Positions 1 through 64,000 are shown, counted from the first letter of the stretch. The stretch is DNA of 64,000 nt from Bugula neritina (GCA_964035545.1 OZ037765.1:27403504-27467503), one strand, 5' to 3'. The notes: generated by a model from the sequence alone, not told the origin. Program-made: numbers and translations.

Positions 1-398
1 ATCTTTTATATGGGACTTCGCAAAAATTATTGAAGCACCAAAATGCATTTCATAATTTATACTGAAGTGAAATACTGTAGTTGTAGGGCAAGGGCACCAA
101 AACATATGACCAGATTCAAAGTTGGTAAATTATGCAAAATGCATTATAAGTAACAGTAGTAGCAAAATAAATGAAAGAAAACAGCTAAGTACAACTGAAA
201 CAGAAAATTCTGATGTGTTACGTTAAACCCAACTGTAAACGATGACTAGCAAAACTAATGTAGATAAAATATTAGATAGTGAGTGGAATGAATGCTCAGA
301 AGCTGACTAGGCAATAGACGAGTAAAATGTGGAAATATCAGTAGTTTGCTATAATTTACATTGCATAGTCCTATAATACTGATATTTGGTAGCATTAG

Positions 399-2798
399 CT
401 AGAGGTTAGTTTGATGAATATTGGTAGTTGCAATTGGTAAGTTTTCATCAACACAATCTCCTTGATTGTGATTCACATTTTCAACAAGGAAGGCGGGTTG
501 CCTTTTTCTCATCTTTGATGGGGAAATTTCTATATGATCTACTTTAGTACCAACACAAAAATTCCCATCAACTGAGCTAATTTCACCGTCAATAGAAAAC
601 ATGGAATTATCAGGAGTAGGGACGTTTGCACGAGGAAAAAAATGAGGCTGTGCAATAGAAGTAGGACTTGCAACTCCCGGGGAAGATTCATTTGATGATA
701 AACCAACCATGATTGGTGCACTATCCGCAGCAGTTCGAATGTCGGCCAATGATGATAAAGTATCTTGAATTACTTTCTCACTTATGCTAGTGCCAGATTG
801 ATGAAACATGTCGCCATCCAACGGTTTAAAGACATTAGTTGCAACTGCTTTTCGTTCTGGTGGTTTTAGAGATTTCTTGCCAATGAAACCTTCCTCATTC
901 GAAGAAACTTTGGAGTTAATTTCAATGCGATCTGTGAAGTGATGCACTTCTTTTAAGTGATTAGTTACTCCGCGACGATATTTAAAAAATTTGTTACAAA
1001 CCAAGCAAGAAAATTGTTTGACTTCACTATGGGATCTCATGTGGTCAGCCATTTTTTCTTTGGTGGGAAAACATTTGCCACAAACTTCACATGGTGGCTG
1101 AGGTTTCTTAGATCCAGTTGGTGATTGCTTATTTATCCAAGACACTGGTGATTCATTTGAGTATACTTGAAAGCTTGGGATATAGGACTTATTTAAATTG
1201 CTATTATCTTGCATTGATTGGGAGAAGCTACTTTGTAACATTGAGTTAGTATCTTCAGAATTGACTAGCTTAGACTTTTCACTAGAAAAATTAAAACTTT
1301 CATTGCTTTCATCAAAATCTAGGTCAGTATCCATTTGAAACATGTCCATTGAGAATTCATCGGCAATAGGTTCATGCACCAATTTATGAGGAGTGCCTTT
1401 TCTCGTTCTTTTTAGAGGTGGTTGGCTGTCACTGCTAATACTGGATGATTTATTTCCAAGTTGAGTAAATGTATCAGAAAGTACCGATGGTCCACATTGT
1501 AGTAATGGAGGTGGAAGCTGTGGTGATATTTCTGTTTTATACAGCCAAGCAGAACCTCCTCCTGTGTCATAATTAGCTTCTCTTTCTGTCTTCAACTTCG
1601 ATATTGAGGGCATCAATGAAGCAGACTCTGTCAACGACTTAGGAGTGCCTTGATTGATGAGCTTTCTGTATTGTGTGCAAACATTCTCCAACATTTTTAA
1701 CCCAACCTAAAAGTCAAGCATAGACCCATAAATTTCATTGTAGATTATTCAAATTTGACAAAAGAATTTGATGCAACTCCGCAAAGAGCCTCATATGCTT
1801 TGTGTTCGTGGCATTATATGTAACTACATGTAAATGTGCCAACACTTACATGGTCAACAATTACAAGACGCTGCAAGTTTTCCTCAGTTTTTTCTACACC
1901 ATGCATCACTATCAGATGTTCTCTACAAGCTTTCCGTGATTTGTATGTCTTCATACACTGTGAGCACTTGAACGGTCTAACTGGGGAATGGCATATGAGA
2001 TGCTCCATGCAATGAGACTTTGATCCAGCAACTTTATCACACAGCATGCATTGATATCTTGTTGTGCGCTCTTTAGTTCTGTAATGAGTTTTAAAACACA
2101 TCATTGAATGTACAAAATCTGTTGAACAAGTAAGCCCCAGTGTATTATAAGTGGAGCCACCTGTGTTGGCAGAAAAAATAAACATCAATACTAACAGTAA
2201 ACAAAACATGAATGCAAATATGTAATATGCTTTGCAGAGTTTGAAATATATTCAATGAAACATGAAGAAGTTCATACTTTTTAGTGGGCGTAACAGACAA
2301 TGATAGTGGTACAGTGTCTGGTGATAATGCAAGTTCCTCTGGAGAATTTTTCATAAATGATGGTTTGGCTATAAGAGCGGGCAGAGGTGGGGCAGGAGTG
2401 CACTCTTTATCTTCTGGCACATTATTTGAAAGATTTGCCTGATTGTCAGAATTACTATCTTCTACCTTAAAAACAGGTTTTGACTGGTAATGTCCATTAA
2501 AATAACTGTTGTCTTCAATAGTTGGATTAAAACCTCTTTGTATACTTTGCTGCGTGTCCATAAAATAATCCTTCATGGCTCCACGAATTGCAACTGCACG
2601 GATTATCATATCTATGTCTGCCAAGCAACACGTGCAGATCCCCGCACAGCTGCCCAATGAGGATTCTTCCAACTGCAAGGCTGTTGACAGTTTGGATAAT
2701 AATTTGCCAGGTTTAACTTGGCATGTTCTTACATCAGACCGAGGACAGAAGTTGCATGCGGACATGGACCAAATCAGTTTTACCGCTGTCTGCGGCAT
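399..2798 (-). CDS. ZAD-like domain plus 4 C2H2 zinc-finger protein, ~685 aa; exons 2278-2798, 1850-2078, 399-1706
   Basis: N-terminal CxxC...CxxC (CNFC...ICTCC) is ZAD-like. Two finger pairs: YQCMLC..H..H/FKCSQC..H..H and PCEVC..H..H/FSCLVC..H..H. GT-AG junctions keep frame (AA|A ACT; CAT|GTT). Acceptor ttttag lies 1 nt before the ATG. Confidence 0.85.
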
Positions 2799-3035
2799 TC
2801 TAAAACAATCAAAACTATGTCTAAAAATAGCATATATTGAGACTATCGAAATAGATAAAAGCAACACCGTTAAACATCACCTAGACTTGATCACTGCACC
2901 TCCCTCTCTTGAAGAAATGCTACTCAATAAACAAGCAGTTGTATTTGTTATTGCATATTCATTATTGTTAATGATGTAATGCTATGACTACTTCACACAG
3001 CTGTGGGTCTGTTTCATAAGTAGATATTACTATAT

Positions 3036-6000
3036 AATAGACGATGTATGTTTGGTACATTTAGTACTTTGTACCAAGTCTAAAACACTCACCACTATAA
3101 CTTATATAAACTTCTGCAAGTTCAAATGCAAAATGCATACTTCTAGGAAATAGCTGTGCAACTTTTATTGCATGCATTATTTTATTTCATATCTTAAATT
3201 TATGAATCATGAGTTCATTTTTCAAAATGTTTAATTTAAGTGCTTAAAAAATGCAAATAAAAAGTACAAGTTTAAAAAAATACCCTGGTGCAAATTGACC
3301 ACAGCCCCAGCTGTTTTGGCAAAACACATTTAATGACATTTTCATTGACATAGTGGTAAATGGGCTGGTTGTTTTTGGCAGATGGGTAGCGCTGGCTGGC
3401 TGCAACTTTTTACAATTCTGATTGGCTGGACTTTACATGACCAGCTAATGATTGTATCTGATTGGCCTAATAATTCATTTGCGTTTGAAAATGTAGAGTT
3501 TTATATAAGTTATAGTGGTGATATTTTAGAGTTGGTACACACCCCTTTTTTGGTTGAGTTTTATAGTCTGATCATGCTGTAGTCATCTACAATACTTCAG
3601 TGTATGGGGAAACCATTAGTATTACGAAATCTGTTTTGGCTTATATTGCTATGCCAGTTTTCTGACTTGGTTTGTAATAAACCATAGGCAGCTATACAAC
3701 TTAGGTGATTTTATCGAAGGTAGACACTGTTTAGATGCAGCAAATCAAACACTGTTGTTACTATTGCAAAACAGTAGCAATAGCATAGCACAGTCAGCGA
3801 ACTGCAATGGCAGTGCTGCACCATATTTATCATCACTAGCATATATTTACAGCACACTGACGAACACATGTATAAGCATGTGCTAAGCATAAATTGGTTG
3901 CTTATGTACCCACCATTATTTTACCTAAAAAAATTACAACAGTAATTTTTTTAACTTGGTTGCATATTTATTTGCAGGAGTTAAAATGCACAGTTTTTAG
4001 CAATAGACAACATAGACGATTTATATAAAAATGAGCTTGGCATGCTAGTCTATACTGTTACTTGGTATCATGACCGTTTTGTACATGATTTCCTTAGTGA
4101 AACAGCATGTTTATCCCACAAATGCAATGCCATCAGCCATAGGACAATATAGTCCAGTTTTTTCAACTATGAAGTAATTTTGTTAGCAGCTTGCTTCATT
4201 TTTAAGTGATAGTTAACTTGAGCTTCTCAGTCTCAAGTCATTGTTCCAGAAAATATCTGCACCTAGCTCTGCAGCTATACTAATGAGTTTTCAATACATG
4301 TTTATCCTCACTCAAACTAATCATCAACCACCATTGAGGCAGGAAGATGACAAAAACATTCTGAGGGCTAGTTATATCCAATACCATATGCCAGGCATTA
4401 AAACTTCACTATAGTGTTTTCGGAGCGCACCTATTTCTACTACATGGCATCTTCATACAATATTTACTTATTTCCTGGCCATGCCACCTGGAAAGAAAGG
4501 CCATTTTCAACTGACTAGAATGCAGTAACTCTGAACTAAATTAATTGTTATCCTTAGAATCCAGGTTAAAAAAGCAATCAACCCATAAAGGACTTGATAT
4601 CCTAAATAGTCCTGGAGGTGTAAGCTTACTGTTTGCACTTCTTTTAGAAAAGATTATAATAGTATGCTGTGCTTTCTGCAGCCACCCTTGGTAACCAATA
4701 AAGTTTAGCACTTGATAATTTTTTTCTTGGTGTGCTATTGTATATCCATGTGCTATACCACTATGCTTTGTAAGTTAAAGTCTGATATTAATGGTTTTTG
4801 GGTGAAAGAAAATGGCAGCTCAGACTCGATGCTTATTTTTGCAAAATACAAACTCATATATGGATAATATTCTGTTGGTAACAATGTTGTATGCAGTCAG
4901 TGTTGAAATATAATGCCTTCATTACAGTTTTAGTGGGATCAACGTTTTCTCTGTAACTATCATGTTGCATCACACAATATGAAAAAAATGTTCATCAAAT
5001 CCAATGTTTAATCACCATTCATTCTAGCATACCAGAGAACCTTTGTATTTTACCCAACTGACTAAAACATGTATTGAAAACTCATTAGTAAAATTGTTGA
5101 TGTTATTGCAGTAGCTTCACAGCTAAGTGTAGGCACTTCATCCAGCAATGGTTTGAGGCTGATTACTTCACAGTTAAAAGAATCTAGAGTCTAGATTTTA
5201 GACTATATTGTCCCATGGCTGATGTCATTACATTTGTAAGATAATCATGCTGTTTCGCTAAGTAAATCGTATACAAGAAAGGGTTATCAACAGGGTATTG
5301 TATGGTGATGATACCAACTGGCAATATAGACCCACATGCAAGGCATTACATGTTAATACTAATTTTTATACAAAATGTCTACATTGTCTGTGCAATTAAA
5401 CTCTTGCAGATTAATATGTGATTGATTAAAAAAGCTAATGCTATATAAATTAAAAAAAAAACAGTGGTGAGTACACAAGCAAATAATGTATGGTTAGCGT
5501 AGGTCCATGCATTTGTAATATGCGTGTGAAGCAATTTTTTAAATTATTATATTAAAGTAAACTGAAGCGCAAAATAATCAGACTATGAGAATGTATTCAG
5601 TAATATGTATTGATTTAAAACTAAATCATGAAATGACTATCATTTTTGCAACCTCTGTACTTGGTAGGCAAGATAGAGAGGGGTGGTGTGACTGCTGTAA
5701 CTGTGTTACTGCTCTACATACTAACAGACTAGGCTAGTGTTTTTAAGTGCCTTACATAAGATATTTTAATAAAACTGGTGTCTAGTGTGGCCACTGTCAT
5801 TGCAGCTAGGTGACTGTGCTAGTGTGCTATGCTCTCACTACTGCTTTACGATACAACCAAGTAACAGCACTGGTTGATTTGATATTCTAAGCCCTAAGGC
5901 CTAAGTAATGTCTACCTTTGATGAAATCACCCTAAGTTAGAACAGCCTGCATATAGTTGATGAAAACTGTCAGAAAACTGGCATAGCAATATAAGCCAAA

Positions 6001-6599
6001 ACAGATTTCGTAATACTAATGGTTTCCCCATACACTGAAGTATTGTAGATGACTACAGCATGATCAGACTATAAAACTCAACCAAAAAAGGGGTGTGTAC
6101 CAACTCTAAAATATCACCACTATAACTTATATAAAACTCTACATTTTCAAACGCAAATGAATTATTAGGCCAATCAGATACAATCATTAGCTGGTCATGT
6201 AAAGTCCAGCCAATCAGAATTGTAAAAAGTTGCAGCCAGCCAGCGCTACCCATCTGCCAAAAACAACCAGCCCATTTACCACTATGTCAATGAAAATGTC
6301 ATTAAATGTGTTTTGCCAAAACAGCTGGGGCTGTGGTCAATTTGCACCAGGGTATTTTTTTAAACTTGTACTTTTTATTTGCATTTTTTAAGCACTTAAA
6401 TTAAACATTTTGAAAAATGAACTCATGATTCATAAATTTAAGATATGAAATAAAATAATGCATGTAATAAAAGTTGCACAGCTATTTCCTAGAAGTATGC
6501 ATTTTGCATTTGAACTTGCAGAAGTTTATATAAGTTATAGTGGTGAGTATTCTAGAATTGGTACAAAGTACTAAATGTACCAAACATACATCGTCTATT
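3036..6599. mobile_element. Non-autonomous foldback/long-inverted-repeat element; near-identical outer arms 3036-3666 and 5969-6599, diverged inner arms to ~4303/~5066
   Basis: Direct reverse-complement match of the arms; the identical 66-aa ORF appears at 3382+ and 6253-. Inner degenerate matches include 4081-4154 vs 5201-5274 and 4278-4303 vs 5066-5090. No transposase seen. Confidence 0.85.
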
Positions 6600-8489
6600 G
6601 GTCTATATACTATTTTAACTGTGCACATAGCAACACAGGGTTAAACTAATCTGTTGTCCAAGGATATTTTCCATAACAACACAGAAGTTACTAATATTTA
6701 TATCCGACACTGTTGAAAAACTAGCAACACTAAAAACAACTGAAAGTAACAGATACGAGTAATAAATACCTGGGTTGTCTGATTTTTCAACTTCACATTC
6801 TCATCATTCACAAATTTCTTGAGTCCCCTGAAATATGGAAATATAGAAGCATATTAGGCTGTGTATGTAAGCTTGTAATATACACACAATTATAATTCTA
6901 TAGCACAGAATTGATGAAATTCAACTACATTTTAGCAGCTCTAATAAATGTTTGATCAGTTTGCTGGAAGTGTGTGGACAACCATTCATAGAAGAAAACA
7001 ATTGGATATAAATCATTTGGTTAATGTTTTAGTTAGGAATTGGCATGCAAATTAACAAATTTCAAATAATTAAAATCTGTGCCATTTAGCAAAAATAGGA
7101 ATGACGCAATGACACAACGATTAAGCACACAAGGCATTACTGTGGTACTGATGCTACATGTAACATCTTTTTACGCCAAATGTATAACTAAACCTTTTAC
7201 CAATTTTAGGCATTATAAAAATACACCAAACCAATATATGATTGAATGCTATGAAAATATATCCTACATGGAACAAAACAAGGATATCTAAAAGAGGGTG
7301 TGCTGAGGTAAAACTTAATCTTGCATATTAATTAGACATGTGAGACACTTTTGCTCTCTTGTACCACAAATTTAATTTTTGATGCACTTAGCTCTTTACC
7401 AAGCAATTTTAGTCAATATCTAGCCTTTTATTGATACATACAAATATGCCCAGTTGCTGCAGACCTTTAAAAAGCATGGTAAATTTTTTTAAATAACTCA
7501 ATTTTATTACAACTTTTAAAGCATAGCTTACAAGCAAAGAAATTTGAAATGCATTTTTAAAATAAAAAATAGCTGTATTAAAACTAGAAGGCAGTATGCT
7601 GTTTGGAAAGTTTGTAGCAGTTACAGATTTATGCAATAGATGACTGACTATAAGTCTCTTTGTGGTTAGCATGTGCACTTTGTATCCATTGATGGTTCAT
7701 ATCAATTAACTATAGACATTTATCTTGACACCAACAAAAGACAGATCTACATCCCGAATCAACTCTAGCATGTAATTTCTCAATGTGGCTGACCTCAATT
7801 TGGAATATCTAGATTCTAGTGGTTTCCGTTTAAAAAATGTCTCACAAGAACACCTCTGCATATCCACTATTGGTTTTAATCAAAATACATTAGATTAAAA
7901 TTGTTTGAAAGTTTCCATGTTAATAAATTCATAAACAAAAATATTATAAGCTTCACGCAGTCAAAATTAAAATCAATAATAAAAATGTTAATGACTATAA
8001 ATATAAAATAGCCAAAACAAAATTTAAAATTTTAATTTCGTGAAACTGTTCATTGCTAAATATTATTTCACACAACTATTTTAAATTTCAATTTATATTT
8101 CAATTAATAATATAAATCTACATTATATTCAATAAAATAAATATATATTATATAGTTAGCATGATTGTCATATAAAAATATCTTTAAATATTTTATGTTA
8201 ATGATAACAATTAAAAAATAAAACTAATCTACACCAATATAACCATGATTTGGACAATTACCATGCTAATTACTACAATCAGTTTTTGGGGTACCAGTTT
8301 ATACATAATAAATAATATATTATTAAATTGGTATTTATTATAATACCAGTTTTATATAATTAAAATATATCAATATTGGACTGCTAATAACAAACTATTA
8401 TAGATAAAAATTATTAATAAATTATCAACTCTTATTGTAATTTATGCTTAACGAAAACATCATTATCACTATAATTTGACCCTATTACA

Positions 8490-9380
8490 TTATCCCAGTC
8501 TCATCTAATTTCTCCTAGTTTATTCCACAGTCATGTTTTTCATGCTGGTATAATATCAACTATTTTCTTATCTTGATTCTTACACAGCTGTTCTGTTACA
8601 ATTTTTGCACAGGTTATGAAGGTGCCGGTCAGCTCTTTGATGTCAATGATCCCAACATAGTCTAGCATCTTATTAATTTGCCCTACTTTCTCTATAAGCC
8701 TGACTCTTTCCATATGTTTAAGGGCTTTTCATTTTGGTAGAGCAGACAATCTACTATGCTCATTTATAATTTTCTCCACCTTTTTTCCTTCATCTGTGAA
8801 TTTGTTCTTGTAGAATTAGAGCTGTTGCTAGTTCATTCTGGTCTCCAGTTCTTGACTGTATATCATCATCTTTGTGTTGCCTAATCTCTTCATTATTATC
8901 ATCCTCAATTGTTCTTTCTTTGTCAAACAATACTTTTTCTTAAATTTCATTAGGCTCTTCTTCCATAAACAGCAACAGCCATTTTCTAATGACTAGAGCA
9001 TTGGCTTAGTAAACACAAAGTCAGTGGCTAGGATCCTAGTAAAGGCCATTGGCAATGTTAAAAAGGGCATTCAGTTATAATTGCTATTTTGTCACAATAG
9101 AAACCAAGTTTTTATTTAGCTTAAAAAACCTCACCATCAGATATTTTCACAGAGATGGCAACTGCAAACCCTCGCAAGTTTTTGTTATCTGTAAACTGCT
9201 TGTTATTTTTCATATTTTTGCTTGATCTGCTAGATTTTGTCCGCTAATGCCAAAACCCCTTCTTTCCTTCCAGATTTTATTCATTCTTGTTTTGTATCCC
9301 CTTGCACCAGACCCATGTTCAAAGTAACACAGCCCGGTTGTCTTTCCTTGAAAATCTTTGTCTAGTTGTTCCAGTAAAAG
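8490..9380 (-). mobile_element. Decayed N-terminal fragment of an R4/Dong-like non-LTR retrotransposon ORF
   Basis: Minus-strand translation gives CYFEHGSGARGYKTRMNKIWKERRGFGISGQNLADQAK and LPK*KALK...INKMLDYVGIIDIKELTGTFITCAKIVTEQL...IPA*KT*LWNKLGEIR*D. This resembles the RGYxxRM..W..EQRLADQ and PxWKRRL..KI..LR.D motifs of R4-clade ORFs. Multiple stops. Confidence 0.6.
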
Positions 9381-10599
9381 GTACACGATTGTGGGTTGCC
9401 TGGTCCCCTACACATTCTCTGCAGGACAAAAGGTAACTAGCTAGGCTAGACTGCCATTCCCATCTTTAGCATTATTTTCTATATTGTAACTCATCATACT
9501 TCTAAGGGGGTAGTTTTCTTTTAGGGTGTTATTCTATAACCTTTAGCCCATAAAACTACTTATCCTACAATGCAGTGGGAAGACATTTCTTTTAGAGTCA
9601 TATCTCTTAGCCTCGCAACCCTTATTAGGGTTTACAATTATGATTGTTGTTTTATTGTGATCATTTAAATGAAATTACATTATCATTTAAATTAATATTG
9701 CTAATTTTAATTTAAATAGCTATATGCTGTTCTTTTAAATTTACAATTAGTGAACAACTGACAAAAAAAGTATAGCTATTAGTATAACTATTGGATGTAG
9801 TGGCAAATCTGGGTGTTACCATAAGTAGCAACCTGCCTCCCCTTTGACATTTAGGTGCAGTAGTGAAGAAATTTTAGTAGCCAGAGTTTTTGAATTTTTC
9901 TTAATGAATTGTGGTCTGAGTTAAAATTACTTCTTCTGCTACATTCTTAATCTAGAACAAAGGCTTTTTCAATTTTTATATCACTGCATCTATCTCCACT
10001 TTTACCATCTGTAGCAACTAAGTTTGCAATAATAAATACCATCATTACAAATAATTATGCTCAAGAGTAGTGACAAATAAAAATAATATAAAACAAATAT
10101 TAAATGTTGGACCAACTGAAATCGACAATAATATAAATACAATTATGAAAAGGAGCTTGAAATTAAATTTCAAACGCATTTTACAAATGCATCCACATGT
10201 CAATATAGTTACACCTACAATTAGTATTGCTGATTCAGTTTTATGCGTTGTAATTTTTTCAATCAGCGTTAATCATTTTTACTGCAAAATAAACATGAAA
10301 ACCTACATCAATATTTTAACTACATGTATTATTCGGGGAACCATGTCACCAATACCGTTAATTATTAAATATTATTTTTATAAACAATATTTGTTGTGGT
10401 CATAAATATCATTTTGAAATTAATACTATATTTGTATATTGTATAACATAAACATGTTTTTTATTAATGTTGATATGCATAATAATAATTATAATTATTG
10501 AATAGCTACATGTATTACTATTAAACTTAATAAAACCCAACAGCAAAGTCAAATGCAATAGCCAATAGGCAAGAGCAATAATATTGCTATAATGATTCA

Positions 10600-11870
10600 T
10601 AAATTGTGATACTAATAGTCATATTAATGCTATTACTGCTAGTGTTACTGTCAAGACTATCATTACTATTCAAGGTTATGTAATAATTAAAATTTCGCTG
10701 TTGATGCACTCAATAGAGTATAGGTATTGGTATAACTATTACAATCACAAAATTAAATCTATATAAGTTTTAGTTATGCTTATAATGGGACTCATAATTA
10801 TAATTATCATTTATTTATTATAAGACGTTTAACAATTTATCAATTATATGAGTAACTATCACTATCAGTATTACTACTAGTATTACTATTATTGTCCATT
10901 GGCATCATGATTATAATAATAATTTACATATTGATATCGATATTCATTTCAATCATTATTTCATATACCTATAACAATGGTATTGGTACTGGTAGTAATA
11001 GTATAGACTCTAGTAATACTATTATTATTAGCATTAGTAATAGCAAATCACTAAAAAGTAAATGTATTTGTAATACTAAGTCTAATAGTAATAGAATTAG
11101 ACATTATTAATATTAATAGGCCTAATGATGTTGAATTTGATATTGATATTGATATTGATATTCTGTGATTCATATGGATATTCATATCAATTATTTTTAT
11201 TATTAATATTGAAATGCTCATTACTCATTAGTCATTACCCGTTTGCAATTTGAATTATTGTTCCATTATCATTATGATTATGAATTATCTGATAAACTCA
11301 TAGACCATAGTCATACTAATATTCGAAGTTGATAGGTTACACTTACACACTGACACTTAGCATTAACATAAACAATAACAGTAACTGTTAGTGTTAGTGT
11401 TACTGTTACAGTGTTACTGTTAGACTGTTATCTTAATCTCATCACTTACATCTTATACTTATAGTTATAGTTATTAATAATAGTATTATATTACTATTAG
11501 TATTAGTATTACAGTATGAGTAATATATTTATTACAGTAAATGTAATTATCTAAGACTAAAACTAGTAATACTAATAGTAATACTATAGTAATAATAATA
11601 CTAATAGTAATAGTAATAACTTATATTAATAATAATATTACTATTACTATTAGTATTATTATTAGTATTAGTAATAATTTATTAGTCTTAGATAATTACT
11701 CAATTACTGATTAGTGATTACTATTACTATTAGTATTAGTATTAGTATTACTATTAGTATTACTATTAGTATTGGTATTACTAATTAATAACTAATAAGT
11801 ATAATAATAACAATTACAATGCCAATAGACTAAAGTGAATAGACATAGTATTAGTAACTCACTAACTGAT
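10600..11870. repeat. TAG/TAT/TAA-rich period-3/6 low-complexity tract
   Basis: Runs such as tattagtattagtattac, tagtaatactaatagtaat, gatattgatattgatatt. Confidence 0.8.
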
Positions 11871-11961
11871 TTGTTTACATTTAGAGTTATTGTCACTGTG
11901 GCTGTAAAAGAAGTATGATAAAACATAATATATTTATAACGTACAACTTTCAGGTTCTTAC

Positions 11962-12290
11962 CATTATGACTCGTTGGTGCGCCCCTCGTCGCTGAACGTC
12001 ACATTCTAGGTCGTCGATTGTTAGCTCACAAGGGGTCATTCCTGTGGCTACAAAGTTGGCAAGTGTTTATTAATGGTCTTTCCTCTAGCCTTGTTGCTGT
12101 TGTCATAGATATATGTGATATTCGGGTGAAAGCGAGTCCTCCCTTCGGTTTCAAATATCGAGTTCCGTTGTTCAGCACTTGTTGACTGGTTCAAAAGTCA
12201 GATAATTATAGTAAACTGCTCTATCCCGGTGAACATGGCACTACTACTGGTGTCTGAATCTAGTAGTAAATACACTCTGTTATAAACTGT
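11962..12290. promoter_or_regulatory. Candidate CpG-richer (possibly bidirectional) promoter and non-coding first exon of the zinc-finger gene
   Basis: Local CpG enrichment. Minus-strand donor CATAATG|gtaag at 11962/11961. The zinc-finger ATG exon has an acceptor but no nearer obvious first exon. Confidence 0.45.
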
Positions 12291-12624
12291 AAAGTAGGCT
12301 CTAACTTCTGTATAGGCTACCGTAGGCTCTGGTCAAAATTATTCAGTCATGCTCTACAATATGGGAGCAGTTAAGTAGCATATTTTACAATATTTGTAGT
12401 TCCCTCAACAGCAACCCTGTTAGGTATATGACACACTAGCATAGATAACAGACTTGCAGTTGAATTAATGTTAGTTTGCTTACAGCAGTTGAAAACATTA
12501 AAATCCGTTTACTCCAGCAACAACATTTTTTGCTTTATAAGTTTATTCCATTGACTCCACCCTCTCCCCCCCCCCTCCCATAAGGTCAGGGTTTTAAAAA
12601 TGGCTGGCATAGCTGATGGAACGG

Positions 12625-12785
12625 TTCTATAAGCAGCTCCAAGTTGGGGGTGACTTAGTGCAATAGTTTAAAATTCTCAATTTTGGAGTTGGGGGTTTAA
12701 ATTAAAACTTGGAAACCCCAACTCCAAACTCGAGAATCCCAAACTATTGCATTCAGTCACCCCCAACTTGGAGCTGTTTATAGAA
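12625..12785. mobile_element. Small hairpin MITE-like element (related copies at ~40986-41152)
   Basis: ttctataagcagctccaagttgggggtgact...agtcacccccaacttggagctgtttatagaa is almost entirely self-complementary. Confidence 0.75.
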
Positions 12786-14661
12786 ACTTTTTAATTCATA
12801 AGTTGATAAGTAGTTTTATACTGCTTTGAAAGCTCAAAAGCTTTACTCTTTCTAATATACCAATAAATTCAATGCGTTTTGGTTCAATTGCCTGCATCAG
12901 TGTCCATGTTAGGCAGACACCTTTCTAATGGGTGAAGATATGCAGACTTTTTCATATCTTGAATTTGTAGTTTAAGTCTATAGCATTTGGGTTTGATTGT
13001 TTTATTTCATAGTCCAACAACTTATCATGCTAACAAATTTTGCTGGAACACTTTTAGGGGGGGGGGGAGGCTGCATCAACTGGATCATGATTTTACTCTA
13101 ACAGAACCCAACACAATTGTTATTGTCCTAATGTGTTTAAACATAAAACCTCAAAATTCAAAAAGTAAACCTAAATACTATATTTGGGGTATTATACAAG
13201 TTATATTGTGTTATACTGTATAATGTGTGAGAAAATAAAAATTTGTCATTCTATCCATATACATGGGTGTTTCACGAATCCAAAATACCTTACAAACAAT
13301 AGGAGATACTGACTTGGTAAAAACCACATGTTTTTGAAAACAATACACAATAAGCTTTTCAGTGCATAATACAATATGATATAACATATTATAGCTCTTA
13401 TAGTTTGTGCTCATGATTTATGCATCTATTCCCCAAACCTCAGAATGGTATTTTAGTCTCTAAATGGCTTAGTATAGAGCATTTCACTTTTTAAAATCTC
13501 AAGATGTTTCAATTTTAAATGAATTCACAATTTGGGGAAAGTAGTAGAAAAAAAAATTATCTAACTCACTTAATTACACTATGCAGGTTTTGCCTAGCCA
13601 GAATGTAATGCAAATATATAAATTAGCTGATATTATATTTCCACAGATATTTGACTGATTGTTATAGGTTTTATAGAAGCACTTGTGATATGGCCGTCTT
13701 ACTACATTGCTATTTTATAGCTTTTTATTACCAATGCTCAAGTGCTTTGTTAGGTTGTCACTTTATGGCTGCTTTATTTCATGGGTAGACAACTTCTTGG
13801 ATAATATAAGTTGGGTCTATAAGACCCACTAATAATATTATTATGTTCTAATTCAAAAGAAATAGCAATTTTACTGACTTTTTATTGATTTGTTTTTATA
13901 TCTTTTAACAAATCAAATAAACAAATGTTGTGCCAACTAAGTCTATTCATATAACTTTTAACAGCAAACACCATCAGTTTTTGATTGCACTTTTACAACT
14001 GTGGAAACATTAATGCTACTATACAATTTCACTTATGTCACTGCATGCATTATGATTATAATGTAAATATTTTTATTTGGTTATATCTGTACAAATATTA
14101 TTTTTTTAATTTGCTGAACCCCCACCCCCATTTAATTAACTCACATAATAGTGGTTCTTATATATAAAACTACTTTGTCTTGATACAAATACATCTCAAC
14201 AGATATAGGTGTACATAGTTAGTTATGTTTATATTAAACTATTTTTACACTCCAATAGGGGAGTAACATATGAAATAGCGTAATATGTTCGTTTTACTTC
14301 ACTTGCTGTGGATCTGCCATTCATTTCATAGTAAGAAGAGGAGAAGAAGGCATCTCTATTCCACTTTAGCTGTAATCAACTTTACTTTTAGCTGACTATA
14401 TACTTACTGATCCAGTATAATGGCCAATAGCTGGTGTTCCTGTGTGCACAATTTTATGCATACATCTACAATCACTACTTTTTAGTTGAAAGTTTGTCCA
14501 ACAGCAAAGTATAGCATACTAGTAATCCAGCTATAATTATAGCTTGTAAGTTCCAAATTTCAAATAATCTTAGAAAAATTAAATTCAAATATACAACATC
14601 TGACTTTAGTATTCTATAAAAAAATATTAGTTTGTGGTAATTGAGCTGAGCAAAACAAAAT

Positions 14662-14760
14662 TATATATATATATATATATATACCGTATATATTATATAT
14701 ATATATATACCGTATATATTATATATATATATATATATATACCGTATATATTATATATAT
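14662..14760. repeat. (TA)n microsatellite with three regularly spaced CCG interruptions
   Basis: (ta)n-ccg-tatatatta-(ta)n unit repeated 3 times. Confidence 0.9.
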
Positions 14761-14949
14761 AATAGTAGTAGGTAAAAGACTGTTCCCTATAGAGTAAAAA
14801 TACCAAAAATAACCTAACAAAATGAAATTTCAGTTTTAAGCTTCAAGCTATTTAAGCTATGATATTGAAAACTGCTAAAGACAATTCAATTATTACTCCA
14901 ATCATTTCTCTGAGCAATAATTGCAAATTTATATCCTATCATTAATTGG

Positions 14950-15450
14950 ATTCAACATAACTTTAGCATTGAGAGTGCTCAATATGATATTAATGACAAT
15001 TGAGAGAAGTAATGTAGCTGTAATATATGATTTATTGCTGTTTCTGACATATTGCTGTTGATTCTACTTGCAGAGCTGGTATTCTATTGCACCTTTAATA
15101 CCTGTGAACTAACTTTTGTGAACTACATACATAGTACAAATCTAAGAAATCTGACAGTGTAACTAAGAATTATGCATAATATGCATAAAATATAACAGAA
15201 AGTTGGTAATTTTAGCTATATATGTTTGATACATGACACAATTTGAATAGTTACACTATTCTTTTAATTATTCCTTCATGAACATTTTAGAAAGTTGCTT
15301 TTAGCATTCTCATGGAACATGAAGAAAATACTGAAGAGTGTAGGTGCAAGAACATATAGCCCTGCTTGATAGCTTTTTAGCTCCTTCGTAATGTTGATAA
15401 CTGTTTTAGTACAGTTAAACTTATTCTGAATTTCACAGAGGTGCTTCCTT
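14950..15450 (+). mobile_element. Possible highly decayed 3' end of a CR1/L2-type LINE ORF2
   Basis: Fragmentary motifs STNLRNL, LRIM, HSHGT*, GARTYS appear in the order expected for CR1/L2 C-termini. Weak. Confidence 0.3.
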
Positions 15451-15526
15451 CAAATGTAATGTTGTTATATAACTTTCTATCTAAATCTAGAAAAAGCAGC
15501 TCCAGACCCTTACCAGCACTGAGCTG

Positions 15527-15639
<113 letters not shown>

Positions 15640-15699
15640 AGTTCAATGCTTACCAGTGCGAAGTTTTATTACAAGAGATAATAACTCTTAATTTATTCA

Positions 15700-15838
15700 A
15701 TATGTAGTACCTCTCTATCGGCATATACAAGATCGGCATATCTCATTTTACTACTGTGCAGTATATCTTATAAACACGAATGATATCGGAGGCTACTTCA
15801 CTGGAAGGCAAATAAATCAAATTATCTATTATCTGTAC
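15700..15838 (+). promoter_or_regulatory. Candidate non-coding first exon/promoter of the tetraspanin
   Basis: CpG-containing segment ending at donor AC|gtaagt (15839), followed by a TAG/TAT low-complexity tract. Confidence 0.45.
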
Positions 15839-15889
15839 GTAAGTTGAGTGACCTGAACCTCATTTCGGTTTCCCAGTCTTGATTAGATA

Positions 15890-16620
15890 ATAGGCTCATT
15901 ACTCATTAGTCATAATGATTATGATTATTATTTCTCGTTTTGAATTTTACTTTCATCATAACCATAGTCATTCCGTCATTCGACAATAATCATTATTATA
16001 ATTATTTTAACCACTACGGCTACCGATCAGTACGACTCAGTATGAGTATGACTATCGCTATCACTATGAGTAACAGACACCCACACAGTATCATTATGAT
16101 TATCATTATGATAAAGTGATTATCATTAGGATTATCATTATCATTAAGAGTAATAACTGTTTTTTCTGTAGTATTTACTTTTAGTTTGATATATTTATAG
16201 TTGAATTGAAATTATAATAATCAAATTTAATACTATTAGTATTACTATTAGTGTATTACTATTAGACTTAGTATTACTATTAGTATTAGTCGAGTATTAA
16301 TAATAATTTAATTTTATTAATTGTTGATATAAATTAAATTAAAATAAAAATATGCATTAAATTTAATGATTATTGTTTGTTATATATTCGTATTGATATT
16401 CAATTTTATGTTTATACTTAATTTTATTTTTCAATTCGTAGTTTGTCTTTGAGTGTGAATACATATTAGACATTAGTCTTTAAGTTTATTTATTACTATT
16501 ACAATTAGTATTACTATTAGTATTACTATTGCTATTAGTACTGTAGTACTATACATTACTTACTAATAGTAATAATATGAGCGGCAGGCATGATCATACT
16601 CATGGCCATTTTTACTGTAA
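15890..16620. repeat. TAG/TAT/TAA-rich low-complexity tract
   Basis: tattactattagtattactatt and tatcattatgattatcattatg runs. Confidence 0.75.
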
Positions 16621-19451
16621 CTGCTATTCATACTTGATTGTGATATTGATAGGCTGATATTCATATTGTACATGTAATGCTGTCAAACCAACAGTAAATA
16701 TGGTGTACTCTATACCGCTAAGCAAATTGATTTTGTCAGGATTTAGCTTCTACTTAATGTAAATCATTTTTACCTACAATACCTGTAATAGTTGTTAGAA
16801 TATACACTGAATATACAATAAAATTTTTAATTCCAATATTTGTATTGGTTCAGAATAAAATTAACTTTTTACTTTAGAACAAGTAAAAAGCTAGCCAAGC
16901 TTCATTATGTTTACAATAAAATGCAATCATTAACATATGAATTATATATTAACCTGGTTCTAGTTTTCAATTCATGGTAACTTTGACATATTCTGAGGGT
17001 CAACTTCATGACTGTTGACTTACATAAACTTCATTGAATGAGCTGGTTTGCTAAAATTATTGATCTAACTTATTCAAGTAATTAACTTGATTTCAAGTTT
17101 TAAAATTCAACCATATAAGTTTCTAAACTTTCTTAATCTTTTTATCATTTATAGCAAACTTTTAGACTTTTATCATCTGCAAATTGCATTTTAAATGGTT
17201 TAGTAGCTAATGGTGGTATAAATTAGCCATTTAATTCTGTGTTTATTAATTTCAACCATCAATATATATTTAATGTAGTTAAAACCAAACTTACCTATTT
17301 AATTGTTTAGCTAAGCATGTAAATACTTCCCCATCTATTTCTATTATAAGTATTGGCTTGTCTTGAAAACTAACATTTGTGGTCAGCCCTGATTAATTAA
17401 AATTGATTAGGTTCACTGTTTGACTTGCTTGGTTTATGACTTGAATTTTTCAGTAATATCACATGATTTTTATCACCATGATTTCTTATTATCTCGGCTA
17501 AATTCTTTGTTATATTAACATTACAAAGTAGTTTTATAATCATATTTTACTGTTACATTCATTCTTTCTTTTTACAATTTACATAATAGGTGCAATAAAT
17601 AGTTGCATAGTTCGAATGAATGTGATCATTTTTTATTTATGTCATTTACTACTGTTAATATTACTTTAGTATATTTTATGTAGCAATAAATATGATAATA
17701 ATTTACTATGTCATGTATAACAGCTGACAGTTGCTATGGTATGTTACATGTGGACATGTATCAAGTTACATATAAAATAGTATAATGGAAATTGTGCTTC
17801 TATCAGTTGACTGTTTGCTCATGACAAAGGCATTGTAATTGTAATATAATTATGTTTCAAAGATGTTGAGTTATTTCTCACATATCTTATCATACTGCTA
17901 AGTACTTAACCTACCATAAAAATTTGTCTATCTTGTGATTTACATCTAATTCTGTTAGCTTTTTCACTATGAGCATAACTTCATTAAACTAGCACTAGTC
18001 AATTCTATAATTGTTTTTTGGGAAAAACCAAGCGTGTGAACCATGATTTTGTCTGCCTTCACTGTGGTAATAAAATATTTTCTATTAATAGTAGCATTGT
18101 TAGTAATTCCTTCAATCTCTGAATTGTCTTTTAATCTTAAGCCATTGCCTTTAGTTTATGGAAATCCTTTACATGAAAGTATTTGTACCAATCAGTTAGT
18201 CCTATGCATACCATATTTTTAAGTCACATTACGTTCAAATTTTATATTTGATAAAAATAGCACTAATTTATTGTTACTGCTATTATATGGGCTTGCACAT
18301 CTGTATTGTCTAGCACAATCTATGAGAATACTAAACATACTTCCTACAAACAATAGAGCAGCCAATCTACATGTTGGTACCTTGTATTGCATTTGGAAAC
18401 TGCTGAGGAAGTACGTAACAAATTGTCTCTCTTCTCTGTAAAATCTGACAAGTGCCTACAAGCTATTTGATATAATCTTTCTGTTTTATTGTTCTTATCT
18501 TAGTTGATGCACTATAACACTATTTATACTACAACTAAGTGTGTTGAAGTGTTTTTCACCTTAAACAATTTAGCTGAAAGCTACTATTAACTCCGTTTCA
18601 TCATAAATATTTGATGGTTATAATACAAATTTGTCTTTAGTTATTTATCCAGGTTTATCCATTGGTCCTTTTTTCTTTGGTTATCCAAGTTGGTGCAGTT
18701 GATGTATTAACAATTTTATAAAATATTAAAGAGAGTCGAAGGTGGGGGGAGTGGGGAGACATAGACAGTCAAGAAGGAGTGATTTCTTCAAACTATGACT
18801 CTTGCTGTAAACCCTAAAGCACACGATTTAATTTTTAAAAATCTCTGAGATTTCAAAGGCAACAAATCTGAGGAAACACTTCAATACAAAGTCTCTACTC
18901 TCACTCATCACCCTGGCTTTTAGTATCCTGATTCTAGTCACATGATTGTGCGCCAACTATTACCAGTAATGTGGAAATGTTTGTGATGATTAGTCACCAA
19001 AGGTTCTCATTCACCTCATACACCCTATGGATAGCCTCATAACTTTGTGAAATGTTTTCTATTGAAATATGGTTTCATCTCATTTATAACTATTAAATAT
19101 CTTCCTAGTCTGTATGTATACATAGTACAATGAAGTCTGATCAGTGTTAAACTTGCATTCATTGCTAAAACAATAGCTACCAAAGTAACTCAGTGTAATG
19201 TATATCAGTTAACAAACATAATTTTATACTCCTAATTTTAGGCTTTCTTCGGTCACAATTTCTTTATTAGCTCTTGTATTTTATTTATATTGAGAATCAT
19301 TTTAATAAATAGTAATCTCTTTACCTCTTGCTCTGAACATGAATTCTTATATTTGCTAGTTCTCAGGTTATACTTCTAATGCAATTAATTGTTTTAGCTT
19401 TCAGCAGTATCTCTTCCATTTACACTCTAAGCTTGATGCTTTTATCTCACG

Positions 19452-22400
19452 ATGGCCAGGGAGCAAGGCAGGAGAAAAGTTAAAGACCAAACTGAAGTCA
19501 GCTGCTGTATAAAATATCTGCTCTTTTCATTCAATGTGTTCTTCTGGGTAAGTGGTTACAGACATCATGTATTCTGTAAGGATAATATATCTATGAGCTT
19601 GTTTCATCACTTTATAATGACTCATTTAGTGCGCACATATATTCATATCCAATAACTACTACGCCCTTGTGCAAATGGCTTGATTGTAGTTAGATGATAA
19701 CCATAATTATAGCACGCTGTAGCTTTGTATAACCAACTACTTATGGTTTATGGATAACATATTTGTTTTAATTAATGATACTAATGAATCTATACATTAA
19801 TATTTTGGGGTATAATTACCAAATATAAAATGCACTTTATAATGAATTCCAGAAAAGAAGTTAAGACACTGGCTTTTAAAATCTTAGGCTCAACAATCTC
19901 AATCACATCAATTTGCCAATTAGATATTTATTTTATGCTATATAGTAGTCTGTAGAAGATTTTGTTGGTTTTAACATGATCGGTCTATTTGAGGAGATTT
20001 TAATTAAAATCTAAAGCTCAAGAATTAAAAGAAGTAATTATAAGTGATATTTAATTTGCTGGCTGTGTGAGACATTGTACTTTCACTTACTGTGAACCTA
20101 ATCAAACAAGCCTTAATTTCTTCGGAAGGTGTAGTTTGTTTACATAGTTGGTGACAATATCCTGTGTGTGAATAAATAAGATATTGTGAAAAATAATGTA
20201 GTGCGATATCAATATTTTTTGCTAATTATGCAATAAATTTTGCTTGACAGTTTTCGAATAAAAATGGATTAAAAGAACTCAAAACAGCATGAATTTGAAC
20301 TACAAAGAACTTGGCTAAGGCATAAATTGCTACAGACATGCTAGCAAGTATTCGTTTATTTTGAAGCTTGTTGGCCTTGGCCTCTTGGCTATTGGTGTGT
20401 GGGCATGGTATGAGAAGCAGATGTTTAAGAATATTGGACAACTGACTACATTCTTTGTGGATCCTGGTCTGATATTCATCATTGTTGGGACAGTAATATT
20501 CATCATTGGCTTTGCTGGCAGTGTGGGCGCTCTAAGGGAAAACACTTGCCTGCTCATGTTTGTATGTGTTTTCATTGTTTTTGATCAATCATAAACTGCC
20601 AATACATGCATTTTAGTGCATGTTATGTGAATACTTTGAGTCTAAACTGTTTTATACTCTTCTTGCAATATCCTACCAGCAATTTTACTAAATCTTCCGT
20701 AATATTGAAATATTGAAATATTTAGTACATAGCCAAACAATCTGGTTTATGTTCAGGCAGTAATTAAAAATAGGCACTTTGTCGTAGCGAAATGATACTC
20801 AGCACTCATAATGAGAAAGCTCTAAATGTTTTTTTTTCCTTTTTATAATTCTTGTCAGTTTATATTTGTTATTCCATATACAATTCTTATGACCAAAAGC
20901 TATTCTTGAGAAAGAAAATTGTGCAAATAACCTTCTATCTCAAATTTGATTTTTGTATTTGTAGTTCATTGCCTGCCTTGTAGTCATACTTCTAGCCCAG
21001 GTTACCATTGCAGTACTACTATTTGTCTACAAAGATTTTGTAAGTTTATTTCATCTCATTCCCTTGCAACACACTGATTCATGTTTTTTTTTTCAAAAAA
21101 GTGGTCAAGATAACTCTTCTATAGTGCATATCATGAGTAGGTTATCAGTTTGATAATTTCTGATTATTAGTGAGACCTCCTTCTGTTATCTCCGTTTTAC
21201 GTACATCCATATACATACTTTCTCACATTTAGAACTAAGTTTGACAAATTTAGATAGATAACATATAAAAATATGATCGCATTTTGATAACTTGGAAATT
21301 TCACCACACAATTGATAAATTAAAACAGTACTGCCTAATATGACTAATTATTTATTGATTTTCATTAGAGTTTCTTTTATTTCTACTATTTTGTTGCAAA
21401 GGTTGAACAGAAAGTTGTTACAGCATTAAAGTCGTATATCGGCAGATATAGAGATGACGATGACTTGCAGAATCTCATAGACTGGGTACAAGACACGTGG
21501 GTAAGTGTTTATACTAATTAATATATAACATACATGGCTTTTATATTACACATGAGCGTGGGTTCCTGCTTTGTCTATGTAGATATCAGACAAAATATGT
21601 ACTTTTGATAATGTTGGCTGTCCTTTGCATGTTTTAGTTACATTGCTGTGCAGTTACATCACCTGATGACTGGGATATAAATGTTTATTTCAACTGCACA
21701 TCTTCTCCCAGCAGAGAGCAATGTGGTGTTCCATTTTCATGTTGCATACCAGATGTAAGTTGAAAGCAATCTTGTTATTTTGCATTACTTTAATAGTAGA
21801 GGTGATATACAGTATGTGATATTATTGTAAGTTAGTAGTATTTCTCAATTTATTTAAAATTACATAAATTTAAAAAAATACTGCTCAAATTGATGTACCA
21901 TTGTTTAATTTCCGGTGTCAATAATCTTCCAATTTTATTTTAGTCGGCTGCCATTATCAATTTACAGTGTGGCTATGATGTTCGACTTCCTGAAAGAGTA
22001 AGTCAGTTTTACAATGACTAAAGAAATTGCAATTATAATAACAGCTGATATTTAATAATGAATAGTTTATTTTCTTTGGTATTAAATATGGAGCTGTATA
22101 ATTATCTTGATTTGAATTATTATTTATTAATGACGATACTATTACAGAGAAGCAGCTGGGCTGAATACATATATGTAGATGGCTGCATTGATGCTTTTAA
22201 CAAATGGGTGAATGCCAACATGATTCCAGTGGCAGCAACAGCTGTTGGTATAGCTGTAATTGAAGTAAGTAGACTATTGACAATGTATACCAGACTGGCA
22301 TTTGTGTATGTTTGTAAAAAAAGTGTTTCTTTACTTTACTGCAGTGTGCATTCAATTTTATGAACTAAAAGGTGGCAACATGTACCACATCCCATTGAAG

Positions 22401-22807
22401 TGATTAGCAGCATGTACGAGAATAATGTATTTCTTAGATCATTGGAGTGATTCTGGCATATCGGTTGAAAATTCAAATTCATCGTGATGATATTATGAGA
22501 GCTAGATACCGAAAACTTGCACGATAGTTTGCACAATTGTCCTCACCATGGTACAGTTTTTGGAGTGTGCTGTGATTTTTATCCCCGAATTTTCAAGTTT
22601 GATTGCTATTGCTTGGGCTTTTAGAAAAAAGGGATTTCCTTTCCAACAGTTTGACAAATAGTGGTTCGATAGTTGTTTATGGGTAAAATAATTCAATCAC
22701 CCAGCATTGAATATTTTATTTTGTTTCAGATAATTGGCGTATGTTTTGCTCATCAACTTCGCCAAGATATATTTGCTCAAAAAGCTAAATGGAGAAGAAG
22801 ACGATGA
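19452..22807 (+). CDS. TspanC8-subfamily tetraspanin (TSPAN5/14/17/33-like), 276 aa; exons 19452-19547, 20367-20561, 20965-21039, 21402-21500, 21638-21754, 21944-21997, 22148-22264, 22730-22807
   Basis: EVSCCIKYLLFSFNVFFW, GALRENTCLL, YRDDDDLQNLIDWVQ, DWDINVYFNC, CGVPFSCC, QCGYDVR, DGC. Eight Cys in the large loop and four TM segments. All introns are GT-AG phase 0. Confidence 0.95.
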
Positions 22808-23023
22808 ATAAGTACTACATTTATACCCTTCAGTGTGCCATGGATTTTCTGTGGATCTCACTGTGAACCATTACAAGAAAAGGTTGCATCTTTTGTTGAC
22901 AATCTTGTCTTATATTTATTTTTATAAATTTAATATTTTGTAATTTTTAAAACATTTTTATAACACCCATTACAATATCTGGTATTTCAAATTCATTCAA
23001 TATTACAGCTTTGTTATAAAAGG

Positions 23024-23840
23024 TTACAAATTCATTACTCTCTGCACATTTTCAGCATAATGTTGACTCTTGAATCTGATCCATTTCAAGTGATCTGTCA
23101 ATTTCATCTGCAGCTGTTCTTCAGTAGGGTAAGGAAACTCCTAAAATATGACAGTGTAACTAATATAAGGCTTCAAACAGAAGAAGACTGAATAGCTGAA
23201 CTATTTACATAGTATCGAAATAACAATTTAGTTAGAAGTTAGAAAAAGCCCATTATCAAGTTCCAGAGCGACCAGTGGTAGAAATAATTACATTATTTTA
23301 TTGGCAAGTAAATGTTTGGCAACCATGTTTAGTCAGGTTAGGTACACAGCTCATGTTCGTCATGCGTAAGCTCAATTACAGTCAAGTTTATAATACAACT
23401 AAATTACCTTCTCTTTTAATTGGGTCAGCATTTTCTCACTGCAATGCTTGAAGAAAAACTGTTTGGACAACAACAAACAATCTGCACCATTACTGACCAA
23501 TGACACGCTTGGCTGATTTTCAAACACAGTGGAAGATAGGCCCTAAAAAGCAACAAATATCTTCAACAGATGAGAATAAGACATGTCTCTTCGTAGGATT
23601 TTATGTTAATTGAAACATAGCACTTTCATATTTGTTTATGTTATTTAATCTGTTGTATTAATTAAGTTAGATGAACTCACAAAGTATTGGCCTTTTTCCA
23701 GTACTGCAATTTTTATGTAAGTAGGGTAGCCATTACGCTCTGTTTCTTCATCTGTAATATGATTGAAAGAACTATCGTCAGCATCAGGAGATGGAGCGTC
23801 TAGTTTCCGTCTCTCTACCAGTGGAGGAAGCTGTTCCTTT

Positions 23841-23884
<44 letters not shown>

Positions 23885-26800
23885 ATATATATTTATTACA
23901 TTACTATTACAAGATATGAGAATTAAACTGAGAATACAGCAATTTCGTAACTAACCTTCACATCAGTAGTACTTTTCTTGGAGTTGTCTTCTGATGAACA
24001 ATGAGTAGAGTTTAATGTTGCACCAGAGGCTTGATTTATCTAAAAAATTATGCCATGAATAATTAGTCAAAATGCTACCATGCAAAAGCATTTAAAAAGG
24101 TAATTCGTTTTTACCACACAATCAAGACTAAGCAAATGAATCTCACCTTGCAAATAATAGTAGTTGGCAAACCTGTAACAGAACCACCTTGTGTATGCAC
24201 GTTTGATTTGGCAAGCTTGTTTGCTTTGAAGTTATACTTAGATGACTTGCCGAAGGACTGGTTTGCAGCAAATTCTAGGAAGCGGTTCAATTCCCCTGTG
24301 ATTAAATGATAGGTTGTTAGCTTTTACTTATTATTCACCAGGGTTGGGGTAATTGTAATTGGTTGTAATTAATTACATTTTTTCAAGTAATTGAATGTAA
24401 TTTGTAATTGATATATAAAAATGTAATTGTAATTAATTCCATTAGCAATGTAATTGAATTTTACAATTACTTTATAATTACATAACAATTACTTCAAATT
24501 TTTAAATATTAATAAAATTCCTATCTTTCCAGTCTGCCTACTGTTCAATAAAAAGTATAGATTAATTTCATGTCATATTTATCACCCTATTGGTTACTGT
24601 TGAAAACAAAGGTTTTCCGTTGTCAAAACTGCCCTTGATAGTTGGACCCCAAAAGGGAGATTATATAACTTTTATTGGTATCTTGTGAGAACAAAAGTAA
24701 TTGTAATTAATTACATTGCCATGTAATTGTAATTAATTACATTTATTATAACTGTAATTATAATTGTAATTGACAAATTCTCGTGTAATTTTAATTGTAA
24801 TTAATTACATTCATATGTAATTGACCCCAACCCTGTTATTCACATTATTTTACAGTTCAGTGATCAACCAGATTTAGCTCACCTTCTTTATATTTTTGAA
24901 GAGAATTAAATGACTTGTTGTCTTTCAGTTTCTTTATAACCATCAAGCTTCCCTACAAAAGGCTACAGATTGTAAATTCAGAACCTTAGAATATAGCGGG
25001 CAAGTATTTCAGTATAGTGAGCATCCAGGTGCACTTGTATGTATAGTAACTTCTGAGTAGTTTCAACTTGCAACAATATTATCCCAACAAAATGGTAGAG
25101 TACCTAAGAACCTTAGTAGCCATGTCATCAAACCATAAACAGTGGTTTTCTTATGTAGATAAAGCTAATACTAGTCCATTATGGTGCATAAAATTACTCA
25201 GATTCCTAACTACTAATTAAATATAACGCATCTCAACAGGGTGTCAGCTGGTGGTGTAAAGCTCCAACACTGGGCATATATATTGCAAACTTACAGATTT
25301 AACAATGTATATCCACTGAGCTACATTACTGTTGGCCACTAGAACCTTTCCTTTTCTGCAAAACAAAAATTGAATTAAAAAGTGCAATTGGTTTCGAAGC
25401 CACTTACAAGAGGGACTGTGCATTGCTCTGAGGATGTAGGATACAATTACAGACTACTAATATTTGATTGTTTTAACCAAACGAGAACCTATTAATTTAC
25501 ACTTTATATATGGAGAGCTTAATGAATTGGAGTAGATTAATTAAAAGTGCTTTCAGCATGGAAATATGACCTAAATGCTTTCTAAGGCTACTATCATTAC
25601 TGCAGAAACTTGGCTAGTTAAGCTTATATTTAGTCTGCCCAGTTAGTTCTTGGTGTTAGGAGATTAAAAATATGGTTGTAATGTTGGTGATGAAATACAA
25701 TAACACATACATCTATGCCATAAGGATATTCTCCTAGAAAATGTACTCTATTACCTAAAGTGATGAAACATGATGGCTTGAGAGTTAGTCTGTAGCAGCT
25801 CCATTGGGAAGTTATTTAAAAAATAGAGAGTGCTAAGGAAGTTAATGATGTGAGGGTCTCTGATTGGAGCATCCCAGCCACAAATGTAGATGGAAGCCAG
25901 ATCAGAAGCATCCAAACAGAGCAATTCCGTGGTAGATCTACTTATCACTGTAGCAGATCTGTAAGCCTTTTTGAATACAGCTTGCTCCTACCAATAGAGC
26001 AATTTTACATTCACAGAGGCTTCATTAAGCTCAACGAATATTATTACTGTGATTATTCATATATTTTAATTTCTTTTTTAATTACAAGTTCACACTTTTT
26101 TCTAACCAATATTAAATTTACAAAGTTCAAATTTATATTAAAGCTGCAAAGTAAAGTCTATCCTTGGCTACATTAGGTGCCACCAGCTATGCTATCAATC
26201 CTATATTATACTACATACTCCAAACTCCATGCCTCTTTGCAGCATGCATTTGGTTTGAGAAGACCTCATAACTTCATTCCATTCTGTTATTACCACAGTA
26301 CCAGAGAGTATAAAGTAGAAATTGTATGCTCTTTGCCCTTCACGTATTATGACTCTGTTTGGTTCAACTCTGTATAAAACAATTTAGTTGGTCTCAGTAG
26401 CAGCTGAGCATACAATTTAGCATTTATGAGGCATCTAGAGATTGTTGCTTTCAGGAAGGTTAAAACCGCAATGCCATCAAACCAACTTGCAGCATAGACT
26501 ATGTCATGGTTGAGTAGAAAGAGCATTGAAAATGGGTTTTATTCGAGGGTGGAGGGGCCGAGACATATTGACAAAACTATAGATGGTGAGCATGTGGCAA
26601 ATATTATCACTACCTTTGGTACCAGCCAAGTTTACACATTTCTCTCTGCATTGGAGTTGGATACTCGGAAAATGAGGATATTTCACGGAGAGCTGTTACA
26701 ACTACTTGCAAGTCCTTCTCTGTTTTCAAGTTTACAGGAAGAGATAAAATCCGCCTGACTTCCCGGTGTACACTGACCTAAATGCATTTGATAAGTACTT

Positions 26801-28198
26801 CAACTATATTATAATGATTATAGAGGAAACAAGCACTTCTGAGTATTTATTGCTGCCAATTATCAGAAAATATATTATAAATGTTCAAATATAAAAATGG
26901 CAGCCTATTATGGCAAGAGTGAGCTGCCTGGGCATAGAGAATGACTGCCAGAGTTGCATTTATCATGTCAAAGTGTCCAATTTAGCAACAGTATAGATGC
27001 AGGCACACATTTAAAAAGCCTGCTTTTTAGATAAGAAAAACACTAACTATGATTTCCAACTAGCAATCCAAACCAAAATTATAAAGAACTTAAGCTACAG
27101 AGATATTCCATTATTACACTACTACAGTTGAATGAGAACAAATAGGACAGTTTTAAAAGCCAAGTTAGGTTGCATTGACTGATTTAAGCAAGTGTAAACC
27201 AAACAGTTACCTCTTTAGTCGATTTATACAGACTGGCATCAAACAGAAGGTCTTTGGGTTGGCTTTCAGTTTGTATGAAAGATAAGACATTAGTATCCAC
27301 TCCTTCATATCTAGTAATTATAGAGTAGAACGCAAATTTCATGAAATTAAAAGACTGTAAACAAATACTGGAGCCACCTAGGCAAGGCAAGCATGTGATG
27401 AATACAAGAAAAGTTGGACAAGAAAAAATAAACGATAAAAATAATAGCAAGTGCCCAAAATGAAACTTGTACTTGATTACAAAAATAAAAAGTACTTTAA
27501 CAAAGTCATAACTAGAATTAGGAGCATCCGAATTCAAGAATTATTATTGTAAAACTACATTGAACACATATTTAGTAGTTTTTTGATGTATAATATTATA
27601 TTCGCCAACCAATGTCAACAGATTCAACTTGAACATGGTTAATAATAAGCGTACCTATTAGAAAACCGTTTGCTCCAAACTGCACATGCAACCGCCATTT
27701 TAGAGACATACCTGAATCTAGCCAAAGGGTCCTACAAAAAAATTCGGCATGGTGAAGGAACAACTATGAAGCACTATCAGCTCTAAAAATAATAGAATTG
27801 GAGAAAATTGCCAATAAAATAGCAATTGAACAGTACTAACAATTACTAGCCTTTACACAACTGATCAAGGATAATTTAGAATACTTTTTGTAAGCCGCCA
27901 AAGTTTTGGCAAGATAGTAGTAACGTAATAAGAGAAAATCTAACCTCAGAGAGTTGCTGAAAGCCTCTTCTACAAGTGACGGACTCAGACCACACTGAGC
28001 ACAGTGTGTTGAATACGTCATTATTGATGGAGTTGAGCTAAAATATGAAGTTTATAATTGTGAATAAAAATTATTATTTTATTAAATATACTACTCCTAG
28101 TTCTAATGGAATTGTTATATACAAACTTACACACACAATATACATATACACGTCCAGTTAAAAAGCTAACTTACAAACTCTGCTGAATATCCACTCAT
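23024..28198 (-). CDS. CNBD2-like protein with two cyclic-nucleotide-binding domains, ~537 aa; 14 exons: 28175-28198, 27945-28037, 27655-27731, 27211-27310, 26614-26777, 26219-26369, 25755-25987, 25295-25355, 24883-24952, 24147-24295, 23956-24039, 23681-23836, 23408-23542, 23024-23140
   Basis: First domain: FSEYP..Q..MCKLGWY, RVIIREGQRAYNFYFILSG, GMEFGEQAVFKKAYRSATV..ELL. Second domain: WIYIVKSGSLMV...LEKGQYFGL...QPSVSLVSNGADC. All junctions are in phase. The 5'-most exons are less certain. Confidence 0.85.
23846..23891. repeat. (TA)n microsatellite adjacent to a 3' splice site
   Basis: Direct observation. Confidence 0.9.
24339..24835. mobile_element. hAT-superfamily MITE (497 bp) with 8-bp TSD TTATTCAC
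   Basis: TIR CAGGGTTGGGGT...ACCCCAACCCTG. TTATTCAC at 24331-24338 and 24836-24843. Many subterminal GTAATT/AATTAC motifs. Confidence 0.92.
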
Positions 28199-29546
28199 AC
28201 TCAAAAACAAGTTCATCAAATGTACACAGAAATATCACCCTAGCTTGTTTCACAACTGGAATAGATATGTTATGCAGTACATGCCCACAATCTTAAAGGT
28301 TAGTTCTATTTATATGCCAAAGCATTTTGAACTGCAAAAATAATTATGATGGAGTATGTAAATTAACCAAATTATAGGTAAAACCTGATTTTAAGATCAA
28401 TTTCAAGAGCAATGTTCAGTTAAGATGTTTGTTCAATGCAGAAAACAATTAAATGACTACATATCATTTCCTGACATTTGAATAGCCTATACTATCAATT
28501 ACTTGAAGCTTCTTATAAAGTAAGTTTAATGTTTGTCCAGATGCTATGTAGAATTCACTTTAAACTGTTCACATAAATGTGTACTTACCTTGCTTCAACA
28601 ACTAGCACAAATTGCATCCCAACTAGGGGATGTCCTAAGTACAAACATTGTTCAGTCAGTGAGAAGCCCAAAGTGGCCAGGAGATCATAGAGGAGCAAGA
28701 CATTAGCATCAGACTGGTACATTGGGAAGAAGTGGACAGTATACAAGAGAGCGGCTTCAGAGCAACAAGTAGAACAGGCCACAGGCCAGCAGCAAGAGAG
28801 CATCAATAGAGTGGTTCGCCAATTTACAGAGTTTAGTAAAGTATTGACAATAGCAGGCTTATAGTAGCAGCAATCTCATGTTTGCAAAGTTTCAGGGGGA
28901 GTAGTGTAGCTGAAACAATGACAAAAGTATTCAGTCTTAACTATGGCTATAAATAGATAAAGGTTATGCTTAATGGCATTGTTTCTCACTTAGCAACAAT
29001 ACCTAAACGTTTGTGTAGCTAACATGGAAATATGCTGAATAGAAAGTACAAACCAAGAATTCTTTACATAATGACTGCACAAAAATTTGAAATATTATAA
29101 TACACATCTTAAAGTATTGCATAACAGAGAGAAGCAAATTTACCATAGTTGTAAGAGATTAGAGCACTGAAGTTGAGTATATGAGTGTGTTTGTGTGAGT
29201 AATGGCTTGCTGGTTTCTATTCTTCGGTGAGATTATAGCTTAGATTAGATAAGATATAGATTAGATTTCACATTCTAGTTTGATGGGAGTTTTACTTTCA
29301 ACGAGAACTACAAAAATGTAATATCATAAAATGATTTATAAAGGAATATTTCTGTACAAATAATCAAAACAACATAGGCAATCTATGAACCACTGGGGAA
29401 TGTACAACAGAATACACATTGGCATGCCAAGTCTTATTAACATGCTTGTATTGCCTTGCTGTCAGTTGATGAACGGCTGTCACTGTTAGATTAAGTTTCT
29501 GAATGATACAGCAGTTGTTACACAGTCTTCATGTAATGCCACACAG

Positions 29547-31475
29547 CTATGATGTCGGAGATTTAGACCGAGAAGCTGATTGTCTGTTTGGACTGGCGGA
29601 GGCCTTTCTCACTGGAGATCGGCTCCGGCTTCTCGAGCCTTTATCCTCTCTCACTGCTATCTCCGACTTCTCCCCCTACAAAGAGAAACTAACCATTCTA
29701 TTGCTGGACAATAACCCGGAAGTCTTGATGGCACGAATTCAGTTAGGATATATATAAGAGTACCAACACAGCAACTGAATCATGACTAGGGTTTAGTAAA
29801 TGGTACGCAACTCTCTATGCTGTGCAAACAGACTATACAATGTATATGTGTCTATACCTTCTCATCCTCTAGCATAGTACCAGTAAGCTTCTTGATAGCA
29901 TATCTGAAATCCTCATTGTTCTCATACTCGACGTACCCAACACCATGTCTTATGTCAGCAGCCAAGAGTTCGCCGGCATCTTTCATGTGTTTCTTCAAGT
30001 CAGATATGGTTGTTGTGTCAGGAAAGCCTGTCAGCACAAATGGTTATATAAGTTATTGGCTGTATGGCAACATAACTACGATATAACAGGGCTAAAGAAC
30101 AACAAAGATACATCACAATACTAACCCTGCACCCCTTCATTTTTTCAGCTTATTACACCATTTTGGTTAGTTGATTATGAAAACATTATACATTGCATAA
30201 AAACACAACATATTTAAGCGTCTACTATAATAATTCTCAACTAGTAATTCATTTTTCAAATTTAATAAAAGCCTATCCAACCCTGTCATGCTAAAAGCAA
30301 ACTGCAGTTGATCTGTCTAAATATAATGCGACAAGAGTGTATGAGTACCTGTTTTTACCTTCTGAATGTGAAAGAATAAACAATACAATAGAACTGCAAC
30401 AATGTTGGGGAAACTGGTGTGTAGATACACAATACTAGCAAACTTGCCACAGTACCAGAACACGCATGTTTACCCTTTGAAAATGGAGAAATGTTAGAGT
30501 TGTGTACTCTTCACAGAATATATAATGGGGGAAGGTGTTACATTGGTTGTGTATAAAATGCAATAACACTTTGAATTCATCAAAGGAGTGGATGTTATGA
30601 AATGGTTATGTATTGAAGCAAGTCTGTTTTGGACACTCCCAAAACATATGCCTAATCAAATAGAGTAGGCTCCTTAATTCCACTGCAGTAAGTTTACATT
30701 GCCTGATTAGTTTCAGTTTACATTCTAGTGCTTAATATATAGCACAGCTTATGAGTCTAACATTATCCAAGATTAATTATATTTCTTTGATTCTAGCAGC
30801 AATATTAACGCATGTATAACTAAAAGAATACCTGTAACAACTACTTTATAGTATTTTCTTTCAGGAGTTCGTCTTCTATCTCTGTCATAACCATTGTCCC
30901 GACTTCGACCATAACCACTACCTCGGTCATAGTCATAGCCTCGATCACTTCCTCCTCGACCACCTCGATCTCCATACCTGTCTCCGTAGCTGCTTCTCCG
31001 GTCGTCGTATCGCAATGGTGGTCTATCGCCATAGCTAGGTCGGCTGCGTCCGCCATCTTTACTGCAGTGAGGAGCTTCAACCCGCAGAGAATATCCATCA
31101 AAGTTGGTCCCATTCTTTCCCCTAATTGCATCATCAGCGTCTCTGAGGATAGAAACACGAGAACTAGAGAATGAGAGCTCACGGCCATAGCCAATAACAA
31201 TTTTGTAACTTGGAAAATGAAAAACACAACGAACACCAACCGCTAAAGCTAGTTATTTGAGGAAAAGTTTTGGTCAATTACTGCAATGTGAATAAAAGCA
31301 TTGCTGACCTATGATCCTCATATTCTATAAATGCAAATGGAGGTCCCCTTGTTCCACCTTTCAAATCAATCTTCAAGATCTTTCCATATTTATCAAATAA
31401 TGTTTCTATTTCTCGTTGACGAATATCTGGGGGAAGATTCCCTACATAAATTCGGGCATCTCCTTGTCTAGACAT
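29547..31475 (-). CDS. SRSF1/SRSF9-like SR splicing factor, 258 aa; exons 31309-31475, 30832-31142, 29858-30027, 29547-29675
   Basis: RRM1: [12 protein letters not shown]...[33 protein letters not shown] linker. Pseudo-RRM2: YKVVVTGFP...[10 protein letters not shown]...GYVEY...YAIKKL. Short RS tail. Frames are consistent. Confidence 0.9.
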
Positions 31476-32749
31476 ATTTTACACTGCAACAAAATACAAA
31501 AATAAACATGAAAAACAAAACTAAAATACTATAACTTAGCTCGAGTACTTCAACACTTTTAAGAACTTATAACTGCAGCCTGTAGGACTATTACAGTTCA
31601 AAAAGTTGTTCAGTATACTATGCTTACTAAATTAATTAATTACACAACTTTATCAAGTATTAACATGTACTTGAATAAATTGGTCCCCTTGTTATTATAA
31701 CACTTTTCACTACCCAAAAGAGGTGTGAACATTAAACATAGCATAACAAAAATACTTTTGCTATTTGCAATATCAGCCTAACAGTAATGCTACACTTTAA
31801 TTTAGTTTACAGTAACAATCATTACTGCCTGCAGTACCTAAAGAGATTACTAATTACTATATGCATAAATACTGGTTCTGGATATTAGGTTACATTAGCT
31901 TATAGAGCCTATTGCATTGCAGAACCTATATTGTAGCTCAAAGGAAATATCAATCAGATAACCCTATGATAAAATAGCTTCATAAATTAGTATTTATTAT
32001 GAAACAACCAAACTATACTCCAGTGTACTAATAATTCCTTTAATGAACAAAATGCCTAAAGTTATAAGTTTGACTTTTTCAATCCAGATTTTTTATTGTG
32101 AATATTTTAAAGCTATAAAAACTCTTGCATTATTGAAGGCACATAGTAATTTACTTTATGTTACTTAATTTTATATTACTTTCATAACTTTGCATTACCA
32201 TGAAATAATATTGTGTTTGCCTTCTGCTGTTGTAAGTGTGATGTTCTAAGAAATTCCACATGGGCAAATAAAAATAGGTGAATCATACTCATCCTGACAA
32301 TCATAACAGTCTGCTTCATCGTAATATACATATTGTGGACTGTTCACCATTGTAACTGTCATCACAGTTACTCAACGTTCCACATGAACAGCACTCAACA
32401 TGATTATTGTATTGATATTTTATGATGGCGGTGATTATAATCCTAAGGATAATAATAATATCTTGGTTTTAGATTCATATAATTATAATTATTTCAATTA
32501 TATTGATTTTTTCTCACCTATTCTCACCTATCTCTGCTTTGTCCTGTTCGGTAGCAGGATTTTAATTATATTGATATTTAATATAAAATTGAACATTAAT
32601 CATACCTATAATATAAATACTAAAATTTATGGTAACTATAAAATCTAATATGATACAAATATTAAACTTTATATTGATTATCACACAGAATATCCATTTC
32701 ATACTTTATTATTGATAGTTAACTATACTAATATGAATAACAATTATCA

Positions 32750-33860
32750 ATAATAATTAGTTATAATCATAATGTTATTTATATTTATAACACAAATATT
32801 TATATTAGTACTATGTCTACTCCTACTACTACTACTATCACCACTACCAAGCACTATCACCGATACTAACACCACTATTACTACCACTACTGTAATTATT
32901 GGTATTAATTAAACTTAATAATACACTTATAAAGTTAGAGTTATACTTATAGTTAGTCCATAGACATAGTGATCGAAATTAAAATCTATTTTTAATAAAT
33001 AGTAAACTTAACAGAGGGGCAATGCCAATTATGCAACACACTGAGAGTGAAAATATTTGCAGAACTAATCGGAAACTCAAACTGTAGTTACAAGTACATG
33101 CTCTAAAGCATACTAATGAAGAAGAGGTAAATCGTAAGACTAACTCATCTAAAAGGATACCCATTATGACTATGATACTCATAGTGGGACTCAGTAACTA
33201 TGGGTCATAGTTACTGTGTCCCAGTCTGATACTCATTCTCATATTCAAAGTAAATCTCATACTGATGGTTAATGTTATACTTATTCATACTGTAATTGCA
33301 TTTCCATTTGCAATACTAACAGTAACTTATTAGTCATTACAGTTACCATTACCAATATTAATAGATTTAGACGAATAGTAATACTAATGGTAAGAGTAAT
33401 ACTTTAATACTATAAACATAGTAATACTAATACTAAATCAAACACTAATACTAGTAATGGTAACAGTAAAACTAACACTATGATTAGTATTACTAATTTA
33501 GCATCACTAATTATTGCTAATACTATAGTAATAGTATAATTAAAATTATTAAATATTATTATAAACTTAAACTTAAAGTAAAAGTTAGAATTCACAATCA
33601 CTATCAGTATGAGTATCACTGTGACTATCTCAATCTGAATCACTGTCAGATTCACTGTGAACAACTAGTACTACAACGTCAACTACAAGTTTCAATTAAA
33701 ACAAAGCTACTAGTCCTTAATTTAGTATTAGACTTGCTCTTACTCTTAGTAATACTAATTCAATTGTAAATCATTATCATAAACTTAAAGTAAAACTAAA
33801 AGTGATGGTATACCTAGTAGTAGTCCTATGGCTACTTAGTTATTCTAGCAATTCCGGCTC
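32750..33860. repeat. TAG/TAT/TAA low-complexity tract in the first intron of the SR gene
   Basis: actactactatcaccactacc and tagtaatactaatactaa runs. Confidence 0.75.
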
Positions 33861-33991
33861 AAAGTGGTTTATGTTTTAACTTAATATTCATTGCTGTGTT
33901 ATTTCGTACTATAATATTGAATATTAATAATACAAAGAGCTAACTAAAAATTGTACTATAAAATATGATATTTACTTTTAGTGAAACTCAC

Positions 33992-34280
33992 TTGGACTCC
34001 AGCAAACTCTATGTACTCTAACCTGACCGGAAGTCTGTATTCCCACAATGTCCCGCAGAAAAGGAGTTCAACAGCATTCTGGGCAAGAAAATACATCGTG
34101 GAAATACATCGAATATTTGGCCAATCAATAAAAACTATGTATCTACGCATTCCAGTCGTATCCAATCAGTAACTATACATTCATTAGCAACAGCGATACC
34201 ATATAAACAATTGACAAGAAGAAAGTAGTAGCAGACACGGTTTATTATCTGAAGAGTTAACAAGTAACTGTGATTTCCAA
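33992..34280. promoter_or_regulatory. Bidirectional promoter and first non-coding exons of the SR gene (-) and LC8 (+)
   Basis: Minus donor |gtgagt at 33991 and plus donor |gtaagt at 34281. ETS CCGGAAGT at 34027-34034. ZNF143/Staf-like TTCCCACAATG at 34040-34050 and TGCCCAGAATGC (-) at ~34074-34085. CCAAT at 34121 and 34162. Confidence 0.7.
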
Positions 34281-34653
34281 GTAAGTAATGCTAAATTCAC
34301 AGCGTTTTATACTCACTTTTATGTAGAATTACTGTCTGAATTTTTCTTGAAATTGTAAATTGTTGCATTAGTTACTAAATTTAAATTAGTTACAGTAACT
34401 GTCACTAAGAGTAAGTGTAACACTAACACCAACACTTGCCACAGTCAAGATTGAAGATAAGACTATACAAAGTTTTATTAATATTATTGATATTCATATT
34501 GGATAATTATCGAGCAACACATTAGTATTACTATTAGTATTGGTATTACTATTAGTATAGTGATCGATATTTTAAATTGTGACTTTCACATTGCTACTAG
34601 TACTAGAGTCATTACCCTAAGGCTAATTCTGTGTACTTTTTCTTATGTTGTAG

Positions 34654-34938
<285 letters not shown>

Positions 34939-35313
34939 ACATTATCTTTAAGAAGTATTTTTCAAGATCCTAAGTGTAGTCAATTTCATCTCTCGCTATC
35001 GAGCTCATGATCTTCACCATCTCTGCATTGCTTGACATAACATATGCATTGCTGTTCGACCAGATAATCTCATTACTTAATATTTGTTTCCAACTGTGAT
35101 GTTCAAATTAATCAAGTTTATTAAATATAAATAAACATTTAAAGCTAAACTTAAAATTTTATTATATTTTAAGAGCTTTGTGCATGCATAAATCACTCTT
35201 TAGTCTTTACTAATTGGTGCATCACTTTATTGAGTGAATATTTTTTGTAAAGTTATCACTTATTATGTAAATAAAGTACACAGTAGCCACTGAAAACTAT
35301 AAAAATACAATGT

Positions 35314-39253
<3,940 letters not shown>

Positions 39254-39499
39254 CTTGTAAGCTTCAGAAATATTTCCTAACCTGTACAAACATGATGCAT
39301 ATTACAGACTACAAAAAAAGCTTCATATACAACATTTTTTATGTAATTGTATAGCTCATTAAGGCGAATACATAAACTGCTAAATTTAAATGAGTGAAAA
39401 AACCCACCAATTATGTTGACACATAAAGGTAATTAAACTACTTAACAACTAGAAGATTGTAAAGTTGAAGGATCAGATATGCTTTGCAAGATTGACATC

Positions 39500-40260
39500 A
39501 TGATACAAGCCATACTTTAAAAAGCTGGAATAAAACGTCTGGGTGTTCAAAAGCTGCCACTATTATCCATGATTCAGAAATGAAGAAAAAAGGTTAAAAA
39601 AACACTACAAGCCAAATTCTATGAATAGCATCTGATTCCAGCTCCTATAGGTTAAGAAGACAGCTAACATATGAGATTAAACTTTGCGCCACGAATTACA
39701 AGATTAGGGCATAATACCCATTTTGCAGTGCTTCAGTTCACAAAAACCACTATGCTCAGAAAGAATGGAAAAAAATGGGCGTTTCGATGTAAAAGTGAGC
39801 AATATTTTCAGTTTCGATAATAGGAACACTTCTCAACTCAATTACTTGACAGCAGGTAGAACTTAAAAGATAAACTATGAGCTGTTTTTGAGTCACATTA
39901 CAGTCAAATCTGAACATCAAAAAATCTACAATCTACATAGTTAAAAAACCGAAGTTAGTTGCATACAAAACAATTTCATTCCCACACTCAGAAAATTAGA
40001 CATAATTGAAAGAAAATTAATACTGCTAACACCAAGCAGGTAAAAAATCCAACAATAACATTTGTAACCAGAATCAATATAGAAGGCCAGTATCGAGAAA
40101 AGGTCTGTACATAAGCAAGACTCTTCACAATTTCAAAATATGATTTAATAGGTAACTAATTATGTTTGAATAAAGGGTACTGCCCAACAAGAAATACCAT
40201 GAATAATTCTTCATGCCCACAAACAACTTTTGAGTCAGCCAAAATTAAATTTAATATCAA
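39500..40260 (+). mobile_element. Possible decayed Crypton-like (DUF3504/tyrosine-recombinase) fragment in the COQ5 5' intron
   Basis: Fragments HYKPNSMNSI*F, LYISK, RNTMNN/FMPT..ESAKI occur in the order seen in Crypton-type recombinases. Heavily disrupted. Confidence 0.35.
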
Positions 40261-40299
40261 TATGATTATGAATACCTGAATACCGTAAACTTAGACTAT

Positions 40300-42110
40300 G
40301 CACAATGATGATCATAATTATAATTTGAGTTGATTACTAATATTGATAGAATTAGAAAATATATTTATATACCTAATACTGTAATAGTAATTATATTAAT
40401 AGTAATACTAATACTAATAGTAATAGTAAATGTAATGAAAACAGTCAAATAATATAACTAAAAGTATAGCAATAGCCAATATGAATATGAATATGAATAT
40501 CAATATGAGCACCAGTATCAGTATGGCAAGTGCAACTGCATTACATTTAATATTATTATCACTACCAGTAACTGTAAGTCACTTAGTAAGTGTAACAGTA
40601 ATACTATCACTATGAGTGTGACATTACCATTGTGATTACACGTCACCGTCAGTTTCAGTTAGTGTTGCTGTTACTGTTGGTGTTACACAACTCAACTAAT
40701 AGTAATACTATTGAACTAAAACTAATAAAGTATAACTATAACTAATAACTATAACTGAGTATAAGTATAAGTATAAGAAGATTTTGCTCTTCAAGTTCAG
40801 CTTTAAGAATCAATTTCAACTGCTAAGAATCAGAATGAGAGGTGAGTCTGGTATTAATTTTAAATATTAAATTTAACCATTTAATGTAAATTTTACATTT
40901 CATTTTTAGTAATTATTATAATTATACTTATATGCCGTTGACATGTTTTGATTATCATTCATCTATTGAATTTATTGAATTGACAATAAGCAGCTCTGAG
41001 TTGGGGTGCCTGAGCAGAATTGTTTTATAAGCCGCTTGAAGTTGAGAGTGTTTGAGTGCAGTAGTTTAAGTTTCTCAAGTTTGAAGTTGGGGTTTAATAA
41101 AATCCGAGAGCCGCAAACTAAGTCACCCCAAATTGGAACTGCTTAAATAAAACAATTTAATAATGTAGCCTAAAGATTGCTTTTGACCTTTGGAGCTTAG
41201 ACAACGGTATCTGCATCCGTATAAATACTGCATTCAACACTCTCAACTTTGTGCTGCTTCTAGTGACTTCCACTAAGCAAAGGCGTTTATATTTAACCTT
41301 GGCTGAGCTGTATTTCTCAAAAGCCTCTATTACGTCGTTTAGGATAAGAATTTCAAGGTACTCAAACTAATTTAAGTTTATATTGTTAGGAACCTAGTTT
41401 AACAATTATTCCTCTCAATCTTTACTAAGATTTATAATAGTAATTACTTTTAATAATTATTAATTGCACTATCAGTATGGTATTCATGTTGACTATCAAT
41501 TTACAGTTAGTATTACTAAACAACTAAGAAAGTATTTAACACGATTACTTTTATTTTACATAACCAAACTCAAACTAACCAAATTATTGCCAACATTTTC
41601 ATTTTGATTTCCTTTAACTTTAAGTTTAATAATAATATCATATTGAATATGATATTCATATAATATTAATTATATTATATGTATTTAAATCTAGTACTAG
41701 TAGTAGTAGTACTATTACTACTATTACTAGTAGTAGCAGTACTAGTACTACGTCTACTAGCACTAGTACTACTACTAGTACTAGTAAACGTAGCAGTAGT
41801 AATATTAGTAGTACTAGTACAGTACTAGTAGTAGTAGTATTCTACTTTGTAGTAATACTAATTGGGCTAAATTGAGTAATTTTGTAAGAGTAAGATTAAG
41901 AGTAAGTCAAAGGGTAATTGTATAAGATTTGGTGCATTAGTTATTAGGATGATTATTACTGTTAGTGTTACAGATAATGTTATTATGACATTAACACTTA
42001 CTTGTAGCTTTACTGTATTAGTGTTACTATTAGTATTAAGTATTATGATTGTCCGATTACTATAAGTAGAAGTATAATACTTATAGCATAAATATAACTG
42101 TTAATATTAC
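40300..42110. promoter_or_regulatory. Divergent COQ5/VPS18 5' region with TAG/TAT low-complexity tracts (40300-40780, 41440-42110) and a candidate VPS18 first-exon donor at 40842
   Basis: Head-to-head genes. GAG|gtgagt at 40841/2. (TAG)n/(TAC)n and agtataagtataag runs. Confidence 0.5.
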
Positions 42111-42118
42111 TATTAGTC

Positions 42119-42625
42119 GGTGTCATCCCAGATAGACACTTTCCAGTTAGATGCTAGGCTAAATTCCCACTTAGACGCTTCCCACATGGACGCTTCCCAG
42201 TTAAACGCTATTTATTTTTTTTAGTACAATATAAGTATTTTATGGGCAATTTATTTCAATATGATTGAAATATGTATATTTAAATATATAAATTTAAATC
42301 AACTGTTTGTTATTTAGTACATAAATAAATTCCTTTAACTTATTATTTTGCATTTTCTATACTTCTTGTTGTTTGAAAAAAATATTTCATTTTTAAGAGT
42401 TCATTAAATATAATGTCTTATTAATGTATTACTGTTATTTTTGTCCTACACAAATCTATGAAAATTGGATTATTATTCCGAATAATTTATATTAACTCTT
42501 ACTTCATGTTTAGCAGTCAATACAACAGTTAGGCTATATAGGTGTGTATATAGGTATATTGCTATATGTAATATTTACCACAAAAAATAGCGTCTAACTG
42601 GGAAGCATCTATTTGGGATGAAAAC
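42119..42625. mobile_element. MITE with imperfect ~37-bp TIRs and 8-bp TSD TATTAGTC (Mutator-like?)
   Basis: GGTGTCATCCCAGATAGAC..CCAGTTAGATGCTA vs TAGCGTCTAACTGGG..ATCTATTTGGGATGAAAAC. TATTAGTC at 42111-42118 and 42626-42633. Subterminal gacgcttccca repeats. Confidence 0.75.
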
Positions 42626-43003
42626 TATTAGTCTTAAGTTTAGAGTATAAGTATTGATATTAGTATATAAATATTACTATTAAACTTAGTCACTACTGTT
42701 ACACTTACTGTTTCTGGTAGTGTTTTAAAAATCATAAATACAACCTGTATAATTTATCAAAGTAGAGCACTTCATCTGCTTAATATTGTTACAAGAGTTT
42801 TACAGAAGTAAGTGGAAGAACCCTTGCTTTAGTATATTTGAAGTAATCAGTAGAGCCAAGTATGCTATCCTATAACTGTAACTATAACAACTATAACTGT
42901 TTTCAATATCTACTACCTATCATGTGTCAAGTAGTAAATCACAAAGTTTGTAGTTAACATTGAATCTCTTGTTTTTCTCAGATAATCACGAAGTGGGTGG
43001 ATA

Positions 43004-46000
43004 ATGATGAATCCCTCAGATGCGGTAAGCATTTCTTAATGACTAGAATATTTTGGCATTGGAATAACTCATAGTATGTATAATAGATGAACGCAATTGT
43101 AAAATTGTGGATAAAATTAGATAATGCTTGAGATTTTATCACAGGTGCTTCGTGGTGGTTATATTAGCACAAGCTTGGACCCTCCAGCTGCCATGTTCCA
43201 ACGCACAAGTATTCCAATTCCGTAGGTTTACTTTTTACTATTCTTCGTTAAATGTGATACTGAATAGAAATTCTACCTATTAGAGTTTTGAATAGCAAGC
43301 AATGTCTAACACAAAGTGCATTGATAATTTAGTTGTTAATTGCTTTCAACAGTGAATTTAATTTAATTTACTAAATGAATTTTCAGTTGATGTTGTTGTT
43401 TCATGTAATTATTATTCACAAAAATATTTATCCTATGTTTAGAGGGAATGAAATTGTAAAGTGAAATTGTAAAGAAGCATTTCCGCTAAAGTATTTCATA
43501 AAAAACTATTTATCTACAAATGGTTCTAATACAACATTTTGCTCTGTGTTTGTTTTGCATTGTGTGAAGCTAATTTCATAGGTGAACAGCTGCTGGGAAT
43601 TTTGGGTATGAATCAATTTTAGCCATAATTTTAAAATAAATTTGTTATAATTTTGCTAAAACATCACTTTACTACAATTTGGTACAATAAAAAAAGTTTT
43701 GTCACATAACTTTTTAAGTGGTTACTGTCTTCAAAATATTTACAGCAGAAATGATAATTGAGATCTAATATCGACTTATAGTTAGCAATTTACTGGAATT
43801 AGTTTAACTTTAATATTAAGTGGTTGTATTTCTTGACAGTGATCTGATAGATGATTGAGTGAATATAATTAAGTGTTTGTTGATTTTTTGCACATCTATA
43901 CATAAAATATAATGATTATGCAATGTATTGAAGCAGAAAAAAAATGTGTGGCTTGTCTATAATATGTATTATTGAGGTTAATAACATCTTTAAAGTATCC
44001 TAACTATTACAGATTTATTAGGTGAACACCTTCATAAAAAATACTATGTATCACCAAATAAATAATAGAAAAAAATTGAGATTTGCAGTAATATAAGTTT
44101 CAAGGTCTTCAATTGAGGTAAGTAAGGCAAAACTTTGTGACTGAAGATAAATAAGGGAAACATTATAAATAAGAGCTACACCAGAAAAAACAAAGAGACA
44201 TAAAAAAGTGCATGAAAAAAATATGTATTGCATAAGAAGTAAAGAAAAAAATTGTTAATGAACACACAACGCATATCAGTTTTTCTTACAAGCACTTAGT
44301 GATTAATTAGCCCAATGCACCAGAATAAAATGCGGCAGTGATGTAATGAGTCGGAGTTGAGGTAGTAACAAGATGTTAAATAAGTCTCTCACTTGGTATT
44401 TTAGATTCACAGGGACGGTGACTCACCTGCGGGTGTGCAGTGGTTTTCTGATATATGTGATGGTAAATAGGGAAATGAAGGTTATACGGAGAGCAAACAT
44501 GGCAAGTAAAACAGATGAAAAAGATGGTAGGTCATTTACTGGTTTACAAGGATATCTGGTGTAAAAGCTTAAGCATTTTGTTGCATAATAGAAACTAGTT
44601 GAAAACCATTTGAAAATTTCTAATTATGCTGCAGTAAGCTGTAAAATATTGATATTATGAATTTTTAGTTTCATCAATGACTAAATTAAATTGAGCATTA
44701 AAACAGTTTCAAACAAGCAAAACAGTACAACTTAGTAACATAACGTGAAAAACAAAACAATGTTTAAAATGTTGAGACACACTAATACTATAAACAAAAT
44801 AACAATTAAATAGTATAATAGTATAATATAATTCAATGTATATAATTGTCTCACTAACTTATCCTTGGTAACTGCACATATCTATTTATCTAATTATATT
44901 TAGTTTGTTGATGAAGTTGGACGTAGATGGTTTTTGATAGGGCATTTGCATAAAAACTAATGTGGTCATGGATTTCTAAAATTTCTAGCGGTGCAGGTAT
45001 ATGATCGGGGTATAGGTATCCTTCTTTTTTCATATAAAAAGTAGCCTTCTACGCACACATTGGTTTTCCACATTACGGTAATATACTCTACAACTGGCTG
45101 ACAAGTTTCGCCTTCAGTGCCACAGCTATTTCCCTGTTCGTTGCATAAAGAGACAGCTTGAAGAAGATATTTGGGAAATCGTCTATGTTCATAGTTGAAT
45201 GTATAAGCCCTGTATGTAAAAATATAGCATATTAGATATTGTTACACATTATCAAACATATTTCATATTGTGGTATAATTTATGGCATATTACGTTTTCT
45301 GGTATAATTGTATTGAAATACTTGAATCTAGTAATATTGTATATTGTATTATTAAACTTAAACATTAGTATCATTCAGCTCCATCAGTTATCATGTAAAA
45401 CTCCTTCAGAATGTCACTCAGCGAAAGCTGGGGAAAGTTGAATACTAGGATATTTATTTTAAACAAAAATTCAGATAGTTTCACAACCTAAAATCCACTT
45501 TACAATACTTGTTATAATTTTTATTTAGATAAAGTTGTTGAGTAATGTTTTTTTTCAAATAACTGTTAATACTTTATATTCCATGCATTGCGGTTAACAA
45601 AAAGAACTTTTCAGCCAGCTTCTGCTGTCGCTAGTTTAGAACAAGACTATGACGTGGTGCCATTCAACAAGAAAATCAACTTATATGCATATTCTTCAAA
45701 GTTCTTTTGAAATTTAATAATAAATATTAAATATATAAAAGGGCTATCAAGATTTTATAAGTAGTAAAGACATCGTGGCCACTGACTGCATAATATGTAT
45801 GTGTTAGTACTCAATTTCACTTACCATGGGCATGTTGACCTTTCATTGATATCTCCAGACCTATTTCTTGCTTCGCACTGAAATTCAGACACAATTGTTG
45901 TGTTGAACTGTTGAGGGTGCCTTTCCTCCAAACTTGCTTTGTCCTCAGCATCTAGCACAGTCAAGTCTGTGGGTATTTAAAAAAAATTAATTAATTTTTG

Positions 46001-49000
46001 GTTGCATTTTTTATACATTCAATAGCTAAACTTGCATACAGAAGAGAGTGTTTGTCAGTTTTTTCTTAAGTTTCACTGCCCCAATTGCTATACATTTTAC
46101 AGTCTGGGTGAAAAGAAGACTAATCATAAAAGTTATAAGTGTTCTTAATTTTTTTAATATGAGCTGCTTGTGGTTACAAGTTTAATTCAGCAACTTTACC
46201 CAACTTTTTCGTAAATTTTTTGTTTTATGAAATGCAAAAGCTGATTCGCAAAAAAGGCTGTGGATATATTTGGCCAAGTAGCTAATATCACACTTTGTTG
46301 ATGTGTAGGAAAATATGGTGTTTTACATAATACATGCTCAACTATAAGATGATAAATTGTTATAAATCAAACATTTATAATTTGCATGCATTGAAGTCCA
46401 AATACTGCAATCTTATTTCTAAACAATATGCGGAAAAAATTCATCCACTGCATCCCTAAACCAGTCTGGTCTTATGATACAGTGTTCGCTTTACTTTATA
46501 TTGCTAAACTATGTTGTGCAAGTACACCTCCAACCTGCAGGTTTATTAGTTTCAGTGAAAATAAACTACATTTTGTGCAGTTTGTGTAAAATGCATTTAT
46601 GTAAAATATATATTACATTTTTAGGATAAGGTTTAAAAACAACGGCAACAGTACACACGTTTTTAAATTTACTTCACTTTACTCAATTTAAGCAAAAAAT
46701 ATACTGACCTATTATAGATGAGGCAACTCCGGTCATGTCGTGCTTAAATAACAATTTTAATAATTGCTGATCTGTTAGCTTCTTACAGTGCCCATATGCT
46801 TCCACAATGCATAAAAAGGCGAATAAAACACCCACTAAGTATCTTCTCATTCTGCTTATGTTTGTTGAAAAGTTAAGTTGACCACAAATGTTTGAGAAAT
46901 TATCCGTGTGCCTTTTTATATGCTGCACAATTTGCTCTTATATAATGGGTCTAATTTATAAATACGTACCCACCCAGAAGTATTTTCGATTTGCTAAAAT
47001 TTGCTATGTAATATTATTATTATTGGCTTAAATTTGTTTGTCTGCAAGAAGTACTTTGAATGTGAAATGCTAATAGAGGAATTTGTGGTTCCCCATTCTT
47101 GATTCTTTTGTATTTTTGTATAGGGTTCTTGGAGTTAAAGCTCAATTCTACGCAGGAAAGTTTTAATACGTAGTAACTACGCCCTTATTGCTATAAAGAG
47201 TTAAATAGTTCCTGCTTGGTAGAAACTCTGTTTAAATGAATGATGTCAATTTAAAGTTATAACGTATTGTTTATGTTTAAAGTCTCCACCTATAATCATA
47301 ATGAAAACCCCTCGTGACAAGAGCTTTTAATTGAGCTATGGGCTCTGCCTCTCACTTAACTGTGGCTGTAATTAGTAAATATTCTCATCACTAATTGCCA
47401 GAACTCAACCCATTAGCTGTGTCTTACTAGCCACTATAGTGCAGCTCTCATTGCTAGACCACTGCCGCTCCCTCAACTATGTATTATATGTTCTACATAA
47501 CTATGCTGTGATGGTATAATTTGTCTTGAGGTTCATTCTGATATTGAAAAGCACTCAAATAATGTCAAATCTGTGAATAAAATTAGAAAATAAATAAAAA
47601 ATGTGTCATAAATGCAATTAACAGTTACCTGAGTAGATACATTCTTTACTTAGCAAAGTTTTTAATCACTTTTCTAACAGCAATAATTATTGGATTATGA
47701 TTTTATAGCTGCTTTTTATTTTTATTTATTGTGTTTCAAACTTTTCACTTGAAATAAGGTTTTTTTTTAATAAAATGCACTGGTTAGTCTAATTGCTCTG
47801 ACTGCATACAACGTCTTCTTTATAAAAATATGTTCTCTCGTGTTGTTTCTCTCAGAATAAATTGATTTATGTTTGCAGATATAGAGTTTAGGGATGACGA
47901 TGTTGAGAATATCTACATGGATCCCACTGGTGATCATGTGATTATTTCCATGGCTTCAGAAAGTAATTACTATCTTCACCGCCTGTCAAAGTCACTAAAA
48001 ATACTTTCCAAGTTCTCTGTAAGTTGCAATGGGCAATGGCTTATATACTTATTCACTGGCACCTTGCCAGATATATTACACACTCTTAGCCATAGATGAT
48101 TGTACTGACCGTGTAGGTGTTGGGTTGTAGGGGCATATAATATCAGCCGTGGCTTGGAATGATGAGTGTGCCCTGAGATACACTGGCCCATTGCTAGTCG
48201 GCACAAAGAAAGGTAAGTTTGAACCAACTTTTCTTATTGATGGATCAGGAAGTTGTAGTCTGAGTGGATAGGTTGGTAGGTTTGCATCATGATTACATGC
48301 AACTGCTTTCAGTGAGAAATAACCCGTATTGTTTTTTGTATTCTATGATGTGTAATTTTCAGCTAGTCAGTAACTGGGCTATAAACTACTTGTACTTTGC
48401 CTTCTTCTGTAAATGTGCACAATATATGTCTCTCTGTATGTATGTTGATGTTTCACAGGACTTGTTTTTGAGACTTCCTTAGTTGCCAGTGAAGAAGGCA
48501 AGTTTAGAATTGCAAGTTCTGCTGCCGAGCAGTATGCTAAGCAGGTCAGCTCTATAAAGAATACATAATATCATTCATTCTATAAATAATATATAATCTC
48601 ATTCATTCTATAAATAATATATAATCTCATTCATTCTATAAATAATATATAATATCATTCATTCTATAAATAATATATAATCTAATTCATTCTATAAATA
48701 ATATATTTAATCTAATTCATTCTAGTATAACTGTTAGTGCCAGAGTTTGTAGTTGTGTGTTGTACTGTAGTTGTGTGTTGTATTGTAGTTGTACGATATT
48801 GGAGATTTCACTGTTTCTGGTCTGGCATATGGCAGAGTAACCACTGGACAGCAGAAAAGACGTCTTCAATCTCACAACATATTTATTCTTCTTGTCACCT
48901 CTGGGTATGGAAGACATCTATCACCTTATCTTTTCACTAGACAGAAACTGGGTAGTCACTAGACAGATGTATTACGCAGCTTGGTGCTACCAATCAGTTA

Positions 49001-52000
49001 TTTTTCAAGGAAAAGTTATAACAGTTTATGGTGCTTGCTACAGTTGCTTTATAAATTGCATAATCTATATTGAATAAGTTTTTTTTTATTGCGAGATATT
49101 TGTACAGACAAAAAGGATGTAATGAATGTTACAAATTGTTATAGAAAGCACCCAGTTTGGTCATCTTACGTAAAATAAAAACGAAGTCCAACTGTTATAT
49201 TTATTATACTAAATAGAGCTTTACTCAAGTTGATGCTGCACATTAATATCTGTTGAATTACATTTCTTTTATACAGATTTTTATGTTGACCTTTTAATAT
49301 AGCGAATAGTAGCCAGATTTTAACTTATACGTTATTTTGTAATATTCTTGAGCTGTTCAAATAACTAGGAAGTTTAGTTTGAATGCAACTATTTCTCACA
49401 GCTGTATTACATGACGCAACATGTATGGTTTCAGGAGGCTGTATCAGTTTTTTGGCACTGTTGGTAGCACTTTGGAAGGGCATAGCGTCTTCCAGTCAAT
49501 ATTTGAGGCCTACAAAGATATACAAGGTATGGTAGGCCTGGTCAGAGAGTACAATTAAACTGCATTACTTTCCATTTCATTGGTAAATTTTTGCCCTTTG
49601 TGATTCATTCAAGAATTTATTTGCTTAAATGTACTTCCTGGCTTTAATTTCATTTCTTTACAAAGTTACACGAAGTCTTTTATTAAAGTAATGCCAAGTA
49701 TTCACTTATCATTTTGCAATATTTGCACATTTTCCCAATTTCAGTTTACTTTATCTTCCCTTTTAGATTATGTAACAAATTTGTTGACACCAATAACTAC
49801 CAATAATCTTAAGATTGGATAAGCTATCATTCTAATTGACTCAGGTGTTCAATGTTTTTTTTATTTATATTTGTTTTTCAGCTCCCAACATATGCGTTCT
49901 ATAAGTTGTTGTAATAAATGCTAATTATAATTAATTATAATGTGTTGATATTTATAAGAAAAATGACAGTGGTAGCTCTATTGATATTCTTTCTACAAAA
50001 CAATGACTATTAGTTTGAAATTGCAATGCTAAGGCATTCTGTTTGTAGAAGTAAAATATGTGGATTTACCTGCTAACAATTCCATCAGTCAGCTGTTAAC
50101 GTACAGGAAGTCTTTAGATCAGCCAGTTCTATCGTTTGCGTGGATGGCAAGTCCCGGCATATACTGCGGCAACATTGATAATACAGTGAGATCTGGAGAT
50201 GACAGTGTTATCCTCAACCACAAGCTTATCGAGTATCAACAAGACGGGTCCAACTCCTCCCTTACAACCACGTCTCTTTTACCCAACAGCATAGCCATGA
50301 CCGAGTTTCACCTTCTCGTGCTTTCTGAGAACAGGTAACCTTACCTGTTTAAACTCAAGTCGTTATAATGTCTGTTAATTTTTAGTACAGGGTTGTTTCT
50401 CGCCGTTGTTCACCATATCCATTTTAGTCCTTTTGGGTAAAGGGCTGTGGTTTAGTATATTATTTTCTCTTTGATTAAAGCTTAAGAAAGTTACAAAAGT
50501 GTTTTTCGGTAGCTTTAAATAGTTGAAAAGAGCATACAGCCTGGAAATGTAAGGAGTCTCTTCATTTACTTGCAGGTACTAAGACTAGCGGAATTTATTA
50601 TGGTAAATTGTATTGGGGTCATCTTACCTAATTTAGTACACAGCGGAAATCTCCAGTTTTTAGCTATTTTTTACAATTTAGCTGCTAATGAACATGGGTT
50701 TTTGCCTAAAACTAGTAAAATATTAATAAATACACCTAAATAATTAATGTCCTTCTTGATTTTGCTTGATTTCCCATGTTTTTTCTTTTTTATTTAGTTA
50801 ATTTGGATTGCGGACCGTTACGAAAAAAACCGTAACGATCCGCACTCAAAAGTAGCGGAATAATTAGGAAAAAACATGGGAAAGCAAGCAAAATTGAAAA
50901 GAACCTTGATTATTTAGGTGTATTTATTAATATTTTACTAGTTTTAGGCAAAAACCCATGTTCATTCGCAGCTAAATTGTAAAAACTAGCTAAAAACTGG
51001 ATATTTCCACTGTGTACTAAATTAGGTAAAATGACCCATTGAATATTGTCAAATTCAGGTTTGATGTAATTCGTTGAATATGCATATATCATATCTTTTT
51101 ATTATATTACTTTACTGTTGGATTATTTAGAAGCTTCTGATGTGTATTCTCTTACTGGTTTATTACACATTTATAGTATGCTTTCTACATGGTGTATGGT
51201 TTATGATTTTACAGACTTAGAGTTATCTGCACATTGAATGAGCAGCAAGTTTGGGAAGATGTGTTTGACAGCAGAGACCAGGTGAAAAACATCTGGAGAG
51301 ATCCTGTTAAAGGTTATATTTGGATCAACGCCAAGAAAGGGGTTTATAGATACAAAGTAGTGCAAGAATCAAGGTATGCGACAATAAAACTGTAGACAAT
51401 AAGAGTGGGCAATGAGCAAATGTGACCCAGTGCAATATCCTTGTTCATTCAATGCAATTTTATTTCAAAACCAATTGGTTTGATTAATCGATTTTTCTAA
51501 ATGAGTTGGCTTACATTTATTCTTAACTTTTTCAAAGTCTGCACCATACGGAACCTTGTCTCTGTAATTCCAATACAGTTTTGTATTGAGTAAATATTGA
51601 AACTTGTGAATTGCTGAGTATTGATTTTAGGTGTGGCCTAAATTATTGTTGTAGAAATTTTTTCAGATAATTAATAATTTTTTATGATTAGTTTTTTATG
51701 ATAATATATAATCTGTAATAAATTTAATGTTTCATGGTCTAAATATCTGCATTTATTCAGAAACATCTGGAAGATACTGTTGGATATGAAAGAGTATGAT
51801 AAAGCCAGGTTTCACTGTGGCCAAGACCAGGAAAAGTTAGACATAGTTAACAGACAGCAGGCAAACAGTCTGTTTGAAGCAGGAAAGTAAGTGCAGCACA
51901 TTGTTCACATTGTACTCATTGGTGCCAGCCTGCACTGGGCGATTGTGTAAGCTAAGGGTAGTGAATAGTTTACCAACTTCCTACCAGTTCATCCTAGTCA

Positions 52001-55000
52001 TGACTTCGCAAGCAATGCTGCTAACGCTTTAATGATTTGGTGTTATGATATGATATGTTGCATAGCTATATTTCATGATATACATATGTGAGTTACTGAG
52101 TGAGTTCATTACCAAACTTTCTAATTGACAAAAAATGGGTAGTTTTGTAGACCAAAATATTTATTTAGGAAATAATTTAGTTCAGTTATCTATTTTTATA
52201 TAACTAATTTATAAAACTTAGGTTTACAAAGACACAATTTGTTTAAAAGTTTACTTTAAGCTGCATGAATCATTTTTGTGGCGAACAGTTTCAAACTGGG
52301 GGAGATATAAATTTTATGATATTGTTGTTGGGCTGTTTGAAATGGGCAGTCATTGTACTTTTATTGCCATTTCAACTTAAGCTTGATTTTTAACAACTCT
52401 TCCAAAACACTAGTTATGAGGGTAAAATGAATTTTAGTATAACTGTTTTTAGTACTCTGTTTGAATGTTTTCTCAGGTATGAAAAAAGTGCTCAATACTA
52501 CGCACAGACAAGAATGTCTTTTGAAGAAATCACACTGAAGTTTATTGAAGCTAATAAGGAAGTGGCTTTGAGAGGCTATTTGGAGAAAAAGCTGGACAAT
52601 TATAGGCCTGAGGAGGTAAAGTATAGTTTTCTAACATTTGTTGTTGAAATGTTGACAGCAAAGAAATTCCATAAAAAAGTAGTATAAGCTTGAAAGCAGA
52701 ATTTGCAAATGCTTTAAAAAATAAATCTTCAGAAATTAATAATATTTTGATGCACTTGTAGTGCAATGTTAGATAGAATTTGAAGACAAAGATAAGCATA
52801 TACGTAATGTATTTAAAAATAGAAAATTTCAGGTTTTGCACAAAAATGCAAACAAAATTTAGTTTATATTTTAACAATTTATATTCTGTTGGTAAAATTT
52901 GTAATAGCTTATAATGCATTATCTGTATTGTATAGTATTATATATAGTGTAATATTATGTATTGTATGTATTGTATGGTATTATATATAGTGTAGTATTA
53001 TGTATTGTATGGGATTATATATAGTGTAATATTATGTATTGTATGGTTTTATATATAGTGTAGTATTATGTATTGTATGGTATTATATATAGTGTAATAT
53101 TATGTATTGTATGTATTGTATGGTATTATATATAGTGTAGTATTATGTATTGTATGGGATTATATATAGTGTAATATTATGTATTGTATGGGATTATATA
53201 TAGTGTAATATTATGTATTGTATGGGATTATATATAGTGTAGTATTATGTATTGTATGGGATTATATATAGTGTAATATTATGTATTGTATGGTATTATA
53301 TGCCATGTATTGTGTGTTATTGAAGAATAAAGTCCAAGCTATTATGTTGGTCACATGGCTGGTTGAAATTTGGCTGAATCAGCTGGGTAAGCTGAGTGAC
53401 CAAATGGACTCTGATGGTAGCAACAAATATGAACAGGAAAGAGAGATCTTGCAAGAAGAGTTTAGACTTTTTCTTGCCAAAGGAAATATTCGGGTATGTA
53501 TCTTGGCAACTATTGGTTATCTTCTGTAGTCTGGTATTTTGCATACATTATTATAGTGCAACAATATATTATATATATACAAGCTATAGCTATCAAGTAC
53601 TAATTTTGTTACTATGAGCTCTGGTCAGTTCATACAATTCAGGTATGCAAGAAGTAGTATGTTGAAGCATGGTTGTCACCGTACATTATATTTTATACAT
53701 ACATAGTATATGTTATCTGCATATATTGTATACCGTTCACATATTTTATATGTTGTTATATGCATACAATAATATTTGCTATTTTAGTCAGTTTTGAATG
53801 AGAACAAGTCGATAATATATGATCTAATAGCATCGCATGGTGATGTAAAGGATTTGGTATTCTTTGCTGAATTGATGAAAGACTATGAGAAGGTTATCAG
53901 TCATCAATTACAGAATCATGAGTTCGAGAAAGCGCTGGAGCAGCTGGAAAGAGTGGTGAGCTTGTTTCATATCAACTCATAATTGTGAGTTTTTTCCTCA
54001 AGGTACTAATTGATTTATTTTTATAAAATACTTTTGTATGAATGAATGAAACAAAACATGTGTACATGTCTCTAGAGAACACATTTACAAGGTTATGCTT
54101 GGCTCAAAGATTGATGTGAACATCACTAATCATTACACAATGCTAAGTGAAGCAAATTTGTAAATTGGAAACATTTTACTGTGTATTTTTAAAAACAATT
54201 GTGTAATACCAAGAGTATGTTATATCAGCATTATTTTAGTTTTATTTAAACTTGATTGCTATCTTACATAGTAAATGGGCAGCTTAACTTCAAAAATGCC
54301 CGACTTTGTTACTTGATCAAATTTAAGCAGGTTGGAATTTGATTATATTTTTTCATTATTCTACTTGAGTAAAATTTCCATAATGTGTTATTCATGTTAC
54401 ATTACTAAACCCAACTGACTGGTGAACTAGTGTTTTACTCACTGTAGGGTGACGCTAGACTGGTGTACAAGTTTTCTCCCCTGTTGATGCAGCATGTGCC
54501 CAGTGCTACTGTAGATCTGTGGCAGACGTTGTCTCCTTACCATAACCCCAGAAGTCCCCCTCTAGACCCCAAGAAACTCATCCCTTCTTTAGTACAGTAC
54601 GATGTGAGGACGTTGCAGAGTGGGCAGGTAACTTCTACTACTAGTTATGATGACTATCACAATCATCTACAATCATAGTATGCATCAGTTTATTACTAGA
54701 ATAAATAGTTTACCAATTACATTCTGTGTACTGCAGCGTGTAGGGTAGAGTAATGTAGTGCAGTGTGTGTAGGATAGTGTGTGTAGTGTGGTGCAGTGTG
54801 GTGCAGTGTGTTGCAATGTAGTGTGTGGTGCAGTGTAGTGTAGTATAGTGTGGTGCAGTGTAGTGCAGTGTAGTGTAATGTAGTGCAGTGTAGTGCAATG
54901 TAGTGTAGTGCAGTGCAGTGTAGTGTAGCGTAGTGTGTAGTAACAGACAGGATAAGATTAGATATATCATGTGCTCGTTTATTATTTTAGTCAGCCTTCT

Positions 55001-58000
55001 CTCACCTAGCTCTTTGACCTTATTATATAGTCTGTTTATAATTGCAACAAAATATTTTTAGTTCCTTCTCCTCTAATGTACATGTAGTTTGCTGACAAAA
55101 AACCTTTCAATTTATTGTGCTGACAAAATAACTCCAGTAAAGTAGCCATTTAAAACAAAATACTATTTTTGTTGCTAAATTGGAAGTTATCTGTTCCTAG
55201 AGTATTTTCGTGACTTGTTTCTTTTACTGTTTATCATGCATGTGTGCATTGCTTTAGAATTGGATTTTGATTACCATTTGATGGTGTATTTTAGGTTATA
55301 TTATTTCTGTAGACTCATGATGCTATAAGATTCCTTGAATATTGCATTCGTACACTCAAGAACAAGGATCAGACTATTCACAATTACCTCATCTCACTGT
55401 ACGCTGACTTTGACCCCGAGAAGTTATTAAAGTATCTCAGAGTTCAAGGACAGGTGTGTATAGTCACTTGTACTGTACTTATCTCTATTACTGTCGCTAG
55501 TAATACAGGAGTTACTAGTAACCTAGTAACAATGCTTACTATTAACACTTTACATCAATGTCTGGTGTTACTATTGTGGTCACTAATACTGCTGCTACTT
55601 TGTATGTAGAAAAAATAAATTTCAAATAATAGTATTTTTAAAGATTTGCTAGAGTTGTATGTTTGAGACTAAGTTTTCATGTTTGAAAAAATTTCTGCTT
55701 TCAATGATTTAGGAAAAACAGAAAATTTTTATTTTAAATTTTTAGCCTAAAAAGCAGTGAAGATGAAGTTTTCAATCACTTTTAATGCAACACTCATGTG
55801 AGTTTATAGTCGCCATCCCTATGAGAACTGCTGGTTGAAAGGTTTTTTAAGCAGAAATATTTTACTGTTGTGGCAAAGGAGCAAGCATGACTGAATGCCC
55901 ATCCTAACATCACTATTGGCCTTTACTGAGCCACTGACATTGTGTTTACTAAGTCAAGGCTTAGTGCTCTCTTTAAAAAAATAAAAATTGAAAAAAGTAA
56001 TTATTTTTAATGTAATTAAAATAAAGATAAGTTTTTGTAATGAAGAATATGTTATTTATCAATCTTTAGGAGGCAGATGCTGTTAACTATGACTTAAAAT
56101 ATGCCCTTAGACTATGTTCAGAAAAGAATCTTCACAAGGCGTGTATCCACATATATTCTACTATGGGACTTTACAGTGAAGCTGTAAACCTAGCTCTAGA
56201 GGTGAGGCTATTCTTTCCCAGCTCATTTTTTCGCTAAAATAGTGTATTAGTGTCTTATTTGTAACACCTAAAGTAAAATCGCTCAAGAAATTTGGTGTTA
56301 AATTTAGCAAACAGACATGTCTCTGGCACAAGAAAATGCTCAGAAGCCTGAAGAATATGATGAGCGAAAGAAGTTGTGGCTGGATGTAGGTAAGCAGGCT
56401 TCGAACATTGTTTAGTCTCTTCTCTGTACTACTCTACTCACTACTCTATACTACTCTACTCACTACTCTATACTACTCTACTCACTACTTTATACTACTC
56501 TACTCACTACTCTATACTACTCTACTCACTACTCTCTACTACTCTACTCACTACTCTATACTACTCACTCACTACTCTATACTACTCTACTCACTACTCT
56601 ATACTACTCTACTCACTACTCTATACTACTCTACTCACTACTCTATACTACTCTACTCACTACTCTATACTACTCTACTCACTACTCTACTCACTACTCT
56701 ACTCACTACTCTACTCACTACTCTACTCACTACTCTATACTACTCTACTCACTACTCTATACTACTCTATACTACTCTACTCACTCACTACTCTATACTA
56801 CTCTACTCACTACTCTACTCACTACTCTATACTACTCTACTCACTACTCTATACTACTCTACTCACTCACTGTCTCATTGACTTTGGCTAATAATTTCCT
56901 TTCCCTTTAGCCCGCCATGTTGTGGAGAAGCAGAAGAATATTGACAGCGCAATGAAAGTTTTGAAAGACTGTGATCTGCTAAAGATAGAGGATATTTTGC
57001 CATTTTTTCCAGACTTTGTTACTATTGATAAATTTAAGGTTAGTTTTAACATAAGTTTATATGATATATAGAAATACCTGCAACTACCTTCATTGAATTT
57101 GTTTTTAACTTCTAAAAAACTGTACATTATCTTCAAAATATTTTGGCTGTGTTTCTGTTTGCTTGTGTCAGGTTATGCATGTAATATCTGCACAATGCTT
57201 GTTCTTAATCCATCACAATTCAACATTCATCCTGCAGTATTTTGTACTTGGCCTAATGGCTAATTAAGAATACTAACTCAAGCAGTTATCCGAACCATTA
57301 ACAAGTCATCTTTTGGCAAAATCTCTATTGTAACTAATCTTACTTTAAAATTTAGCCATCATCCGGGAAGCTCTGCTTATTGCTATGTTAATTCATTCAC
57401 CACTCAGAATTGTAAACAGTTGATATAGAGAGGTTGCTGAATGCATGAAAACCTCGTCTAATTTGTGTGTCACTGAATAATTAGCAGCTATAAATACATT
57501 GGTAATTCTACCCAGTCTCATTCTGAATACGGTGTTTAATGTAATTAATGTAATGAAGTCAGGTCATTTGTAACCCCACAGAGTGCGTGACACTTTCATT
57601 CACTAATCTTGTTGTCTCATTCGTTCATTATAATGTACAATTCAAACCTAAATTATGGTGTATCCTCCTTAATAAACATAACTATCAGCTATTCCAGCAT
57701 CTACTTGATAAGTGCCCACTAAAACTTCACTCTTGCATATAAGTCAGCATTAATGTTTTTATATAGCTCAGTACTTGGAATTCTAAGCAGTAATTTCTGT
57801 AAATTATATTTCTGGAGTGGTCACGGATAATGGATATTGTTAGCTATGGTTAATTCCTGATTAAATGTTAATTCTATGATAAAGTATTTGCCGGACACTA
57901 ATGGCAGTTGTGAGAAAGTTACTAGTACTACTAATAGCTTATCTGTATCCAGGAGGCCATTACCAAGTCTTTGGCAGAGTATAATGAACACATCAACTCG

Positions 58001-60226
58001 CTGAAAGCTGACATGAATGAGGCTACCAAAAGTGCTGACCAAATACGGCAGCAAATTCAGGATTTTAGAAAGAAGTAAGTTTTAAACATGGTTTTCTACC
58101 ATTAGTGGAATGAATTTTAATTAATTTTTTGGCATTTGTTTTATGTAAATTTTTGCAAAGAGTTATATGCTCCTACACTCTATGGAATAAATCAAGCTTT
58201 ATTTTGTTACCAAATATTGCAGTAGTATCTAAAAACTGTATTAAATACTTCATAAACTACTTTAGTAATAACTTGGGCTTTATGACCTAGCAACATTTAA
58301 TCTACGCATGGAAATGGTTTTTTTTAATATTTAAACGTTAATCAGTAATAAATCATGGATCATTACTCTAATATGTAAAGTTTAATATGTTGTTGTAAAA
58401 TGACAGCTTATAAACTCACAGCACTTAAGCTGTCGCTCTTTCATTATGTTTATTGATTTGATATGCTGTGGTAGATCTGGTACTGTCAGAACTACAGATA
58501 AGTGTTCACTGTGCAGCTTTCCTCTGGTCACCAGATCCTTCTATCTCTTCCCTTGCCACCATAAGTTTCACTCCGACTGTCTCATTGCTGAGGTATGCAA
58601 CTCGGCCTATACTTATGATAATTAGGCTGTACGTAAATAATCATCAACATAGCTACATTGCTTATATTTAAAAAGAGGCTAGGATGCATGCTAAGTTATA
58701 ACAGAAAAGAAGTTAAGCTAGCTACATGCAGTTTGCTGTGTTTGTGCTGTAAATAGGCGTGTGCACCAGCGACTTGGGATTAGGGTGGGAGTTTCAGGAA
58801 GTGGGGGTTTCTTTGATAGGCAGTTATTGTAACAGCTTCACTACAATAGTCTATGCTAAGTTCATTTTAGTATTAGTATTAATGTGCAAAATTTATTTCA
58901 AGGGCTGATGGCTGTAGAATTCTATTCAGAGAAGTTACCCAGACAAATTGTTTTATTTAAAAGATGCGTAAACTTCTAGTTATCTCAAATACAATCAGTT
59001 TTTTTACTGTAAATTAGTAATTGACAGTTTCTGTATATTTTGGCAGCATTTTAATAATTTTATTGTTACTTATTTATATGAACTTACGCTGAAATGCTCC
59101 AGTGTTGAGTGTGAATTTTACCTGTATTAGTTTTAAACAGCATCACTTTGAATCTGCACTGCTTTGCCTTCAGGTGCTGCCGTCATTGAGCTCCAGCATC
59201 AGGGCTACAGTTGAAGAGTTGCAGCGTAAAGTAGCCAGCAGGGAGGATGCTTTTAGCATTACTTCCAATACCTCCACATCTTTTACTCAATCTGCCAAGG
59301 TATTTGCCACATTTCACACCTGGTGTTGGCAACAGAAGCTTTGAAAATTTGTCACATTCTATAATATAATATTGTAAACTGATTTATTACTTTGCTTGTC
59401 AACCTATTTTGGCAATTTGCTATTCTTTGTAATCATATAAACTTTTAAGCATGTCATTATGAGGAATTCTATAGTAGGTGTTAACTCACCACCTGTGGAG
59501 GTATTTTTGTAACAGGAATTACAATAATTGATTCATTTATCTTTTTAATCACATCTTTATTAACCATAATCAATCAATTAATATTAATGACGAAATATCA
59601 AAGAAAATATATCACTTTATTTTTGTTATGCAATGAGGCTCTAAATCTTTTTGATGGAAAAAAAGACATTTTTTATCAAGTTGAGAGAGAATGGCAAAGC
59701 TTTGTATTATAAATAAATAGAATGATATTTTACAGGCTGAGTTGGATGAACTTGTAGCTGCTGAGTGTATATATTGCGGAGAACAGATTATCAGGTACAT
59801 ATCTTTCTCTGCTCTCTCTCTTTCCTCTTTATTACCAGTTATCATGTAGTAGCTGCTATTTGTTGTTTGTAAATGGTTGACTGAAGTCTTATTATCTTCT
59901 CAACTTATGACAAAAATATACTTCCTAGCTTTTTATTTCTATGTTTGCATTTTCACTAGCTATTAATATCTACTAAAATTATTATGTTTCTGTCTGACCA
60001 TAAAGCAACAGCTCAGCTTTTCAAGTAGGTTATTTATGATTTCAAACTAATGTTGAAACTAATGGCACAAGTAGTCTTTGTTTATTTGTAAATAACCACT
60101 TTCCTTTGAACTCCAGTATCTTCAAATGCATACTGAGTTGTGTACATCCCGTGCTTTTCTAGGACTATAGACGAGCCATTCATTGCCCTAGACGAGTACG
60201 GAGCGGCTACAGAGGACTGGGATTAG
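43004..60226 (+). CDS. VPS18: Vacuolar protein sorting 18 (CORVET/HOPS core), ~977 aa; 24 coding exons: 43004-43024, 43145-43221, 44405-44526, 47879-48018, 48131-48212, 48459-48544, 48789-48904, 49435-49526, 50049-50334, 51215-51373, 51761-51886, 52477-52615, 53326-53493, 53788-53955, 54448-54627, 55313-55453, 56070-56201, 56308-56389, 56911-57038, 57953-58074, 58475-58592, 59174-59299, 59736-59794, 60163-60226
   Basis: IYMDPTGDHVII, ISAVAWN, IAMTEFHLLVL, SFEEITLKFI, WLVEIWLNQL, IYDLIASHGD, YKFSPLLM, YDLKYALRLC, LLKIEDILPFFPDFVTIDKFK, and RING CSLC...FPCHHKFHSDC...ECIYCG. All junctions are in phase. Confidence 0.97.
44966..46850 (-). CDS. Interleukin-17 family cytokine, 175 aa, nested antisense in VPS18 intron 44527-47878; exons 46709-46850, 45825-45966, 44966-45209
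   Basis: Signal peptide MRRYLVGVLFAFLCIVEAYG. IL-17 core INERSTCPW-AYTFNYEHRRFPKYLLQAVSLC...C...CQPVVEYITVM...C.EGYFLYE...IPRSYTC. GT-AG junctions are in phase. TATAAAAA (-) lies ~65 nt upstream of the ATG. Confidence 0.88.
48560..48725. repeat. ~28-bp minisatellite (ataatatataatctcattcattctataa) x~6
   Basis: Direct observation. It fills most of a VPS18 intron. Confidence 0.9.
50616..51038. mobile_element. ~420-bp full-length hairpin (foldback MITE)
   Basis: gggtcatcttacctaatttagtacacag... matches the reverse complement of ...ctgtgtactaaattaggtaaaatgaccc. Symmetry continues to the centre cggaccgttacg-aaaaaaac-cgtaacgatccg (~50811-50841). Confidence 0.85.
52925..53300. repeat. ~35-bp minisatellite (tatatatagtgtartattatgtattgtatggkat) x~10
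   Basis: Direct observation. Confidence 0.92.
54725..54940. repeat. (GTGYA)n pentamer repeat
   Basis: gtgtagtgcagtgtagtg runs. Confidence 0.9.
56425..56870. repeat. Compound tandem repeat built from ctactctata/ctactctactca units
   Basis: Direct observation. It occupies most of VPS18 intron 56390-56910. Confidence 0.92.
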
Positions 60227-61442
60227 GGATCAGTTGGCTGGAAATATGACTAGTCAGTTACAATATAATATGACAACAATCATTCCTTTCTCCTAGTCTT
60301 TGATGTCTTCTCTGGGTGTTTTTAACTCCAATTATCTTTGTGATTACCCAGGTGCTAGTTTGCTCAGTTGTTCTACTGATTATTATTATATTTGTATTTC
60401 TGTGGCTACAGCAGTTATATTCTAGCGCACTTGTAATTAGGTTCGTTAGAAATGTCAGTGTCATGTTATAGCGTATAGACGGTGCCCATGTGGGACCACA
60501 TTTGCTTGCATTCTATGTGAGGAGATAGCCTATGTTTAAAAGTGGTTATTATTAGTTGCACTTGGGATCACTGTACCACATGTAGATTTGCTCTGCTAAC
60601 CTGTGCCACACTGTGCAAGCAATTCGAAAACTCTGTCACTGCTAAGTTGTTCAACTAAAGCACATATCCAAATATGGAGTTGGTCTGTCGGCAAACAACT
60701 ATTATTATTTATTGAATCTACCCACCACTAGACTTCGTATAAAACTTACTAACTTTATTAAAAAAATGTCAAAAATATTTACTTTGTATTATTACATAAA
60801 GTACTAAAAAGTGTATTTTTTGATTTTGATATTAATTTTATTTATGCAACAGTTTATGTACATGTAGATAAAATGAAAATATGATACGCAATAAACTATT
60901 TAAATACTTGTTATACCGTAAAACATTAAAGAAGTTATAAACTTTTGGAAGCTAAAAATTGGCTTTAGCTTTCAAATGTTTGCATTATTTATTTCAGCAA
61001 ACAATATCACAGTAATGTTCAAATTTTATAAAATAATGCACATTTGCATACAATATAATATTATACCCAAGTAAGACAATTACCTCTACCACCATTATAT
61101 CTATTATATTATACAGAAGTCACTGCTATAAGCATTGTTTTCATTCCTTAAGACTTCCAATCAAACAACAGAGCTTTACTCATGTTGAAGTCAAAAATGA
61201 TGTCCATAAAACATTGTCATGTCTATAGTTAATTGTGTTTGAAGTTTAAATCTGATTTCATAGAAATAGTCTGTTGCAAAAAAGTACAAGTACACTAATA
61301 TGAAAAGTAATGAGTATTCTAAAACTGGCTTGGAACTTATACCAACTACTGTATAACATGTGTAACAATTAATAATATACAATAATTATAGTTAATCTTA
61401 CATCTGTCATAATCTCATAATGTGCAATACTTTGCCCTACAT

Positions 61443-63668
61443 TTACCTGCATGCACATGATTCTACTAGCATGTCACTGTAAGTCTTCAAAACTATGTTA
61501 TCATGTTCATCATAGAACAATAGAGTTACAGGTTGCAGCTTATCGGCTACACAACAAGGCTGTGGCACGCTAGTCATTTTTTGTATGGAAGTAAATAGAC
61601 TTTGCAAAGTCGCATGGTTGGTCAAATGCTTGCCCTAAAAAAAAAGAAAGACATAAAATATGTGCAAGTGTAATAGAATAGCTTACTCTCAGTATCAATA
61701 ATGGGAGGAGCTGGTTTTGTAAAATAAACATACCTATGAATGTATATATTATACTTATTAGAGCAATTCTTCCGTAAAAATCTTGCCCACAGATTCAGGT
61801 TAGTTTACATATAAATAACCATTAAAGTGTCCACACAAGCTTTAATGGTATGTTGTCATACCTAAACCTCTTTTCAACAACTAAATGTAATTATTACCAA
61901 GAAGCTACTTTTGTAACTTGCTATACTTACATAAGAGTATGGAAAACTGCATAAACCAGAGCAATAATAAGCATCAAACTTCTTTGGCTCAATTATCCGT
62001 CTGCCCCATCCAATGTCTTCAAAATTTATTCTCAATGGTTTTCGACCACACACTTTTTGCTTTTCACTTTCGAAAATATTGGAAACCTGTGATGATTTGG
62101 ATGTTGGGAATTTATACTTTTGTTTCTTTTTCTTTGATTCTTCTTTTGGCCAGGGTAAATACTGTACTTTTGGTATTTGGTAAATTCGTTTTTTGCTAGA
62201 GAGTCTTGCATTATTCTTTAATGGAAAAGTTCCTGGTTCTAACTTTGTTGTCGTTGGTAAACTTTTAGCTAGGTCTGGTTCTGCTCTGTTTGTGGCTTCA
62301 TTGAAATGAGAGCCATTGTCAACAGAAGTTTCGACCGAGTCTGGTAACGAAGTCTCTATCTTGTTATCATGAACACTTCTCCTGAGTCTTCTGGCATGTT
62401 TGCTTGCCTTTCCAGTCTCTGGGTTAATCATGGCGCCAAGTTCTGTCATCAACTGCTCTGTGCTGAGTTTTGTCTGATTGGCAATTTGATCCATTTCTAG
62501 TGTTCTATTATTTTTAGAGTATAGCAATATAAATGGGAGCCCATGATGTTTTAGAAAGTGGGGCATGCTCACTGGTATAGCTACAGCGTCTTCATTCACT
62601 TCACTGAATCCCACCCCCAGCTTGTTGTAGGAGTTGATGGTATTTGTGCACTGCTTAACTGCCTTAGTGATATCTATCTGTTGCCAACCTTTACCACTTG
62701 GACTCAATCGGTGTCTTTGTACCAGAGTGATGTAATAAGGCGACACTTCTGATATATCTATTTGCACTGTTTTCATCTCTTCCACAGACCGTCTGTAGAA
62801 ATGTAACTCAGCTTTAGCCAGTGTCTCTCCAAGTCTGTCCAATGAATCCAAATTAAACAATATTTTGCTTAGACTTGAGCTGTATCCTGCAACATTTGAA
62901 ACATTATCAGTGCTATGCATAAACAGTATCAAAGTATATCAAAGCACAGAGTGGAGTTTAATTTCAACATTGGCTTCAAATACACACCAATTAGTTTTAT
63001 TTTAGTTTCAAGCTTTTTCAAGTAGCTTTTGTATAACATTTTCCTAGAGGAGATGTTGTATTAGAAAACATGCAAAAATTGGAGACAATGTAATATTGTA
63101 ACATTGAAAAATAAAAGCTATTGCTTATTCCCGTATGTTTCAATTTGGAAGTAATTGAAAAACATGTTATTATTTGATCTACCTAATGATAATCTGTAAT
63201 TAGAAATGCTCAGTTTTATGTTATCTGCTCATCTATAATAATTGTAATACCAAGTCTAGAAGGCACCACCTTATTGTGTCTAATATAAACACGGTGCCCA
63301 CGGGTTAGTCAGCTATCTGCTATTGAGTCTAGCTAAGTCTTCTATCCTAACTGTTGATCACAGGGATCTATAGACTTATAGCTGTGTTTGCCCGGCTATC
63401 TTTCATAATAAAAATATAATTTGCTATTCATAAAGTCATGAAATACAGTACTGGGCCACAGATAAAATCTATCAAAGCCATGATAAAGCTGCAACAACTA
63501 ACCTTTCATTGGAGAAATACATTTAATAGTGTTCAAGTCATCTTCCATCAGTCCTCTATGTCGGTATTGCTTGTAGAGCTGCTTCATTTTCCTCGGTATG
63601 GTTTTATCAGCTGAGCATATTGTAATCAATGTGATGAGATATAAAATATTTATCTTCCAATAAGTCAT
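61443..63668 (-). CDS. BMP3/GDF10-like TGF-beta superfamily ligand, ~437 aa; exons 63503-63668, 61931-62886, 61443-61634
   Basis: Signal peptide MTYWKINILYLITLITICSA. Prodomain ILFNLDSL..AELHFY..GWQQIDIT..PFILLYS. Furin site RRLRR. Mature domain CGRKPLRINFEDIGW..IIEPKKFDAYYCSGLC.FP...NHATLQS...PQPCCV...LLFYDEHDNIVLKTY.DM.VESCACR carries BMP3-type FDAYYCSG and VESCACR. Confidence 0.9.
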
Positions 63669-64000
63669 TTTGGTTTAAATAGTTGAGTAATAATGGTTTG
63701 TGTACAGATTCACTTATATGTCTCCAGGTGTAGAACAAAGACTTCTAAATAACCTAAAATGTCAAACAGATATCTAAATATGGTTTCAGAAAAAATCTAA
63801 AAGGAAAAATGTGCAGAAAATTTTCTTTTCAAATTATCATTTAGGATCCTTCAAGACAAACATTAGGTGCGTGAGCTACTTACTTAGTCTCCCAACCACA
63901 TCAAACAAAGCCTGAGCTTGTAGTGAGTTATTGCTAAGGAGTAACACATGGCCTACTGCTTTCCAAAAAAGAAATCACTGAATTTATAATTTGTAAGACT

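Follow-up and report, generated by a model that had tools for sequence, protein, structure and literature searches.

An IL-17-like gene nested antisense in a VPS18 intron of the bryozoan Bugula neritina

We interpret a locus on chromosome 1 of Bugula neritina (assembly tzBugNeri2.1, ~27,448,469-27,450,433, minus strand) as a gene of three exons that is intact, transcribed independently and codes for a secreted bryozoan cytokine of the IL-17 family, a reading to which we assign a probability of about 0.8. Few cytokine families are, like IL-17, common to vertebrates and invertebrates. Positions given below are those of the window, i.e. the whole stretch of 64,000 nucleotides that was analysed.

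Gene model and VPS18 host intron

The nested gene, its putative signals and the flanking parts of its host are the following:

46914..46920, minus strand: TATA-like element TATAAAA, 70 nt upstream of the ATG
46709..46850, minus strand: IL-17-like exon 1, coding part, with the start codon, ending in phase 1; donor GT at 46708-46707
45825..45966, minus strand: IL-17-like exon 2; acceptor AG at 45968-45967, donor GTAAGT from 45824
44966..45209, minus strand: IL-17-like exon 3, with most of the IL-17 cystine-knot domain; acceptor AG at 45211-45210, stop TGA at 44968-44966
44885..44900, minus strand: variant poly(A)-signal hexamers AATATA and GATAAA, 66-76 nt past the stop, at the presumed 3' end
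44405..44526, plus strand: VPS18 exon upstream of the host intron, supported by an RNA contig and joined upstream to an exon at 43145-43221
44527..47878, plus strand: VPS18 host intron of 3352 nt, which encloses the complete IL-17-like gene, itself on the minus strand
47879..48018, plus strand: VPS18 exon downstream of the host intron, supported by RNA joints; Pfam Pep3_Vps18 at 40.5 bits (cut-off 23.1)

The three coding exons (46850-46709, 45966-45825 and 45209-44966) join in frame to 142+142+244 = 528 nt, that is 175 codons and the stop, and the introns have GT/AG borders in phases 1 and 2. Exon 2 closes with INERSTCP plus the first two bases of the CPW Trp codon, and the predicted protein carries RSTCPW across the exon 2/3 joint as well as RFPKYLLQA, CQPV and a terminal YTC. 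Its C-terminal domain is Cys-rich, and all eight cysteines, the frame and the four splice sites are intact. The N-terminus consists of MRR, a hydrophobic core of 12 residues (residues 5-16; Kyte-Doolittle mean ~3.1) and AYG ahead of the first Cys, which resembles a signal peptide with likely cleavage after AYG; this call is based on hydropathy and layout rather than on a dedicated predictor. The exon 1 alignment displays the same layout in the paralogue L002 and in L007, a contig of another species, and a conserved Cys-Lys...KLL motif lies past the AYG.

Identical exon borders and phases recur in two paralogues of the same genome and in three loci of other assemblies (38-48% protein identity), among them the paralogues L001/L002 as well as L003 and L007. 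Because these relatives share borders and phases, the gene model is not a product of chance. Exon 2 is 42% identical to its paralogue counterpart (E=7e-10), and a stretch of 32 nt formed by the end of exon 2 and the donor is 87.5% identical to L007. The original prediction had proposed this three-exon model with its motifs, and every coordinate and motif was recovered as given there; its remark that an ORF track displays exon 1 only agrees with the ORF at 46683-46928.

A TATA-like element belonging to the gene itself had likewise been proposed and is present at 46920-46914, accompanied by two further TATA-like heptamers at 46960 and 46944. TATAAAA is common in this AT-rich window (32% GC, ~1.2 per kb), and the element is therefore weak evidence by itself; it fits a promoter but is no proof of one. 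The orthologue in L007 has a TATAAAA 123 nt before its ATG. No canonical AATAAA occurs between the IL-17-like stop and the VPS18 exon.

The host intron belongs to the housekeeping gene VPS18 and is delimited by RNA. Contigs from the runs X1 and X2, which come from a sibling lineage ~6% diverged, join 44525/6 to 47878/9 with GT..AG borders. In particular, a contig of 2863 nt (X2 record 8) runs through 44405-44525, 47878-48017 and 48787-48905 of a plus-strand gene, and the IL-17-like exons lie on the minus strand (44966 to 46850) inside the span that it joins. The loose end of the RNA contig matches 43192-43221. The two short upstream VPS18 exons, including 44405-44526, had no Pfam match. By an exon map partly read by eye, the host intron is the largest of VPS18, the others being shorter than ~1.2 kb, and no flanking repeats or transposon ends of note were found in it. 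The proposed antisense nesting within the largest VPS18 intron is thus upheld by an RNA joint that spans the gene and by the Pep3_Vps18 match of the flanking exon.

In these respects the locus resembles nested opposite-strand genes of other animals, in which a complete unit with promoter-like and 3' signals is housed by an intron of a larger host, that intron being enlarged (here 3352 nt against less than ~1.2 kb), and the arrangement persists across species. No description of an IL-17 gene within VPS18 was found in the literature searched.

Family assignment and cysteine pattern

Exons were searched one by one, and all Pfam, profile and fold scores reported here are single-exon values. Exon 3 alone matches Pfam IL17 (PF06083) with E=6.3e-4 and 20.5 bits, which is just below the 24 bits of the curated cut-off. 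The match covers positions 7-78 of the 81 in the profile; the six positions before it belong to exon 2 (RSTCPW) and lie outside this score. Exon 3 of the paralogue reaches 33.8-35.1 bits, above the cut-off, and exons 1 and 2 had no Pfam match. A profile of three exon-3 sequences (A1) returned 14 matches from 1.84 billion proteins. Ten of these 14 were scanned against Pfam; all ten match IL17, seven of them above the cut-off. Homologues found by profile have IL17 scores of 29.7-80.3 bits, and the relatives in public protein sets are fragments confined to exon 3. A pattern search with A1 in metagenome contigs gave 83 pattern matches and no relative.

Against PDB sequences, A1 produced only chance matches to mitoribosomal protein S22, and a broader profile was needed. 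This 13-row profile (A2), of which the window exon 3 is the first row, yielded 25 matches, all to IL-17A, IL-17F or IL-25 (best E 4.7e-7); for the human chains, E is ~5e-7 to 4e-6 for IL-17A and IL-17F and 0.012 for IL-25. The AF2 model of exon 3 (pLDDT 87.6; strands at 2-6, 14-18, 34-53 and 56-74) shows the IL-17 fold, a cystine-knot type with two pairs of beta-hairpins. All Foldseek matches listed from PDB are IL-17A/F/IL-25 (probability 1.00, E ~3e-3). The predicted fold, with its two long beta-hairpins, resembles human IL-17A, IL-17F and IL-25 (PDB 4hr9, 1jpy, 5nan, 7uwj and others) at TM 0.51-0.64 over 78-83 columns, while sequence identity to them is only 16-22%. The suggested membership in the IL-17 family is hence supported by the Pfam match of exon 3, by profile matches that include human IL-17A/F as well as IL17-domain proteins, and by structure. 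Three exons are found in most vertebrate IL-17 genes as well (PMC4517768).

The cysteine pattern departs from that of vertebrates. Ser20 and Tyr70 of exon 3 align with human IL-17A Cys71 and Cys121, so half of the vertebrate four-cysteine pattern (Cys71-Cys121, Cys76-Cys123) is absent. The position of human Cys123 is taken by Cys72 of exon 3, whose likely partner is Cys22 or Cys29. Where vertebrates have Ser...Ser the predicted protein has Cys...Cys, and where they have Cys71-Cys121 it has Ser...Tyr. The closest relatives possess Ser or other residues at the Cys71 position and Phe or Tyr at the Cys121 position; because they share the loss, we interpret the substitution as a feature of the clade and not as damage.

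By contrast, the non-chordate signature is found: TCPW spans the junction of exons 2 and 3, and CQPV lies in exon 3. In the predicted protein the invertebrate-type pair, formed by the CPW cysteine and the CxPV cysteine, is kept together with the remaining cysteines. PMC8353272 and PMC4517768 describe a CPW motif with a partner cysteine in CxPV as a feature of non-chordate IL-17s. The protein resembles the ligands of molluscs, echinoderms and other non-chordate invertebrates in being small (~175 aa) and secreted by prediction with a C-terminal IL-17 domain, in having a cysteine in CPW where chordates carry serine and its partner in CxPV, and in its 6-8 domain cysteines, fast divergence and membership in a small multigene family. 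It differs from them in having Ser at the equivalent of Cys71 and Tyr at that of Cys121, the latter being the first Cys of the terminal CxC. Three exons with an intron inside the CPW Trp codon are common to the clade of the window gene; published exon layouts of invertebrate IL-17 genes are reported to vary (PMC8353272, PMC4517768). No bryozoan term occurs in PMC8353272, and the cysteine and exon passages of PMC4517768 name no bryozoan IL-17 ligand.

The missing knot disulfide is also what may be held in favour of a different cystine-knot family, such as PDGF/VEGF, noggin or neurotrophin/Spaetzle-like proteins, as are weak Pfam matches below threshold, at 16.7-16.8 bits for PDGF (P0007/L007) and at 15.4 bits for Noggin (the paralogue). 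However, IL17 is the best Pfam family in every member tested, neither the PDB sequence matches nor the listed structural matches include anything but IL-17A/F/IL-25, and CPW together with CxPV is characteristic of invertebrate IL-17. We therefore regard such an origin as highly improbable and retain the IL-17 family.

Nesting in a second species and state of the copy

L007 is a contig of 1.9 kb from another species, in which a complete three-exon IL-17-like gene lies antisense between two homologous VPS18 exons. The latter (1791-1672 and 161-36) are on one strand and 62-64% identical to those of the window, and the IL-17-like gene (633-1506) is on the opposite strand, intact and provided with TATA and AATAAA signals. 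The original prediction had recommended inspecting the same VPS18 intron in related genomes, and the nested gene was encountered in one other species. Since the second species is divergent, we conclude that the nesting is old. In the exon-3 domain tree the branching within the clade is unresolved, and the window gene and P0007 are hence regarded as orthologues on the basis of synteny. No VPS18 exons were found in the flanks of L009 (P0004), L010 (P0012), L011, L012 and L003, most of these contigs being too short to decide.

Spliced transcripts of the nested gene were not recovered: neither the joint 46709/45966 nor 45825/45209 occurs in two RNA-labelled runs (one sample, contigs of the sibling lineage). 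Coverage by the RNA-labelled contigs extends over exons and over parts of introns in the same way, a pattern that VPS18 pre-mRNA or contaminating DNA would produce. At 45210, the acceptor of exon 3, two contigs come to an end; spliced and unspliced forms could diverge there, although the breaks are no proof of it.

The lack of spliced RNA in these sibling-lineage runs raises the alternative of a silent or decaying IL-17 paralogue, unexpressed or neutral and kept only through its location in an intron. Several observations are in line with it. The exon-3 differences listed for the sibling lineage (an incomplete list) comprise nine non-synonymous and three synonymous changes, a ratio close to neutral; divergence in exons (~5-6%) is near that in introns (~7%), and a canonical poly(A) signal is absent. 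On the other hand, exon 3 of this ~6% diverged lineage has no stop and no listed frameshift and is gap-free in X2 record 9, and frame, eight cysteines and four splice sites of the window copy are intact. The amino-acid changes spare conserved columns as well: none of the nine listed falls on the 31 columns invariant between paralogues (chance ~0.012), and they cluster in one loop and in the C-terminal tail. A syntenic intact copy is also kept in L007. Neutral sequence would not last through a divergence that has left VPS18 exons only 62-64% identical, and neutrality is accordingly unlikely. We consider a silent copy an unlikely explanation overall and continue with an intact, transcribed gene.

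Function of the gene and of its position

From its family membership, the protein would be secreted after cleavage of the signal peptide, would form a disulfide-stabilised dimer and may signal via an IL-17-receptor-like or SEFIR-domain protein. A SEFIR-domain gene is located on C2 of the genome (G000:C2:13469355-13470895; Pfam 40.1 and 26.3 bits).

As for the nesting, we regard it most likely as an old arrangement that has been passively kept. A gene hosted by an intron is hard to move out without damage to the host, so conserved nesting is expected even without function. It is conceivable, as the original prediction had suggested, that the position is functional, with VPS18 and antisense IL-17 transcription interfering with or tuning each other and thereby linking a gene of phagosome-lysosome fusion to a cytokine. 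The conservation of the antisense arrangement in two divergent species would suit such a link, as would the proximity of the cytokine 3' end to the upstream VPS18 exon (440 nt from the IL-17-like stop in the window, 166 nt in L007). However, passive retention would account for the former as well, the genome's two further IL-17 paralogues (L001/L002) sit elsewhere, on another chromosome (C3), and no VPS18 exon was found in the flanks of the relatives P0004 and P0012. A functional link is therefore quite unlikely in our view, and under passive retention the nesting probably does not couple the regulation of the IL-17-like gene and VPS18.

A more far-reaching proposal, very unlikely as a whole, would combine an ancient nesting (bryozoan-wide or wider), kept by mechanistic coupling of VPS18 and cytokine transcription, with a clade whose knot disulfide pair is unlike that of every characterised IL-17. 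If true, the altered disulfide pair would imply a different dimer or receptor geometry.

What is new is that the nesting is shared with a second species; the window gene is a further member of a known IL-17 family, and current views are not overturned by the locus. An Ensembl annotation of the Bugula neritina assembly exists (PMC11480708). The locus supplies a well-supported bryozoan IL-17 gene model, which is split by callers that take single open frames, and a natural variant of the IL-17 knot without one canonical disulfide. The conserved nested pair could act as a synteny marker for fast-evolving bryozoan IL-17 orthologues, and for the IL-17R-like and SEFIR genes of this animal, known for its defensive symbiosis, the predicted protein provides a candidate ligand.

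The nested gene and its host intron

Reading the minus strand of 44800-47100 confirms the three-exon model of the original prediction base by base. The gene has 175 codons, not counting the stop, and its two introns are in phases 1 and 2. Its translation opens with a stretch resembling a signal peptide, continues with a middle portion that closes on INERSTCP, and has a Cys-rich C-terminal part.

The IL-17-like gene and VPS18 in the window
46850 (ATG) to 46709, minus strand: IL-17-like exon 1, coding, 142 nt; donor GT at 46708-7
45966-45825, minus strand: IL-17-like exon 2, 142 nt; acceptor AG at 45968-7, donor GTAAGT
45209-44966, minus strand: IL-17-like exon 3, 244 nt; acceptor AG at 45211-10, stop TGA
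47890-48015, 48125-48217, 50054-50335 and 51210-51359, plus strand: Pfam Pep3_Vps18 matches, VPS18 exons

The ACGT-core palindrome TACGTA lies at 46963-46968 (minus strand) directly upstream of TATA-like elements, and a counterpart, TGACGTCA, is likewise placed directly upstream of such elements at 481-488 of L007, a contig from another species; within ~100 nt, both may be chance occurrences.

Contigs of two RNA-labelled runs (X1 and X2) of one sample, labelled "symbiont metagenome", were placed on 43300-49200. In them a GT..AG joint connects 44525/6 with 47878/9 across the IL-17-like gene, and in X2 this joint lies within a single 2863-nt contig running on into later VPS18 exons. The loose 5' end of that contig matches 43192-43221 and thus indicates a further upstream VPS18 exon (43145-43221), so that at least one VPS18 intron precedes the host intron (44527-47878, 3352 nt). 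The "ATG" at 44499 is accordingly an internal methionine and not the VPS18 start. As all remaining VPS18 introns are shorter than ~1.2 kb on an exon map drawn partly by eye, the host intron is the largest, as had been predicted, and owes its extra length to the nested gene. Two open frames of short tandem repeats within VPS18 introns, at 56390-56907 (plus strand, TTLLYSLLY-type) and 54710-54970 (minus strand, HYTTLHYTA-type), are most likely simple-sequence DNA rather than genes.

Over the IL-17 region the RNA contigs are patchy (44791-45210, 45465-46198, 46642-47094 and 47097-47907) and take in intron sequence and 5' flank, as would be expected of VPS18 pre-mRNA or of contaminating DNA. The joints 46709/45966 and 45825/45209 are not listed in the X1 and X2 contigs, which cannot show absence, strand or level. 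One contig of each run stops at 45210, one base past the exon-3 border, where spliced and unspliced forms would part in the assembly graph; this is no more than suggestive.

Elsewhere in the window, 34669-34938 (plus strand) is a single-exon dynein light chain gene of LC8 type (Pfam Dynein_light, 148 bits), and exons of a ubiE/COQ5-type methyltransferase occupy 37724-38570 (minus strand), perhaps to 39289, with 62.7 bits in Pfam on 38322-38570. The long open frame 61874-62932 (minus strand) matches the TGF-beta propeptide with 23.3 bits and, with 40.4 bits, positions 2-37 of the 104 in the TGF_beta ligand profile, the first third of that domain. It belongs to a BMP/GDF-like gene, and this gene must have its last exon downstream of the frame, on the same strand.

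IL-17 family membership and the cysteine pattern

Family searches of the window gene were made one exon at a time, and the scores are those of single exons. Exon 3 alone matches Pfam IL17 (PF06083) with E=6.3e-4 and 20.5 bits, slightly under the curated cut-off of 24 bits; the match covers positions 7-78 of the 81 in the profile, and the first positions, absent from it, correspond to RSTCPW in exon 2. A profile of three exon-3 peptides (A1) matched 14 among 1.84 billion representative proteins (best 1e-17), and IL17 was the top Pfam family in all ten scanned matches, above the cut-off in seven. Searched against PDB sequences, a broader 13-row domain alignment (A2), headed by the window gene, gave 25 distinct matches, all to IL-17A, IL-17F or IL-25 (best E=4.7e-7). 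AlphaFold2 on A2 yielded a confident exon-3 model (pLDDT 87.6) with four strands in two long hairpins, for which every Foldseek match listed from the PDB is a chain of IL-17A/F/IL-25 (probability 1.00, TM 0.51-0.64). Together, the CPW motif and the CQPV cysteine make up the signature that PMC8353272 and PMC4517768 describe for non-chordate IL-17. Pfam, profile, fold and motif evidence thus agree with the IL-17 assignment first proposed, and we class the gene among the IL-17-family ligands; it adds a new and well-supported member to this known group of cytokines.

Human IL-17A carries Cys71 (the "AKC" cysteine) and Cys121 (the first of "CTC"), whereas the HMM alignment and A2 place Ser20 and Tyr70 of exon 3 at these positions. 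Neither position holds a cysteine in the closest relatives: the window gene shares SLC...F/Y-x-C with its paralogue L002 and the related proteins P0001-P0004, P0007 has SRC...YTC, and P0005, P0010 and P0012 have GF(S/T)C. Both cysteines are retained in P0011, P0013 and P0014, which are more canonical invertebrate sequences. Altogether 8 of 11 relatives in A2 have, like the window gene and its paralogues, lost both members of the pair (Ser/Thr... and Tyr/Phe instead). Damage as the cause is disfavoured because both partners are gone together, a pattern which looks like the loss of one knot disulfide across a clade. The mature protein has eight cysteines, every one of which is also present in the paralogue on contig C3; candidate disulfide partners of Cys72 are Cys22 or Cys29.

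Relatives and nesting in a second species

Besides the window gene, the source genome has two loci matched by the Pfam IL17 model (33.8 bits), and the A2 profile detects at least three IL-17 exon-3 loci in it.

13708980-13709210 (minus strand) and 13719955-13720185 (plus strand) of G000:C3: IL-17 paralogue pair (L001/L002, L005/L006)

These paralogues are near-identical to each other, inverted, 11 kb apart and of the same three-exon layout, with ~40% identity per exon to the window gene. Their exon 1 carries the signal peptide and ends in phase 1, exon 2 ends CCATG|GT within a Trp codon, and exon 3 begins G GCx TAx. Intron 2 of L002 holds a ~200-nt (CT)n microsatellite (L002:1150-1355). The metagenome contig L003 (48% identity in exon 3) shares the exon 2 end and acceptor of the window gene, and L007 shares the borders of all three exons. 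The nearest relatives in public protein sets (P0001-P0004, P0007) are exon-3 open frames only, with intron-derived N-termini, which implies that simple gene callers split such genes. At G000:C2:13469355-13470895 (plus strand) lies a gene with a SEFIR domain, two exons of which score 40.1 and 26.3 bits; it may encode an IL-17 receptor or an Act1-like adaptor.

L007, a Logan contig of 1896 nt from run SRR31252258, was obtained by locating the source DNA of P0007; L008 (run SRR31252259) is 98.6% identical to it. Homologues of the two VPS18 exons flanking the host intron lie on one strand of L007, at 1791-1672 and 161-36 (62.5% and 64% protein identity to the window), and between them the opposite strand bears a complete three-exon IL-17-like gene.

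The IL-17-like gene in L007, strand opposite to VPS18
510: TATAAAA, promoter-like; 633: ATG
633 to ~789, 1039-1171, and ~1254 to the stop at 1504-1506: exons
1636 and 1640: AATAAA signals, ~30 nt from the VPS18 exon

The host intron of L007 is only ~1.5 kb. As DNA, the contig aligns with the window solely in VPS18 exon C (70%) and in the last 32 nt of IL-17 exon 2 (87.5%), and the two segments keep their order and orientation. The check originally proposed, on the same VPS18 intron in related genomes, therefore finds the antisense gene in place in one other species, and the nesting arose before these two clearly distinct species diverged. This conserved nesting is a new finding. The flanks of other relatives bear no sign of VPS18, most of those contigs being too short to decide. 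Synteny and the greater identity of P0007 to the window copy (38%, versus 30% to the C3 paralogue) argue for orthology of the window gene and P0007; the domain tree does not resolve them.

Divergence and meaning of the nesting

Compared with the window, the RNA contigs show ~2-4% divergence in VPS18 exons and ~6-7% in the intron, which fits a sibling species within the B. neritina complex (PMC11480708). In exon 3 there are at least 12 differences; those listed comprise nine non-synonymous and three synonymous ones, close to neutral by raw counts. None of these nine amino-acid changes falls on the 31 columns invariant between paralogues (chance, by our own arithmetic, (49/80)^9, ~0.012), seven fall in the Cys22-Cys29 loop or the tail past the last cysteine, and exon 3 is gap-free in the X2 contig. 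This pattern suggests a fast-evolving yet constrained ligand.

By analogy with the family, the protein is predicted to be secreted as a disulfide-linked dimer and would bind an IL-17R-like receptor, with SEFIR signalling. Regulatory coupling of VPS18 and the IL-17-like gene, as originally proposed, is possible but unlikely; conserved nesting is also to be expected in the absence of function, and the arrangement was most likely inherited passively. What distinguishes the gene is an unusual but clade-wide cysteine pattern together with a conserved nested position.
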